From: Massalongia carnosa
Taxonomy: Eukaryota
Assembly (NCBI GenBank): GCA_965645245.1
Contig: OZ287069.1
Location: forward strand, 1,054,001 to 1,118,000
Length of the DNA stretch: 64,000 nt
Direction: 5' to 3'
Shown here: piece by piece, positions 1 to 64,000 of the stretch
Position numbering within the stretch: the first letter of the stretch is position 1
Layout: each line of letters starts with the position of its first letter
Notes under the pieces: model-generated
The model's input: only the letters and a program-made list of their open reading frames with translations
What the model was told of the DNA's origin: nothing
Database searches by the model: none
Made by a program: the position numbers and the translations under genes

Positions 1-186
1 AGTTGAAATTCTCATCATGGCAAACAAGCATGTTAAGCAAACAGGTTTCTCTGTTGAGACATCAGAGTGGACACTGGCTAAGGAGGGACTGTTTTTTCCT
101 TGTCTATAAGAAAGGTCACAGATCCACATTCTTTCAGTCACTACTAAGTTTCTCGCCTTGTTCAATTGCTCCCCATTCACCCATTA

Positions 187-3100
187 TGTCTATCATAGAT
201 ACGTCACATCTTTTGGAGAAAGCCGAAAGATATTCGGCATGGGCAAGATATACGAAGGGCATTCTGCTCAAGAACAACTGCGAAGGAGCCATTCTGGAGA
301 ATCAATCAGAAATCACCGCTGAAACCATCAAGGAAGGTTTAATACAAGCAGGCTTCGACGCCAAAGGTCTTTCAGTCAGCATCTTGGTAAAAGAACTGCG
401 TGACTAGAAGAATAGACAGAAGGCCGAGATGACCAAGGCTATAGGAATCATTCACGGATTAGTTGCGGAGTGCCGTTACAGCCTCATCGACAACAAGAAT
501 GCGGCAGAAATGTGGAAAATCCTGAAGGATAGATTCCAAGATATAGCACCAATGAGCATCAGCGACATCATTCTGAAGGTTAGTTCTAAGAAGATGACCG
601 ACTTCGAGACGACCAGTCTATACTGTGCATATTACGAGAGCGCTTTAAATAAGATTAAAGGAATGCTGGACGACAAGGCCAAAGTGGATGTGCATACCGT
701 GGAGTTTATGCTTAAGGGAATGATGCTGGGTAACACCAGACGTCTATTCCCCATTGATAGCCCAACTTCGACGAGATTGAACATACGAAACCACAAACCT
801 GTCGGAAGCAATGAAGACCATTATTGCTTATTATGTCAACATGAAAATCACCAAGGTACTTCATATCAGCACACCTGACTCAAGAGGTCGAGCCCCATCA
901 GGGAACTGCACCTTCTCTTAATGTGTCAAGAGAAAGAACACTCGTCATTGGCTGTATACCTGTTTGCAGAAGTTTCCACAGTTAAAAAGACATAGAAGTT
1001 CGCTCGAATCCGGAAGAGCAAAGAAACAAAAGACTACCTCGTTAGAAACGAAGGTGGACTTATCTCATACATCAACCAACATTCCAACGACCATTGACAC
1101 TCCAGATTTGAGGATGCATTTGAGCAAAGTGGATGAGGACACCTATCAAGGACTGGACGTCATTATCTGTCAAATCAAAACTCACTACATGGCATGGAAA
1201 GCTTGGTTATCTCAACATAACAACGTGTCGAAAATATCTGAAAACGCTAGACATAACGTACGATGACGATATCAACCACTGTTGGTTTTGCCATGCATGC
1301 GAAATGGGAAAAGCCAAAAAGATATACAACCGAACACGGCAAGAGAAGGCCACAGAGCTCTTTCAAAAGATAAACTCTGACCTAGTGGGACTAATCAAGC
1401 CATCAGGACTTCTTGAAGAACTTTACTTCTTCACTTTCACCTGTGATGCTAGCAGATACACTCATGTCTATACCGGACACAAGAAGAGTGAATGGTTTGA
1501 TCACTTGTTGACATACTACAGCATGGCTCAAAACAAATCCGGAAAGGCTAAACTCATAAGCAGTTTTCGCACTGACTTCGGCACGGAGCTTCGCAGTCAC
1601 AAGTCAGATGTTTGGTCCTTGGAACAAGGCATAACGTTTGAAACAGCTGCTCCATACTCTCAAGATGAAAACGGAGTCGCGGAACGAATGGGCAGAACCA
1701 TCATGGATATGACAAGATGCAGTGTCATTGCCGGAGACATTCCAGACTACTTGTGGGCAGAAGTGGTTCTAGCCATGGTTCACACCAAGAACGTCAGACC
1801 AACCAACGCCTTAGCAGGTAAAACCCCGTATGAGATCTTCGAGAAGAAGTCACCTAAGCTGGATCACCTGAGAATTCTTGGATCTACAGTCTATGCATTA
1901 ATTCACGAAGAAGAGCGAAAAGGAATAAACAGCAAGGCTGCTAAATTTTCTCCGAGGGCTCAGAAAGGAATCCTGTGTGGATATGACAGAAGCACCATCT
2001 ATCGCGTCTTTATGGAAAAAGACTACAAGGTCATCAGGGTCAAGGACTTACGAATTCATGAAGACGCCACATTCAAAGATGGGACCGATCTACCCACGTA
2101 CGACTCAACATATCATCAAGCAATGAACTCCAAATACGCAAACGAATGGAGTCAGTCTGGGTAATGGATGAGATCAAAAGTCTGCTGGAGAATAAAACCT
2201 GGGATACATTACCTACCGAGTCCATGGAACCCGGACATATAGTCTTAAGTGGCAAATGAGTATTCAAGCTGAAACGGGACGTAAATGAAAAGATCGTTCG
2301 CTTTAAAGCCAGATGGGTTGTCAAAGGATATCTCCAACAATACTGAGTAGATTTCGATCAAACCTTTGCATCTATGGTCAAACAATGGCTTTTCGCTTGC
2401 TATTCGCGTTAGCTGCTCACCACTATCTGCACATCGAGCGACTGGATATAGTGACATCTTTTCTGAACGGTCTCATTATCAACTCATCTATGTCCACATG
2501 CCGAAAGGATATGACACAGCTGGCATGGTGTGTAGGTTGAACAAAGCCCTGTACGGTTTGAATAGTCTCCGCGTCCCTGGTATGAACGACTGTCAGCTTT
2601 TCTATTGAGCAAATTAGGATTGGAGAAACTCCACGCAGATCATAACATTTTCGTCACACCTCAAGGGATAAAAGGACACATTGTTACCTCTTTCGTTGAC
2701 GATTTGAACATCATAGGCCCAAAGGGTTCCCCGATGATCACCGAAGTCAAGAAACAGCTCAAGCTAGCTTTCAAGATGGTAGACATGGGACCAATCAGCT
2801 ACTATCTAGGCCTTAAAGTCGAACGAGATCGAGTCAACAAAACCATAAAGCACTCCCATGCGAGAAGGTTGTCTCTTCATAAATGAATTTCAGGACTCCG
2901 ACAAGGACATAAAGCAATATCAAACCATGGTCGGATCCATCACGTTCGTAATGATAGAAACCAGGCCAGACATAGCTTTCGCAACGTCCGTAATCAGTCG
3001 ACATGCAAAGAATCCAGGCAAAACACATATGGAAGCGGCCAAACACATTCTCAGATACCTTAGCGGTACCAAGAATAGAGACATCACCTTCGACAAATAG

Positions 3101-3905
3101 CAGCGAAAATCCAACTGGGGTTATGTGTTCATGCTGAACAATGGACCAATAAGCTGGTGTTCCAAAAGACAAACAACCGTCACATTGTCATCAACTGAAG
3201 CAGAGTATATGGCACTCACCTTAGCAGCAAAGGAGGCAACATGGCTACGTTTATTGATGACCGAACTCGGATTGATGACTTCTGATGACGGATCCCCGAC
3301 AATAAACGTGTTAAGAGGAGAAGGCACAATTGCATTGAAAGGCGACAATCAAAGCGCCATAGCACTGGCCAATAACCCCGTATTACACTCCAGGACCAAG
3401 CATATCGACATTCAGCACTACTTCATACGAAACGAGGTGCTAGAAGGAAGAATCGACCTCACCTATGTTCCGACCGAAGACATGATTGCAGATGGACTGA
3501 CAAAAACCCTCACGCACGTCAAGTTCTTCTCCTTTATCAGACAGCTCAACATGGACAAACAGACATGAGAGGTAAAGAAGTTCAACCACGGTTGAATCCA
3601 CGATGGAAACAAGTACTGGTAGGACTTGAGGGGGGGTGTTGAATATCCAATTCCTACCAGCACAATGAACACCTATCAGTACGATGAACATAGCACCTAC
3701 GGCTGGCTGCCTTAGATGGACAGATCATCTACGGAAACCGTAGATGCCGCATTAGGCTTAGTCCCAAGATAAGATAAGATCACCTCGCTTAGAAGGGGGT
3801 GACCAGTAATAGGAAAAGATTGCTGCCTAGCAACTCTTCATCCTTAACATACATACCTTTATTATTACATAGCCATATAGCCATATTCATATACCTATTT
3901 CAACA
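187..3905 (+). mobile_element. Degenerate Ty1/copia LTR retrotransposon (gag, integrase, RT, RNase H; 5' LTR not in window)
   Basis: Gag-like 'NAAEMWKILKDRF'; GAG-pre-integrase 'WHGKLGYL...CHACEMGK'; integrase core 'NSDLVG...RTDFGTE...ENGVAER'; RT 'FVDDLNIIG' and 'TRPDIAFATS'; RNase H 'SSTEAEYMA...DNQSAI...KHIDIQHYF...ADGLTK'. The INT-RT-RH order is copia-type. Many stops, frameshifts and deletions. Confidence 0.95.
3637..3905 (+). repeat. 3' LTR of the copia element (269 bp), preceded by a polypurine tract
   Basis: PPT GAGGGGGGG at 3628-3636, directly followed by TGTTGAA; ends TTCAACA at 3905 (7-bp inverted termini, TG...CA). CATGA (3906-3910) is the expected TSD half. Confidence 0.9.
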
Positions 3906-3934
3906 CATGACTTAATCTATCTTCGCAACCTGGG

Positions 3935-4265
3935 ATATTTTTATAATTTAAATATGTTAAAACTAATCGATTAATTAATCATTAGATAATTAAAAAACAA
4001 AATAATTTCAAAAATTGCTATTATCGTACATAACAAAGCAAACATGTAACAAATTAGAAATATTGATTTTCTCCGCAAAATTTAAGCGAAAGTTCAATAT
4101 TTCTGAACGATTTCATTTGAACGTGTAAGCATTCATGATTAATATGATTATAATAGATTCGAAAACTTACATCAATTAAATTTATGACAAAAATTTTTTA
4201 TTTTAAAAGTTCGAAGTTGTTTGAAGAATTTTATTTAGGTATGTTTAATTTATGAAATGCATGAG
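3935..4265. repeat. AT-rich, probably hypermutated repeat relic
   Basis: Abrupt drop in GC; almost no CC/GG while CG and CA/TG persist; no ORF. Confidence 0.55.
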
Positions 4266-4435
4266 TTTTGGTGTGAAATCGCTTAATCGCGGAAACTTTT
4301 GTCCTGGTACAAGGTACTGTAACTAGTCACGTGCTAGTTAATCCAAGCCCTCTAACTCAGTTAGGTAATGCATCAGCTGCCTCGTGCACGACTTAATTAA
4401 TCAAAGGTATCGTTATGGTAGTAATGCTACAATAA

Positions 4436-5111
4436 ATGGCAGCCTCACACTTATCCATGCAAGGAGTTATGTTCACTACCGGTGATCGTATCAAGCAGCT
4501 AAACGATATTGATAAAGTATGCTTGTCCACCATAGCCAATCCTTTCAATCAATCTACCCGTTAATGTCAACTTCTAGGATGTTGCAAAATTGCTTCATGC
4601 CGCTGGTCTAGCTATCAACGCCCTAACGAAGTCCTCATCGTCCGTGCAAGATGATAAGCCAACCCAAGCCCTAAAACTCGAGCAACAGAAGGAGGATTTC
4701 ACAGCTGCTACATCCCAATACTTTTCTTTGATTTCATCAGTTGACGTTCGTTTACGTCGTCAAATTTATGCACTCGAGGAAGCAGAAATAATACCGGCTG
4801 AGGCAGCCACGAAGGAGTCACAAGTTGCCTCGGCTGTTCCTGCAGGTTTAGCAGCTCTGGCGAGTGGGCCAAATGCAGCTTCGGCGAAGCAAGCGCTCGG
4901 CAACAAGAATGGCAGCACAGGTGGTGGGCTTGGCTCGCTGGATGTTGGCTGGCTTAACAGTAGAAACGGTAGTGTGGGAAAAGAAATGGAGGCTGAACTG
5001 TGGGCAAAGTCGGAGAGCTTCGTTAAGAGATTAGAACGGACTACGAACCTAGAGGCACACGACATTGATCACCTTAATAGAGCCGAGGACTCCGCTCTTT
5101 TAGAGTCTTGA
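4436..5111 (+). CDS. MED11: Mediator complex subunit Med11 (2 exons)
   Basis: ATG 4436 'MAASHLSMQGVMFTTGDRIKQLNDIDK'; intron GTATGC 4517 to TAG 4577; continues in frame 'DVAKLLHAAGLAI...YFSLISSVDVRLRRQIYALEEA...LDVGWLNSR...EMEAELW', typical of fungal Med11. Confidence 0.85.
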
Positions 5112-5179
5112 CACCCTGTTTTGATGAAGAGCTATACCCGTTTGCCTGAAACCCTTCGTCTCAATAACTCGGGAGGTGA

Positions 5180-6966
5180 TGATGATGATGATGATGATTC
5201 TTATTCCGATGTGGTACCGGCCGAAGGCCGGCCCATGCGGGCGAGTCTATCTAGTTGTATAGTACATGGAAAACCTTTTGAGGAAGAAAAACCATGCAAT
5301 CCTGTGTCCGGCCGAGGACCCTCCGGGTCCCAGCCGTGTGCTCCATGAAAAAACCTTTGACCTAAGACAAGTATGAAAAATGAAACAAAGCATGCCTACT
5401 GTTAGCAGTATAGATGCTGTGCTGTCAGCGAAATTTGTGACAACAAACCTGTCTTCATTAGCCATTTTGTGACTAATTTCATTGCTTTAGATGACTCAGT
5501 GATTAATCGATAGTTGTTTGTGCCTATCGTATTTAGCAGAGTTTTTCTGTTGTGGTTGAGTTTGCAAAACATGATCACATGTTTTGCAGTCTGTTTGTGC
5601 TAGCCACATGAGCAGTTCGGGGACGAGACGTCTGGGACTCGGTGTCTATGTAGGAAGGCGGCTAGGCCTATCTTTTCTGAGCGTATCTGAATGGCTAGCG
5701 CGCTCTCCGCTTTGGCTAGAGTTTCGTGCAATTTGATGCGTTTTTTGGAGAGTGAACCTGATTGTGCCGGGGTGGGAACGGGTGTGCGTTCCTGATATGA
5801 TCTCCACGAGGCCTGCCATGCAACTGTGTGTCGTTTTTTGATTTGAGCAGTTATTTTGTTATGAGCGGCGCGTGCCTCCCCTATGTCTCGGGCGAGATTT
5901 GGGGGGGATTCGGCCCATGGTGGATTTGGTGTTGGTGTTGGAGGGTTATGTGCCTCCGATGTGATTCTCTTGGCCCAGGCGTATTTCAGCGTTCCTGGAG
6001 TGATGACTGGGGCCCTCTTGCGTCCCGCCCGACCTCGAAGTTTATTGGCTATTTTGTTGCATGCATTTGTGATGAAACTCTTTTGACCATTTCGACACAG
6101 GCGTTGTCTGGTCTGGGCCTGTAGTTGATCTAAATGTATGTCAATTGAGGCTATAAATGTCTCTGCTTCTAGGACAGCTATGGGCGTTACTTTGAAGGCT
6201 CCGGCTATGTTTCTTAGACATTTGTTTTGTATGACAACCAGTTTGTTCGAGATGACGTTTGATTTTTGAATTTCTTTTGGCATGTGCCAAATGGTGGAGC
6301 CGTACGTCATGGCCGGCCGGACTACGGCGGTGTAAACCTGGCGTGCCTTTAGAAGAGTGGCGCCCCATGTGGAGGTGGATATTTTTGTCAATGCCCTGGA
6401 TTGTTTTGTCATTTTTTCCTGGATTTTCCTTGTGTGAGCACCCCATTTCAATTTTGAATTGATTTGAAGTCCTAGAATTCTGATGTCTGTCTTTGGTTTT
6501 ATGATGTTATTTCCTATTTGAATAACAGTGAACATGTTGAATTTCTTCGAATTTCTTGACAGATGTATCAATTCGTATTTCTTCGGAGCGAAGACTGAAC
6601 CATGTCGACTTGCCCATTTTTCACATTTTTTGTGAATTACCTCTAGCGTCTTGCAATTTTCTTCGGTGCTTTTTCCGTATGCTAGCACATTGATGTCATC
6701 TACGAAGCCTACAGCACTCGTGTTGATGCCTGGTCTTTCACATATGTCTAGTAGGTCTGCATTGTAGAACAGATAAAGAATAGGTGAAATGGGGGAGCCT
6801 TGTGGGATTCCGGTTTTTACATCGAATATGCCCGTGACTCGGCTGTGAATCGCCAGGGTAGTGCTTCTTTCATTCAGAAAACTGTTCACCCAGTCAGTGA
6901 TCCATTTTGGGATTTTCCTTTTGCGAAGATTGTGAATCAGTCTTCGATATGTCACTGTGTCATAGG
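5180..6966 (-). mobile_element. 5'-truncated non-LTR retrotransposon (Tad1/CgT1-like LINE; RT plus C-terminal CCHC)
   Basis: RT motifs 'GIPQGSPISPILYLFY' and 'FVDDIN'; zinc knuckle 'CSCG*HKQTAKHVIMFC' broken by TAG at 5600-5602; (ATC)n 3' tail at about 5180-5198; perfect 15-bp TSD TAACTCGGGAGGTGA at 5165-5179 and 6967-6981. Confidence 0.95.
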
Positions 6967-7436
6967 TAACTCGGGAGGTGAAACTTTTAGTTTGCCGATA
7001 ATGAAGGTTACTTTGCTGAGCCATCCAATAATCTTTCTTCTGTGGCACTGGAGGAGAAGTAAATGTTCAAACCTTTAAAGTGAAGTACCTATTAGGAAAT
7101 GTCCCGAAATACATGTAGGCGTAGCGTCAGAGAGCGCAAATCCCTCTTACCAGTCCCCCTTTCATAGGTCGCTGTGAAGTTAAATTTGGCCCAATTGTAA
7201 CATATCTTGCAAAGGTTGGTACAAAGACTACTTACTATTCATGATTTAAAAGGCACATCATTGCTCTGTTCCCTCGGCTGTGGGAAAGCTGATTCGTAGG
7301 GCAAAAGGTTCGGATAGGGCCGACACTCCGTCCAGCGGAACGCGAATCACCGCTATATAACATCCTCAAGGTCGACCACTACTTCGCGTAGCCTAGAAAT
7401 CAATCTTTGGATGACCCATCATTTCTTTTGTTGAAA

Positions 7437-9561
7437 ATGGATACAGAGGATTCGCCCTGGAATGGTATCCGATCTCCATGCTCATCATATAGGTTGGGCC
7501 GGGACTAACTGTCAGAAAGACGTCCCATCCCGGTCAGCTTCAAATTCCAATCTTCCAAAAGCTGCCGAATCAGCGCCATTAGGTAAACCCAACGGCCTGG
7601 CTTTGGTACTCAATTCTGACACAAACAAGAATCTCCGAGCAAACTGAAGCCCCTACAAACTCCAGGCCTATCTGAACCGCAGACACCTACATCCCCATTT
7701 GGAAAAGGCTCGCGAACCCCACGTCGGGTAGGCGCTCACTCAACTCGATTGGAAGCCGTAGATGACTCTCTCGGCCCTCTCGGCCCTTTGGGAGATGAAT
7801 CCCCACTCCTACTTGCTGAGTCTGGACAGCCCCCTGCACCCCCGTTGAAAGAGCAATCATTACCTGTTCGGAATGTCCGCCAGGGGCAAGGTCCTTTACA
7901 ACCTCTTGTACGTAGAGGTATGGTGGACCCGGCTGATTTAGGAGACGACGACAAGTCTACGCCCCCAAGAGCAAGGTATACATCCCTAGGACAGCCACCC
8001 TATGCAGGAAGTGAAATCTCGCGGAGACAAGCCCAACCAAGCGTCAGCATTGAGCAGGCTGCGAGACCAAGCTTCGACATCACCGTTGGGGATCCACACA
8101 AAGTTGGAGATTTGACTAGTAGTCACATTGTTTATCAAGTACGGACAAAGGTAAGAGAGGATGAGCAGATTCCGACCGAGTTCCTGAGCTGATACCTCTT
8201 CAGACGTCATCTAAAGCATATAAGCACCCTGAATTCGCTGTCAGCCGCCGATACAGAGACTTTCTTTGGCTTTACAGTTCGCTACATAACAATAATCCAG
8301 GCGTTGTAGTTCCACCACCGCCAGAGAAGCAAGCGGTTGGCAGGTTTGATAGTAATTTTGTTGAATCCAGACGATCAGCACTGGAGAGAATGCTAAACAA
8401 AACGGCTGCCCATCCAATTCTTCAGCACGATGCCGATCTGAAAATCTTTCTTGAAAGCGACGCGTTCAACATGGATGTCAAGCATCGAGAACACCGAGAG
8501 CCTGGGCTTGGTGAAAGCAAAGGCGTGTTCAGCTCCATTGGCTTCGGCACTACCGGCAGCGGTAAATTTATCGAGCATGACGATTGGTTTCACGAGCGTA
8601 GAATCTATCTCGACGCGCTTGAAAACCAACTGAAAGCTCTTCTCAAAGCTATCGATACAGTGGTATCACAACGTAGAGCTCTTGCCGAAGCAGCCGGCGA
8701 CTTCTCGGTTTCTCTTCACGCACTATCCACCGTCGAGCTTTCCGTCTCCTTGTCTGCGCCCCTGGAGGGCTTATCTGACCTCCAACTACGTATTCGCGAG
8801 CTCTACGAGCGCCAAGCTCAGCAAGACGTGCTCACTCTCGGCATCACTGTAGATGAGTACATCCGCCTGATCTCTTCTATCAAAATGTCCTTTACTCAAC
8901 GGCAGAAATCTTTCCATTCGTGGCATAGCGCCGAGGCCGAACTCGCAAAGAGAAGATCGACGCAGGAAAAGGTTCTACGATCTGGCAAAACGCAGCAGGA
9001 CCGGTTAAACCAGCTACAAGCTGATGTGGGAGAAGGCGAGCGAAGATGCCATCAGGCACGGCTCTTGTTTGAAGATATGGGCCGGCTAATGCGCGCGGAG
9101 CTGGAACGCTTTGAGAAGGAAAAGGTTGAGGATTTTAAAAGTGGGGTGGAAACGTTTTTAGAGGGTGCGATAGAGGCACAGAAGGAGGTCGGTCCCGTGT
9201 CTTTACTTATTCCTTTCTTGAAATACCCTTGTTTGAGTCTACTTCGTTCGGGTACTGTCGTCTGGGGCTTGTATAGAAACTCCCTCTATGCTTTATACTA
9301 ACCCGATGAAAAATGCAGCTAATTGAACTCTGGGAAACATTCCTTATGCAACTCGACGCTGACGAGGATGGCGAACCATTCTTCAGGCCCCCCGTCATCG
9401 CTCCCTCGCCTCATCCACCATTCAGCCCACAGCAACAACAACAACAACCGCGCGAGGAGCAGGTGCCGCAACCTCGGAATCCAACCATAGTAGAACCTGG
9501 GGGAGAGAATGAACGGCCGCAGATTGCGGCCGCAACGGCCACCGTGGAACAGGAGGAATGA
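7437..9561 (+). CDS. VPS5: Retromer sorting nexin Vps5 (PX + BAR), multi-exon
   Basis: PX 'FDITVGDPHKVGDLTSSHIVYQVRTK...SRRYRDFLWLY...PPPPEKQAVGRF'; BAR 'DALENQLKAL...FEKEKVEDFKSGVETFLE...ELWETFL'; canonical GT-AG introns. Confidence 0.9.
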
Positions 9562-10199
9562 AGGGGGTAGTTTCTCAAAACTTCTCTGATGGGAAGTGGT
9601 CTTTCGCAGCGCCGGGACGAGCCTATCAACCAAAGTGGTACTTGTAGTATGTGTCATACATCTATTTATCCTGGAGGGAATGCCCCTGTTTGTATGTATA
9701 TGTCGAACGAAATTGACTCGATCAATTCACCGAAAAGTAGAACACTTTAACAAACCACTCTACTCTGACTTCCCCTTCTCGTGGAATTAAATAGTACATA
9801 GTACTAGCTAAGCGGTCTTATGGAATATGGTAAGTCCGTGGACGGTTTTCTGAAACTTAGGGCTAAGAGATAGACTAACCCTGGTTAACCGACATCAACG
9901 GTATAGGGCTGAACAGGTATTGGACTAATCCTAAAACGGAGATCTCAGCATCGAATAACCTGACGAGGTTTTGTTTTCGGTTTACTGTTTAGTCCTTCGG
10001 TGACATATTTCCTTATTCCTCCTCCATACGTGAGAGGAAACAACAGAGCTTCAGAAAGGCGGATGGAGCGGTGGTCACATCACTCATCCTCAGCCGGCGA
10101 ATCTCCAAATCTCGACTAACAATCATGCGATAGCGACGACTTCCCCTATGCGCACCAGTCCTAATAAGCGGAAAGAGGACTTTAAATAAATCTCCTATA

Positions 10200-11945
10200 A
10201 TGACTCGCAGAATTGTAAGTTGCTCGCAATTCTAGGAAGGTACAATGTACTGATATAGCGCGCAGGTTCGTACCAGCATACAGCTTGGCATCTTAACCTC
10301 CATAATCTTTATCCTAGTTTTTCTCCTCGACAATCGATTCAGTGTTCTTCCCGAGGCCATTCATAATGCTCTTCCTGCTCACCACCCGGGCCTTGTCATT
10401 ACAGATATTACCATAGCGAGCTGTTCGACGCTTAATCTCCTCTCGAATTGTAAACTCGACGCAAGCAAATGGCACCGCATAGAGACCGACCTCTATCTCT
10501 CCCACGGTTGGTTGACTCATGCCTACATCCATATTGAACGCAAGCGGGAATCTGAAATGACAGACAATGACCGAGTGATCCATGATCTTCGGGTAGGCCG
10601 CTTCGAGCCTGATGCTTCGGAGAAACCCCAAGGCGCTGAAGGATGGGAGTCGCGCCCAGGGGGCATATGGATCAAGCGGACTTCTAAGCGGCACGGCTCT
10701 GATTCCGCTAAAGCGATCACGGCTGTTGATGTTCTGTTTGGCTCCGATGCTGTTGAACCTCGCCCAGGATGGCACCTTATCGACAAGCCGCTCATCCTGA
10801 GCAACCCCGGTGACAACGAAGCAGCTCACCTGACCATACGTCGCGGTCCTCCAATTCATGTTGAAAAGTCTGTGCTTCATGTTCGCAAGGATGGTAAGTT
10901 TAAGATTCTTCAGGTATCCGATCTGCACCTTTCCACTGGCTTGGGAGCATGCCGCGACCCGGAACCTAAATCTCTGGACGGCAGCGGAAAATGCGACGCC
11001 GACCCCCGCACCCTTGATTTTATCCGCTCAGCCCTTGACCTCGAAACGCCAGACCTGGTCGTCCTCTCTGGCGATCAGATCAACGGCGAAACAAGCCCGG
11101 ATTCGCAATCCGCTCTTTTCAAATTCGCCGACCTATTCATCAGCCGCAAAATTCCTTACGCCACCATTCTCGGAAACCACGACAATGAAGGCTCGCTCTC
11201 TTCCCGCGAAGCTCTCATGCAACTCACGAAAACCCTCCCCTACTCGCTCTCGGAGCCGGGCCCCGCTACGGTGGACGGCGTGGGCAACTACTACGTCGAA
11301 GTGCTCGCGCGCGGCACGTCATCGCACTCGGCACTGACGCTCTACCTCCTCGATACGCACAGTTACAGCCCGGACGAGAGGCACTTCCGCGGCTACGACT
11401 GGGTCAAGAAGTCACAGATTGACTGGTTCAAGCGGACGGCGCAGGCGCTCAAGCACTCTCCCGCCCACCTTGACTACACCCACGTTCACATGGACATGGC
11501 ATTCATCCATATTCCACTCCCAGAGTACCGTAACACGGCCGATATTATACCTGCCAGCGGCAGCGCGCTTGAGTCCCCCACGGCCCCAGCCTTTAACAGT
11601 GGCTTCAAGACCGCGCTGGTAGAGGAGGGCGTGCTGGCCGTGAGCTGCGGGCATGACCACGCAAACGATTACTGCGCGCTGGCGAGGAGTGAGGGCGATG
11701 GAGGAAAACCAGAGCTGTGGATGTGTTACGCGGGCGGATCCGGGTTCGGCGGGTATGGCGGATATGGAGGGTACAGGCGACGGGTACGGGTATTTGAGTT
11801 CGATATGAACGAAGCGCGCATCAGCACGTGGAAGCGCGTGGAGGGCGGAGGAAACGGAAGGGTCGGGGAGGCCCTAGTGGAAAAGGGGGTGGAGAGGGCG
11901 GATGAGATGGTGATTGTGGAGGGGGGGAAAGTTGTCGGGGCGTGA
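10200..11945 (+). CDS. DCR2: Calcineurin-like metallophosphoesterase, Dcr2 family
   Basis: Short exon MTRRI plus intron, N-terminal TM anchor; motifs 'DLH', 'GDQ', 'GNHD', 'HIPLPEY', 'GHDHANDYC', 'GFGGYGGYGG'. Confidence 0.88.
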
Positions 11946-12599
11946 AGGGAGTAGTGTAAGAGATTCTGTTTTTACTTAACTGGGGAGGAACGGTTGCTGG
12001 GTTTTGGATCGAAGGGAAAAAGGTAGGTGGGGGAACGGGCCGGGGCGGTTGTATTTCTACTCTTCTGGTTTCGGGAGTTTTTAATGGCGTTTCGTTGGCG
12101 ATTTTAATGTGTTTGGACACTCACATCTCCACATTCTGGTATTTGCATTTATATGGATTTTTCCGGCTGAGGTGTGTGGGCCGATGGTATGTGTATGGCG
12201 AGAGTCGTCGTTTGTCTCCTAACGTATCCGCTGATTACTTGCCATGCTTGCATGCATACTTTCTGCATAGGGGTCTTCTGTCTTGTCAGGACCGTTTGAA
12301 AAGAAAAAGAAAAAGGGGGCAGGGGCGCGGAGATAAGAGCTAAGGAAGCAAGTAGGTAGGTAGACGGGTAGGTAGTTGATTAGCTATTCTCGTAAGAAAA
12401 GGGGTACGCTACGATATGACAAGCAGGCGTTGCGACCGTCCGGCCTACTCCAACGAAATGCAATTTCCCCTAGCAACAATCACGGAGTCGTTCTCCCCAG
12501 AAGACACGCACGACAAGCTTAGGCAACTAGATAGCCGCGCCAAAGTGACACAGCGCCAAAACGCCCTGCTTGATGACGACGATGGTGGAGAAGAAATGC

Positions 12600-14306
12600 C
12601 TACAATATCCCCTCCCGGGACCTGCTCGGCCGGAGCCGAACCCGGCTAGCGGAATCTGGAGGCACGGCTGTGGCCTCGAGTCTTGAATCTAAGAGGGGAA
12701 TTCCATCGATACTTTCCCTCCTCTTCTCCTCCTCCACTCCTTCTTCGAGTACCCTCTGAACCAGCGGCATCGCGCAGCCGCCTTCCACCTCCCCCTCTCC
12801 GATTCCGCTACGGGCCGTCGTCTTGGGCGTCGTCTCCGGACTCAGGGCCATCTCGGGGCTGGGTTGCCACTTGGCCACATCCTTTTTTAGCTGCTCGAGC
12901 TCGTTCTGGAAGCGCTTCCCAAACACGTCAATGTAGTACGTTGCGCCGTTGTAGATGCTCCAGACGAACACTGCGGTCAAGAACCCTGCGCTCAGCCAGC
13001 GGTACCAGAACCAGAGCGGGCAGGGGACCATGGTTCCCAGCGCGTACAGGTATTGTACCAGCATAAAGGCCGGTTCGTGCAGTTTTTCCGGCAGTGACAG
13101 AACCAGACTGCCGATCCAGGACTTCGAGTAGGATTTGCGCAGCCACGTGAAGCTTGTGGGGCGGCCGGCGGCGATTTTTTCGCGGCGCCGGATGGTGATC
13201 AGAAAATAGTAAGAGAGTTGCCAGAGGGCATAGGGGACGGTAGCCCAGATCATCATGGCCCATAAGGAGTAATGCTCGGGGCTTTCGGGGGGGCTGTAGC
13301 GGATGGCATAGATGGCGGGGAAGCGGGCTTTTTGGAAGGCGGGTGAGGTGAGGTGCACGAGACAGTGTAGGGTTACGGGAGGCATAAGGTGGATGAACAG
13401 ACTGAAAGTGTCAGCAGATCGTACTTTGGGTGAGAAGTAGACTTACCTGGTGATTTTATCTAAGGAGTGGAAGACCATGGAGTTCCGCCACATTGCAATA
13501 GCCACTGCGTTGTTGCCATAAGCCAGGCAGTATGTACTGATGAATAGCCTCTTCGATTGCGGCGCGACCCAGATTGACAATAACAGGAGAAGGTTGACAA
13601 AGTAGCAAAGATCGGCCAGGAAGTAATGATATCCTATTCTTTGATATGTATAGTACCTTATCGGCATGAAATAACAGAGCTGTACGGTGAACCAATAATA
13701 AAACAGATCCGGATGAGCCCCGATCAAATATCCACTGATGAAGATATTCAGCACCCCAGCGATGAACGAGAGCTTTTCCCGTGCCGTTACCGCTTTCGTA
13801 TCGTTCCACCTCGTTCCAAGACGATCAACAGACTCCCTCATGCGCTTTCTGTATTTATCCAACTGTTCATCTGGTGGTGGCAAGCGACGTCTCCATTCCT
13901 CCACGACGCGATCTTTCGCGTTCAAGCTTGAGGATTTGAGCTTTTCACGCTGTCGCCGTACTCGTTCCGTCTGCGCCGAAAGTCGAGTCTGCCACTTCTC
14001 TAGCCGTTGCGGTAGAGCAAGGTTATCCAGAAGGTCGAATATGGTTAGGCGATCCAGAGGAGGGAACACTTCCCATTCCTCCTGGTATGTGCTACCGTTG
14101 GTGAAGGATGGACTGCGCGACAGTGCATCTGGAGTAGGAGGTGTAGAAGAGGCATCGGGCGTCTTGATCCCTAGTAGCGGAGAGCCCCCGTTGGTAGAGG
14201 ATGTGGACGATTCGTTCGTAGATACTCGTGCTATCCCAGGCGAGAGGCTATCGCTTGATATAATAGCCTCTGGTCTTGGCTTGAGCCGATTTTCTGGCTC
14301 AGACAT
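12600..14306 (-). CDS. GPC1: Glycerophosphocholine acyltransferase Gpc1 (DUF2838), 2 exons
   Basis: 'GYHYFLADLCYFVN', 'AIAMWRNSMVFHSLDK', 'RPTSFTWL', 'NGATYYIDVFG'; intron about 13402-13446. Start uncertain. Confidence 0.85.
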
Positions 14307-14723
14307 GGTGTGACTGGAAAAATGGTGAGCGACAAGCTGGCAACTGACAAGCTCGGTTTTCTCATCGACCGTGGGAAGTGCCCAAGCGTGCGGCCTGCCA
14401 TGTTTCGCTTTGATTAGCTGCGAAGTGCGCTGGTCCATCATTGAACGTATGGAAGAGAAGAGAACCTAAATTGAAGATACATGCGGAAGACTTACGTTAA
14501 TAACTCGGTACCAACAAGCCCATTTCAAGTGCTGTGCTCCAGTTTCTTTACATGTCGAACTGTGGGGAAGAATGAGCAGATGACTGATTATAGAAACGTG
14601 GTGAAGAAGGAATCTTGGTTGGTCAGAGTTTGGCGACGGCGAGTCGGGGTTTTAACTTGCATCAACGGCAGAGAAATACTTTAATCAGCCGAGGATTAGC
14701 CGATAGTGCATCTTTTTGATCCT

Positions 14724-14740
14724 GGCGCGTCAACGCGACG
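14724..14740. promoter_or_regulatory. Paired MCB-like (ACGCG core) elements upstream of SMC1
   Basis: GGCGCGTCAACGCGACG about 175 bp before the SMC1 ATG; SMC1 is a typical G1/S MBF target in yeasts. Confidence 0.5.
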
Positions 14741-14911
14741 GACTCTTTCTCCTCCACACGCCCTTCACGTCATATCTCAGATATTCCTCGTTGACTGAGA
14801 GGGAATGATGTAAACCTGTGTGATCTTAATTGAAACCTTTTCGATTTTCGATTTAACTACAGTTCTGTCTATTGTAGAGTCAGGCTTCTAAGCTCGGAGT
14901 TTCCATTCGCC

Positions 14912-17900
14912 ATGGGGAAACTTATCCGACTTGAGCTATACAGTAAGAGGCAAGATTTCAACGAGAAGTCAGTCTAAGCGCTGACGAGGTGCTAGACTTC
15001 AAGTCGTACAAGGGCCACCATGTTCTACTTCTCGGGGACTCATACTTCACCTCCATCATTGGCCCTAACGGCTCCGGAAAATCCAACTCGTGAGTAGCTT
15101 GCGCAATTATGCGAATATGTCTAACACCACACAGTATGGATGCTATTTCATTTGTACTTGGAATCAAATCATCTCATTTACGCTCGGCGCATCTCCGAGA
15201 CTTGGTATATCGTGGGCGGGTTCTACGGACCTCCGTCATTAATGGAGACGGGTCGGCGACTAAGAACGTGAATGGGGATCAGAATGAAGATGGCGGGCTC
15301 GATGATGAGACGCTTCGAAATAGCACTCAGGAGCGTAATGATCCGAAGAGCGCCTGGGTTACGGCAGTATATGAGGACGACGCTGGCGATGAGCAGCTTT
15401 GGAAGCGCACAATTACGAACCAAGGAGTGAGCGAATATCGCATAAATGATCGTGTGGTGACGGCGCAACAATACAACGAGGCGCTGGAGGCCGAGAATAT
15501 CCTCATCAAAGCTCGAAACTTTCTCGTCTTTCAGGGGGATGTTGAAGCGATTGCATCCCAGTCCCCTCGCGATCTGACTCGGCTCATTGAACAAATCTCC
15601 GGAAGCCTAGAGTACAAAGCCGAATACGAAAGGTTGAAAGAAGCGCAGGACGAGGCACTGGATAACCAAAGTTACGCTCTAAACCGACGGAGAGGCATCA
15701 ATTCAGAGATCAAGCAATATCAGGAACAGAAGCATGAAGCTGACAACTATGCCAAGAAAGCCCATGAAAGAGACCAGGCTATTGTGACCCACATTCTATG
15801 GAAGCTCTTTCATTTCCAGAGAGTCATAGAAGAATCTGCTGCTGAAATCCAGAAGCATCAGGAAGAGCTGAAGGAGCACCGACGCAGTATCGAGAAATAT
15901 GAGAACAGTCTAGGAGAAGCGAAGAAAGAGCAGACCAAAGCTAGCAGAGATGTCAACAAGGTTGAAAAGACCATCAAGAAGAAGGAAAAGGACATTGAAG
16001 TAAAGGAGAATGCGTTGGTCCCTATCGCTGAGAAGATTGACATTACCGAGAAAAACTTGAAAAAATGCAATGCTCGTATCGCCGAAATCTCCAAGGAACG
16101 CGATAACCATCAGAGCAGCATGAAGCATTCCACCAAAGATCTCAAAGTTGTAGAAAAAGCTCAGGTGCAGTGGGAGACTGAGTGGAGAAAGCTCGCTGAA
16201 CAGGAAGGGCGTGACCTGAGCGAAGCAGATGTACAGCACTACAACAAGCTCAAGGAAGAAGTGAACAAGCGCACGTCGGCTGATCAGATCAAAGTCAACA
16301 ATCTAGCCCGCCAGCAAAGGGCAGATGAGGAAACAGTCAACAGCCTCAAGAGCAAAGTGGACTCGGCAGAATGGCAAATCGAGAAACTGAAGACTGAACT
16401 TGCTGAGATCGGCGAACGTAAGAACGTGATCAACACGCAAATCAAACAAACCTCAAAAGAAATCAATATCAATAAAAAGGCTTTTAATGAACACACATCT
16501 GAACGGCTTCGTCTTGCGCAAATAAGGACTGAGAAGGACGAACAACTTCAAGAGGTTCTAACTAAGCTTTTGGAAGCTGAGGATGGCCGGAAACAGAATG
16601 AGAAAGACGTCCGGCTGAAGGCCACTATCGCAGACATGAAACGTATATTCCCAGGTGTGAGGGGCCGAGTCAGCGAGCTGTGTAAACCCATTGAGAAGAG
16701 ATTCGGAGTCGCTGTAAGTACGATCCTCGGTCGAAACTTTGACGCTGTGATTGTCGAGAATGAGAAGACGGCGATAGATTGCATCCAGTACTTGCGAGAT
16801 CAGCGCCGAGGTCAGGCAACGTTTATCCCCCTGGACACGATACAATGGACCGCGATGAACTCGAACCTCAAAGGCACTCATCGTGGGAGTCGAATGGCAA
16901 TCGACTCTATCACGTATGACCGCTCTCTGGAGCGCGCTGTTTCGTATGTTTGTGGAAACGCTATAATTTGCGATGACTTGGCGATTGCCAAGCATATTTG
17001 CTGGGAGAAGCACAACGATGTTAAGGCAGTTACCTTGGATGGCTCAATAATCCATAAAGGTGGCAATATGACCGGTGGTCAAGGCAGTAAGGGTGATGCC
17101 AGACGATGGGAGGACACAGAGGTGGAGAATCTTCGAAAGCTGAAGGAGAAACTGATTTCAGATTTATCAGCGCTTCCGGAAGCCCGTCGTGGTGCATCTG
17201 AGGAGGAGATCCTTCAAGGCGAACTGACTGGATTGGAGCAAAAGCTTGCATATGCTACAGAAGAACGAAAAGCGCTCGAACGAAATGAGTCAAGCAAGCA
17301 AAAAGAGCTCACCCACGCGCAGCAGGAGTTGGCCGGCGCAAAGCCTAAATATAATCAGAAGAAAAGGGAGCTAGAAGATCTGGAGGCCAATCTAAAAGAA
17401 AACCGAGACGCTGTCAGCGAGATTGAGGATGAGATTTTCGCCGACTTTTGTCAACGCTTCAGCTACGACAATATTCGCGTGTACGAAGCACAGCAGGGCT
17501 CCCTCCAACAAGAAGGCGCACAGAAGAAGCTGGAGTTCAGCACTCAGAAAAGCCGGCTGGAAAGTAGGATTAGCTACGAGCAGCAGCAACTACAAGAGAC
17601 GAACAATCGAATTCAAGTTTTAGAGAATCGTGCTCATCAGGACCAGTCTCTTATCACCCAGCTTAAAGCTGAGCAGGAAGCGATGCAGAACGAGCTTGAT
17701 GCTCTAGGCTCTGAACTTGGGCAGCTTTCCGAAGAGCTTGAGCAACAAAAGGCCAAATACGCAAAAAAATCCGAGAAAGTTGCTGAGCAACGACGCGAGG
17801 TCCAGAAACGAAGCAAGAACGTTGATGGTACACTTAAAGCCGTAGCCGCTCTAGAGGCCGAGAGACAACTCAACGCTGCGAGCAGATATACGCTTTTGAG

Positions 17901-19000
17901 ACGTTGCAAGCTGGAGGATATTAATTTACCGTTGGAAGAAGAATCTACACCGCTGGACCAGCTTCCCATCGACGATATACTGCAAGCCGATCCAGATGCG
18001 ATGGATGTAGACGAAGATCCCGACGTAACCAGCTTCCAGCCCTCGAATATTCAAGATTACGGGATAGAAGTCGATTTTGACGATCTCGACGAAGATTTGA
18101 GAGAGGTAAGAACCTACATGCCCGAAAAAGAGCAAAGACTGACATCTGGTACAGAGCAACAGTAGCAAGCTAGACGATGAGCTGCAAGAAAAAATAAAAG
18201 TCCTCAACAACGAGCTAGACCACATGGCGCCGAATATGCGCGCGATCGAGCGGCTGGAAGTGGTCCAAGACCGGCTCAAGACCACGGACAAGGAATTCGA
18301 AGACGCGCGCAAACGCGCCAAGCGAGCCAAGGACGAATTCCAAGAAGTCAAGGAGCAGCGGTTCGAGCTTTTCAGCAAAGCCTTCTCCCACATCTCGGAG
18401 CAGATTGGGCCCATCTATCGCGACCTGACCCGGAGCGACCGGTTGCCCATGGGTGGCCAAGCGTAAGCCCATCCATATATGCAGCGAACGCGGAAAACAC
18501 GAAGTAAAATCCTCGCTAACCGAAAGTTCAATTTAGCTATCTCGACATGGAAGACGGCGACGAGCCGTACCTCGATGGCATCAAATACCACGCCATGCCC
18601 CCCCTCAAGCGCTTCCGCGACATGGAGCACCTCTCCGGCGGCGAAAAGACCATGGCCGCGCTCGCCCTCCTCTTCGCCGTGCACAGCTACCAGCCCTCGC
18701 CCTTCTTCGTGCTAGACGAGGTCGACGCCGCGCTCGACAACGCCAACGTGGCCAAGATCGCCAAATACATCCGCGACCACGCGGGGCCGGGCATGCAGTT
18801 TATTGTCATCAGCTTGAAGACAGGCCTGTTCCAGGGGAGTGAGGCCTTGGTTGGGATTTATCGGGATCAGGGCGCGAACAGCAGCCGCGCGTTAACGCTG
18901 GATGTAAGTTTTTTTCTTCTTTCTTTTCGCCTGATCATGCTTCGTCACCCTGGGAGCTTAACTAATTGTGTTTTGGTTGCAGTTGCGCAAGTATCAGTAA
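14912..19000 (+). CDS. SMC1: Cohesin subunit Smc1, multi-exon
   Basis: 'MGKLIRLEL.NFKSY'; Walker A 'GPNGSGKSNSMDAISFVLG'; 'NFLVFQGDVE'; hinge 'GQATFIPLD'; signature and Walker B 'LSGGEKT...FFVLDEVDAALD'; last exon LRKYQ* ends at 19000. Confidence 0.96.
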
Positions 19001-19004
19001 AAAA

Positions 19005-19900
19005 GGATGGATGGATGGATGGATGAGTGGATGAATGCCAAGATACCCCTTTCCCTTCCCCAGCCTATGTATCTATCATTCGTTTGGTTTCTTTTTCCTT
19101 CCCCGTCCTCCCCAAATCATCTCCCCATCCCCCCATCATACCTCCATTCAATCTACCCTACCTCCCCCCCCCTTCTCAATCTAGCGTTAATCTCAAACCA
19201 AGATAAAACGATCAATCTCTTCTGTAGGCAAATTCCATCTGTTGCGTCTTCCGAACAAACATATGGATGATTACCTTTGGAGGTTGGGTAGATACATAGT
19301 TAGCTAGGTTGTTGAAGCAGTCTATGCGGGTTGCGTTGCTTATCTATATTACCTATATTACTTTTGTAGGTATGCTTATATTACTTACATTCCTACGCTT
19401 TTACTCTTACTCTTACCTACATCCCTCCCTATCTATCTCCCTACCTACCCACCCACCAACCAACCTATCACATCTAACCCAATAGCTATGCAAATCCATC
19501 CACAACCACCAACCAACCAAAATCTCAAGAGAATACCCCCCCCCCCCCCAAAACACCCTACCTACCTACCAACACCAGAACACCTACATAAGAGAAAACG
19601 TATGCATGCATGTCGGGTATATATGTGTGCGTACATACACTAGCAACAAGTTTAGAACCCCAATCCGGGGGGAGGTAAGCCTGCTGGTAGGGGTATGTTA
19701 TGTTATGTTGTGGTATAATATGATGCGGCGTGGTGCGGCGTGAGGGGAAAGGCTGGGCTGGGGATGGGGGAGACGTTATGGATGTGGATGGTATGGTAAG
19801 GTCATAGTGGTTTTCTGGTGGGTGGGTTGAGTTGGGGTTGAGTTGACTGATTGATTGATTGATTGGTGCATGCACGTATGCCGAATTGGTTAGTTAGGTT
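19005..19900. repeat. Low-complexity intergenic tract ((GGAT)n, CTAC/CCAA repeats, poly-C)
   Basis: GGATGGATGGAT at about 19005; CTACCTACC runs; C-run at about 19536-19548; (GATT)n at about 19849-19864. Confidence 0.7.
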
Positions 19901-20458
19901 AGTTAGCCTACTTCTTCTTCAAACCTCACCAGCTACAAACTACATCCTCACCTCCCCACCTCCCCGCATAACGTGCTTAGCTAAGTTATTCCAAAGACCT
20001 CATTCCGTCCAGCAAACCGGGGAAGAATATATGGAAACGAAAAGGTGAGCCAATATCACGGTTGGGGATTTTCAAGTCACAATCGGTGGGCATATAGAAG
20101 AGACAGGGTGGCTTTTCGTCCCGGACCAAATTTAATACTATCTTGTACTATGTGCAGGGGGGGTTGGAGGCCTTGCTTCCATCTCAAACGACAACATGAC
20201 ATCAAAACCCCTTCTGTAGGAGCTCTTGGGAATCCTTAGAGTCGCCTACACGAACATGTCCGTTCCGCTGAGCTGGAAAGAAATAAAATGGACCTTCGTG
20301 GTCCATATCACAGTGCTACGCACCATCGAGAAACTACCGTCGTAAAAGAAAACGTTAGTCTGGGTACATTGTAGATTGTGTATAAGCTTGCCACCTACCT
20401 AGTGAGAAGGTTTACTAGCAAGCCACCTACACGCCAAAGGACAAAGCCAATTTTCCGA

Positions 20459-21387
20459 TTACCAGTCATCAGGGATTTCCTCTTTGTATTTATCGTTGAT
20501 TGTCAGCTCGGGCCGAAGTTCTGGATCAAGATTCAATGGAGACTTTTTTTCCTCAGGCATAACCGCCAGGCGCCTCATGATCTCAACGACAACTTCGCCG
20601 CCATTGTGAAAAAGCTCCTCCCAAGTCGTGGGTTCCCCCTCATCATACCGTAGGGTCGTCCGATAGATATTGTCCAGCGGCATTCTCCCCTTGCGGATGT
20701 TGATAGCAAGAACATCTGCAAGCATGACGTTCAGCTTGCTCTTGGCACTGCAGTTCTTAAATGCATAGTCAACGTCTCCAGGAGTGAGACGGATTGGATA
20801 GTAGCTAGTCTGGTTGAGGACGCCCATGACTGCATTCTTGAAGTGAGCAGAATGTATCATTTCCCCAAAACAGTAGGCTTTTAAGAGCAAGCGAGGTCGA
20901 TCGGCTTTATCGTGCAAGATGAGCGGATTGAAGGAGTGGCATTCTATAAGCCACTCAATAAACACAGCCATGACGCTAGCTTCGATATCTTTAAAGTGGA
21001 AACGCCCGGTAATTGATTCAATAAAAGTGCCCTCCGCAAGAGAGGCTTTGAAATAGGGAGAGAATCGTAGGAGATCCTCACGGTCCACGCGCCATGATAT
21101 AATGTTAGGTGCGATTCCTGCGTCGATACGAACGGTAGGCCTTAAGCTGATATGTGGAAACATATACTTTAACGCTTTTCGTACAATGCCACGATGGCGG
21201 AGGTCGGGAGAACTGACCATTCATTAGCACTAAAACGCCTCAAGGGTCCCTCATAGGCGATCTCGCGGCGGCCCAGGCTTCAGCGCATCAGCGACGCTAA
21301 GGAGCAGTAGGCACATATTGACACATACCTAATCGTGTCCAGCGGTACAGTCCCGTTAAAGATTTGGCTCGCACGACGGAAAGCCAT
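20459..21387 (-). CDS. BTB/POZ domain protein
   Basis: 'WRVDREDLLRFSPYFKASL..GTFIES', 'FIEWL', 'LLKAYCFGE...FKNAVM'; probable first exon MAFRRASQIF... from 21387 with a GTATGT donor. Confidence 0.75.
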
Positions 21388-21640
21388 GTTGGACTTGTTC
21401 AAATCGCTGGGTTGTTGAATATTGAAAGCTCGGCTCAATGCCTAGACGATTTGAAATATGATTGCCAAAAGTCTACTCCGATGATGAACACAGTGGATGA
21501 TTGCCAGTGTTATCATTTTCTTCGCGATCAACCGTGTCGACATCCATCCCGGAATTAGGAGATAATAGTGAAAAGGAGAAAAGAAAGTGCGATAGGGCGG
21601 TCAAAGGGTGCTAAAGGAGGAAAGAATTCGCGGTAGGCGT

Positions 21641-22600
21641 TCATAGAGTGTTCTTTATCAATCTATCAATTGCCTTTCCACCATCCAATGCCCAGGCGGC
21701 ATTTTGATTCAGTTTCCATACCCCGTTTCTCCCTTTTACTCTTAGGTAGACAGACTGCTCAGCGCTCAACATGGTCCTTAGGGCCCGAAATAATCTCCAT
21801 GTAAAGTATCCAGCTTCTCTGAACGGGAATGTCATGATTCTGGTCTTTTTCGATTCATGCAGTTTATCCAGGCGGCGGCGCGCTTCGATACTCTCAGCTA
21901 CAGATAGTTTCTCAATCCGTTCGAACAAAGGGGATGATATTTTCACATCACCCGACGGCACCACGATCGAAGCTGGTGGTCTGCCTGGCAAAGTTGGTTG
22001 AGCATCCACACGCAGCATCAGTTCGCGCGTCCCAGATTTTGCCGGCGATGGAAGTGCAGTGATGGATCGCACAACACGGAATGGCTTCACAAATCGTTAA
22101 CACTCAACCTTGCTCAGCCTGTTGGGACATCGACTCACTCTGCGGATGAAATAGACCCCAACAAATACCATGAAAATGCACACACCACCGATGACAACGG
22201 GTATTGTAGCCCCGATTCCTTCCGGCGGATACAGATACTGAGTGTAGAAATTTATGCCGGCCCATGCAAAACAAAAAACACCGAGCCCATAGTAACCAAT
22301 CGTGTATGAGAGATGAGACGATGCTTGAAATAAGAGGGTCGGGGACTGACGAAGCGCTAGCGTTTCTGCGAACGGTCTATATGAAGGAACTTTTACGGTC
22401 ACTTGAGGGAGAGTCGGTGCCGGCTTGGACGTCACACTTGGATTCTTTGAGGAGGGCCGTAACTTCTTCTTACCGGCAGAGCGAGCACAGGAAGTGGAGA
22501 ACATGCATCGCGGTCGAGGCTGACTTAACTCGGCGAATTGGGGATAAATACGTTGAAACAATCGATTGGAGCGGAAATTTGACCACAACATACTTCCCAT
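21641..22600 (-). CDS. Hypothetical protein, probably mitochondrial membrane (2 TM), 2 exons
   Basis: Presequence-like N-terminus, two hydrophobic segments, GTGAGT donor near 22139 joining the ORF at 21641-22090. Confidence 0.6.
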
Positions 22601-22913
22601 CTCAATCGCTATAGAGGTTGAGTTATACCAAGTTTAGGGAGGGCATCAAGCAAAACTTAAGCTATATTGAGAGAAGAAAATGCGCAGTTGAATCCAAAGA
22701 GAATAATTGGAAAAAAGAATGTCGTCGTCGGATATTGATTTCGCCGGCGCTAATCCCTTTCTATCAATCCATGCTCGAAGCTAGCTCAATTGGAATTCTG
22801 GGCATTAAGTACCAAAGGGGATTTGCTCCAATGTGGCAGTCACTGACGGATATAACTAGGGGTGAAAGCTGTTCGTGAGTATTCAATTTTTCCAGTCCTT
22901 GTCCCTTTCGCTA

Positions 22914-22947
22914 GCACGCTGGCACGCTGGCACGCTGGCACGCTGGC
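22914..22947 (+). repeat. Tandem 8-mer (GCACGCTG)x4
   Basis: Read directly from the sequence. Confidence 0.85.
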
Positions 22948-23078
22948 TCAAGGGCACCACCTCACCAACAATTGCCGGAAATCTACTATGTATCCTAGTA
23001 TGCATGTTGGAGGTATTGCCTTCAAGCCAGTGAAAGGGATATACAGAGTACACAGTTTCGCACAGTAATGCCCCCCGA

Positions 23079-23966
23079 TCACAAAACCAGCCTCCCTGGC
23101 TCTATCTGCAAAGTAGTCTTTACCCTTTCCAAGAACACCCTTGCCCGCTTCTCCTCCCCAGCTGGCACACTAACACGAAGTAAATTTACGTCGCCTCTCG
23201 CCTCAGCCCCGGCCAAGATCCCCAGCGATGAAGCCTGGGCGCTTCCAGGTATCGATGGTGTACGCCGCGTGGTAAGGATGTCAATAATATCCTCGTCTCT
23301 TTCTACAGAAGATTTGGGCGGCAGTGCCACTATCTGCGGCGTGAAGCTCCCCCTCGCAGTTTTTGGGACGCTGTCAAGGCCGAGGATTTGGTCGAAGAGC
23401 TGATCAGGCGTGGGCTGGAGAGTTGGGGGGTAGGGGAGATCTCCGTTTGCGAGCTCGGAGGCGCGGCTTATGAAGGTCGAAAGGGGAAGCGTGATTCCTA
23501 GCGAGGTTTGAATGCGTTTCTGCACGTCGAGTACTGCGCGTAAGGAAATTGGGATGGTAGCTTCGGTGGGCGGTTCTGGCGCTCGTGCGGCAGCTTTTTG
23601 TGCGTCTTTTGGAGCCGAGGAAGGAGCAGGAGATGGAGTTGCGACTTTGATATTACTTAGGTCCAGATGCCCTAGTTGCTGAATGCGGGCGGATTGCTCC
23701 GCGGAGTAAGAACTCGGAATAGTGCCTAGGTAGGCTAACACATCGCCTTTTAGCAAGCGCCCATTGGGCCCTGTCGCGCGTATTTTCGAGGCTATGGCGG
23801 GTGGGATGTCATGAGTTTTGAGGAGGGCGGCGACAGAGGGGTAGAGGGGGTAATAGGTTTTTCTTTCGGAGAGCAGGGCGGAGCGGGTGAAGGCGCGGGT
23901 GTGAGGGGTGATTGGTAGGGCTGAGAGGTTGAATAATCGTTTTGAAGGAGAAGTAAAGGGTGCCAT
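23079..23966 (-). CDS. PDX1: Pyruvate dehydrogenase E3-binding protein (protein X) lacking a lipoyl domain
   Basis: E3-binding (PSBD) motif 'YPLYPSVAALL...IRATGPNGRLLKGDVLAYLG'; fungal E3BP C-terminal 'QKRIQTSLGITLPLSTFISRA', 'LFDQILG', 'DIIDIL', 'RARVFLERVK..L..EPGRLVL'. Confidence 0.85.
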   Translation of the reverse strand: MAPFTSPSKRLFNLSALPITPHTRAFTRSALLSERKTYYPLYPSVAALLKTHDIPPAIASKIRATGPNGRLLKGDVLAYLGTIPSSYSAEQSARIQQLGHLDLSNIKVATPSPAPSSAPKDAQKAAARAPEPPTEATIPISLRAVLDVQKRIQTSLGITLPLSTFISRASELANGDLPYPPTLQPTPDQLFDQILGLDSVPKTARGSFTPQIVALPPKSSVERDEDIIDILTTRRTPSIPGSAQASSLGILAGAEARGDVNLLRVSVPAGEEKRARVFLERVKTTLQIEPGRLVL

Positions 23967-24132
23967 TTGTGCGATGGGCGATTGAGTCGAGAGGCGGGGG
24001 TTATGGAGAATGAAGAATCAACCAATGCGTTTGTAGGTGGAAGAAAGGTAGAAGTGGGAGAGTAATATACTTCTCACGTGATACATATGAAGAGGAAAAA
24101 CCTCCAACAAAAGTAAAGGAAAAGTTTACTCC

Positions 24133-25468
24133 ATGCCGAGCCACAGCGTTGCTGTTGCTCTCCCGCCAAAAATCGCCGCCGATATGCCTCCTCCGCCTAA
24201 GTATCTCACAGGCGATAAAGAGGGCATCAAAGAATTCATTGATAAGTTCGATGTGAGTGTACAAGAAACGGCTCCTGCAATATACATACACATGGGGATA
24301 TAATCGGTTTCCAAACAACTATATACTTAAAATTTCCAAATTCCTTCGTTTCATCGAACCAGAGTATTTGCCAAACTAACCGATATCCTAGGTCTTCCTC
24401 TTCGACTGTGATGGTGAGCCCTCTTCCCCCCATCCACAAGAAATGCAATCAGCTATCCCCTATTCCTCAAGCCTGGAAGCACACAGAAGCTGATGAGACG
24501 AGGAGAAGCATAGGCGTGCTATGGTCCGGCGACCAACTATTTGAAGGCACCGTCGAAACCCTTGACCTTCTCCGCAGCAAAGGTTTGGCCGCTCAACCCC
24601 CCCCTTCCCCGAAGAAATTCTAAACCTCTCTCCCCAAAAGGAAAACAAATTGTCTTTGTCACAAACAACAGCACCAAATCGCGGGCCGACTACAAGAAGA
24701 AACTCTCCAGCATGGGCATCCCCGCCGAAGTTGTGCGTACCCCTTTGTTCCCATTCTCTTCTCTCCCCAATAACCAGCCATCCCCCCCCCAAGGATGAAG
24801 TCTTCGGCTCCGCGTACAGCGCGGCGATCTACATCTCGCGCATCCTCTCACTTCCGTCTGAAAAGAAGACTGTCTTTGTCCTGGGCGAAGCCGGCATAGA
24901 AGCCGAGCTGGACGCCGAATTCGTCTCCCACATCGGCGGCACGGACCCGGCTCTCAACCGCACCATCACGCCCGCCGACTACGTCTCCATCGCGGACGGC
25001 ACGGCGCTGGATCCAACCGTGGGTGTCGTGCTCGCGGGACTGGACTTCCATCTGGGCTACCTCAAGCTGGCGCTGGCGTACCATTATATCCGGCGGGGCG
25101 CCATTTTCCTTGCCACGAACGGCGACGTGACACTGCCGAGCGCTGGGGCCCTGTTTCCCGGTGCGGGAGCGGTGGCAGCGCCGCTGGTGGCGATGCTGGG
25201 AGGCGGGGAGGCCGGGAAGCCGTTATCGTTGGGGAAGCCGAGCGGCGCGATGATGGATGCGATCGAGGGGAAGTTTCGATTCGAGCGGGAGAGGACGTGC
25301 ATGGTGGGTGACCGGCTGGATACTGATATGCGATTTGGAGTCGAGGGCGGGTTGGGGGGGACGTTGGCTGTGCTGACGGGGGTGAGCACAAGGGAGGAGT
25401 GGGAGGTGGAGGGGGTGGAGGTAGTGCCGATGGCTTATGTGGATCGGTTGGGCGATTTAAGGGGCTGA
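24133..25468 (+). CDS. PHO13: HAD-IIA 4-nitrophenylphosphatase, multi-exon
   Basis: Spliced 'FIDKFD|VFLFDCD|GVLWSG'; 'VFVTNNSTKSR'; 'GKPS'; 'MVGDRLDTD'; 'VLTGV'. Alternative in-frame start at 24184. Confidence 0.9.
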
Positions 25469-25734
25469 AGGGGTGCGCTGTACCTTGCTTGGGGTGGAGA
25501 GAAGTGGGTGCTCGGGTTTGCCGTTTGCGTCCTGGGCAGATCTGCAAACTTCTGATAGTAGACTTGTGTGCTCAGATGACTTGATATGGTATGAATAGAC
25601 AAATCTATGCCTACCTAATCCACGCACGAGGATCCTCTTGAGTCTTCCGCGAACCATGGCATCTAGACCGAACATTATAACACTTCCCAACCAGTGCTGC
25701 ACACATTCTCGTCCAGCTCTACCAGCACCCATTA

Positions 25735-27641
25735 CTAATCCACGTGAAACTTGTAGTCCATCTTACCGAAATGCTCAAAGAAGCTTTCAAACAGCCGGAT
25801 TGCATACTCGACATCATACACCCCAGCTGTCTCCCTAATGCTATGCATACTCAGCTGTGCGTTGCCCAAGTCCACTGTGCGGGTGCCCAGCGCCGCCGAT
25901 AGCACGGGCCCAATGGTGCTGCCACAGCTGGAGTCATTGCGGACGACGAAGAGCTGCAACGGCACCTCCAGACGGCTGGCGACTTCCTGCAGTAGTGCGA
26001 TACCGGGCGAGTCGGTGGCGTAGCGGGAGTTGGCGTTGACCTTGATGACGGTGCCTTTGTTCATCTCGGGCTTGTGGTCGGACTCGTATTTGGCGGCGTA
26101 GTTGGGGTGGACCGAATGGGCCATGTCAGCGGAGATGAGAAAGGAGGTAGAGAGCGTTTGCTCGTAGGCTGTTGCAGTACTGGCAAGATCTTCGGCTGTC
26201 GGGTTAGCAGTGCTGGGGATCATGGAGAGGCGACGGAGGATGGCGGGGAGAAAGTTGGAGTCGGCGCCTTGGGCTGTTTGGCTGCCGATTTCTTCATGAT
26301 CGAAGAGCGCAACCAGGCGGATGCAATGGTCATCTTGGAGAGACGACCCGTTAAGTGACTTGATGAGGCTAACGATGCTGCAGTATGACATTTCTAGATT
26401 GTCAAGCCGTGCTGAAAATATAAGCTCATCATTTAGTCCACCGATACATGCTTTTTGCGTGTCATAAAGGATCATATCAAAGTCAGCGACATCGGAAGGA
26501 TCGACACCAGATTGTTCCGCGATCATCTCCACAATATAAGGATGATGACGTTCTGTGATTATTTGAAGCGCCTTAAATCCGTCCACAGTGGATTCGGAGC
26601 CTATTGGAGTGCTCGGCTTCAGCTCATCTTGAATTGTTTTTTGACGGTTTAGCTCCGCTGCGACCAGCCCAGCAATCGGGAACAGCTGTGTTTCTTTGTT
26701 GAACGAGAAAGTCTCCTGACGATCCAAATGGACTGCGAGAGTTGGTATCCGAAGTACTAGATCCAGCGATTAGACAGGGGTGCTTAATCAAATCGGAGGG
26801 TTGTTTATACTAGGTCGGTCAACTTTAATCAGCATCTGCACATAGTTCCCGCTATCCGATTTAACTAGCGCTCTCCCAGCGATACTAAGGTCTCTATCGA
26901 ACCCTAACTTGACGTTAGCTCAGCACGTTAGAAGTAAAGAAGCTCAGGCACGGTACAAGTATGCCATAAGCCGCCCCCATAGGTCTCCACGCCTACTTGT
27001 ATAAAACCATCACCTTGCTTGTTGCTCACGGGCTTGATCCGCAGAGTTGGTGAATCGGTGTGAGCACCGATCATCGCTATAGGATTGCCAGGCTACCACC
27101 GTGTCACATAAGATTGTCGATATTATGAGTTTGCGCGATGTATTGACTGACCATCCACTTTCCCCCAATCGCAAATGCCACGACTGCCGAACCATTGCGA
27201 GTTAAGTAATATTTCCCACCCGGCCTGCACATCGACTGCCACGAATACCGTTCCTACCCTGCCGATTAGCGGGTTTTTGTATCTCTAAACGTCATGCACC
27301 TACCATGAGGCGCCCGAAACCTTCATTGTCAAGCATCTTTCTGACCGAACGGACCGCATGGAACGCTGAAGCCTTCGTTAATCCCATTCCCTCTTCCTGC
27401 TTCAGCAAAGAACATATAGGAACATCATACGAGTGGGTGAATCGTCTATGAACGAAAGGAGATCGTGTGCAGCAGCAGAAGAGACATCCATATCTGAGCT
27501 TGATATGCTGCGAAACCGTGAGATAAATAACGGCGAAGCTAACAATGGCAGGCGATGTGTTGCACTTTGTCCACCTCGCAATGATAGCACGGAAGTGATC
27601 AAGATAGAGCGACGTTGTAAGGTTTGGTAGCTGGTTCTCAT
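25735..27641 (-). CDS. APE4: Aspartyl aminopeptidase (peptidase M18), multi-exon
   Basis: 'GAHTDSP', 'VETYGGG', 'SARLDNL', 'FDHEEIGS', 'SADMAH', 'CGSTIGP', 'LSMHSIRE'. Core start 27491; in-frame upstream ATG 27641. Confidence 0.92.
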
Positions 27642-28444
27642 TAAATCATCACTATAGAGGACAGAGCATTTATAAGGAGATTGACGGAAGTGATGATAAT
27701 TCGCGGGTCATACAAGACAAGCACAGCCAATCATTTCTCCCCTTCTTCATAGTTCTCAAACCCAACCAATGGTCTAACCGCTTTTGGCCCCAATGCGGGT
27801 ATCTAGGCTGAAAGCAGATTAGCATGTTTGGTCGTCGCGTGATTCTCCAAACAGTTAACAGTTCCATTCAAACCACATTCGAGAAAAATAAAGTACAAAG
27901 TACACAAACCATCTGATCATCATCCTTCCATTCCGTTGTTACCAAAGAGGAAGCTTCCCTGTTCCCGTGCAAAGCACATGCCAATGGCCTCATTTAGCAC
28001 ATGAATGAGTTCGGAAGTCCGTGAGCTGCAGTGAACAAGCGTCAACCTTCATACCTCTGTAATTGCTAGCGAGAGGATTTTCCCCTAGGATTCAAACGAT
28101 TCGGGCTACAAACAACAGATTTAAATCCAACCTTTGGCCCTCACCATTCAGGCACCATCAATAATCTTCATCCAACCACCATCGCTGCACCGTTCCAGGA
28201 GTCGCTCATTCAACTAGGCGCTACCAAAGAATAGATACTTCTGAATGCGTGGAACCAGGTATTACGATACTCACCTCAAGCCTATTGGTTGCGACCTGGA
28301 TTTAAATCAATAACTTACGTCGAGCTACCCTTTCGCCATCAATGCGGTAAGAAGATCAACAGTTGAAGTTTGCCTCCGAAAGTTTACTTGCACTTGTGGC
28401 ATCACCGTGATCACGCCAGATTGCTCGGCTTTCCTGTCTGAAGA

Positions 28445-30421
28445 ATGAGGGAAACGATAGTGAATACGTACAGCTCGTCCATTGTCTCGCGGCCGTTGGA
28501 CGGTTCGTTTTCACCAATCCTGGTCTCATCTCCAGATGTCAGGACTCCAGATGTGGCTATTGAGAAGAATGGAAATGTCAATGGGACTGATAGGAATGGG
28601 GTGAATGAGGCAGAATTAGAACCCATTGACGCAAATGGGCTGAGCAAGGCTTTGAAGGACTATGAGGAGGCCGGACGTCTGAGAGAACGGACACCGGGAG
28701 GGAGTCCAAGTCGCAAAAGGCAAAGGGTGTATGGAGACAGGTTAGTAGGCTTTCTTGCTATTGGAGCTGGGTTGCCGGGCCCAAATGAATCGCAATACGG
28801 CCTGCTGTCTGAAATGGATGGCTGCAAGCTCACGGATCGCTTACTAACGAGGGCTGGCGTTAGGTTTATACCGAATCGAGAGGGGCAAGATCTTCAGGCC
28901 AGCTTCAGTTTGTTGTATGACGATGCATCACCTACTACTCCATCAAGAGTCAAAAAGCGAACTCCCCATGGAGAACTCCATTTCCAGAAGAGTAAGTCCA
29001 TAGCTTGAAAGTATGAGCGTTCCAGGACTGATTCACTACTAGCTGAGGAAGCCAATCTGACCTATTCAACCGTGCTTCGTGCGGAGCTCTTCGACAACAC
29101 AATCCCTCAACCCACACCACCAACGCTCTCTCCAGAACCTTCATTTCTTGCCTCGACCCACTCGACCACCATTAATGATCCATCGAGATCAAGGACTCCT
29201 CCAGTCAACGCATCCTCATCATCACTCCCTCCAGCTACCCTAACCCCATCAACCCCGCACAAGAACTTATTCACCTATGCCTCGCCTCGACATCACTCAA
29301 ACATATCCGGCCATCCCACGCCGTCAAGGACTCCCCAAAGTCGCCATGGACCGAATCTTAACACCCGCTCAGATCTATACAGCCTATCTCCAGTCCGACA
29401 CGAAAGCCAGCGCCTTCTTCTCAGTCCTCGTAAAGCCCCTCGAGCAGTGAGCAAAGTCCCTTTCAAAGTCCTCGATGCTCCAGACCTTGCCGATGATTTT
29501 TACCTTAATCTGGTGGATTGGGGCAGCAGCGATATCCTGGGCGTCGGGCTCGGCTCTCGTGTTTACATGTGGAATTCGAGCTCTGGCCGAGTCACCCAGC
29601 TGTGCGACCTTCAAGATGATATCGTCACCTCAGTATCCTGGATCCAGCGCGGCTCGCATGTCTCGATAGGCACGAACAAAGGTCTTGTGCAGATTTGGGA
29701 TGCTGATCGATGCCGCCGTCTTCGAACCATGACTGGCCATACCGCTCGTGTCGGTGCTCTCGCGTGGAACGATCATATCCTCACCTCGGGGTCCCGGGAC
29801 CGACTCATCTATCATCGCGATGTGCGCCAACCCGATCAATTCCTGCGGAAACTCGTCGGCCATAAGCAAGAGGTGTGCGGCTTGCGCTGGAATACCGAAG
29901 ACGGGCAATTGGCCTCGGGTGGCAACGACAACAAACTCATGATCTGGGACAAATTATCGGAAACGCCCATACATAAATTTAGCGACCACACCGCCGCCGT
30001 CAAGGCCATCGCCTGGTCACCGCATCAGCATCACCTACTTGCTTCGGGTGGAGGAACTGCAGACCGACGGATCAAGTTTTGGAACACATCGACGGGCAAA
30101 TGTGTAAACGAAATCGACACGGGCTCGCAGGTGTGTAATTTAGCATGGTCGAAGAACAGCAACGAGATTGTCAGCACGCACGGCTACAGCCAGAATCAAA
30201 TCGTCGTGTGGAAGTATCCCAGCATGACGCAGGTCGCTAGCTTAACGGGGCATACCTACCGCGTTCTCTATCTTGCCATGAGTCCCGACGGGCAGACTGT
30301 CGTGACGGGCGCAGGGGATGAGACGTTACGATTCTGGAAGTGTTTCGGAAAGAGAGAACGGGATGGCGTCGGCGGGGAAGGCGCGGGCACGAGGATGGAA
30401 CGCTGGAGTGTTATCAGATGA
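28445..30421 (+). CDS. CDH1: APC/C activator Cdh1/Fizzy-related (WD40)
   Basis: Spliced C-box 'YGDR|FIPNR'; 'PFKVLDAPDLADDFYLNLVDW'; WD repeats; 'GAGDETLRFW'; C-terminal IR tail. Confidence 0.93.
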
Positions 30422-31238
30422 TGAGGAGCCATTTCATTCGGTAACTCGGGGCGCGTTCGAACGAGGGTATCGTTGGCCAAAACCCCGAGGTTTTCTGGGG
30501 AAAGGGTTTCGATCATTTTGCACACGCTGGGCTAGCTAGGAGTGAGCAGTGGTTTTATCTGTCTTGCAGGCTCTGAATTCGATGTGCTGGGCATGTAGCA
30601 AGCTTTAACTGTGCAAAATTCTGGAGGGTGGATTTGTAACCGAGCGGATCTAAAAGCCAGGAAAGCGAGAGAAAAGAAAAGGTGAGGAGGCTTTTGTTAC
30701 CTTTTAGCTACCTACCTAGGGTAGACCAACAGACAGCTAGCTTGGGTGTTTGCTTTATCTGGTGCTGCTGCATCTTACCTACCTAGACAGCTCTACCATT
30801 GCCCTATCTACCAGCTAGGTTATGGGCGTTGGCTGTATGTAGGGTTTGAGGCCAAAGCAACGCCAAGCAAATGGTCGAGCTGGGGTTTGTTCGCCTTTCT
30901 CTTTTAGGTAGGTAGGTAGATACTTTAGGGAGCTAACTGAACGAAACTCATGAGATGAATGTGTTTTGTACTTTTTGTGTCTGTGTGCTTGTGACAATCA
31001 GTAACCGGCATGAAACCTGCACGCTTCGGAGCCAGGGCAGCGGAGAAGGGGGGGACTTTGATCCTTTATTGCTTCTCTTTTCTGCCTCGAGTTGATGTGA
31101 TTGGGGTGTAGGAATAGAATTCTTCTTTTGCTTACAAAGTAGGATGATTTATAACGGAAGATATGGTATATATGTATACACATACATACTATATACCTGC
31201 CGTTGGAAGAGAAGAGTGAAGGGAGGAGGGGGGAAGAA

Positions 31239-31260
31239 AGAGAGAGAGAGAGAGAGAGAG
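31239..31260 (+). repeat. (AG)11 microsatellite
   Basis: Read directly; followed by AAACG/AGACG pentamer repeats. Confidence 0.9.
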
Positions 31261-31608
31261 AAGGAAGACGAAAGACGAAATAAACGAAACGAAACGAAAG
31301 AACATGAGAAGGAAGAAAAGAGACGACATAAGCCAAATGGGAGGGAAAAAAGACCAAGGAATGAATGATGAAGAAGTAAATAAAGAAGCAAGTGAGTGTC
31401 TGAACCGAATCACCTAGGTAAGTATGTAAGTATGTATATAGCATTCTGGGATACATGTCTAATCAGTTACTTATACCTATCAAATTATGGCTTGTATGTA
31501 TGCACATATGCATATATGTAACGTATGAATATGAAGATGAAGAAGAAGAGATAGATCTCCGTATATATTTGGTACTTCTCAAATGCGTCTCTTTCTCATT
31601 ATGTATGT

Positions 31609-31613
<5 letters not shown>

Positions 31614-31649
<36 letters not shown>
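31614..31649 (+). repeat. (TG)15(CG)3 microsatellite, alternating purine-pyrimidine
   Basis: Read directly from the sequence. Confidence 0.9.
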
Positions 31650-32275
31650 GAGCCTATTTATTATCTAGGTAACTAAACTACCCTAAAAGTAACTGGTCTA
31701 TTCTGTATGTGTCCAACTATCTATGCGCGTGTGTGTATGCACGCGTATGTACGTATTCTATTCCTGTATAACTACAGAGTATTTACCTAGAGGTATGTGT
31801 GTGTATGTATTGTACAACATACATACATCAATTCACATAGAGTACGCCTAACTTTATGTATGTGAATGCTGTGCTATGTTGTGCTGTGCTGTGGTGCAGG
31901 TATGTGCATGTGTGTGCGCGCGTGAGTATGTATGTGTGTGAGGCGGGTATATGTAAGTACGCGATTCGTGACTAGGTAGCCAACAATGTGCGCGCGGATG
32001 TGGCGATTAAGTTATCGCGCTAGGTAGGTAACTGCGATCTACTACTAACATAACCAGTTATGTGGTAGTGGTCCACGACCTATTTCTACCAATCTGCTGC
32101 CTACATTTTCTCCCCCGACGGATAACTTGCTGTGCCTAGCTATCTAGCTATCTAGGTAGATAGGTAGGCAAGAGTAATATCTGTATAAATACCTCCTGCC
32201 TAAGGTACTATAGTTAGAATTTAATGAGGAAGGAGTGGTTGGATGGAAGGATGGATGAATGAATGGATAAGGGGG

Positions 32276-33578
32276 CACGCGGGTGACAAAAAAAATGACA
32301 ACGTGGGCGTTTACCCCACCAAATTTTGCATGCATTCCCCCTTTTCAAGCACGATTATACATTGTTTACACAAGAAAATTTCAATTTAATAACCAGTTAT
32401 TGCACCTTCACCATCTAGTACTGCCTGCAGTCTACCAGGCATTGATCGCACCCGTTTATTGATGAATTCCTGAGAAACACGAGTCCAACCCTCCCAAATC
32501 AACTCCTTCAGAGTAGCATCATCCCAGTGTGGATATTTACGAAGATGTTGCTTAATCGGTAGCCAGCAGTTCTCGATTGGAGACAAATCAGGAGAAGACG
32601 AACAGTTAAAATAATGATTCAAATGATTGCTTTCCTTTCATGTCTTGACTGCATTTCGGGTTCTATCAGTGTCATGTCCGGAGTTCCCATCTTCTTCTAA
32701 AACGGAGTCGTCACCTCGATCAAGCCAAGACTTGACGACGGGATTGAGAATGGAGTCGATGTAGACCTGATGGGTCATCTTTTCATTGCTATTTTCAGGA
32801 ACATCGTAAAAGACGAGCTCAAACTTGAAATTATATCCAACTGCAGCCCTACAATGCATTCGTTTTCGATCTTTTTCAGGAGGAAGATCACGATGCTGAA
32901 TACAATCCAATCTATATCGAGTATCAGACTGTCTTATGATTCGTAGTTGACCTTCGGATCCATATCCAAAATGCACTTCGTCGCTGAATCGAACAAGACT
33001 TCAGTCTTCGGGTTTGAGGTATTTTTTCAGCATAACACGAGCGAACTCCATTATGCGTTCCATTGAAACGTCTTTCAGTCATTCTTTCACACATGCGAGG
33101 CATTTTTCATAGTCTAATGCAGCTTGAAGAATGCGATGCATAGTACGACCCACTACCTCAGCGTTGACCTCGAAAGCAATTTGATCCCAAGTATAACGCT
33201 TGTCTTCGAGCATTAAATCATCGTCTTGTAGAATATGATCAGCTTCTCGCACCTGCTCGCCTGTGACCTTTGATTTTCGTCCCCGAGTTTCATTTAGTTC
33301 AATAATATTGTGACGAGTTCGTGAAGAAGATCCTGCTTCAATCATTCTGTATCCAGCTCTTTCCTCAACGTTAAATTCTCTGAAAATATCACGAACATCA
33401 TGCGAAATTCCTTTCGCAACAAGAAACCTATGAGCTCCCTGTACCTTGGCCTTTTGAGGCGTATCATAGTGATATTTTCGGGGCATTTTATATAGGAATA
33501 ATGGTGAAAAGGTGGATGAGAACGAAATAAAGGGAGAAATTTTGGTGGGACGTTGTCATTTTTTTTGTCACCCGCGTG
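32276..33578 (-). mobile_element. Tc1/mariner-fold (DD38E) DNA transposon, element A, inactivated
   Basis: 29-bp perfect TIR CACGCGGGTGACAAAAAAAATGACAACGT (32276-32304 / 33550-33578); transposase 33486->32386 'RFSDEVHFG...EEDGNSGH...SPDLSPIENCW' with three in-frame TGA stops; flanks TAAGGGGG / TGAGGGGG. Confidence 0.93.
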
Positions 33579-34047
33579 TGAGGGGGTTTGGTCGGGACGG
33601 GAAGATAGGAATGAAATTGGGAATGAAATTTCTTTTTCCGTTGAACCGTTCATTCGCTCCTCTCATAACCACATCTCTAATTCTAAAATCCATTCCTATC
33701 TCTTTCAGCTCGTGTCCAATCCTCTCACCATAACCTCTCGCGCTTCACGTGTCCATCTACAAATATCCCAGAGGGGTCCACATGCTGCCTCAACAACAAA
33801 CGTGCCTTGCTACATGCGCTATGTACACGACAATCCCGGACGAGGAAAACTTTGGAAAGGAAAACAAAAAGATCCTACCTATCTACCTACCCACCTACCT
33901 TACCGTCTACTCAAGCCATGAATCCCATCGTTCCCAGCCAGCCCAACTAGTTCCGTCTACACGTTGCAACCAGAACAAGAATCAGACCGGGCCCAAAACC
34001 ATAAACGCCCCACACAACCCAGAAAATTACAATTCCGACCCAACTTC

Positions 34048-37000
34048 CTACCCTTCAACCTCCATGCTCCTTGGCCCAGACTCCTGGCAATCTCGAATGT
34101 CCTCCAACACCTCATCGAACACGACCTTCAACTCGCGCGCGACTCTCGCCCGGTTCCAGTCTCCGCGCGTGCGCCACACCTTGTCCATGAGAGCTGAGTA
34201 GATCTGTTCGAGCTGCTCGACACCGCAGCCGCTGCTCTGCAGCACGAGGTCGTCGAGCAGTTGGTCCGCGAAGGCGATGTCGGTTATGAGGTGTTTGGAA
34301 ACGGCCGCCATTGTGGGCATGGCGGTGGCGCCAACTGTACTGGCGGTGTGAAGGAGAGATTTGTGCGGAGGGGGTGGAGGAGCGGTGTCGTTGTTTAAGA
34401 GGGAGTGGATGCTCGCGTGGTAGGTGTTTGAGGGACGGGGAAATGGGGGCACGGCAGGGGTTTGGGACAAGGGTTGCGAGTAGGTTGGTTGAGATTGGGA
34501 GCTGTTGGCATTGCTGGCCTGGCCGGAACTTTGGGAACCTTGAGATATGGTCAGAGAGGTGGAGGGCTGGGAAGAGGAAATTGTTGAAACTACCTTGAGT
34601 ATCGGGGAGCTGGGAGTTGGGAGGCATGGGCTCGGGGATCATGGAGAGGTCTGGGCCTTCGTTTCTGGCATTGGAGCTTTGGGTGTTAAAGGGTCCGGAG
34701 GAACCCTGGACAGGCTTGTCGGACGAGGTGGTGGAGGCGTAGTTGATGTAGTCGTGAGGATTCGATCCTTCGGCCATGGGCGTGATTGCACTTCGCTGGG
34801 AAAGGCTTCCGGGCAGGGAACGGCGCTGCTGGAGAGAGGTAGGGCCTCCGGTGTAGGAGAATGGAAGTTGAGTCTGCGCAGATGGTCCAAAGGAGCTGTT
34901 TTGCGTTTCTCGCTCCGTTGAGGGACCTTCACTCGTAAGGTGAGTGTCGCCCTCGCCTCGAGAAGGCACCGAGGTGCCGTTGCTGTGATTGTGGCCGTGA
35001 AGATCGCTGAGGTCAGAAAGGCCAACGGACATTCCGTTGGTAAGAACGCTTCGTTGCGAAGGCTGCGACGGATTCGACGGAGTCACTGGATGATGCGGGA
35101 CGCCATTACTGATAGGCTGACCCAGGATGATAGGGCCTGACGATTCCTCGGTTGAAATTCCGCCATTCCTGGGGGGAACGTTGGATGGCATGAGCTCAAG
35201 TCTACGACCTTCCGCAGCCGCCTTTTCCTTGGCCTTCTCCACCATCTCTTTCTCCCTTTTCTTCTCTCGCTCGTAAACTGCCTCCAGCTCGGCAACCAGG
35301 ATTGGCTGGTCAGCCTCGATCGCACCCATGTCAACCTCAACGTTCGCTTGAAGCTCGTTCGCCTTCAGCAGACGCTCTTGATCCCCTACAGCCTTGGCGT
35401 CTTTAGCGAGCTTCTTGATGTCGGACACGAAATCCTTAGTTCTCTTGTAGTACCCGTTGGACAAACGCTTCTCAATCGTAACAATCTCTAGGTTGTAAAA
35501 AAATTTGCCCGTGGCTACCTCCACGAGGCCTGGTTCCCCGCGTTTGTCAACTCCCTTTTCGTATGGTCGGAAGTGGTCTTGTCTCCTCTGTTCAGGGGGC
35601 AGGTCGGTACTAACTATTCCTGGGTCGTCCTCATCGAACAGATATCTAATCTGGCTTTCATCAATCACCCCAGTCCTGAACTTCTTATATCTTAGTTTGA
35701 TCTGATCCATAATTGGCTGGATGCGCAGCTTCAGTTGATTGAGCAACTGCCTGTCCTTTTTCTTCTGAGCTTTAAGTTCAGCCTCTGATAAAATCGTAAG
35801 ATCTTTTGGCGGATCAGGAGGAACAGGCATCAGAATCTCGAATTTGCGTTTTTTGCGGTTTGCAGGCTCGGGAAAGTCTGTGGGCGAGATATTCAGGTAC
35901 TCTATTACGGCAGAAAAGTACTTGCGACGCATTGGCTAACCAGGTTTAGCATGACCGTCAAGTAATTTTTGCAAGGGAGCAAAGGCACCCACCCTGTCTG
36001 GCCTTTGAATCTCAAATGAATTCTTCTTTGAAAATCCAAACAGATCCCTAATCATCTGTGGATCCACATACTGTATCTCGCACTCGAGTATACCGAGCAA
36101 TAAAACCGGCTCAGTGGGAGCCAATGTCCGCAGCAGGCCAAGAAAGGTAGAAATCACCGTCTCGCCTACAGTTCGGTACCAGATGTCAACGTTGGGTATA
36201 TATACAACGCTGGGTTTATGCCGCCGAACTTCGGTGAAAAGCCTGATGACGGAAGCTTCGGTCGACTTGAAAATTTTTAGCAGGGACGCAGTTCGCGGTT
36301 AGAATACGTACACTGGTTGAATCGCTCAACAAAGTCGATAGATCGAACGCCTGCACATGCAATCCTTCGAAGTGATTCAAGAGAGCCCCTGCAAGGTATT
36401 GCTGACCCATGCCAGGTTTACCTCTGATTAACAGCCGTGGCCTAAAGACTCGAGACCGATCAAATTCTAAATAGGAATCAGCCAACGCGGTTGGAGTATC
36501 ATGCATTTGACCTTACCTTGCTGCATCAGTTCCGCCTTCATTCCCCTGTCATCCTCTGCGTCTTCAAACTCCGCTTCTTCCAGAGCCGTCAGACGCTTCT
36601 TTTGAGGAAGAATGTCAGCGACGATGTGCTCAATATCTGTAAGCGGATGTCGTAACAAGGGCTCAATATGTTTTGGCAGAGGGGCGGCACCGGACGAGCT
36701 TGACCGTTCGGACGAGGGAACCATTTTTTTAATGGATATCATAAAATCCTTGGCAGTAATGTTGATGGTCTCTGGTTTGATCATAAGCTTTTCGTTTGAC
36801 TTATAAATCTGGGGATATCGTCTTTGGATAGCATTCAAGGCAGCTTCCGTGCAAAGCGCACGGAGATCAGCACCACCGTAGCCCTTGGTCATTTTAGCGA
36901 TATCTTGCTTGAAGCTTGAAGCCAAGGGGGGTTCCCAGCCCTTGGTATGGATATCAAGGATGCTTCGTCGTGCTTCCGTGTTAGGTAAAGGGAAGTAGAA

Positions 37001-39411
37001 TTCTCGGTCAAATCTACCAGGACGGCGAAGAGCAGGGTCGATTGAGTCGGGTCGATTTGTAGCCCCAATGACGATGACTTGACCACGGCCATCCATTCCA
37101 TCCATGAGAGCGAGCAGGGTGGAGACTATCGAGGCATGGATTTGCTCCTGCTTGCTTGATCGTACAGGTGCGAGTCCTAGACTCATTAGAAGGACATCAA
37201 ATGACAGAGGAGTCAGTACGCACCATCGATCTCATCGAAAAATATTATGCTTGGCTGAGTCTTTCGAGCTTCATCGAATAAAAGTCTAAGCTGACGTTCC
37301 GCCTCACCGACCCATTTGCTCAAAGCGTCTGCTCCTTTTCGCATATAGAATGTTACCTTACGCCCTTGAGCGCTGACACTAGATGCTAAAGCTCGAGCAA
37401 GCAACGTTTTACCCGTGCCAGGTGGTCCATGGAACAACACCCCTCGAGGGGGAGTGACATGGAACCGCTGGAAGACCTCGGGGTATAGTAACGGAAGAGC
37501 TACCATTTCTTTCAGCTGGTCAATGTGACCTTGAAGGCCGCCGACGCTGTCAAAATTGACGTTCTGATCAACGCCGAGCGGATCGGCGTCCGCCAGCAAA
37601 TGCTTATCCTTGACTTTGCCAAGGTTTGCAGGCATCGCTGAAGCCCCTTGTAGCGGATCTGCACCATGGACCTGGCCTGCAGGAGGAGGGAAAAGACCAA
37701 AACCTGGGGGACCACTTGCCGTTGGGGTCATCCCAAAAGCACCACCTATCCCAGGAACACGCGGCCGCTGGGCAGCTGCATCATCATCACTGCTGTCGGA
37801 ATCGGCACCAGCCGCAGCACCAAGGCCACCAGGACCACCAAAGACAGGAGTTGGACCGCCTGCCCCACCAAAAGGTCCGTAGGTGGAGAAAAGGCTTCTT
37901 TGCCAAGCGCCACCGGCACCACCGCGCGCCCGGCGAGAAGGAGTGGTTGCTGAAGGTGACCCGTCATCGTCCAGTGGAAGAGCAAGGTCCGGTCGTAGGA
38001 TCCGGTAGTCGACTGCCTTTCGTTTTCTTTTCGGCTTGTCATCAAAGATTATTTCTGATCTCGTAGGTCGGCGAGGGCGACTTCCCTGGAGATCTTCCAG
38101 TTCCTCCGCCAGCTCTTCGGCAACCTCGCTGTCATGCTCATCTGATGCTGGACCCCGTTGACTCCTAGATTTACCTTTGCCGGCTTGAGCACCTCGGGTG
38201 CCAGGACTGTTGTTGTCCTCGTCAATCTGCTGGCTAGCCTTACGAGGTGAGCTTGTCGAATCTTCGGAATCCGAAATGTCTTCTTCCCCACCCTCATCAA
38301 ATCCAGGTTCGAAATCGCTGCTTTCTTCCCGGGCGCCTTTCTGGGAGCTTCGAGCTTTACAGGTCTGACGTGCGGACCGAATGGCTTCCCGGGCTGATAG
38401 ACCGCCGTTTCGACCAGGTACATCATCCACATTTTTTTCCGAAGGCGTTTTTTCGCTTTGCCTTGTAGCCCGTCGAGGTTTGCTGACTTCCTCTTCGTCA
38501 TCATCTTCTTCACCTGGCTCATCCTCGGCAGACTCCGGGATTTCTTCCAGCGGCGCATCTTCGAGAATTTCAGTATCAACTTGCGTAGCCATTTGCGTGT
38601 CTGTCTTGATAGCAGGTTGCGCATCGTGAGGTTCGTCCTCGTCCTCGTCATCCCGGCTAGCTGCAACCTCCGTCGGTTGTTGCTCTTTCGTTCCAACCGG
38701 GCTCTCTTCGTCTTGTTCAAAGACTGCACTTGTTGATGGCTTTTTGAGGCCTTTGCTCCCTCTCTTTGGCCGTGGGACATCCACTTCTGGGCTTCGTGTG
38801 CCTTGATGCACCGGCACCGCATGGCGACCGGAATCTGTCAGTTTCAGAATCGTTTCGGAATCGTCGTGGGCGATGCGACTGCTTCGTCGCGGTTCAGAAA
38901 CATGGACCTCCGAAGAAGCTCTGAGGCCAGTCCCCACGCTACCGCTACGCGCTCTCACGCTTCGTCTTGTGGGAGCGGGATTCGGCTGGGTTGTCCCCAC
39001 GTTGAGTTTCAGCACAAGTGACTTGGTCTTTCCCTTCTTCTTTGGCGTTGCAATTTTCTGGGTTGTCGAGTCCGGTGGGTCTTCAATTGAATTCTCAGTC
39101 TCGGAGTCTTGATACACCGGACGCTGCTTGGTGGCTTTGCGCTTCGGCCGTCCAGTCCGCGCATCGAGCTCAGGTTCCTCCTCGTCTAGTTTCCTATCAA
39201 AGGAAGCTTCGCTGATATCACTGTCATCGCTTATCTCCTCCGATCCGTCGTCATCATACATCCTGCGTTGCCTTTTACGGGACGGTTTGCCCTGCTGGCT
39301 TCGGGAAGGTTTGGCTCTCGCAGTCCTGGAGGCAGCTCCATAAGTCGAATCGCCGGAATCGGACTTGAGAGGATCGAATTCCTCCGCTTTACGCTTGGGT
39401 CTGCTAGGCAT
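34048..39411 (-). CDS. YTA7: AAA+ ATPase histone chaperone Yta7/Abo1/ATAD2, multi-exon
   Basis: Acidic N-terminus; 'GPPGTGKT', 'IIFFDEID', '[22 protein letters not shown]'; second AAA 'GMGQQYLA'; bromodomain-like 'IEKRLSNGYY'; C-terminal 'SGCGVEQLEQI'. Confidence 0.94.
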
Positions 39412-40989
39412 GATGTTGGGTTGGTACGAGAGCAAGGTTTGAGCCTTCCGGTGTAGTCTGTTCTTAGTCAGAAGGATTTATGGGGAACGTAGAAAGATCG
39501 AGAGAATTCACTTACGGGTGGGAATTAAAAGGAAGAGGCCCTTGATTGCGTCGCACGCATAGTTTCCGGGGGGAACAATACCATCCAAATTATCGGCTCT
39601 ACATACTCCGGCGATGAGATGACAGTTGAGGGTTGAAGGCGAGCTGAACCACTGCGACCGGTGTTTCTGCGATTCAAAGGATCGAAAATCGGGTGTGGTA
39701 GATGATGGAGTTCTGGGAGAAAAATAAGGCTCGTAGGCTAGAGGGTGATGGAGATGGAGATGGATGGATTCAATGGACGAGCGCTGGATCAACAAGTTGG
39801 GGCTTCTCCATTTGTTTTGCTCCTCGCTTAGCTCAAAGTAAGCTAGCTGGGGGGCTAAGCACTAGGCAGGCGTTTCGCATGGAAACCAAACCCTGAACCC
39901 ACAGTCTGGTCACCTGAGGCGCAATATCCTCAAATCTTTTCACTTCCGTCCCCAGTTTTCGAGCGCAACTCGCAGGAAGAGATGATGCGAAAGACGACGT
40001 GAGATGGTCAGATTCAGGCATGTCAACTCGTTGATACGCAATCTTTATCGTACTAATGATGAACCTCGACCTTTCTCGCTATTGATATCCTTCGAGTCAG
40101 CTCGACGGCATGTCTCCATATCCATAGATGCCATTGATGGCCTACCGCAGGTACGGGATGAGGCTTAAAAGCTTATCATGCTCATCGTCGTGGCGTTGTG
40201 TGGGGGGATCCCGCCGTCTACAGTCACGTGATATTTCATTCCTTTGGTTTTAGGTTAGAATCTTCTGCCAACCCCTCAACATCGTTGACGTCTTCACTTC
40301 ATGTGTTTATTTATGTCCACTTACGTACCAAGGTCAAGGACATTTTGAATTTCTCGCAGCTCGAAGAAAAGAAGCAGCCTTCACCATGTTTCAGGGACTG
40401 ATTCGCCGGTCTTAGATAAGGGTATACGTGGTTGTTTTGTTTTGACTCCGAGTTTCCAAGTTTCTCCGATTGATCTCGCTTCGTTTCAGCGTTATCAAAA
40501 ACGTAGAAGTGCTCGTCGGCACCGATCAATTAAAACGTCAATTCAGCGGCCAAGCCTTTGATCACATTCAGCAAAACCTCATACCTGGAGTTATCCATAA
40601 CGCTTTCATTTCTCGACAGCGAACGTAGATATGGATCTTAATCTGAAGATGCAGTGGCTGGCCCTTAGCAGTGTCAAAGCCATCGATTGGACAGGCTAGC
40701 CTTGCCAACTGGGTCTTACCTTGACCTGAGGGTAGTGACATGCTGCAACCCTCCATGAGGCCAAAAGGACCCTACTCGTAGTGTCACCCCCATGTGCAAC
40801 ACGCTAATACCACGGCAAAACGACTCCAATAACACTCGAGGATTGGGGAATACGACTCTTTTAGCTATCTACTTACTGATTAGCGATGGGGGTACTCTAG
40901 AGGATTTGATTGCTCGGACCATTCACTGTAATCCTCTAGTCTTCAAACCATGACTAGATCCGGCATAGTTGGGACCAAGTATTGCCAAG

Positions 40990-42292
40990 CACGCGGGGAC
41001 CAAAAAAGTTGCGACACCAAAATTTTCACCCCACCAAACTCCTATCAAAACATCGATTTATTTACATCAGAAACTGCTACTAATGACCTGTCATTCTTCC
41101 ATCACCGTCTAAAACGTCCTCCAGTCGTTGGGGCATACTTAATACCAAAGTATTAATGAATTCCTGAGAAACATGATCCCTCCAGCCCGTTTGAATGGCC
41201 TCAATCGTACTCTTATCATCCCAATGATCTGATTTTGACAGCCATTGTTTTACTGGCTGCCAGCAGTTCTCAATGACGGAAAAATCGGGAGATTTAGGAG
41301 CATTCAAGTAGTACTTTAGCCCATGTTCTTCCTTCCATTTTCGAACAATGTTGTTGTTGTTTGCAGAACCGTGACCAGAATCACCATCTTCTTCCAAAAC
41401 AAATCGTTCACCGACCTCGAGACATGGCTTAATAACAGGCTCCAAAATAGAGTCAATATAGACTCGTTGACTCATTTTCCCATTGTTATTTCCTGGAACC
41501 TCGTAAAAGTACAAATCGGACTTGTAATTCCACCCGACCTTAGCCCAACAATGATAACGTTTTTGCACTGATTCTGGGGTTTCTTTCCCTTCCTGCATAC
41601 AATCAAAGCAGTATCTTTCACCCGGACGACGTATGATTGGTAATTGGCGTTGAGGTCCCTGTCCAAAATGCACTTCATCACTGAAGCGTACCAGCTTGCA
41701 GTCCTCAAGAGTGTACGTGCATTTCATTTCTCTGGCAAATGTACGTCGTTTGGCACGTATATTCGGAGACAGCCATGTTCTCGTGCATGCTAAACACTTG
41801 TGATACTCCAAGTCCTGCATAGCTCTTCGAACGGTATGCCAATGTACGTGATTTGCCCCTATGAGACCCACTTCCGCAGCTAATTCATGCCACGTTTTAG
41901 CTCGTGCTTGTATGCCTCCATTTTCTATGATCTCCTGCATCTTTTGAATGTACTCAGCTGCTATGAGTTTCTTTCTTCCTCGCGTTTCCTGCCTGTTTGA
42001 ATTGTTATGAAGACGTCGAGAAGAATCATCTTTGAGCATTGCCCATCCCCTGCTCCGTTCCACTCCAAAATGACGAAAAACGTCGCTTTTGAAATAGGAT
42101 ATGCCGTGCGCGTTGTTAAATTCGCACAAAGCTTGTACTTTGGCTTTAGTAGGTGTAGAGTACTCATGTTGAAAATCATGAGACTCTAACTGAGGTGTTT
42201 GTTGACGTTGCAAGATGATTGAATTGTTTGATGATAAATGAGTTTTGGTGGAGTGAAAATTTTGGTGTCGCAACTTTTTTGGTCCCCGCGTG
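40990..42292 (-). mobile_element. Tc1/mariner-fold (DD38E) DNA transposon, element B, uninterrupted ORF
   Basis: 49-bp TIR with one mismatch, CACGCGGGGACCAAAAAAGTTGCGACACCAAAATTTTCAC(C/T)CCACCAAA (40990-41038 / 42244-42292); open transposase frame to 41080 'RFSDEVHFG...EEDGDSGH...SPDFSVIENCW'; direct repeat CCAAG at 40985-40989 and 42293-42297. Confidence 0.95.
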
Positions 42293-42469
42293 CCAAGCTA
42301 AACGGCGTATGTACTTCGTACATAGCGTATTTATTGACCAAGCTTAGACTGAGATTGTCATGTATCTCCCTCGCGCCTATGAAAATCACCCACTTCCCAC
42401 GAACCCACACTCGTGTCGCCCAGAAAGTGCTCCGGGTTTTATTTTTAGTCTATATAAACCAACCCGAAG

Positions 42470-42772
42470 AAAAAAAAACCGAGTAATTCTGAGATACACG
42501 AGCACACAAAAGAGCTGATGAAAAGAGTGGGGAACAGGCACCCTCAGTGAAAGATCCGCCCAGCGTGGTCTTTAGATAGACAACAGCCTTTCAGATATAT
42601 AGCATCTGAAATCAAACGTGAAATACATACCGAGAGACATTTCCACGAATTGAGAAACCATCAAATGATCGTGGTAGACATATGCTAGAATATGTAAACT
42701 CAAAAGGCCCCAAGTCAAACGGCGTCGAAACCACCCTCGAATCAAAACACGTTCCAATCGAGCCAGACGCCA
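42470..42772 (-). ncRNA. Candidate Pol III structured ncRNA with tRNA-like leader
   Basis: A-box-like TGGCTCGATTGG, B-box-like GGTTTCGACGCC, several hairpins and a T9 run. No family recognised. Confidence 0.3.
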
Positions 42773-42884
42773 ACAAGTACATACATAATGCCAAATACCC
42801 CACCCTCATCCCACCCCCACCTCCCCCCCTCCCTCCCAACTTCCCTCCCTCCCAACTTCTCCCCTCCCCAAACGACCCAAAACA

Positions 42885-43955
42885 ATGGCTCCCCAAACAC
42901 CTCCAGCAACAACAGCAACCACAACCACAACCGCCAGACCCCCACTCCCACTCACCTCCCCTACCCCCTCTGTTTCCGCCCCCCCACCTCCCCTCTCCCA
43001 CACGCCCCCGCTCCTGGTCAAAAAGCTTTCCCCCGACGCCAGGGCCCCGACGCGGGGGAGCGCCTTCGCCGCCGGATATGACTTGTACAGCGCGCGGGAG
43101 GCGGTGATTGCGGCGAGGGGGAAGGGCATGGTGGAGACGGATTTGGCGATTGCGGTGCCGGAAGGGACTTGTGCGTTTCGTTCCAGTTTCCTTGTTTTCC
43201 CCAATTCACTCCGTTCCGTCCCCCTTCCACACATCTACACAGCAGGAGGGTTCGTCAGGAAAAAGCAAAAGCCGTGCCCCAGCTCAAGGCGAATGAATAA
43301 CCTCCCCCCCCCCCCCCAAAACCCCCAAGGCGTTCAAATTAAAAAAAGGGCGAAAACGTCCGCTAGGGGGCAGATCTTTTGTCCCCATAACGAACGAATT
43401 CCCCCCCCCCAGCCAGCTAGCTAGTCAATCCATCAAGCTAACTTCCCCCCTCCCCTCTCTCTCTGAACCCCTAGACGGCCGCATCGCCCCCCGCAGCGGG
43501 CTCGCGGTCAAGAATTTCATCGACACAGGCGCGGGGGTCATCGACGCCGACTACAGAGGCCCAGTCAAGGTCCTGCTGTTCAACCACTCGGAGGTGGATT
43601 TTCACGGTACGAAGTCTCCGTTGTTCGATATCAACTTCCCCCTGCCCTAGGCAAAACAAGATAAAAACCCCCTCGCTAATACACTCCGCCCCTCCTTTGC
43701 CTATAGTTCAACCAGGCGATCGTATAGCGCAACTCGTTCTCGAGCGTGTAAGCGTTGCCGCCCCTCTCCCTTTCTACGAAATGTACACTACGCACCAGAC
43801 GGAAAAATCGGGACAAAACGAAGAAGAAGAAAAAAGGAAAAGGAGAAAGGTGCTAATTGGTCCGCGAGGAACAGATCTATACGCCGGAGGTGCTGGTAGT
43901 GGAGGAGCTGGAGGCTAGTGTTAGGGGCGCCGGGGGGTTTGGGAGTACGGGGTAG
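42885..43955 (+). CDS. DUT1: dUTP pyrophosphatase, 4 exons
   Basis: '[13 protein letters not shown]', '[10 protein letters not shown]', '[11 protein letters not shown]', '[11 protein letters not shown]', '[10 protein letters not shown]'. Confidence 0.95.
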
Positions 43956-44208
43956 GTGTTTGCCGTGAGGAAGGGGTTGGTTGATATTTGGTTGCTGTTG
44001 GTTTGTTGAGAAGTGGAGGGGGGGGGAAAGGAAGAGTGATTGAGTTTACACGACAGATAAACGGCCTTCATACGTTTTCATCCATAAATTACCAGCGGGG
44101 GGGTTTTTAGGTGGTGGAGTAGGGGTTTTGTCTAACAAGGGAGATTGATGCTGTGCTCGCTTTTTCTCTATCCGATTAAACCTCTCTAGAACCAATTTCC
44201 TATCCATC

Positions 44209-45654
44209 CTACTTACTCTTCTCCTTCCCATCACACCCAACCTCCGCTCCATTTCCCAACGCCTCCGCTCTCCAAACCTTGCCCGGCTCCCTCAAATCCC
44301 CCAGGTTCCTAACCACCCGCACTTCCGCCGCCTTCATCCTCCTCAACCGGTCCCCCGTCCCACCCCCCCCCCGCCCGTCCTCTAAGTCGGCATCGTGCGC
44401 CGCCTTCGTTTTCAGTAACACTGCTTGCATACTCCCCATGACCAGCTCGACTGCCTTCGCCAGCGGTAAATCCACGGCAGCGACCTCATCGGGCGACATC
44501 CACGCTGCGGTAGCGCCGAGACCCAGCGCGACGGTCGCCTCGCGGAAGCGCACGACGGTGAGGGCGGCGAACATGTCGCCAGTCCCGCTGAAGAAGCAGT
44601 CGATAGCTGGGACGTCGATTTTGAAGAGGCGCGGGGAGCCATCGGCGCGGGCGGTGGAGCCAACGACGGAGGTAGTGGTTCCGGATGTGGAGCTGAAGGG
44701 GGAGACGGAGGTTATGATGATGTGTGGGATGCGGTAGATTTGGTGCAGGGTGGCGATGGCGGCAGTTAGAGAGGCAACGGAGGTGATTTTGATGGAGGAG
44801 AGAAGTCTAGATTTTCAGGGGTTAGGCTTGTGGGTAGGTGGCTTTATGTGTGGGATTAGGTAGGTGATGAGGTGAAAAGGGGGGTTTTACTCGGCTTCGA
44901 ATTGATTGGGGAGGATCATATCCGCGTCCCGGAGGAGGTTCTTGTATACTGGGACGACATCCTCATTGACGTAAAGCCGTCCATTGTCACCCATTACGGG
45001 ATCCAGCACTATCATAATCAGTCTTCAGTCCTCAGAACTTTGCAGTTTTCCCTCCCAATGCGGGTTATCCTCACCCCAGAAGAAGGACCCCGGCTTCGCC
45101 AACGCCTTCCGCCTCAGGTCTCGGGCTATCGATCCAATTGCTCTAAGAACCTCAGCGTTGAACGCGTATCCCGAGAGGAGCACATCAAAAGCTACGAGAT
45201 CGTTTTGCTGCAGCCCTTCGTAAATTTCGTGGATTTCCTGGGCGGTTGCCTTAGTGCCTTTGTACTGGCCATAGGCGGTGTGATTACCTAGCGTTTTCCT
45301 AATCAGACAATGAGATTCTGTTTGAGGTCGTCACAACAATGAAAGCGCTCCTGTGGACTAGGAGGTGGGGTAAGAGTCGTACTGAATTGCACCGTATTCA
45401 AGGCGGCTACCTCGCAACCCAGGGCTTGCATGACGAAGACGGCCATGGTATTTCCAACATATCTACGCCGCGTTAGAATCAACCGGGCTGATCTAAATGT
45501 GGCTATGGGTGGTATGCCGCCGTTTAACTCACCCATGGACGACCTTGAAGACATGTCAGCTATCGGTATCATTGACACGACACTGTGGTTGCGTTCCTAC
45601 ATGGCTGGCAATAGCTAATACCCTTGTGTCAGGCACCAATGGATTTAAAGACAT
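44209..45654 (-). CDS. BUD16: Pyridoxal kinase, multi-exon
   Basis: 'RVLAIASH|VVHG|YVGN', 'ALNTVQFS', 'WVLDPVMGD', 'PNQFEAE', 'FSGTGDMFAAL'. Confidence 0.9.
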
Positions 45655-45979
45655 TTCTTTTCAATATCGTGGCAAGGTAAGAAACACTTAAGAAAGAAAG
45701 GATGAGTGTAAGTTAGGTAGCGTAGCGTCACGATGGAACGTTATGAGTTATGATTTTCCTTATCGAAGTCGCTAATTTCTAATCGCAACGTGACGTTGAT
45801 AGAAAAAGGTGCTCATCTGAAGACACCTCGATGTATCAACTCAACCCAAGTTGCACATTCTTAACATTCCGCTTCATGAACGCTGCTTGAGATAGTCTTC
45901 ATCATAAAAACGTGTCTCTATCATGCTCACATAATGCTCTTCCAGCACCGCTTACATTTCCTTTTCGGCATTATGTCGA

Positions 45980-46974
45980 CTATTCATCATCCCCAATCTA
46001 TGCTTAGGCGTGAGCAGGCTGCCTGAAAAAATTGGATTAAAGAGTGCACACCTTGGGTGCGAGATAGAATCTCAAGTAACTATTAGATGCTAGCGCGTAC
46101 TCTACCAACAGAGGTACTTCGTTGGATAAGCATAATTTGACCGTACTAGAGAGACCACTGGCTTTGCAGAAGTTGACGAGGTATTTGAGAGAAAAGGTCA
46201 ATGCAACAGGTTCGGAGAGACTGATCTCAACGTTCTGCTCAGGCTTGTCCACATTAGTGTGGCTCCGAAGGGTGACTGCTCCATTCCCGATGTCCCCTGT
46301 GCAGGAAAACTTGACGCCCTCTTTGGTGGCTTCTATCGAGACTGAAGCGTCATTAAGCATGATGTGCGCGAGGTGTGAAGATAGACATTGTACCTGATTC
46401 TGATAATGCAATTAAATCCCTGCAGATCCTCTGAAATTCTGCAGATGGCATAGAAATGGTCGCTGCATACTCCGTGTCCGGAATTCCCAGGTGCTCTTGG
46501 TCAATATCCATGAGCTTGATATCGTATTCGCTCAGTCTATCGCTCTCGCTGCTCTCAAACACCAAGTTCACAACGTCAGGCGCATCCTCCGCCTTCAAAG
46601 TAAGGATATCTTCATTCTGCGCGCAACGCAGCACCTTCATGAGCGAGCTTAGGTTGATCCCAAGAGCGATGTTGCGGTCGCAACGGAAAGGAGAAAAGGA
46701 TTCGGCTTTGAGCATCATGGAGACCAGAGCGACGTGGGAGTTGTCCATAGCTTGGAGGGCAATTCCGGAATCATTGCAATCAAAGTTGCAGTCTTGGACA
46801 AGATCTTTGATCGCATCAACAACCTAGTCTATATTCAGCATACACATGGAAGAGGACGATAAACTATGAATTAATTACCTTCTTCAGCAGGTTCGCCTGC
46901 TCGAGCCGTGCCTCTAACACTGTTCAAGATCAGAAAACCACGGCGCGCACTGTAGGGATATAGGTATACATGCT
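45980..46974 (-). CDS. POL30: Proliferating cell nuclear antigen, multi-exon
   Basis: '[13 protein letters not shown]', '[12 protein letters not shown]', '[13 protein letters not shown]', '[14 protein letters not shown]'. Confidence 0.97.
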
Positions 46975-47088
46975 GGCTAATATAATTCAATTCGTCTTCT
47001 GACTGTACTCAAGACGCAATCAGCAGGGAATGGTTCGGAGGGTGATTCTGGGTTAAGCTGTGACAGTGGTGGCAACTTAAAGGTCGAG

Positions 47089-47120
47089 TTCGCGTTCAAG
47101 GGCTCGCGACCGTACGCGCT
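47089..47120. promoter_or_regulatory. Cluster of MCB-like CGCG elements upstream of PCNA
   Basis: TTCGCGTT, CTCGCGAC and TACGCGCT within about 32 bp, 115-145 bp upstream of the start. Confidence 0.55.
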
Positions 47121-47538
47121 AAAATAAAGTGGTTTAAATCAGGTGACTAGGTGGCCTGATTACTGATGCGCCTTGCTCCTCAAAATTGGGTTAGCATTCG
47201 GATTATAAGGTTATGTCATATATGTCTAGAATTGCAATTGTATTCCATATAAACACCATTTTACATACCAACGGAACTAACAGATGCTTTCTTCTGTATA
47301 TACAGATTTTAATAAAAAGTACATCCCCATACTTCCCTCAATTTTTCTCTATATAAACCATCCTTGAGTCAAAAAAATCCAAACAACCCATAGTTTCACA
47401 AGGGGTATCAGCCATTCAATCATCATATCGATTCTCGGCTCCAGAAACCCAGATAATCCACCCTGACCCATGAGTTGCCAATTAAAATAACCTAAGAAAG
47501 CCGTTCGCCGTTGATAGAAGAACTCCAAAGAGAAGCCG

Positions 47539-49607
47539 TCAGACCGAAGTAATTCGTCCAGTTGTGCGTCCCCTGGGCCGTAGTTTGATCACCATCTCCA
47601 ACTCTTTGAGCATATGTGTATTCGCATCAGCTTTCCCCTTAACGATCGCCTGTCTTACCCGATCCTCCTTCATCTTCGCCATCCTTTCTTCTCTGGTCAA
47701 CGTACTCCTCTGCCGAGGAACAGCCACTGCCTCAAACACTTCCTCACCAGAACTGCTTGTCGCGGTACTCGAACGTGATCTAAACAACGGTGGAAACCCA
47801 TTGATAGGATGCAAAGAGTTGGGCGGACTGCCTTCAACGGCTGTGAGACCTCCGAGGCTTGGAGTGGGCGACACAGGGATTCCTCGGCCGGTGATTGATA
47901 ATGACCTGCGATTTCCCTTCTTATCAATATTCGAGGCCAGCGCTGCTCTACCTTGCTCCCACTCTTGCAATAGTAATTTCAAATCCTCTCCGATGGAATC
48001 ATACTGAAAAAGGAGGTTTGGCCCTGTTTGCGAAACTTCATCGGCATTGTCCATGACCTTGTCTGATTCATCTCGAAGAACATGCATTTTTGCTTGAAGG
48101 CCACGAATTCCCTGCGAGAGGGAGCTTAGCTTCCTCATTTGACTTCTCATCCGCTCTTTGCCTGGTGTCAATGGCATTTTCGGAGTTGATGGAATTGGGA
48201 AGGCTTAGTTCTTGATTAATAACGCGAAAATCCAACTTTAAGTACGGTCACTTACTTTCTTCCTCTTGTAGAATATCGTCAACTGTGCCTATCATTCTTG
48301 CAGTTTCCATTGTCAAGTTCCTCATTGTTTCAGTTGCAGCTGCCCACCTCGGAAAATCCGACTTTCCACCATCTGCATCTAGAGCCAATAGACTGCATAG
48401 GAAAAGCTTTCTGATAATGTGTAACTTGTGCATACCAACCCTTAAAGCTTTGAGGCTATTCGCCTCTTCCGAGTCTAGTGTTTCAGGGCTGGCAAACTCC
48501 TGAGCCTCCTCCATATCAGTCCGGCTTATTTCATAAATGTCATAATATTTTTCCAGATCTACTTCCTCGGCTAAGGATCCCAATAGCTGATACGCTTGAT
48601 AATGAGGGGAGAGCATGGATTCTAGGGCTTTGCGGAGTGATACGCGTAACTGTACACATCTTCTGGTTTGACTCTGCTCTTCAAGGCGCGTTACCGGGGG
48701 TAGCGGATTGCTTCTAAGTGAGTATCAGCACGTTTGACCCATTAATTCGACGAAAGACTACTTACACCCTATATCCACGCGAGACCAGCTCGACCTCTTG
48801 TATTAGGGTCATAATGGCTGATGCTGCTGCATCAAAATTTTGAGCGGTTGATGTAAAGGAGGAGGCTACTTCCACCGCCTGCACCCTTAGATTATGTAGT
48901 CTTTGTCGTCTTGAGTATGCGTAGAGAGAAAGTGCCGCCATCGAGATGATATTAAGCACAAAGCTTATCCTCCACCCACGCGAATATGCCCAGATTGCAT
49001 TCCGGAGCCATCGTATTGACCACGCCAGCCCAAACGCGCTTACAGCGGTCAGCAGAAGCCCTGTCCAGGTCACATTCGTCATTCGCCCCTCTTCCGATTG
49101 CCATGAGGTATTATTAGCTGGTAAGGGAAACAGTTGACGATTATAAATATTAGGATTTTGGATATCGCTTAATAATTGAGAAGCAATGATGATGTAACGA
49201 AACTTTTCAAGAAAGCGGGCATTTTCGGTCCAGTCGAGCCTGGAATGGAATGCACTCTACGGATAGACAGACGTTAGAGCGGTTGTATCTCGCCAAGGGT
49301 TGCTTACCGAGCAAGAATTATGTATTTGGGCCACCAAGCCTTCAGGGGTAGAGCCTTCCAGCTTGAGTGAAGGCGGTGGTTTTCTTCGAGACTTGGGGTT
49401 TTGTATGGGAGGTCCTTGAGGCGCGAATGATGTGGTATTTTCGGGCGGAATAGGATTATTCGTAGTCTTTGTTGCAGGCCATTCGGTATTCGCTTCACCC
49501 TCACCTTGAGCTGTTGTTAGCGAGTACATCGAAAGCCATGGAATGTGCTCATAGAAACCTTCAAGGTATTGTGCCAATGGGGAATCTTGATAAACAATTG
49601 CCTCCAT
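47539..49607 (-). CDS. Vezatin-domain protein (VezA-like), multi-exon
   Basis: 'MEAIVYQDSPLAQYLE', 'FLEKFRYIIIASQLL', two TM segments, 'IQEVELVSRGYR', 'DLEKYYDIY', 'RKLFLCSLLALDADG', 'RSTLTREERMAKMKE'. Confidence 0.75.
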
Positions 49608-50292
49608 CTCGATAGAACATGCTCTAGCTCAGCTGATGCGCAAAATCTCCGAAACAGTCTGTGCTTCGCAGTCCACGTCGAACGTCACAAGCGCTCAAAT
49701 ACGATAGAATTGCGGTCGATACTGTAGCCCGGTGATTTCACGGAAGATGGGCAAACTATGGTAATATAACTGCACAGAGTAGAGTTGAGTGTTTCTAGTT
49801 CGGTAGCATTGTTTCTTGGTTGCTTACACGAAGTGGAATTCAAGATTTGCAGAACATAAGGAAGAACCCCTGTCATTCACTTGCGAGAGAATGACTTCAA
49901 CGTCACCGCTGACCAAACTCAGATTGCAGCCACCAATGAATTTGGACTAAGGTTTTAACCAAACGCGTCTCAAGTCACTACGTAGTATCGCTGAAACACG
50001 AATGCACGGTAGTTTGTCATGAAAAATCCAATGAGATCGATGATCCTCTTCCCCTTTTGTGTACCTACTAAGTACCTATCTATGTACTAAGTTACCCACA
50101 ATAGGTATTACTTTTTACTCAGTATACTGCTTACAAATCTTTTTTATTAATTGGGGGCGATGAGACAGAAACTCCAACCACATATATACTGTAACCGTCC
50201 TGTACAAAGTGCCGCTCAGATAGCTATATCTCTTTATCCCAGCCTTAATGCTAGTACATGGTCAAAGAATTCACCATTACTTAGCACAATGC

Positions 50293-51104
50293 TCAAAACT
50301 GTACATAACCCTTTCCTTTGACAAAAAGTTTGAAGATATCCTACTGGCTTAAGTTTCTTGGCGAGCTCAGAGTAGAGTTCAGCATGAGCATCTCCATCGA
50401 CGTCGTTTCCGGCCGGTGCTCCTTCAGCGGTTCTTTCGTCGGCATAATAGAATCTATATTTAGGGTCTTACTCAGTCACAAGGCTCTCATTAGAAAGAGA
50501 GAGAAACGGCCATTCTCAACATACCCGTAACCCCTTTCCTCATAAGCCTTTGCGGCATACTCAATGAGATGACTTGACGCTGCCTTGCCGACCCCCAAGG
50601 TAAACATTGGTGGGACGGCCACTCGATTGAGGCAATTTCCGCTCTAAATGAAGACGCATGGGGTTACTTCGTCCGTAATAGCATCGAATGACTTGATTGC
50701 CTCCTGGACTGCCGCGAAGGCGCTGGTGGTGTTGACAGCTAGATGATTCTAGAAGGTGTCAAGGTCGACCGACAAAAGATCTCCTTGGGAAAAGGAGAAT
50801 GCAGCAGCTAAAATATAAATCATCATCCACAGCAAGCTTCTCCGATGGACCAGAACCTCATACCGTTATATACAACCAAGCTCGATTCGCCCAAATTTGC
50901 TCTCACTTCGTATACACCATGAACAGCTCTCGGATCCAACAACTCAGCCGTGATAGACAATGCAGCCTTACTAGAGCCTGTGCCTTTGCCAGAACGGGAG
51001 ATCGCGGCCACCTCGTAACCTTCAGACGTGAACTGTTGAACCACTTTCATCCCAACATTGGGTCCAACACCAAATACAACAGCGACATGAGAAGAGGTTG
51101 CCAT
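50293..51104 (-). pseudogene. Short-chain dehydrogenase/reductase pseudogene
   Basis: Rossmann 'VVFGVGPNVG'; 'LGVGKAASSHLIE'; 'FYYADER'; in-frame stops 'DTF*NHL' and 'VFI*SGN'; late frameshift. Confidence 0.75.
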
Positions 51105-52520
51105 TGCTAATATTAAGTTAGTTGTAAGAAATAATCCTTATAGTAGTAGTGAACTCATTTTTCCTTAAGATGAAGCAGAAGACGAAAACCCCTCCCTTTA
51201 AGTACCCATTCTCTTAGAGAAAATAAAAAAACTTCTTCAAGCCTTGATACAGATCAGCTATCCTTCATGCTGACTACTACGTTATATGTATGAGAATGAT
51301 ATGCAAGAATCTGTAATACGCTCCAGCGGGTGGCTGAGTAACAAGGACCGGGGATTTTTCATTAGTGCGGTTTTTCAGTCAAGCCCCAAAGAATAGGATG
51401 CATGTCGTTCTAGAGAATGAGTCACTAGTTTGTGATGCTAAAGCCCTCTAATTTATGCAATGGATCCGATGTATAGGCCTAGTTTCAACAGCTCTTTCTT
51501 TTATCGAAGAGAGCATAGATTATGGATTACGTCAAGGTAGAAGAAGATGAAGAGGAGAAAGATCCACAGTCCGAATGATTAGTGAGAGCAGGATTGCTAG
51601 CACAAATCATGCCGGCTTTATAGAACAAGGTATGTTTCCAGGGCGCTATCTTCACTTGCTCTCCAATAGATATCCCGTTTTTTGGCCCTCAAGCCTTTAT
51701 TGCCAACTTAAAGTGAATAAATTAATGTTAGATTCGGAAATTATTGAAGGTCAGGGCCAATGTTGAAACGGATAGGTCTGCAATCTAGTCTGATACAACT
51801 TAAGAACAGCAAAGAGTTAACTTTCGAAGAGCATCGAATACCAAAAAAATCACTAGAGTGATCGGATTCCCAGCTGTTTGAAGATCGATCGATATAGATG
51901 AACGAGTAGGTACGCGCCTAAAGATTTCGATGACTAGCCACAAGATTGGCTGGACTACAGGTGAGTGAACGAACTGCCATATCAGAAGTAGCATGTACAT
52001 ATAAACTAAGTGAATAAGAAAAGATCAATAGCTAGTAGAGTGAACTATGAAATGAAAGATAACCGTAGTTAGAGCCTCTACTTTGCTAAGAAACTCGGGG
52101 AACCACGATTTTTCTCTTTATGCTCGGAGTAGAAAATCCTTACTTTAGCATCATTAGGACATTACTCGTAGTTCTTAATCAATAAACCTTTCACCGAAAC
52201 AAATGTGCCTGCTCCGTAGTAAAGGGGCCTGCTTAGAAAGCGATGCAAGGTTGCCAATAAATAAAGGTTCTTCAAGTTCGGGGTGATTCCATTGAAAAGG
52301 TGAAGAAGAGTACTCTATCTATCAGAGTACGCACGGCGGGTTCTCGGTATTGGACCTCGGCTGATTTCTGGTTATCCGGTCTTTCGAGACCCATCTGCAG
52401 ATAGAATAGTAAATAACTCTCATTAGAAGGTAGCTTCAGCATATCACATACTCCGTAGTCATCTCTCAAGGTTCTTTATCTGCTTCAGCCTTCAGATTTC
52501 ATGCTTACCCTGAAAATAAT

Positions 52521-53825
52521 ATGGCAGGTCCTGTGAGGCAGCCAATCGAGCTTGCCTCTTTGTCAAACTACTTAAAAAGTAACGTTCCACAGATAGAGCT
52601 TCCCATTGATATCCATCAGGTGTGTATCCCTATGTCGGGCATGTCATCAGGCCTCCACTCACCGGGTACATGTGCTCTAGTTTGGCTACGGGCAATCCAA
52701 TCCGACCTACCAGCTCACCGCAGCAAACGGCAGAAAGTATGTTTTACGAAAGAAGCCCCCAGGCACGCTGCTTTCTAAAACCGCGCATCAAGTCGAACGC
52801 GAATACCGAGTAATACATGCTCTAGCGAACACAGGAGTCCCTGCACCTGCGGCGTACGCTTCGTGTGAGGACACGACAATTATTGGGACTTCATTCTATA
52901 TTATGCAGTTTCTCGACGGCCGGGTTTTCGAAGACCCGTCAATCCCGGGTGTGACAGTGAGAGAAAGGAATGAAATGTGAGGAGCTGCTTATGTATATAT
53001 AAGCCGCTGGCTTAGATCTTACAGGTGGCATGACGCTATACGTACGCTTGCAGCGCTTCACCGCGTAGACCCTGCCGCAGTTGGACTATCGGATTTTGGA
53101 AAGTCGTCAGGCTTTTATAACCGCCAGATCAAGACCTTGGCTACCATTGCTGCCTCCCAGGCGCGAACTGTGGATGTCGAGACAAAAGTCCCCGTAGGCA
53201 CGATTCCCTATTTTGATGAGATGGTAGCGTTCTTTCAGCAATCGGCTACCCAGCCAACAGATCGGTCAACTGTGGTTCACGGCGACTACAAGATTGATAA
53301 CTTGGTCTTTCACAAGACCGAACCTAGGGTTATAGGAATCCTCGAGTATGCCACTCTCTATGAGTAACCTTGCTCTTCCTATTTCGTGACTGTCATTTCT
53401 AACGCCTTAGCTTTTGAAGCTGGGAGATGTCCACACTTGGGCACCCCCTTTCTGATCTTTCAAATCTTCTCAGCCCGTTTATTTTTGCCCAATACGCTTC
53501 CTCACCTGCTCTTTGCTCGCACACGAACATCGCATTTGCATCATCCATGCTAGCCTCTGGTCTCCCTTCTCGTTCTCAATGCATATCCTGGTACAGCAAG
53601 GTCGCGGGTTGGGATCCCAGCCCAGAATCGCGGTGGGGGGATGCTTTCGGAGTCTTTCGAAACGGTGTAATCATGCAAGGAATTGCCGCAAGGTATGCGC
53701 TGCGACAGGCCACCAGCGAAAAGGCGAAGGAACATGGAGAGAAGATAGGGGCATATGGCGAGTTCGCTTGGAGGCTTATTGGCATGCTCAATAGGTTGGA
53801 GGCGAAGGCAAATGCCAAGCTTTAG
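52521..53825 (+). CDS. APH/phosphotransferase-family protein (ACAD10/11 N-domain-like) with PTS1
   Basis: 'FGYGQSNPTY', 'VLRKKPPG', 'AHQVEREYRVI', 'VHGDYKIDNL', 'WEMSTLGHPLSDL'; C-terminal -AKL. Confidence 0.88.
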
Positions 53826-56205
53826 ATAGGAGTGACCTAAGTGGGCGAGACCAGACTCGACGCTAGCGAGATTGCTTTCAAGCCACTCTGATCCCTATTT
53901 GAACCGAAGCCTCATTTTCACGCCTAACTTAGTAGTGCTTGAGCGTTTTTGGGGCTCTTGAAAAGAAACCGTCCTCTGCGACGCTAGGTACCCTTAATCA
54001 TCCCTTGGCAGCTGAATTCAAGCACTCACCTCCACCAACCGAATTAGGTCGAGGATGATAGGAAAACCTGGAATGGTGTCGTCCTGAAATCTATTTGTGG
54101 ATGTTTGTTGGTTACGGGATAGGAAGGATTCGTTTTCCGTTAGGAACATGATGATTCTAGATGTTTGCGGAGTAGGGCTATTGGAGACTTTAGCAAAGTG
54201 TGTGGGCAGCCCTGGGCTAGGGGTTGAGCGCATTTTGGAGCCGTGCCCGGTCCACAAGGCTAAATTTAAGTTGAAGAACCCCATCAACCTAAGCATCGAT
54301 AAATGCTTCGTTTTTCTCTTGACTAATTGAGCCGTACGGGGGAGGGTGGAATTTAGTTAGACCAACATGATTGGGAAGGCGACGAAAACAACATTAAGGA
54401 TAACGGAGTATCGATGCCCGAGTAACTTGGGATTTTGGGAAGGTGGGAAGATGCAAGCACGCGTCAGTCACTCTAAGCCGCATGAAACCCGATATTTACT
54501 TATTAGGTTACCACAATTCTCCGTACTCCGGTACAGAGCACAGCGTACGGAAATACCGACACTCTTGGTTGTAATAAATGCTTAGCAATTGGACGCAGTG
54601 ACCATGCACAAGAAACAAAACATGCGGGGTTTGATAGGGGGCATCTCAGGGTGGGGGGAAGCAACCAATGGGAATGGGGGGATGGAAATGAGGCGGGGAT
54701 GGAAATGAGGGGGATGGGAATGGGGTTTGAATCGTAATGTATGGTAATCTGTAACGTTAGACCGGTTGGGGTGACGTGGGACTAGGAAGGACAGGACGCC
54801 CAACAATAACGACCATACCGCGTACTATGTAATCCTTAAGTGGAGTTGCCTTTCTGAATCCTACGGAGTACTCTGTAGATGTAAAGAAATACAGTGTGAT
54901 ACTAGCAACTGTACTGAAAGTATCCGTGGGGGTTTCTTTGGCTGGACGGTCATTCATCCGCTGATAGCTCTATCTAGGCATAGATCCATAGCTGTAATCA
55001 TCATGGCCTTCACAAAAACCATCCCGAACTCCCCGAATCTCTGCTATCAAGGCACCCAATGTACAGAACACAGAGCACGAATACTTGCCTGTCTCTTGTA
55101 GGTTAGGTTCTTATTTATTCAGCTGAGCCTAGCCAGTTATAGCGAGTGCTCGTACTCAGCCGCACCACCCCCCCAGTCGCTCCCTAACAAACATTTTACC
55201 TACTCTGTACACTAACACACAACCTGGCCATATCGTGACGCTCATTGTTCATCCGAGTTTTGCTCGCTCCCTGCTTCCTGTTGATTTCGTCCTTCTGCTT
55301 CTTCGTCAAATCCTCAACGAGAATTCGGCGATTTCGGCGTTGCCCCGCCCTACTCCCGCCCGCAGCTCGAGCCTCTAACTATCTTCAAGGAAAAGGAAAA
55401 ATCGGATTTGCGATCGACAAAATCCTTAAATAAACTTCTTGAGCCTCACGAGGCTCTGGTCTTCTAGCTTCCCCTCAAAGAGCAGCCTAAGAAAACATCA
55501 AAAGTACGTTTCTTCCTCTTTTGCCACATGCGATCATCGTGTTGTTCATTTCCACCTTTGGTTTTCTTAATGATTGGCCTGTAAGCTATCAAAACATGCT
55601 TCTCACGCTTTGCGTCGTGTTTCGGCTTCCTTGTTGCACCACCAACGGCCCGCACCTCTACGCTAATACGGCCGAATCATTTAAATACCTTCGTTGCATC
55701 ATGGCTTTGGTTATCTTAACCACCGAGCCTTGTAGTCCCATGTCTTCCACTGTATCACGACCATAGAGGAGAACGACGCGCCATAGCAAAGGCAATGATT
55801 TGATCCGCCAGGGGCTTATTTCTTTTAGATGTTGAACCCAAAGAACCATCCAATGAGACTTTCTTCCTACGTGAATCGTCCATAGATTTCTTGTTGCCAG
55901 ATTGACCATGCATCGTTGTGTAGAGATTATTTACGCGCAATGGATTGAGATTCTAATCCCCCGGTCACTTCAGATTTTTTTAGAGCTTGATTATCACCTG
56001 TGTCCTCCCAGAGCAACCTTGGAAGTCGATTACGTTTAGCGGAGATATTCCACAAAAATTTTTTGGTGTAGGGTGGGACATTGTCCCCTCCTCGCCCCAA
56101 ATCCCGAAGCTGGCGGAAAATTACTACTCGGACGACGGCTGCAACCACACGCCTCCACTTCTTCCCACAACCGTAAATCTCAAACCCACGCCGTCGCCCG
56201 AATAT

Positions 56206-57908
56206 ATGCCCCCCATCACCCAATCGCCGACCCCAGAGCGCGGTAGCACATCGAATAGAAAAGGTCCGAGACGCCGTCCAAAAACCCAAGCCTCCCAAGC
56301 GGACACGGTACTTATTGGTTTTCTAGGAGACTACAATCTCCCAGATATAGCCACAAGAGCCGGCGTAGAACCATTGAATTCGGCCTCTCAGTCCGAGTCT
56401 GGTGATCCGAGCGAGGCTATGGAGACGGAGGTAGAGCATCGAGCCGGAGAGAAGAGCTTAAGCCTTGTGCAAACCGCTCAAGATGCACTACCTTTGGTGG
56501 ACGGGACCAATCGAGGGACTGGCGATCATCCTATAACCCAAAAGCCAGATGGCATCCGACGACTACTGTCCAAAATATACACCCAGGATTTGAACCCCTC
56601 ATCCAAGCTCAAAGCTCTGTCTGAGCCTGTCAGATCATATGCCGGAAAGGCAGGTTTAGAAAACCAAGTGACCTCAACCCCCAAAGATGCAGACATAACC
56701 ACAGACAGCACACATAACCTCAGGGGCTTTTTGCCTAGGCCTAGCCCTCCATCATCCAACGGACCGTATTCAACTGCCCGGCGTCGCCGCTCGCAATCAT
56801 TGGCCACGTCGACCATGCGGAAGTTCGCCATCCCTGATCCTGAGGGATTATCTGGGGTGACGCTGCCAGCAATGCATAGCTCACCGCCATCGCTATCTGC
56901 AAAATCTCCTAAAGGCCAGCAAACATTGCCGCCTCTACTCGCCCATTTTGGACCTCTTGTTGAAGGGCGTTCGCCCAACGATACCGATATCCGGCCGAAC
57001 GGATTGGGTCCAAGCCGACAAACCTTTCCTCCCATGAGTGGCTCCATACGTTCACCACCTCTTGGATCAATAACCTCTCGTACGACCCAGTACCCTAGCC
57101 CCCGGGCCCGCTTAAACGGCCGTCTCCCACCTCCCTATCCGCCTCCTCAACCTTCACCAGCTAGTACTTACAGCGATGCCTCTCCACGCGAACCTTATCG
57201 GCACAATCCAGACACCACGAATATGTCTCCTCCTGGAAGGTTCGGCCATGGGCAGTATTATTCGGACGCACGAACACCTCAAAGTGACGATCTCACCCCT
57301 ATTTCCGCCGAGAGTCATCTAAGCGCTGGAAATTTCAGCGCTGACACCTCGCCCAATCGAGACTCCATCGGCATTGAGGGTCGTCCTATACTTCCACCGT
57401 TGGGGAGTGTGCCTTTAACAATGGGGTTGTTCAAATGCGAGAATGCCGATTGCCCAGCGCTGCCGTTTCAGACGCAATATCTGCTCAAGTAAGTCAAGAC
57501 TTGATCGCTGTGGTATCAAGGATCCTAGGCTTATTGTTGTTAAAGCTCGCATATGAATGTGCACTCGCAAAACCGACCTCACTACTGCCCTGTGAAGACG
57601 TGTAACCGTTCCGAAGGCGGTAAGGGCTTCAAGCGAAAAAACGAAATGATACGCCATGGTCTAGTCCATCAGTCGCCCGGATACATCTGTCCGTTCTGTC
57701 CCGAAAGGGAGCACAAATATCCTCGGCCAGATAATTTGCAGAGGTATGTGTTTCCGAAGCATTTTGAGAAGCAATGGAGCTCAATACTTCTAGGCACGTT
57801 CGCGTCAATCACCCTGATAAGGACTTGAATGACGCTCAGTTACGAGAAGTTTTAGCACAAAGGCTTGAAGGCGGCACGCGAGGACGCCGAAGACGCCTTG
57901 GAGGTTAG
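56206..57908 (+). CDS. C2H2 zinc-finger transcription factor, 3 exons (start may lie upstream)
   Basis: Long P/S-rich region, then 'CENADC...HMNVH', 'CPVKTC...HGLVH', 'CPFC...RPDNLQRHVRVNH'. Confidence 0.85.
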
Positions 57909-58872
57909 CATTCATCTTGATTGCATCTTCTTTTGATAAGATGTTCAGAACAACGTGGCGATTGTTCTGCGCGTGTACATGAAGGACCATTACCATCGGC
58001 GTTGTTTACCGCCTCTTCTTCGAGGCCGGAATATGACTTCAAATACCCCAGAAAGGAGCGGAAGGAAAGAAAAGGTGTATGTATCCACGATAAACGAGAT
58101 TCGTCGAAACGACTTTTACGATTGCCCTTTTTTTATATATAGAACTTTGAATTAGGGAATTCAATTGGGAATGGGCTGGTTTGTATGGGATTCTGTATTC
58201 AGCGACTGATAGGGCTTCAATCCTAAATGCGCTGTTCAAGACTTGGGTGCCTGCATGGGCTTGTTTGACAGGACTTCCAACGGCAATTCTCCGTTCGGAT
58301 AGGTGCAAATCTATCCACTATGTTGATATCTTCTGATTGTTCGCTGCTGGATAGCATTTACCTATTATCGCATCTATCTATCCGCCCTGGCTTTGAAATA
58401 TTTTTGTCATTTTTTTGCGCTTGCTTCAGCACCTACATCGACCGTTGGCTACTGTTGCTGTCAATGTTATTTTCTTCTCCTAGCCCAGTTAATGTAGTGC
58501 CCTTTTGCCCGTATGCCTCTGCTTGTTTTGTTCCAAACCACTCTAAGTCTCTCTCCTGGCAATGGAAGTCCTAAATAATACCGGCCATTGTTGCAACAAC
58601 GATAGGACGGAGACAAATTAAGCGTGATCCCATCGGGTGGTGCTTCCGTGCACTGCGTCACTGCTGGCACCAGATAATCTTGACGTAAGTGGTTCAATCA
58701 CGGTCCACCGCTTTCTCCAGCCCAAAACCCACTCCATGTGCTTTGATGCTTTCGCTCTGCTTTCCACGCGCTTCTGATTTACACCTACCTCTCTCACCTT
58801 GTCAGATTGGTGCCATCCAGCTTAGTTCTGTGTTTTCGACAAGCCAACAGCTTCAGCACTGGTTACTCGACA

Positions 58873-59985
58873 ATGTCCATTATGAATGGCGATCTCTCCA
58901 ACTATGAGCATAATAACGGGTTCACATCCAGCATTGATGACGTCTCCAGCAGCAGCTATCACGTCAAGCAAATGGACCGTCCCAGCCAAACAACATACCT
59001 AACCTCGATCAGCCAGCAGCCCGTCACGCAGCACCGACCCCTATACATTCCGACAATGAACGACCTCTTAACTGACGCTGGGACTGCACGAGCTACCCTC
59101 GCCGCATCCAAGGAATCCCCCAATGGCACTGTGGAAGACGATTATGCGAAACGGCACCAAGATCAAACCGTAAGATTACCCCTCCCAGGCCTACCCTCCC
59201 GGATTATCGTCTGTATCCATGGGGGGGAAAGTATGTCAGGCTAATGACCCGCGAGCGACACTTTGGTAAATATAGGTAATACAGCAACATGTTGAATACT
59301 AGGATTAAGACCGGGACGGCATCATTTGGCCGCAAGATACCCACAACGATGAAATATTCCCCTCTCCCTTTTCGTAGCCTTCATCATCCACTTTGCTCTC
59401 TCCTACCCTACTGTGCCCGGCTGGCTTCCCGACCCATTATTTCGCATCTACATCGCGCGCTTACACAAGGACAAGCACGGCAGCGACAGCATGACCTACG
59501 ACAACGAGGGTCGCTTTCGGCCGCAGAACTTCGAGGAGATTTTTGCCAAGTACGATCGCGGGAACAAAGGCGGTCTGACGTGGGAAATGTGTATGTGCTT
59601 TGGAAGGGCTAAAGATTGGTATTTGACTTCTTTGGGTCGAGCGCTAACGATTCTGGAACGTACGAATTCCTCGTCCACTTTGTCCTTTGGTTTTTTCCAA
59701 AAAAGAAGCTTGGCCATCATGCTCCGGGATCAAACCCGGCAAACGCTGACACTCGGCACATTTCCAGGGACGGCCACTTACCTCCTCCTCTGGCCCGCGG
59801 ACGGGCTTATGCGCAAGGAAGACATCCGCGGCATTTACGATGGCAGCATCTTCTACCGCAAGGCTCAGCAGCACCAGCGAAACCAGCGCGCAAAAGCCGC
59901 TTTCTCGCGCGAGCACCCCAGCACGAGTCCGTCTTGGTTGAGAAGGTTAAGCTATTGTGACAATGGCGGCGCGACACTGGGATGA
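58873..59985 (+). pseudogene. Caleosin/peroxygenase pseudogene
   Basis: 'QQHVEY*D*DRDGIIWPQDT'; proline knot 'SYPTVPGWLPDPLFRI'; 'HKDKHGSDS..YDNEGRF'; 'KEDIRGIYDGSIF'; several stops, a deletion and a frameshift. Confidence 0.8.
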
Positions 59986-60481
59986 GGGGAGGCCATTGGG
60001 GGATGGAGTCAAAGGGAGGAGGGGGAGGAATGGGAAGAAAGACCGGGTGATGGATTTTTTGCCACTTTCTCTTACAAAACGGCACCGGATCGCCTGACAA
60101 GAAGGGGGGGGGGGATGATTCGCCTTTCGCCATAAAGAGGTTCGGTTACGGTTTGGTAGGATGGGGGCGGGGTTGGACCACTTCACCCATGGGCTAGGTG
60201 GGAAAGGATGGCGGGGAGGATTATATCCATAAACTATAGAACAGAATGGATGGAAACGGAAGGCATTAGATACTTGGTTTTTTTCAAGCCAGGCTCTTTT
60301 TACTCCCTTCAGATATATGGAGATGAGGGAATCGCGAACTGCGGTCTCTGCTTTGTCCCTGGATGGATGAATGGTAGATGAGCCTGAAATGAAAACACCG
60401 ACAGAGCAACAAACACCACGGTAGCAAAGGGGGACGAAACCGAAACATCGAATGGGATATAGGCTCATCGCCGCCCATCCC

Positions 60482-62233
60482 TCACCCCTCGACAGCCTGC
60501 TCCTGAGCAACCTCCCCCCTCTCATTCGCAGGCGATAGGCCCGTCTTCGCCGGCCCAATGACGCACACCCCGTCCTTGCTAAAGCGGCTCCCATGCACGG
60601 GGCAATCCCAGCTCTTCTCGACATTATTCCAGCACACGACGCCCTGCAGGTGCGGGCACAGGGCCGAGAACCGATGGACGGCGCCCGCGTCGTCTTTGTA
60701 GACGGCCTGCGGCTTGCTGGTTTTGGGATTCAGCACCCCGCCGGTGCCGGGGGCGAGGTCCTCGATGTCGCGCATGTCGCTCTGCAGGAAGCGCTTGTAT
60801 TGCGTGTTGATCTGCAAGTCGTGGCTGAGCATGCTGGGCAGGGTGGAGAGGGGAGGGAGACGTTTGGGGTTGTAGAGGGCGCTCCATGCGTTTTCGACCG
60901 CCCCGATGCTGTCGGCGATGATTCTGCTGGCGATGACGCCGTGCGTGAGGCCGTGGCCCGTGTCGCCCGTGACGACGTAGATGTGTTTTTTGCCCTGATT
61001 GAGGCCGATGTAGCCGACCTGGTCGACGGCGTCGAAGATTTGCCCGCTCCATTTGTAGTCGACGGAGCCCGCGAGCGTGAAGCGGTCGCGCACCCACTTT
61101 TCTAGTTCCGCGAACCGGCCGTATTCCTGCTCCTGGCCGACTTTGTGGTCGCCGCCGCCAATGACGAGATAATCGTCTTGCTCGTCGCACGCGGTGAAGC
61201 GGATGTAATGATAAGGGTCCGCTTGGTCGTTGATTAGGCAGTCCTCAATGCTGTTCTTAGGTACACGGATCGCGATGCAGTAGGTTCGGAAGTATTCCAT
61301 CTGAGCGACGATGCTTAGTTTTTGCAAGGGAACGCAGGTTGCTTCCACAGCATTTGTGCAGGTGATGGTGTGGCCGTCCAAAGTCCCGATGCGGACTTCT
61401 TTCGTCAAAAGACCTTTCTCCTCGATGGAGATCATCCTCGTACGGGTGTAGCACTCGAAGTTGGGCTGCTTTGCAAGCCATTTAAGTACACCGACAAGGT
61501 ACTGTGTGGGATGAAAGGTGCCTTGCTGCTCAAAGATCGCCACGTCTCTCTGGTCGGGCTTGCCATCCCACCCTTTGATCGTGTACCCCTCTCTAAACGA
61601 AGCAGGGCTGCCGAGCTCCCTTGTCTTTTCCACATCCTCCTTGAGTAGCTTCACCTCGTCGTCATGTTTGGGATCTCCCTTCTCGTATTGAGAGATCTCG
61701 TAGTCGGGCAGCAAGCGATACTCGCATTCAATACCGAGATGTTTGGAGATCTCTCCCACATGTTTGATAGCCCACAGATGGCTTTCAGCGGCGATCCTCG
61801 CACCGCTATTGCCGTGCAGGCTAGCGAGCTCGGTATAACTGGTGTCCAGGGAGCTGGAGAGATGCCCGCTTGTCCGCCCCGTCTCTCCCGAGAGTACCTC
61901 CCGCGCTTCAATCAAGACCACTTTGATTCCGCGACTCACGAGCTCGTAAGCAGTTGAAATCCCAGCGATCCCGGCTCCAACCACGCAGACATCTGTTTGG
62001 AGATCTTTATCGAGCTTGGCGAAGCGAGGCCGGTTGGAGTAGGGCTCTTTGTGAACCCACACGGCGTCAGTCTCACCAGAGGTGTTCATGCAATGCTGTG
62101 GGCTAGACACGGATGCCATTGTGACGCGCTGTACGTAGCATAGATGACTCCTTGAGTGGTATAAAGTGCTTCGAGTGAGAACGGACAGCTTGCGTAAAGG
62201 AGATGTGAAAGTTCGAAACAATGGGATAGTCAT
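60482..62233 (-). CDS. FAD-dependent oxidoreductase (DAO family) with C-terminal Rieske 2Fe-2S domain, YhfW-like; intronless
   Basis: 'DVCVVGAGIAGISTAY', 'GETGRTSGHL', 'GGGDHKVGQ', 'YKWSGQ'; Rieske 'CPHLQG...WDCPVHGSRF'. Confidence 0.9.
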   Translation of the reverse strand: MTIPLFRTFTSPLRKLSVLTRSTLYHSRSHLCYVQRVTMASVSSPQHCMNTSGETDAVWVHKEPYSNRPRFAKLDKDLQTDVCVVGAGIAGISTAYELVSRGIKVVLIEAREVLSGETGRTSGHLSSSLDTSYTELASLHGNSGARIAAESHLWAIKHVGEISKHLGIECEYRLLPDYEISQYEKGDPKHDDEVKLLKEDVEKTRELGSPASFREGYTIKGWDGKPDQRDVAIFEQQGTFHPTQYLVGVLKWLAKQPNFECYTRTRMISIEEKGLLTKEVRIGTLDGHTITCTNAVEATCVPLQKLSIVAQMEYFRTYCIAIRVPKNSIEDCLINDQADPYHYIRFTACDEQDDYLVIGGGDHKVGQEQEYGRFAELEKWVRDRFTLAGSVDYKWSGQIFDAVDQVGYIGLNQGKKHIYVVTGDTGHGLTHGVIASRIIADSIGAVENAWSALYNPKRLPPLSTLPSMLSHDLQINTQYKRFLQSDMRDIEDLAPGTGGVLNPKTSKPQAVYKDDAGAVHRFSALCPHLQGVVCWNNVEKSWDCPVHGSRFSKDGVCVIGPAKTGLSPANERGEVAQEQAVEG

Positions 62234-62263
62234 TGCTTCGTTCCGGCAGGTAAAGATATTCTG

Positions 62264-62748
62264 GAGGTCATCTCACATGATGCTAAATCAAGCACCTGGG
62301 ATGATGATGTGGTGTCACTTACATGGTGATGTCATGAACTTTCTAACCACGACCAAACAGCTCTCCCGACTCGTGTAGGTATTTAATAGCCATAAGTTTA
62401 CCCAATCCTCTGGCCGCAGCTGACTGCCAAGAACTCTTCATGGCTTCAGTGGCTCCAAACAGCTGGCTCGCATAATCATGACGTGAGAAGAGTTAGGAGA
62501 CTTGTTGCGAGGTGAACAAGATGCTCCCGCATGTCAGAACGTATGAATAAGGTTCCCAGAATGCCCATGTTCATTGGCACGGGAGGTGCCGAAGTGCTCA
62601 AATGCCACGCGGAGCAGACCTCCGTGTCCAATCAAAAGTATATGTAATATGTACATGTACATAATGTATTAGATCGGTCAAAGTCGTGCTATGTACACTA
62701 TGTACACGGTATATGTGCTCGGTAATTCCACGTCAACGCTGAGGTCAT
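62264..62748. promoter_or_regulatory. Divergent promoter with several ATF/CRE-like sites
   Basis: TGATGTCAT 62327, ATGACGT 62478, ACGTCA 62730, TGAGGTCAT 62740. Confidence 0.4.
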
Positions 62749-62910
62749 TACGCTGTATTATTCACTTCCCCCGCATATCCTGCCTTCATCATGGAGTTCC
62801 TCAACCCACCTGTATCCTCGCCACCATCCACCTCCTAGCGATACTTCGTGCTTGGTGACAATCCATATCAAGAGGAAAGCGTTTGACTTTCAGAGTACTA
62901 CCGATTGTAA

Positions 62911-64000
62911 ATGGAAATCATGCCGTCCAACGAGGGAGCCACTTCACTTATAAGCCATCCGCTTCAAGCGACCGCAGAGGTGATTGGCAGTATGGGATTA
63001 GATCCTCGAGTCACCCAAAAGGCTTCCTTCTTCATGGGGGCAAACGAGGGTCCGGCAGAGGTCGCCGCAAAGATCTCAGGCCTCAAGGCTGGAGGCAAGC
63101 GTGAAGATGACGGGCCATACTTTACTAACAACGAGGGCATTCCGTGGCCAGATCCGTTAGTAGCTCGGAAACAGGTGTCATGCAGCGGACTAACTAGGGT
63201 TGTCAATGTGCAGAGCTCATAGCAAGACTGTTGGGGGCATACCGGTGGTCAGCGATACGTTTTTGATGCAGAAGCAACAGACCTTTAATCGATCCAAAAT
63301 TCTCGAACGTATGTGCATCCTGTGGTGGAGAGGTGTTGTCAATTAATATAGACTAGGAATGGTACATCCATGTGGAAGCGGCGCATTCGGCCATTTTGAA
63401 GTTACTCATGATGTTACCAGTCTGACCAAGGTTTAAGTCCCTCGTTTGGTGTGCAACACGTATGTTTATTCAGCTATAGGCAAGTTTCCTAAGCACTGTT
63501 GGGCAAAAAACGCCGGTTTTCGTCCGGTTTTCCACCGTCACCTTGGGGAGAGAGTATCCTGACTCTGCTCGGAACCCACGTGGTTTTGCCATCAAATTCT
63601 ACACCGGTGAAGGCAACTACGACATTGTGGGCTTGAATTGGCCGGTCTTTTTCTGCCGTGATCCCATCCAAGGGCCCGATGTGATTCGCTCGCAGAGCAG
63701 GAGTCCTAAGAATTTTCTCCTGGATTATGATGCGCTATTTGATCTGCTGGCCTGTACGCCAGAAGCGTAAGAAACCTGGAACTTTTCAGAGTACAGTCGC
63801 TAAGCTTACGTTAGTAATCATGCTGGTTTGATGTTCTTTAGCGATCATGGCACACCAAAGGGCTGGAGGTTTGAGCACGGTTATGGGTATGGCAAGAGCC
63901 AAGTGTCCCTGAGAATATTGCTAAGAGCGTGTGATACAGTTGCCACACCTTTAAATGGGTCAACAAAGATGGCAAGTTCGTCTATATCAAGTATCATTTC
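62911..64000 (+). CDS. Monofunctional heme catalase, multi-exon, truncated by window end
   Basis: Spliced 'FNRSKILER|MVHPCGSGAFG', 'VRFSTV', 'RNPRGFAIKFYTGEGNYDIVGLN', 'HGYG|CHTFKWVN'. Confidence 0.92.

Follow-up and report, generated by a model that had tools for sequence, protein, structure and literature searches.

A Tc1-like transposon lineage with GC-rich 5-bp target-site duplications, and the odd junction of one inactivated copy

Two Tc1-like elements and the gene between them

The window, a 64,000-nt stretch of contig OZ287069.1 from Massalongia carnosa, holds two transposons, here called elements A and B, with a host gene lying between them. Their features and immediate flanks are listed below by window position.

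32268-32275, + strand: left flank of element A, TAAGGGGG, left half of an apparent 8-bp duplication
32276-33578: element A, 1303 bp
32276..32323, + strand: left (3′) terminal inverted repeat (TIR) of element A, perfect core 32276-32304
32315-32323: subterminal motif CCCACCAAA in the left TIR of element A
32386..33486, − strand: transposase pseudogene of element A, 366 codons, DD38E
33541..33578, − strand: right (5′) TIR of element A, perfect core 33550-33578
33579-33586, + strand: right flank of element A, TGAGGGGG, the 8-mer of the earlier note
34112..39411, − strand: host gene, AAA ATPase with AAA lid and a weak bromodomain match
40985..40989, + strand: left target-site duplication (TSD) of element B, CCAAG
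40990..42292, − strand: element B, 1303 bp, 49-nt TIRs, DD38E
42293..42297, + strand: right TSD of element B, CCAAG, then C-TA as in the target consensus

The stretch was present in five of seven sequencing runs (three studies), and the contigs of four runs were compared with it. Runs X2, X4 and X5 have what looks like the genotype of the window itself and do not count as independent of it, and the genotype in run X1 is 0.2% away (13 differences in 6.9 kb).

The inverted repeats of element A match at 100% over 29 nt (32276-32304 and 33550-33578), and TA abuts neither end. The TIRs of sister copies are longer than this perfect core, at ∼52–55 nt. Relative to the sisters, the left TIR of element A has a 3-nt deletion and the right TIR a 13-nt deletion, which a contig of run X5 also carries, aligning there with no gap. 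The subterminal motif described in the earlier note was confirmed: position 32315 has CCCACCAAA and position 33541 its complement. Three further family-A copies (L002, L003 and L004) all break off inside one TIR, no more than ∼15 nt apart and near the site of the 13-nt deletion; the missing ends of these copies and of L015 did not lie in the adjacent 10–20 kb.

The catalytic triad of the element A transposase is D169-D266-E305, and the reading frame contains three in-frame TGA codons (136, 162 and 283), all at W positions. The ORF is dead, a point that the earlier note had not stated. About 3% of the element consists of private substitutions, and 15 of its 19 private C>T/G>A changes are in a CpC context and none in CpA. 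Such CpC-biased changes in family-A copies are an unusual signature, RIP- or methylation-like; 32 of the 47 equivalent changes in copy L005 are also in CpC, whereas those of copy L006 are biased towards CpA instead. Element A is likely to be old and inactivated, a member of a Tc1-like cut-and-paste lineage found in filamentous ascomycetes.

Element B has a stop-free frame of 364 codons (41080-42174) with the triad D166-D263-E302. There is no ATG at the homologous start, and use of the first ATG, at 42039, would skip the first HTH. The earlier note had presented the two elements as divergent families with the same DD38E spacing, which is borne out: the proteins are 46% identical and both are DD38E. 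The common terminus that it described is in fact shifted by one base between the two, GGGTGAC in A against GGGGAC in B. Both elements are indeed 1303 bp long, but this equality is a coincidence, because element A lost 3 and 13 nt in its TIRs.

The AAA ATPase gene, which we take to be YTA7-like, belongs to the host and is outside the transposon. It does lie between the two elements, as the earlier note had remarked, but the arrangement looks like chance, because A and B are not of one family and there is no match between GGGGG and CCAAG, the flanks on their outer sides. The same two observations rule out a composite transposon made of A, the gene and B. Elsewhere in the window, at 1133-2164, 5600-7024 and 42885-43424, there are integrase and reverse-transcriptase fragments of retroelements and, directly to the right of element B, a dUTPase-like ORF. 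At 40424-40425, inside TATA, two contigs of run X1 diverge from the window with 25 unaligned letters each, probably reflecting a polymorphic insertion of another element. Joints at 38507/38511 in the same run, with sides of 20–21 letters, were discarded as lacking support.

Target-site duplications in the genome and in metagenomes

Further copies were gathered by similarity to A or B together with end patterns, ignoring the flanks. After removal of chimeric end pairings by keeping the shortest pair, 204 partly overlapping loci reduced to 117 distinct two-ended elements with CACGCGG termini, which are a sample and not the whole genome. An exact 5-bp TSD was found in 87 of the 117, against a null rate of 0.45% for mismatched flank pairs from the first 99 copies. 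Seven more copies have a 5-bp TSD with one mismatch, five have an exact 5-mer plus 2–3 extra bases, two have an exact 4-bp match and 15 have no recognisable TSD. A single copy, L273, has an exact 7-bp duplication, and exact duplications of 8–12 bp were found in none of the 117. The 5-bp TSD holds across subfamilies whose transposases are 46–77% identical, and 48 of the 117 copies still have an ORF of 330 aa or more.

TA abuts none of the 234 ends, and the non-TA behaviour for which the earlier note had argued from two insertions is real and much stronger than those two indicate. Its suggestion that TSD length might vary between subfamilies (5 versus 8 bp) finds no support. Among two-ended copies with family-A termini, the TSD is exact at 5 bp in the three with a clean junction (L006, L064 and L069) and also in L005, where TG is added to it, and element A is the odd one out. 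The collection of copies that the note had proposed does give a consistent duplication with no TA, but of 5 bp, and a duplication of 8 bp cannot be upheld as a property of the family. Given the exact 7-bp case of L273, longer duplications may arise on rare occasions.

The target sites have a clear structure. Symmetrised, they read T (67%), A (60%), N, then C/G C/G A/T C/G C/G, then N, T, A; the TSD itself is 65% GC. The flanking TA position is filled on at least one side at 61 of the 87 exact sites, compared with 0.048 for the frequency of TA across the window, and the preference is found in every subfamily with at least three sites. In this lineage the TSD is fixed at 5 bp and the preferred target is a palindrome, TA-N-[SSWSS]-N-TA, in which TA lies one base outside the duplication. 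That a Tc1-like lineage with a 5-bp TSD exists is almost certain.

An ordinary TA-targeting Tc1 element with misplaced ends, or a chance match in G-rich flanks, might be suspected, since the text available from PMC7325037, PMC8533490 and PMC5630946 gives TA as the superfamily rule and TA is enriched near the sites. However, the copies agree up to CACGCGG and diverge directly outside it, and where TA is enriched, it stands in single-copy host DNA beyond the duplicated 5-mer. The census of ends refutes this explanation, which we regard as scarcely tenable. A control with TA families was sought among the 30 best other DDE_3 loci, none of which gave a TIR within 1.5 kb. IS630-like DDE_3 families (L229–L258) are abundant in the genome, apparently with an intron and with no TIR within 1.5 kb.

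Several copies have features of their own. Short elements of 210–680 bp with CACGCGG ends and mostly 5-bp TSDs (L064, L069, L030, L273, L276 and L311) are non-autonomous MITE derivatives of the lineage. The element at L040:1501-2851 centres an inverted duplication, its right flank being the reverse complement of its left over at least 14 nt, and L018 is a short version of this arrangement. Different subfamilies share flanking sequence in three sets (L053/L100/L101/L141, L107/L128 and L122/L125), either because one position within another repeat family was hit more than once or because copies recombined.

Relatives in metagenomes have the same sites. Of 80 metagenome loci, 50 had no end pair, two had short flanks and three were repeat sites, leaving 25 distinct sites. 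Thirteen of these have an exact 5-bp TSD and one has a single mismatch; the other 11 have no 5-bp match, some owing to mispaired ends. None of the 25 has a TA or a 6–12 bp TSD, and the TA-N-5-N-TA profile recurs among them. The 13 exact elements are 34–57% identical to element B and have no megablast match to the genome's copies. They span seven Ga datasets and one contig series, and the six from that series are not independent hosts.

The junction of element A

The flanks of element A, TAAGGGGG and TGAGGGGG, match at seven of eight positions. This match, which the earlier note read as an 8-bp TSD, is real and reflects a duplication, because only 0.005% of 38,808 mismatched flank pairs reach 7/8. 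We divide the junction as follows.

32271..32275, + strand: most likely left 5-bp TSD, GGGGG, with TA-A before it in agreement with the target consensus
33579..33580, + strand: extra TG, repeating the last two bases of element A
33581..33586, + strand: putative right target copy, either AGGGG (with one G>A) and a further G, or a 6-bp match, AGGGGG

On the target matrix the TA-A-[GGGGG]-G-TT register scores 4.1 bits, where true sites average 3.6, and a T(A/G)AGG register at the same site scores −7 to −8 bits. A terminal TG repeated between the TIR and an exact 5-bp TSD is found in four of the 117 copies (L005, L014, L097 and L290), one of which, L005, is a sister of element A; the null rate for an extra TG with an exact 5-mer is 0.015%. 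Ends followed by TG account for only one of 174 in clean copies and 8 of 60 in the rest (P = 9e-5). Copy L263 has a G run plus TG pattern like that of element A, with the G run mutated, and probably carries the extra TG as well.

By likelihoods that are rough and post hoc, GGGGG with TG and a CpC-type G>A is ∼4 times as likely as TG with a 6-bp duplication and ∼12 times as likely as an 8-bp duplication with one substitution. It is very likely that the junction combines some 5- or 6-bp TSD with added bases, and with modest confidence we favour the specific combination of a 5-bp TSD, TG and a mutation.

The letters can also be explained without mutation, as TG plus an exact 6-bp AGGGGG, or as an exact GGGGG with a 3-nt TGA filler from imprecise repair. 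Both fit the sequence at element A exactly, TG extras are established in other copies, and on the target matrix the left TA-A-[GGGGG] does just as well (4.05 bits). However, an exact 6-bp match occurs in only one of the 117 copies, inside a C run, there is no further 3-nt extra among the copies, and the rough estimate above makes such a junction about 4-fold less likely; we consider it unlikely.

Less probable still is a one-off 8-bp TSD with one later substitution, made by a transposase that occasionally staggers wider. The 7/8 match is far above chance, the exact 7-bp L273 and the young copy L097, readable as 6/7, come near to it, and element A, at ∼3% divergence, is old enough for a mismatch to have arisen in a true 8-bp pair. 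Moreover, an IS481EU family has two or more TSD lengths, according to the part of PMC10045372 available. Against this, the census has no exact 8–12 bp duplication and the sisters give 5 bp. The substitution would have to be either a G>A in CpA context (0/19 in element A) or an A>G (2/37), and the extra bases begin with TG, as they do in all four other offset cases.

If the junction does consist of a 5-bp TSD, TG and a mutation, element A would have inserted at TA-A-[GGGGG]-G-TT, and the terminal TG would have been repeated at one end, through end processing or gap repair. Such TG-repeat junctions make up about 4% of copies. The extra TG would fit cleavage of the non-transferred strand at 2 nt within the end, and its presence suggests a cut of this kind. 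A later G>A at the first G of the right TSD, in CpC context, would then have produced the apparent 7/8 match over 8 bp. The empty site would in that case have six Gs, not five (GGATAAGGGGGTTTGG or GGATGAGGGGGTTTGG). A single TGAGGGGG in the empty allele, which the earlier note had proposed looking for, would not separate these models, which could instead be told apart by how long the G run is and by whether TAA or TGA is present.

In the contigs of the four runs there was no bridging joint that would indicate an empty allele of A or B, with the left flank unspanned in the listed pieces. The insertion is also present in the genotype of run X1. The right flank is confirmed, since at 33579-33586 the short-read contigs from three runs are identical to it. 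The single 8-bp junction of element A matters little in itself.

The transposase and its relation to known systems

By sequence and fold, the transposase of the lineage belongs to the IS630-Tc1-mariner (ITm) superfamily, in the Tc1 branch. Against Pfam, the element B frame matches PF13358 (DDE_3) at E = 4e-11 (43.4 bits; cut-off 28.6), with a weak match to HTH_Tnp_Tc3_2 (PF01498) and a match to the IS630 model NF033545 that are both below cut-off. A profile of 45 sequences searched against PDB sequences found Sleeping Beauty (SB100X) at E = 7.5e-25 and Mos1 at ∼4e-4. The predicted model has a pLDDT of 85; its fold search is topped by SB100X and Mos1, and no protein other than Sleeping Beauty, Mos1 or SETMAR stands among the fold matches listed at E ≤ 0.001. 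Of the features of ITm elements, the lineage has the DDE_3 RNase H domain with its triad, the Tc1/mariner fold, an N-terminal HTH region and a length of 1.3–2.4 kb with a single ORF between TIRs; the TA target and TA TSD are absent.

Homologs numbered 196 at E ≤ 0.001, with 181 clusters at E ≤ 1e-30, and those with names are ascomycetes (Colletotrichum, Ophiobolus, Parathielavia, Pseudogymnoascus, Clonostachys and Xylogone). Clusters P0002, P0004, P0024 and P0045 were left out of the count of independent hosts, and phage sequences gave no match. The D-E spacing among 126 homologs is mostly 37 or 38 (51 and 45, respectively), with 34 in six. A linker motif C127-x2-C130, together with C192 and H208, is conserved in 136–144 of 160 homolog sequences. 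Among 154 proteins, 128 have both the linker CxxC and C192, 11 have neither and 15 are discordant (P = 4e-8, uncorrected for kinship).

Transib/RAG elements have ends starting with CAC, an A-rich subterminal run and a GC-rich 5-bp TSD. The lineage is similar in its 5-bp TSD of 65% GC and in its CAC termini followed by an A run, which could point to a Transib/RAG-like element or to another superfamily with 5-bp TSDs. Yet the transposase matches only DDE_3/HTH_Tnp_Tc3_2, IS630, Sleeping Beauty and Mos1 in sequence and fold, and Pfam, PDB sequence and fold searches gave no RAG1-core-like match. There is practically no chance that the lineage belongs there, and the resemblance of the ends is convergent at most.

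A dimeric Tc1/mariner transposase attacks the target after cutting the transposon ends, and in Mos1 there is contact between the clamp loop and the linker of the partner. According to the accessible text of PMC5481204, the TSD arises from staggered cleavage of the ends and repair of the gaps, and Mos1 holds its target in a 147-degree bend at TA, with flipped adenines trapped. The transposase of the present lineage would instead join the ends to target positions five bases apart, not two. In the dimer, the active sites would be further apart and the target less sharply bent than with Mos1; two attacks five bases apart on a GC-rich core make a milder bend probable. A central TA would no longer be selected, and TA would be read, or simply bent, outside the cuts. 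The linker CxxC and the clamp-loop Cys, conserved together, are a candidate metal site that may set this geometry by fixing the spacing of the active sites, a hypothesis suggested by the co-conserved Cys residues.

The most far-reaching reading, to which we give a probability of roughly 0.55, is of an undescribed, widespread ascomycete Tc1-like lineage off the TA rule, with 5-bp GC-rich TSDs in an 11-bp palindrome, TA-N-SSWSS-N-TA, a remodelled and possibly metal-stapled linker and clamp loop, and rare TG-extended junctions that record end cutting. If true, no ITm family before it would have had an integrase- or Transib-like 5-bp stagger, and it would offer a natural way to study how the length of the TSD is set by DDE transposases. 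The TA duplication serves to diagnose the superfamily of DNA transposons that is most widespread, and in Mos1 structures it is accounted for by a sharp bend and base flipping; a close Sleeping Beauty-like relative with a 5-bp stagger and a displaced TA preference makes the transposase parts that set target spacing and sequence testable. The lineage might also yield a vector that inserts differently, into GC-rich cores, and TA-based annotation pipelines would misplace or misclassify its elements in fungal genomes.

In the portions of the literature available to us, TA is stated for ITm elements in PMC7325037, PMC8533490, PMC10045372 (‘in general’), PMC5630946, PMC13469147, PMC13728883, PMC2836289, PMC3164196, PMC7731502 and PMC11544213. 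A literature search, with most subscription journals and Repbase outside its scope, found no ITm family with a 5-bp TSD, and the available portions of PMC2851567, PMC4522978 and bioRxiv 2025.06.16.659975 contain no Tc1-like lineage of this kind. A motif search of six supplements of PMC7325037, three FASTA files not being among them, found nothing. The lineage may already be catalogued, for example in Repbase. Fungal MITE families with 5–6 bp TSDs (PMC4522978, in part) and TremH, which has no defined TSD, 525 aa and a DDD triad (PMC2836289, in part), were considered, and no link was made.

By spacing, TSD and host range, the lineage fits no named family with which it was compared. The spacing of 38 in A and B separates them from DD34E/Tc1 and is that of DD38E/Intruder, although spacing alone is not kinship. 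Intruder has TA TSDs and is mainly restricted to animals (PMC7731502, accessible text), whereas the present lineage has ascomycete homologs and a 5-bp TSD. DD37E/TRT, whose D-E spacing also recurs in the lineage, is a vertebrate and protozoan clade with TA TSDs, whose fungal matches are Mucoromycotina Tc1 elements with none in Dikarya, in the part of PMC5630946 available; the lineage differs in its ascomycete hosts and 5-bp TSD. Sagan has a long insertion between D and E and a TA TSD (PMC3164196, in part), in contrast to the spacing of 37–38, the lack of a long insertion and the 5-bp TSD seen here. IS481EU is a different superfamily with more than one TSD length (PMC10045372, in part), whereas the lineage is essentially fixed at 5.

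Sailor, Bogo, BstTc1, TBE and Tc4 resemble the lineage in showing that the TA rule can bend. TBE and Tc4 have 3-bp TSDs. Among non-TA ITm elements, Sailor has TATA (PMC8533490), and in Blepharisma Bogo has TAA and BstTc1 has TATA (bioRxiv 2022.05.02.489906), as given in the accessible parts of these sources. All of these TSDs are 3–4 bp and A/T-only or TA-containing, whereas that of the lineage is 5 bp, 65% GC and degenerate. The lineage shares its fold with Mos1, but a 5-bp SSWSS stagger cannot use the Mos1 scheme unchanged.

The closest likeness is to the Tc1 family (Sleeping Beauty, Tc1 and the fungal impala), with which the lineage shares a length of ∼1.3 kb, one ORF of ∼360 aa, short TIRs starting with CA, an HTH region with a GRK linker and the FSDE...D...SPDLxPIEN motifs. 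It differs from that family in its GC-rich 5-bp TSD in place of TA, with TA one base outside the duplication, in a D-E spacing of mostly 37–38, and in the linker CxxC and clamp-region Cys/His. Sleeping Beauty is its best solved relative, by both sequence and fold.

What the first reader, a model, noticed from the sequence alone, without database searches (positions are those of the whole stretch)
40983..42297. Tc1/mariner-fold DD38E transposon with CAC...GTG ends and a 5-bp non-TA target duplication
Seen: the transposase has the IS630-Tc1-mariner core (FSDE / EEDGD / SPDxxxIENCW, 38 residues between the second D and E). The 49-bp TIRs begin CACGCGGG, and neither end has a TA next to it; the element sits between CCAAG direct repeats (TGCCAAG if the terminal TG is counted). 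Established: ITm elements almost always insert at and duplicate TA, while CAC...GTG ends with a 5-bp TSD characterise the unrelated Transib/RAG group. Inference: a fungal ITm lineage with a different target-capture geometry. The frame is uninterrupted, so an active or reconstructable copy may exist, but no in-frame ATG precedes the HTH region (TTG in 'tcaatcatcTTG' may be a mutated start).
Basis: partly seen in the sequence, partly recalled or inferred. Interest (0 to 1): 0.85.

Follow-up and report, generated by a model that had tools for sequence, protein, structure and literature searches.

The report
Fungal Tc1-like transposon, 5-bp duplication
This is a slightly decayed copy of a fungal jumping gene whose enzyme is clearly of the Tc1/mariner type, yet it and its many relatives duplicate five GC-rich bases on insertion instead of the TA that is that group's hallmark.

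Summary
Window 40990-42292 is a 1303-bp element with 49-bp inverted ends (CACGCGGG...CCCGCGTG). It lies between CCAAG direct repeats and encodes, on the minus strand, a 377-aa Tc1-like transposase with DD38E spacing (Pfam DDE_3; profile match to Sleeping Beauty; best fold matches Mos1 and Sleeping Beauty).

In this copy alone the end/duplication boundary is ambiguous (3, 5 or 7 bp). Relatives settle it. Of 27 distinct insertions with both ends located, 17 have a perfect 5-bp duplication directly outside CAC...GTG, against 0.6% of unrelated flank pairs. None has TA on both sides. These elements share as little as 31% protein identity, so the trait belongs to a large ascomycete family (474 representatives at E<=1e-30).

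Insertion sites fit a palindrome-like TAG|CCWGG|CTA. The DD38E spacing is not diagnostic, because 58 of 119 relatives are DD37E. The resemblance to Transib is convergent.

The window copy is decayed: start ATG>TTG and four changes at conserved residues. About five other copies in the same organism keep the ATG and the conserved residues.

No empty site was found. My 10 paper searches found no description of this trait, but Repbase and Dfam could not be checked. Verdict: a real new variant of a known kind.

The parts
40985..40989 (.). Left copy of the 5-bp target-site duplication, CCAAG
   Evidence: Sequence read. The 5-bp length is fixed by family comparison: 17 of 27 insertions have a perfect 5-bp duplication at this boundary.
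40990..41038 (+). Left terminal inverted repeat, 49 nt, starting CACGCGGGGACCAAAAAAG
   Evidence: Family end consensus is CACGCGGGTGACAAAAAAAGCGGG, from 54 ends.
41083..42213 (-). Transposase coding region, 377 codons; stop codon at 41080-41082. Catalytic D at 41677-41679, D at 41386-41388, E at 41269-41271. Family-conserved Cys codons at 41794-41796, 41785-41787, 41608-41610 and 41599-41601.
   Evidence: Codon coordinates were worked out by hand.
42211..42213 (-). Mutated start codon: TTG here, ATG in the other copies of the same organism
   Evidence: table 3: at 42213 A is read as T in all contigs of X1, X2, X4 and X5 that cover it; this gives L29M.
42244..42292 (-). Right terminal inverted repeat, 49 nt, one mismatch to the left one
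42293..42297 (.). Right copy of the 5-bp target-site duplication, CCAAG
32276..33578 (-). Second, degenerate member of the same family but a different subfamily: 1303 bp, perfect 29-nt inverted ends starting CACGCGGGTGACAAAA, ORF broken into at least three pieces. Its duplication is unclear: AGGGGG lies on both sides but is offset by an extra TG on the right.
   Evidence: 38% identity to P0001 over the N-terminal 135 residues.

Best explanation
A non-functional but nearly intact copy of a cut-and-paste DNA transposon of a large ascomycete Tc1-like (IS630-Tc1-mariner) family.

Shown: the element has 49-bp inverted ends that start CAC. It encodes a transposase with an N-terminal two-part helix-turn-helix region and a DD37/38E RNase-H-type catalytic domain. 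Insertions of this family are flanked by a 5-bp duplication, not TA. Insertion sites fit a GC-rich, palindrome-like TAG|CCWGG|CTA.

Inferred: a transposase dimer binds the conserved inner part of the ends, excises the element, and joins its two 3' ends to target phosphates 5 bp apart rather than 2 bp apart. Gap repair then produces the duplication.

Speculative: the changed stagger stems from the remodelled regions that contact target DNA in Sleeping Beauty and Mos1. One is the loop after the second Asp, which reads DxDSGHG plus 3-4 extra residues where Sleeping Beauty has DNDPKH. The other is a clamp-loop region carrying a family-conserved CxxC...CxxC set.

This window copy has lost its start codon and changed four conserved residues. 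About five sister copies in the same organism look intact.
For: Protein family:
- Pfam DDE_3: E 5.2e-11, 43 bits against a cut-off of 28.6.
- A 30-sequence profile hits the Sleeping Beauty catalytic domain 5cr4 at E 7.5e-16, with the D, D and E columns aligned. The only other hit at E<=1 is an unrelated dehydrogenase at 0.074.
- AlphaFold2 model, mean pLDDT 80.2.
- Foldseek top hits are Mos1 4u7b (E 3e-9, 377 columns), Sleeping Beauty 5cr4 (TM 0.72-0.74 by target) and SETMAR; 21 matches at E<=0.001.

Duplication:
- 80 related loci came from metagenome contigs.
- Both ends were located automatically in 30 of 81 sources (80 loci plus the window), giving 27 distinct insertions.
- A perfect 5-bp duplication occurs in 17 of 27, 4/5 in 1, 3/5 in 2, and 2/5 or fewer in 7.
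- Unrelated flank pairs match perfectly in 4 of 702.
- Perfect repeats at other lengths: 2 bp 3, 3 bp 1, and 4, 6 and 7 bp 0 of 27. TA on both sides: 0 of 27.
- Proteins of duplication-positive elements share as little as 31% identity, median 46%.

Target site (23 sites: 17 automatic plus 6 delimited by hand): A at -2 in 19 of 23 (p 6e-8); C at duplication positions 1 and 2 in 16 each; central A/T in 18; C at +1, T at +2 and A at +3 in 15 each.

Mobility:
- Depth over the element is about 5 times that of the flanks in three runs.
- Other copies run off into different flanks at 40989/40990.
- A 65-bp form made of the two ends only exists at single-copy depth (joint 41021>42260).
- A second, decayed member lies in the window.

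Family features and decay of this copy: DDE triad in 108 of 119; spacing 37 in 58 and 38 in 45; four Cys in 106 of 119. This copy differs from the multi-copy variant at 14 bases and 9 residues, including L29M (start), C200W, P220R, L331F and F339L. In each of these the other copies carry the family-conserved residue, and they have no stop codon.
Against: - No empty (pre-insertion) site was found. No contig of the four runs bridges the site. None of 29 reconstructed empty sites matched the DNA held, apart from one spurious hit.
- 10 of 27 insertions lack a perfect duplication. I attribute this to decay, recombination between copies or chimeric metagenome contigs, but did not test it.
- All comparison loci are metagenome contigs of unnamed, presumably fungal, origin.
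- Flanks of the other copies in the window's own genome could be seen only as mixed consensus (agreement about 0.6).
- Transposition, the 5-bp stagger and any role of the Cys set or the loop are untested.
- The 6 hand-delimited sites were picked after I had seen their duplication. They count for the target logo only, not for the frequency.
Confidence: 0.87

Rival explanations
1. An ordinary TA-inserting Tc1/mariner element whose CCAAG flanks are a chance repeat or part of the ends.
For: In this single copy the boundary is ambiguous at 3, 5 or 7 bp. TA is the rule in every fungal ITm paper I read: passages of PMC13469147, PMC4188875, PMC4112212 and PMC2836289.
Against: 17 of 27 distinct insertions have a perfect 5-bp direct repeat of differing sequence outside CAC...GTG, against 0.6% in controls. 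None of the 27 has TA on both sides. The repeats are direct, not inverted (for example ACCCC, CGTAA, GCAAG), so they are not part of the inverted ends.
Confidence: 0.03
2. A member of a superfamily that normally makes 5-bp duplications (Transib/RAG-like), misread as Tc1-like.
For: CAC...GTG ends and a 5-bp GC-rich duplication are the Transib pattern (recalled knowledge). PMC1131882 was seen only as a search listing.
Against: No RAG1-type Pfam match. The hits are DDE_3 and a weak HTH_Tnp_Tc3_2. Profile and fold matches are to Sleeping Beauty, Mos1 and SETMAR. A survey reports Transib absent from fungi (passage of PMC5751038).
Confidence: 0.01
3. The biology is as described, but the family and its 5-bp duplication are already catalogued (for example in Repbase or Dfam as a fungal 'Mariner' family), so nothing is new.
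For: The family is very common: 474 representatives at E<=1e-30. It is multi-copy in a well-studied genome, with an identical Pyrenophora tritici-repentis protein on 14 contigs. Curators have probably met it.
Against: 10 full-text searches and passages of 11 papers gave no such description. Five accessions of four named family proteins (KDN61748, PQE31529, EDU42948, EDU45945, XP_001942120) are absent from the superfamily tree of PMC7325037 (supplement file 4). Repbase, Dfam and subscription journals could not be searched.
Confidence: 0.35

Closest known systems
impala (Fusarium oxysporum Tc1-like element) and its mimp miniatures
   Same: Fungal Tc1-like element. DD37E according to PMC7325037 (passage). 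Size about 1.3 kb (recalled). [quoted passage not shown]
   Different: impala and mimp insert at TA (recalled; the fungal ITm papers I read say TA invariably). End positions 3-5 differ: CGC here against GTR. PMC7731502 lists impala under DD34E, so the literature disagrees on its spacing.
Sleeping Beauty / Tc1 (DD34E)
   Same: Closest solved structure by sequence (5cr4, E 7.5e-16) and by fold. Same domain order, with the same SDE, DxD and SPDxxxIEN motifs. Ends start with CA.
   Different: TA target and 2-bp duplication. 34 residues between D and E, against 37-38 here. Sleeping Beauty has DNDPKH after the second Asp; P247 and K248 there influence target choice (passages of PMC8934666). This family has DxDSGHG plus a longer loop and four conserved Cys.
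Intruder (DD38E, animals)
   Same: 38-residue D-to-E spacing in this copy.
   Different: Intruder was found only in animals by TBLASTN against all kingdoms (PMC7731502). Here the spacing varies within the family: 37 in 58 sequences, 38 in 45. No phylogeny was run.
Transib / RAG1
   Same: CAC...GTG ends and a 5-bp GC-rich duplication (recalled).
   Different: Unrelated transposase: no Pfam, profile or fold match. The likeness is convergent.
Tc4/Tc5 (TNA), ciliate TBE/Tec (ANT) and Zator (3 bp)
   Same: ITm-related elements whose duplication is not the plain TA (recalled; not checked in any call).
   Different: Their duplications are 3 bp and still centred on A/T. Here it is 5 bp and GC-rich, with the TA steps lying outside it.

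Membership tests
IS630-Tc1-mariner (ITm) superfamily, Tc1-like branch | DD(E/D) RNase-H-fold catalytic domain with the Tc1-type signature | tested here: met
   DDE_3 at 43 bits, above the 28.6 cut-off. Sleeping Beauty 5cr4 at E 7.5e-16 with the triad columns aligned. Foldseek top hits are Mos1, Sleeping Beauty and SETMAR. DDE triad in 108 of 119 family sequences.
IS630-Tc1-mariner (ITm) superfamily, Tc1-like branch | N-terminal bipartite (paired-like) helix-turn-helix DNA-binding region | tested here: met
   HTH_Tnp_Tc3_2 scores only 20.6 bits, below the 31.5 cut-off, for this copy, but PF01498 is precomputed on many relatives. The model shows two three-helix bundles, 22-60 and 86-131, separated by an RGRKK stretch. 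The alignment to full-length Mos1 spans 377 columns.
IS630-Tc1-mariner (ITm) superfamily, Tc1-like branch | Terminal inverted repeats flanking a single transposase gene | tested here: met
IS630-Tc1-mariner (ITm) superfamily, Tc1-like branch | Insertion at TA with a 2-bp TA duplication (named as a shared feature of the group in PMC7325037) | tested here: not met
   0 of 27 insertions have TA on both sides, and 17 of 27 have a perfect 5-bp non-TA duplication. I therefore file it as an ITm member by transposase homology only, and as a variant that breaks the target hallmark.
Intruder (DD38E) | Monophyletic animal clade, sibling to DD34E/Tc1, with DD38E spacing | tested here: inconclusive
   The spacing of 38 is met in this copy, but 58 of 119 relatives have 37. 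Intruder is reported only from animals. No joint phylogeny was run.
impala group (fungal Tc1-like) | Protein clustering with impala; CAGTG-type ends; TA duplication | tested here: inconclusive
   The end motif agrees only in part. The TA duplication is not met. Protein clustering was not testable, because no impala sequence was held.
Transib / RAG1-like | RAG1-core-like transposase | tested here: not met
   No such Pfam, PDB-profile or fold match. Only the 5-bp duplication and the CAC ends agree.

The most novel reading that the evidence does not exclude
A whole clade of Tc1-like transposons, spread across filamentous ascomycetes, has changed the superfamily's most constant property. It joins its ends 5 bp apart at a palindrome-like TAG|CCWGG|CTA site instead of 2 bp apart at TA. 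The TA steps have moved to just outside the duplication. The change would be caused by a remodelled target-binding surface: a Cys4 module in the clamp-loop region, possibly zinc-binding, plus a longer DxDSGHG loop after the second catalytic Asp. The trait has not been described. If so, close relatives with different staggers would offer a natural system for asking how a DDE transposase dimer sets its stagger and target choice. They could also be a source of GC-targeting Tc1-type vectors.
Probability: 0.3. Interest if true: 0.85.

Novelty: new variant of a known kind. Interest (0 to 1): 0.68.

Why it matters
TA targeting with a 2-bp duplication is used both to recognise and to define IS630-Tc1-mariner elements, and annotation pipelines rely on it.

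A large, apparently still active fungal clade makes 5-bp duplications at a GC-rich palindrome, yet its transposase is clearly of the Sleeping Beauty/Mos1 type. This has three consequences:
- The stagger of strand transfer can shift within one superfamily.
- Such elements will be mis-delimited or missed by TA-based tools.
- Comparing this clade with its TA-using relatives makes the structural basis of stagger and target choice directly testable.

Tried and rejected
- Whole genome of the window: none is held, so copies in the same genome could not be tabulated.
- Read laying showed no contig bridging an empty site. The flanks of other copies appear only as mixed consensus with agreement about 0.6. 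Organism B (X5) covers the flanks only in patches.
- Reconstructed empty sites for 29 insertions were searched against all held DNA. The only hit was spurious, caused by a neighbouring mini-element.
- The genome search on the long metagenome contigs behind my loci: not held.
- A scan of bacterial and archaeal genomes with a 16-mer of the end gave 120 loci, about what chance predicts. None of the 120 encodes a relative by tblastn.
- No impala-type ends (mimp motif) flank any of the 80 loci; there were only scattered 1- or 2-mismatch hits.
- The search of earlier findings by sequence: nothing.
- A second protein search from a distant representative (P0274), made to reach named TA-type relatives, gave 28 hits, none named impala.
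- The sequence files in the supplement of PMC7325037 could not be read, so no reference-family phylogeny was built.
- ESM Atlas gave only generic Tc1-like clusters.
- Considered and dropped: a short intron or a frameshift as the explanation for the missing ATG. The read evidence for a TTG/ATG difference explains it.
- Also dropped: RIP as the cause of this copy's 14 differences, since most are not C>T or G>A changes.
Full report
**What is in the window.** Searches show a 1303-bp element at 40990-42292. Its inverted ends pair over 50 nt (40989-41038 with 42244-42293, 98%). The 29-nt terminal stretch occurs only at these two places in the 64-kb window, with no match in 100 shuffles. On the minus strand an uninterrupted frame runs from 42297 to a stop at 41080-41082 (405 codons). 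The flanks are ...TATTGCCAAG|CACGCGGGG... and ...CCCCGCGTG|CCAAGCTAAA..., with no TA next to either end. The direct repeat is in fact 8 bp (TGCCAAGC) and overlaps the inverted repeat. This copy alone is therefore equally compatible with a 3-bp (CAA), 5-bp (CCAAG) or 7-bp (GCCAAGC) duplication. The element lies between an AAA-ATPase gene on the minus strand and a dUTPase-like ORF on the plus strand.

**The protein.**
- Pfam gives DDE_3 (E 5.2e-11, 43 bits, cut-off 28.6) and a sub-threshold HTH_Tnp_Tc3_2 (20.6 bits against 31.5).
- A 30-sequence family profile hits only one relevant solved chain, the Sleeping Beauty catalytic domain 5cr4 (E 7.5e-16). The family's SDE, DxD and SPDxxIEN align with Sleeping Beauty's catalytic D, D and E.
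- An AlphaFold2 model built on 41 sequences has mean pLDDT 80.2. It shows two N-terminal three-helix bundles followed by an alpha/beta catalytic domain.
- Foldseek's best matches are full-length Mos1 (4u7b, 5hoo, 3hot, 3hos), Sleeping Beauty 5cr4 (TM 0.72-0.74 normalised by target) and SETMAR. Retroviral integrases follow well behind.
- The spacing between the second D (D304 of P0001) and E343 is 38.
- In an alignment of 120 family proteins, 119 cover both positions. Of those, 108 have D-D-E, 58 have spacing 37, 45 have 38 and 16 have other values. 'DD38E' is thus correct for this copy but does not define the lineage.
- It is no link to the animal Intruder family, which its authors found only in animals when searching all kingdoms (passages of PMC7731502).

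**The family.** The word-indexed search found 261 relatives at E<=0.001 among 1297 candidates. The named ones come from Dothideomycetes, Sordariomycetes and Leotiomycetes and are annotated 'Tc1-like transposase DDE domain' or, oddly, 'HMG box protein'. The exhaustive profile search over 1.84 billion representatives gave 474 proteins at E<=1e-30, 4,899 at E<=1e-10 and 17,069 at E<=0.001. An identical Pyrenophora tritici-repentis protein sits on 14 contigs, which suggests recent activity there.

**The duplication is 5 bp, and this is a family trait.** The search for related loci on metagenome contigs matched 207 stretches. Of these, 112 encode relatives and 80 were kept as loci, at 34-58% identity to the query. 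A first inverted-repeat scan showed that most carry ends starting CACGCGGG, with variants CAAG, CTCG and CACC.

For an unbiased tally I aligned each side of each gene to the 20-nt end consensus:
- Of 81 sources (80 loci plus the window), 7 had too little flank.
- 30 met the preset criteria: both end scores at least 17, alignment reaching base 1, 12 nt of flank on each side, and length 1000-2000.
- Merging repeated sightings of the same insertion left 27.

Results:
- The 5 nt before CAC equal the 5 nt after GTG in 17 of 27. One has 4/5, two have 3/5 and seven have 2/5 or fewer.
- Pairing left and right flanks of unrelated insertions gives a perfect match in 4 of 702 (0.57%).
- At the same boundary, perfect repeats of 2, 3, 4, 6 and 7 nt occur in 3, 1, 0, 0 and 0 of 27.
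- TA lies on both sides in 0 of 27 and on one side in 1.
- The pentamers differ from insertion to insertion and are direct repeats (ACCCC, CCTGC, GCTGG, CGTAA, GTACG, GCAAG and so on), so they are target duplications and not part of the ends.

The proteins of duplication-positive elements share as little as 31% identity, with a median of 46% over 253 pairs. The trait is therefore old and clade-wide. This resolves the ambiguity in the window copy in favour of CAC...GTG ends and a CCAAG duplication.

The 10 of 27 without a perfect duplication are unexplained in detail. Several keep a target-like half-site on one side (three have CCTGG on the left). That would fit recombination between copies or chimeric assembly at repeats, but I did not test this.

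**Target preference.** I took the 17 automatic sites and added 6 more whose variant ends I delimited by hand (L004, L028, L032, L034, L042, L053). These six were chosen after I had seen their duplications, so they serve only for the logo.
- A two bases before the duplication: 19 of 23 (binomial p 6e-8).
- C at duplication positions 1 and 2: 16 of 23 each.
- A or T at the centre: 18 of 23.
- C at +1, T at +2 and A at +3: 15 of 23 each.
- The duplication is 68% G+C against 47% in the flanks (17 sites).

The sites fit a palindrome-like TAG|CCWGG|CTA. The window's own site, read in gene orientation, is TAG|CTTGG|CAA. The raised control rate (0.57% against the 0.1% expected for random pentamers) also points to a shared target preference. 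The sample is small and comes from metagenomes.

**Mobility and the state of this copy.**
- Four runs that hold the region were laid on 39500-43800. Depth over the element is about five times that of the flanks in X1 (126 against 23-29), X2 (661 against 126-143) and X4 (about 3300-4000 against 835).
- A 1210-bp contig representing the other copies differs from the window at 14 bases.
- Contigs run off into unlike sequence at 40989 or 40990, which marks other insertion sites.
- A joint 41021>42260 at single-copy depth shows a 65-bp derivative made of the two ends only, as expected from interrupted gap repair after excision.
- Similar 79- and 81-bp mini-elements lie in L036 and L031.
- The lichen-metagenome strain X1 differs from the window at several flank positions, yet its contigs also run from both flanks into the ends. 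This insertion therefore predates that divergence.
- At 42213 all other copies read T on the plus strand, so the minus-strand TTG is ATG in them.
- Applying the 14 differences gives 9 amino-acid changes and no stop: L29M (the start), L57V, Q103P, C200W, P220R, L331F, P334D, F339L and T383S. At positions 200, 220, 331 and 339 the other copies carry the residue conserved in the family.
- The window copy is thus a decaying member, while an apparently intact 377-aa version exists in about five copies.

**How it most likely works.**
- Shown: the domain make-up, the ends, the duplication length and the target pattern.
- Inferred from the established chemistry of DDE transposases: a dimer bound to the ends cuts out the element and attacks two target phosphates 5 bp apart, and repair fills the gaps to give the duplication.
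- Speculative: the basis of the change from 2 to 5 bp. In Sleeping Beauty, P247 and K248 (three and four residues after the second Asp) and H187 in the clamp loop influence target choice. Mos1 flips the target adenines (passages of PMC8934666). In this family the stretch after the second Asp is DxDSGHG, and it is followed by the 3-4 extra residues that produce the 37/38 spacing.
- Four cysteines are conserved together in 106 of 119 sequences. They form a CxxC just before the catalytic domain (C168, C171) and a CxxC in the region aligned to Sleeping Beauty's clamp loop (C230, C233). They may form a metal site, but I could not inspect the model's coordinates.

**Comparison with known elements.**
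- By transposase homology the element belongs to the Tc1-like branch of IS630-Tc1-mariner. It fails the group's TA-target hallmark.
- The nearest named fungal element is probably impala. PMC7325037 calls it DD37E, although PMC7731502 lists it under DD34E.
- Of 54 family ends, positions 1, 2, 6-9 and 13-16 of the published mimp/impala end motif (PMC5579170) are matched by 48-54 ends. Positions 3-5 and 11-12 are not. A-rich Tc1-type ends share much of this pattern, so it is only a lead. No impala protein was available for a tree.
- Five accessions of four named family proteins are absent from the tree in the supplement of PMC7325037.
- The Transib resemblance (CAC ends, 5 bp) is convergent.

**Novelty.** Ten full-text searches and passages of eleven papers turned up no Tc1-like family with a 5-bp duplication. 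The fungal ITm studies I read all report TA:
- Dici, 'invariably' TA (PMC13469147).
- Sclerotinia (PMC4188875).
- Cochliobolus (PMC4112212).
- Paracoccidioides Trem elements, where TremH's target 'could not be defined' but that element is a different, 525-aa DDD element (PMC2836289).

Repbase, Dfam and subscription journals could not be searched, and bioRxiv supplements are closed. Given how common the family is, I put about one chance in three on its being catalogued already.

**Verdict.** This is a new variant of a known kind. The missing pieces are an empty site, a genome-wide tally in a named genome, and a reference phylogeny.

Noticed in passing
window 32276-33578: A second member of the same family but a different subfamily: 1303 bp, perfect 29-nt ends starting CACGCGGGTGACAAAA, minus-strand ORF broken into at least three pieces, starting MPRKYHYDTPQKAKVQ. 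AGGGGG lies on both sides, but an extra TG sits between the right end and it.
   Followed up: partly
window 40990-41021 joined to 42260-42292 (seen in runs X1, X2, X4): A 65-bp derivative consisting of the two ends only exists elsewhere in the organism at single-copy depth (table 5). Comparable mini-elements lie at L036:240-318 (79 bp) and L031:2313-2393 (81 bp).
   Followed up: partly
L024 (left end), L036:240-318 (left end), window 33579-33580 (right end): In three elements the 5-bp (or, in the third, 5-6-bp) duplication becomes perfect only if an extra CA (or TG) dinucleotide between duplication and end is counted as part of the element. This could be a duplicated terminal dinucleotide or an old footprint. 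It is unexplained.
   Followed up: no
window codons 41794-41796, 41785-41787, 41608-41610, 41599-41601 (minus strand): Four cysteines (CxxC about 58 residues before a second CxxC) are conserved together in 106 of 119 family proteins. I do not recall such a set in Sleeping Beauty, Tc1 or Mos1. It may be a metal site in the linker and clamp-loop region.
   Followed up: partly
proteins P0090 and P0122-P0126: Public annotation calls family members of Pyrenophora tritici-repentis, Colletotrichum truncatum and Rutstroemia 'HMG box protein', which looks like a propagated misnomer for a transposase. One 368-aa sequence is identical on 14 contigs of P. tritici-repentis.
   Followed up: no
window 40796-40939: Depth in the left flank rises to about 1.65 times the single-copy level in X2 and X4, and one contig shows a 1-nt deletion at 40845. 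Part of the flank may therefore be repeated elsewhere in the genome.
   Followed up: no
window 36470-39477 (minus strand) and 42789-43421 (plus strand): The neighbouring ORFs are an AAA-ATPase, apparently split by an intron near 37213-37231, and a dUTPase-like fragment. The element sits in the space between these two divergently oriented genes.
   Followed up: no
L015:1196: A 16-mer with one mismatch to the impala/mimp end motif (CAGTAGGGTGCAATAT) lies 125 nt upstream of the family element in L015. It may be a fragment of a TA-type relative.
   Followed up: no
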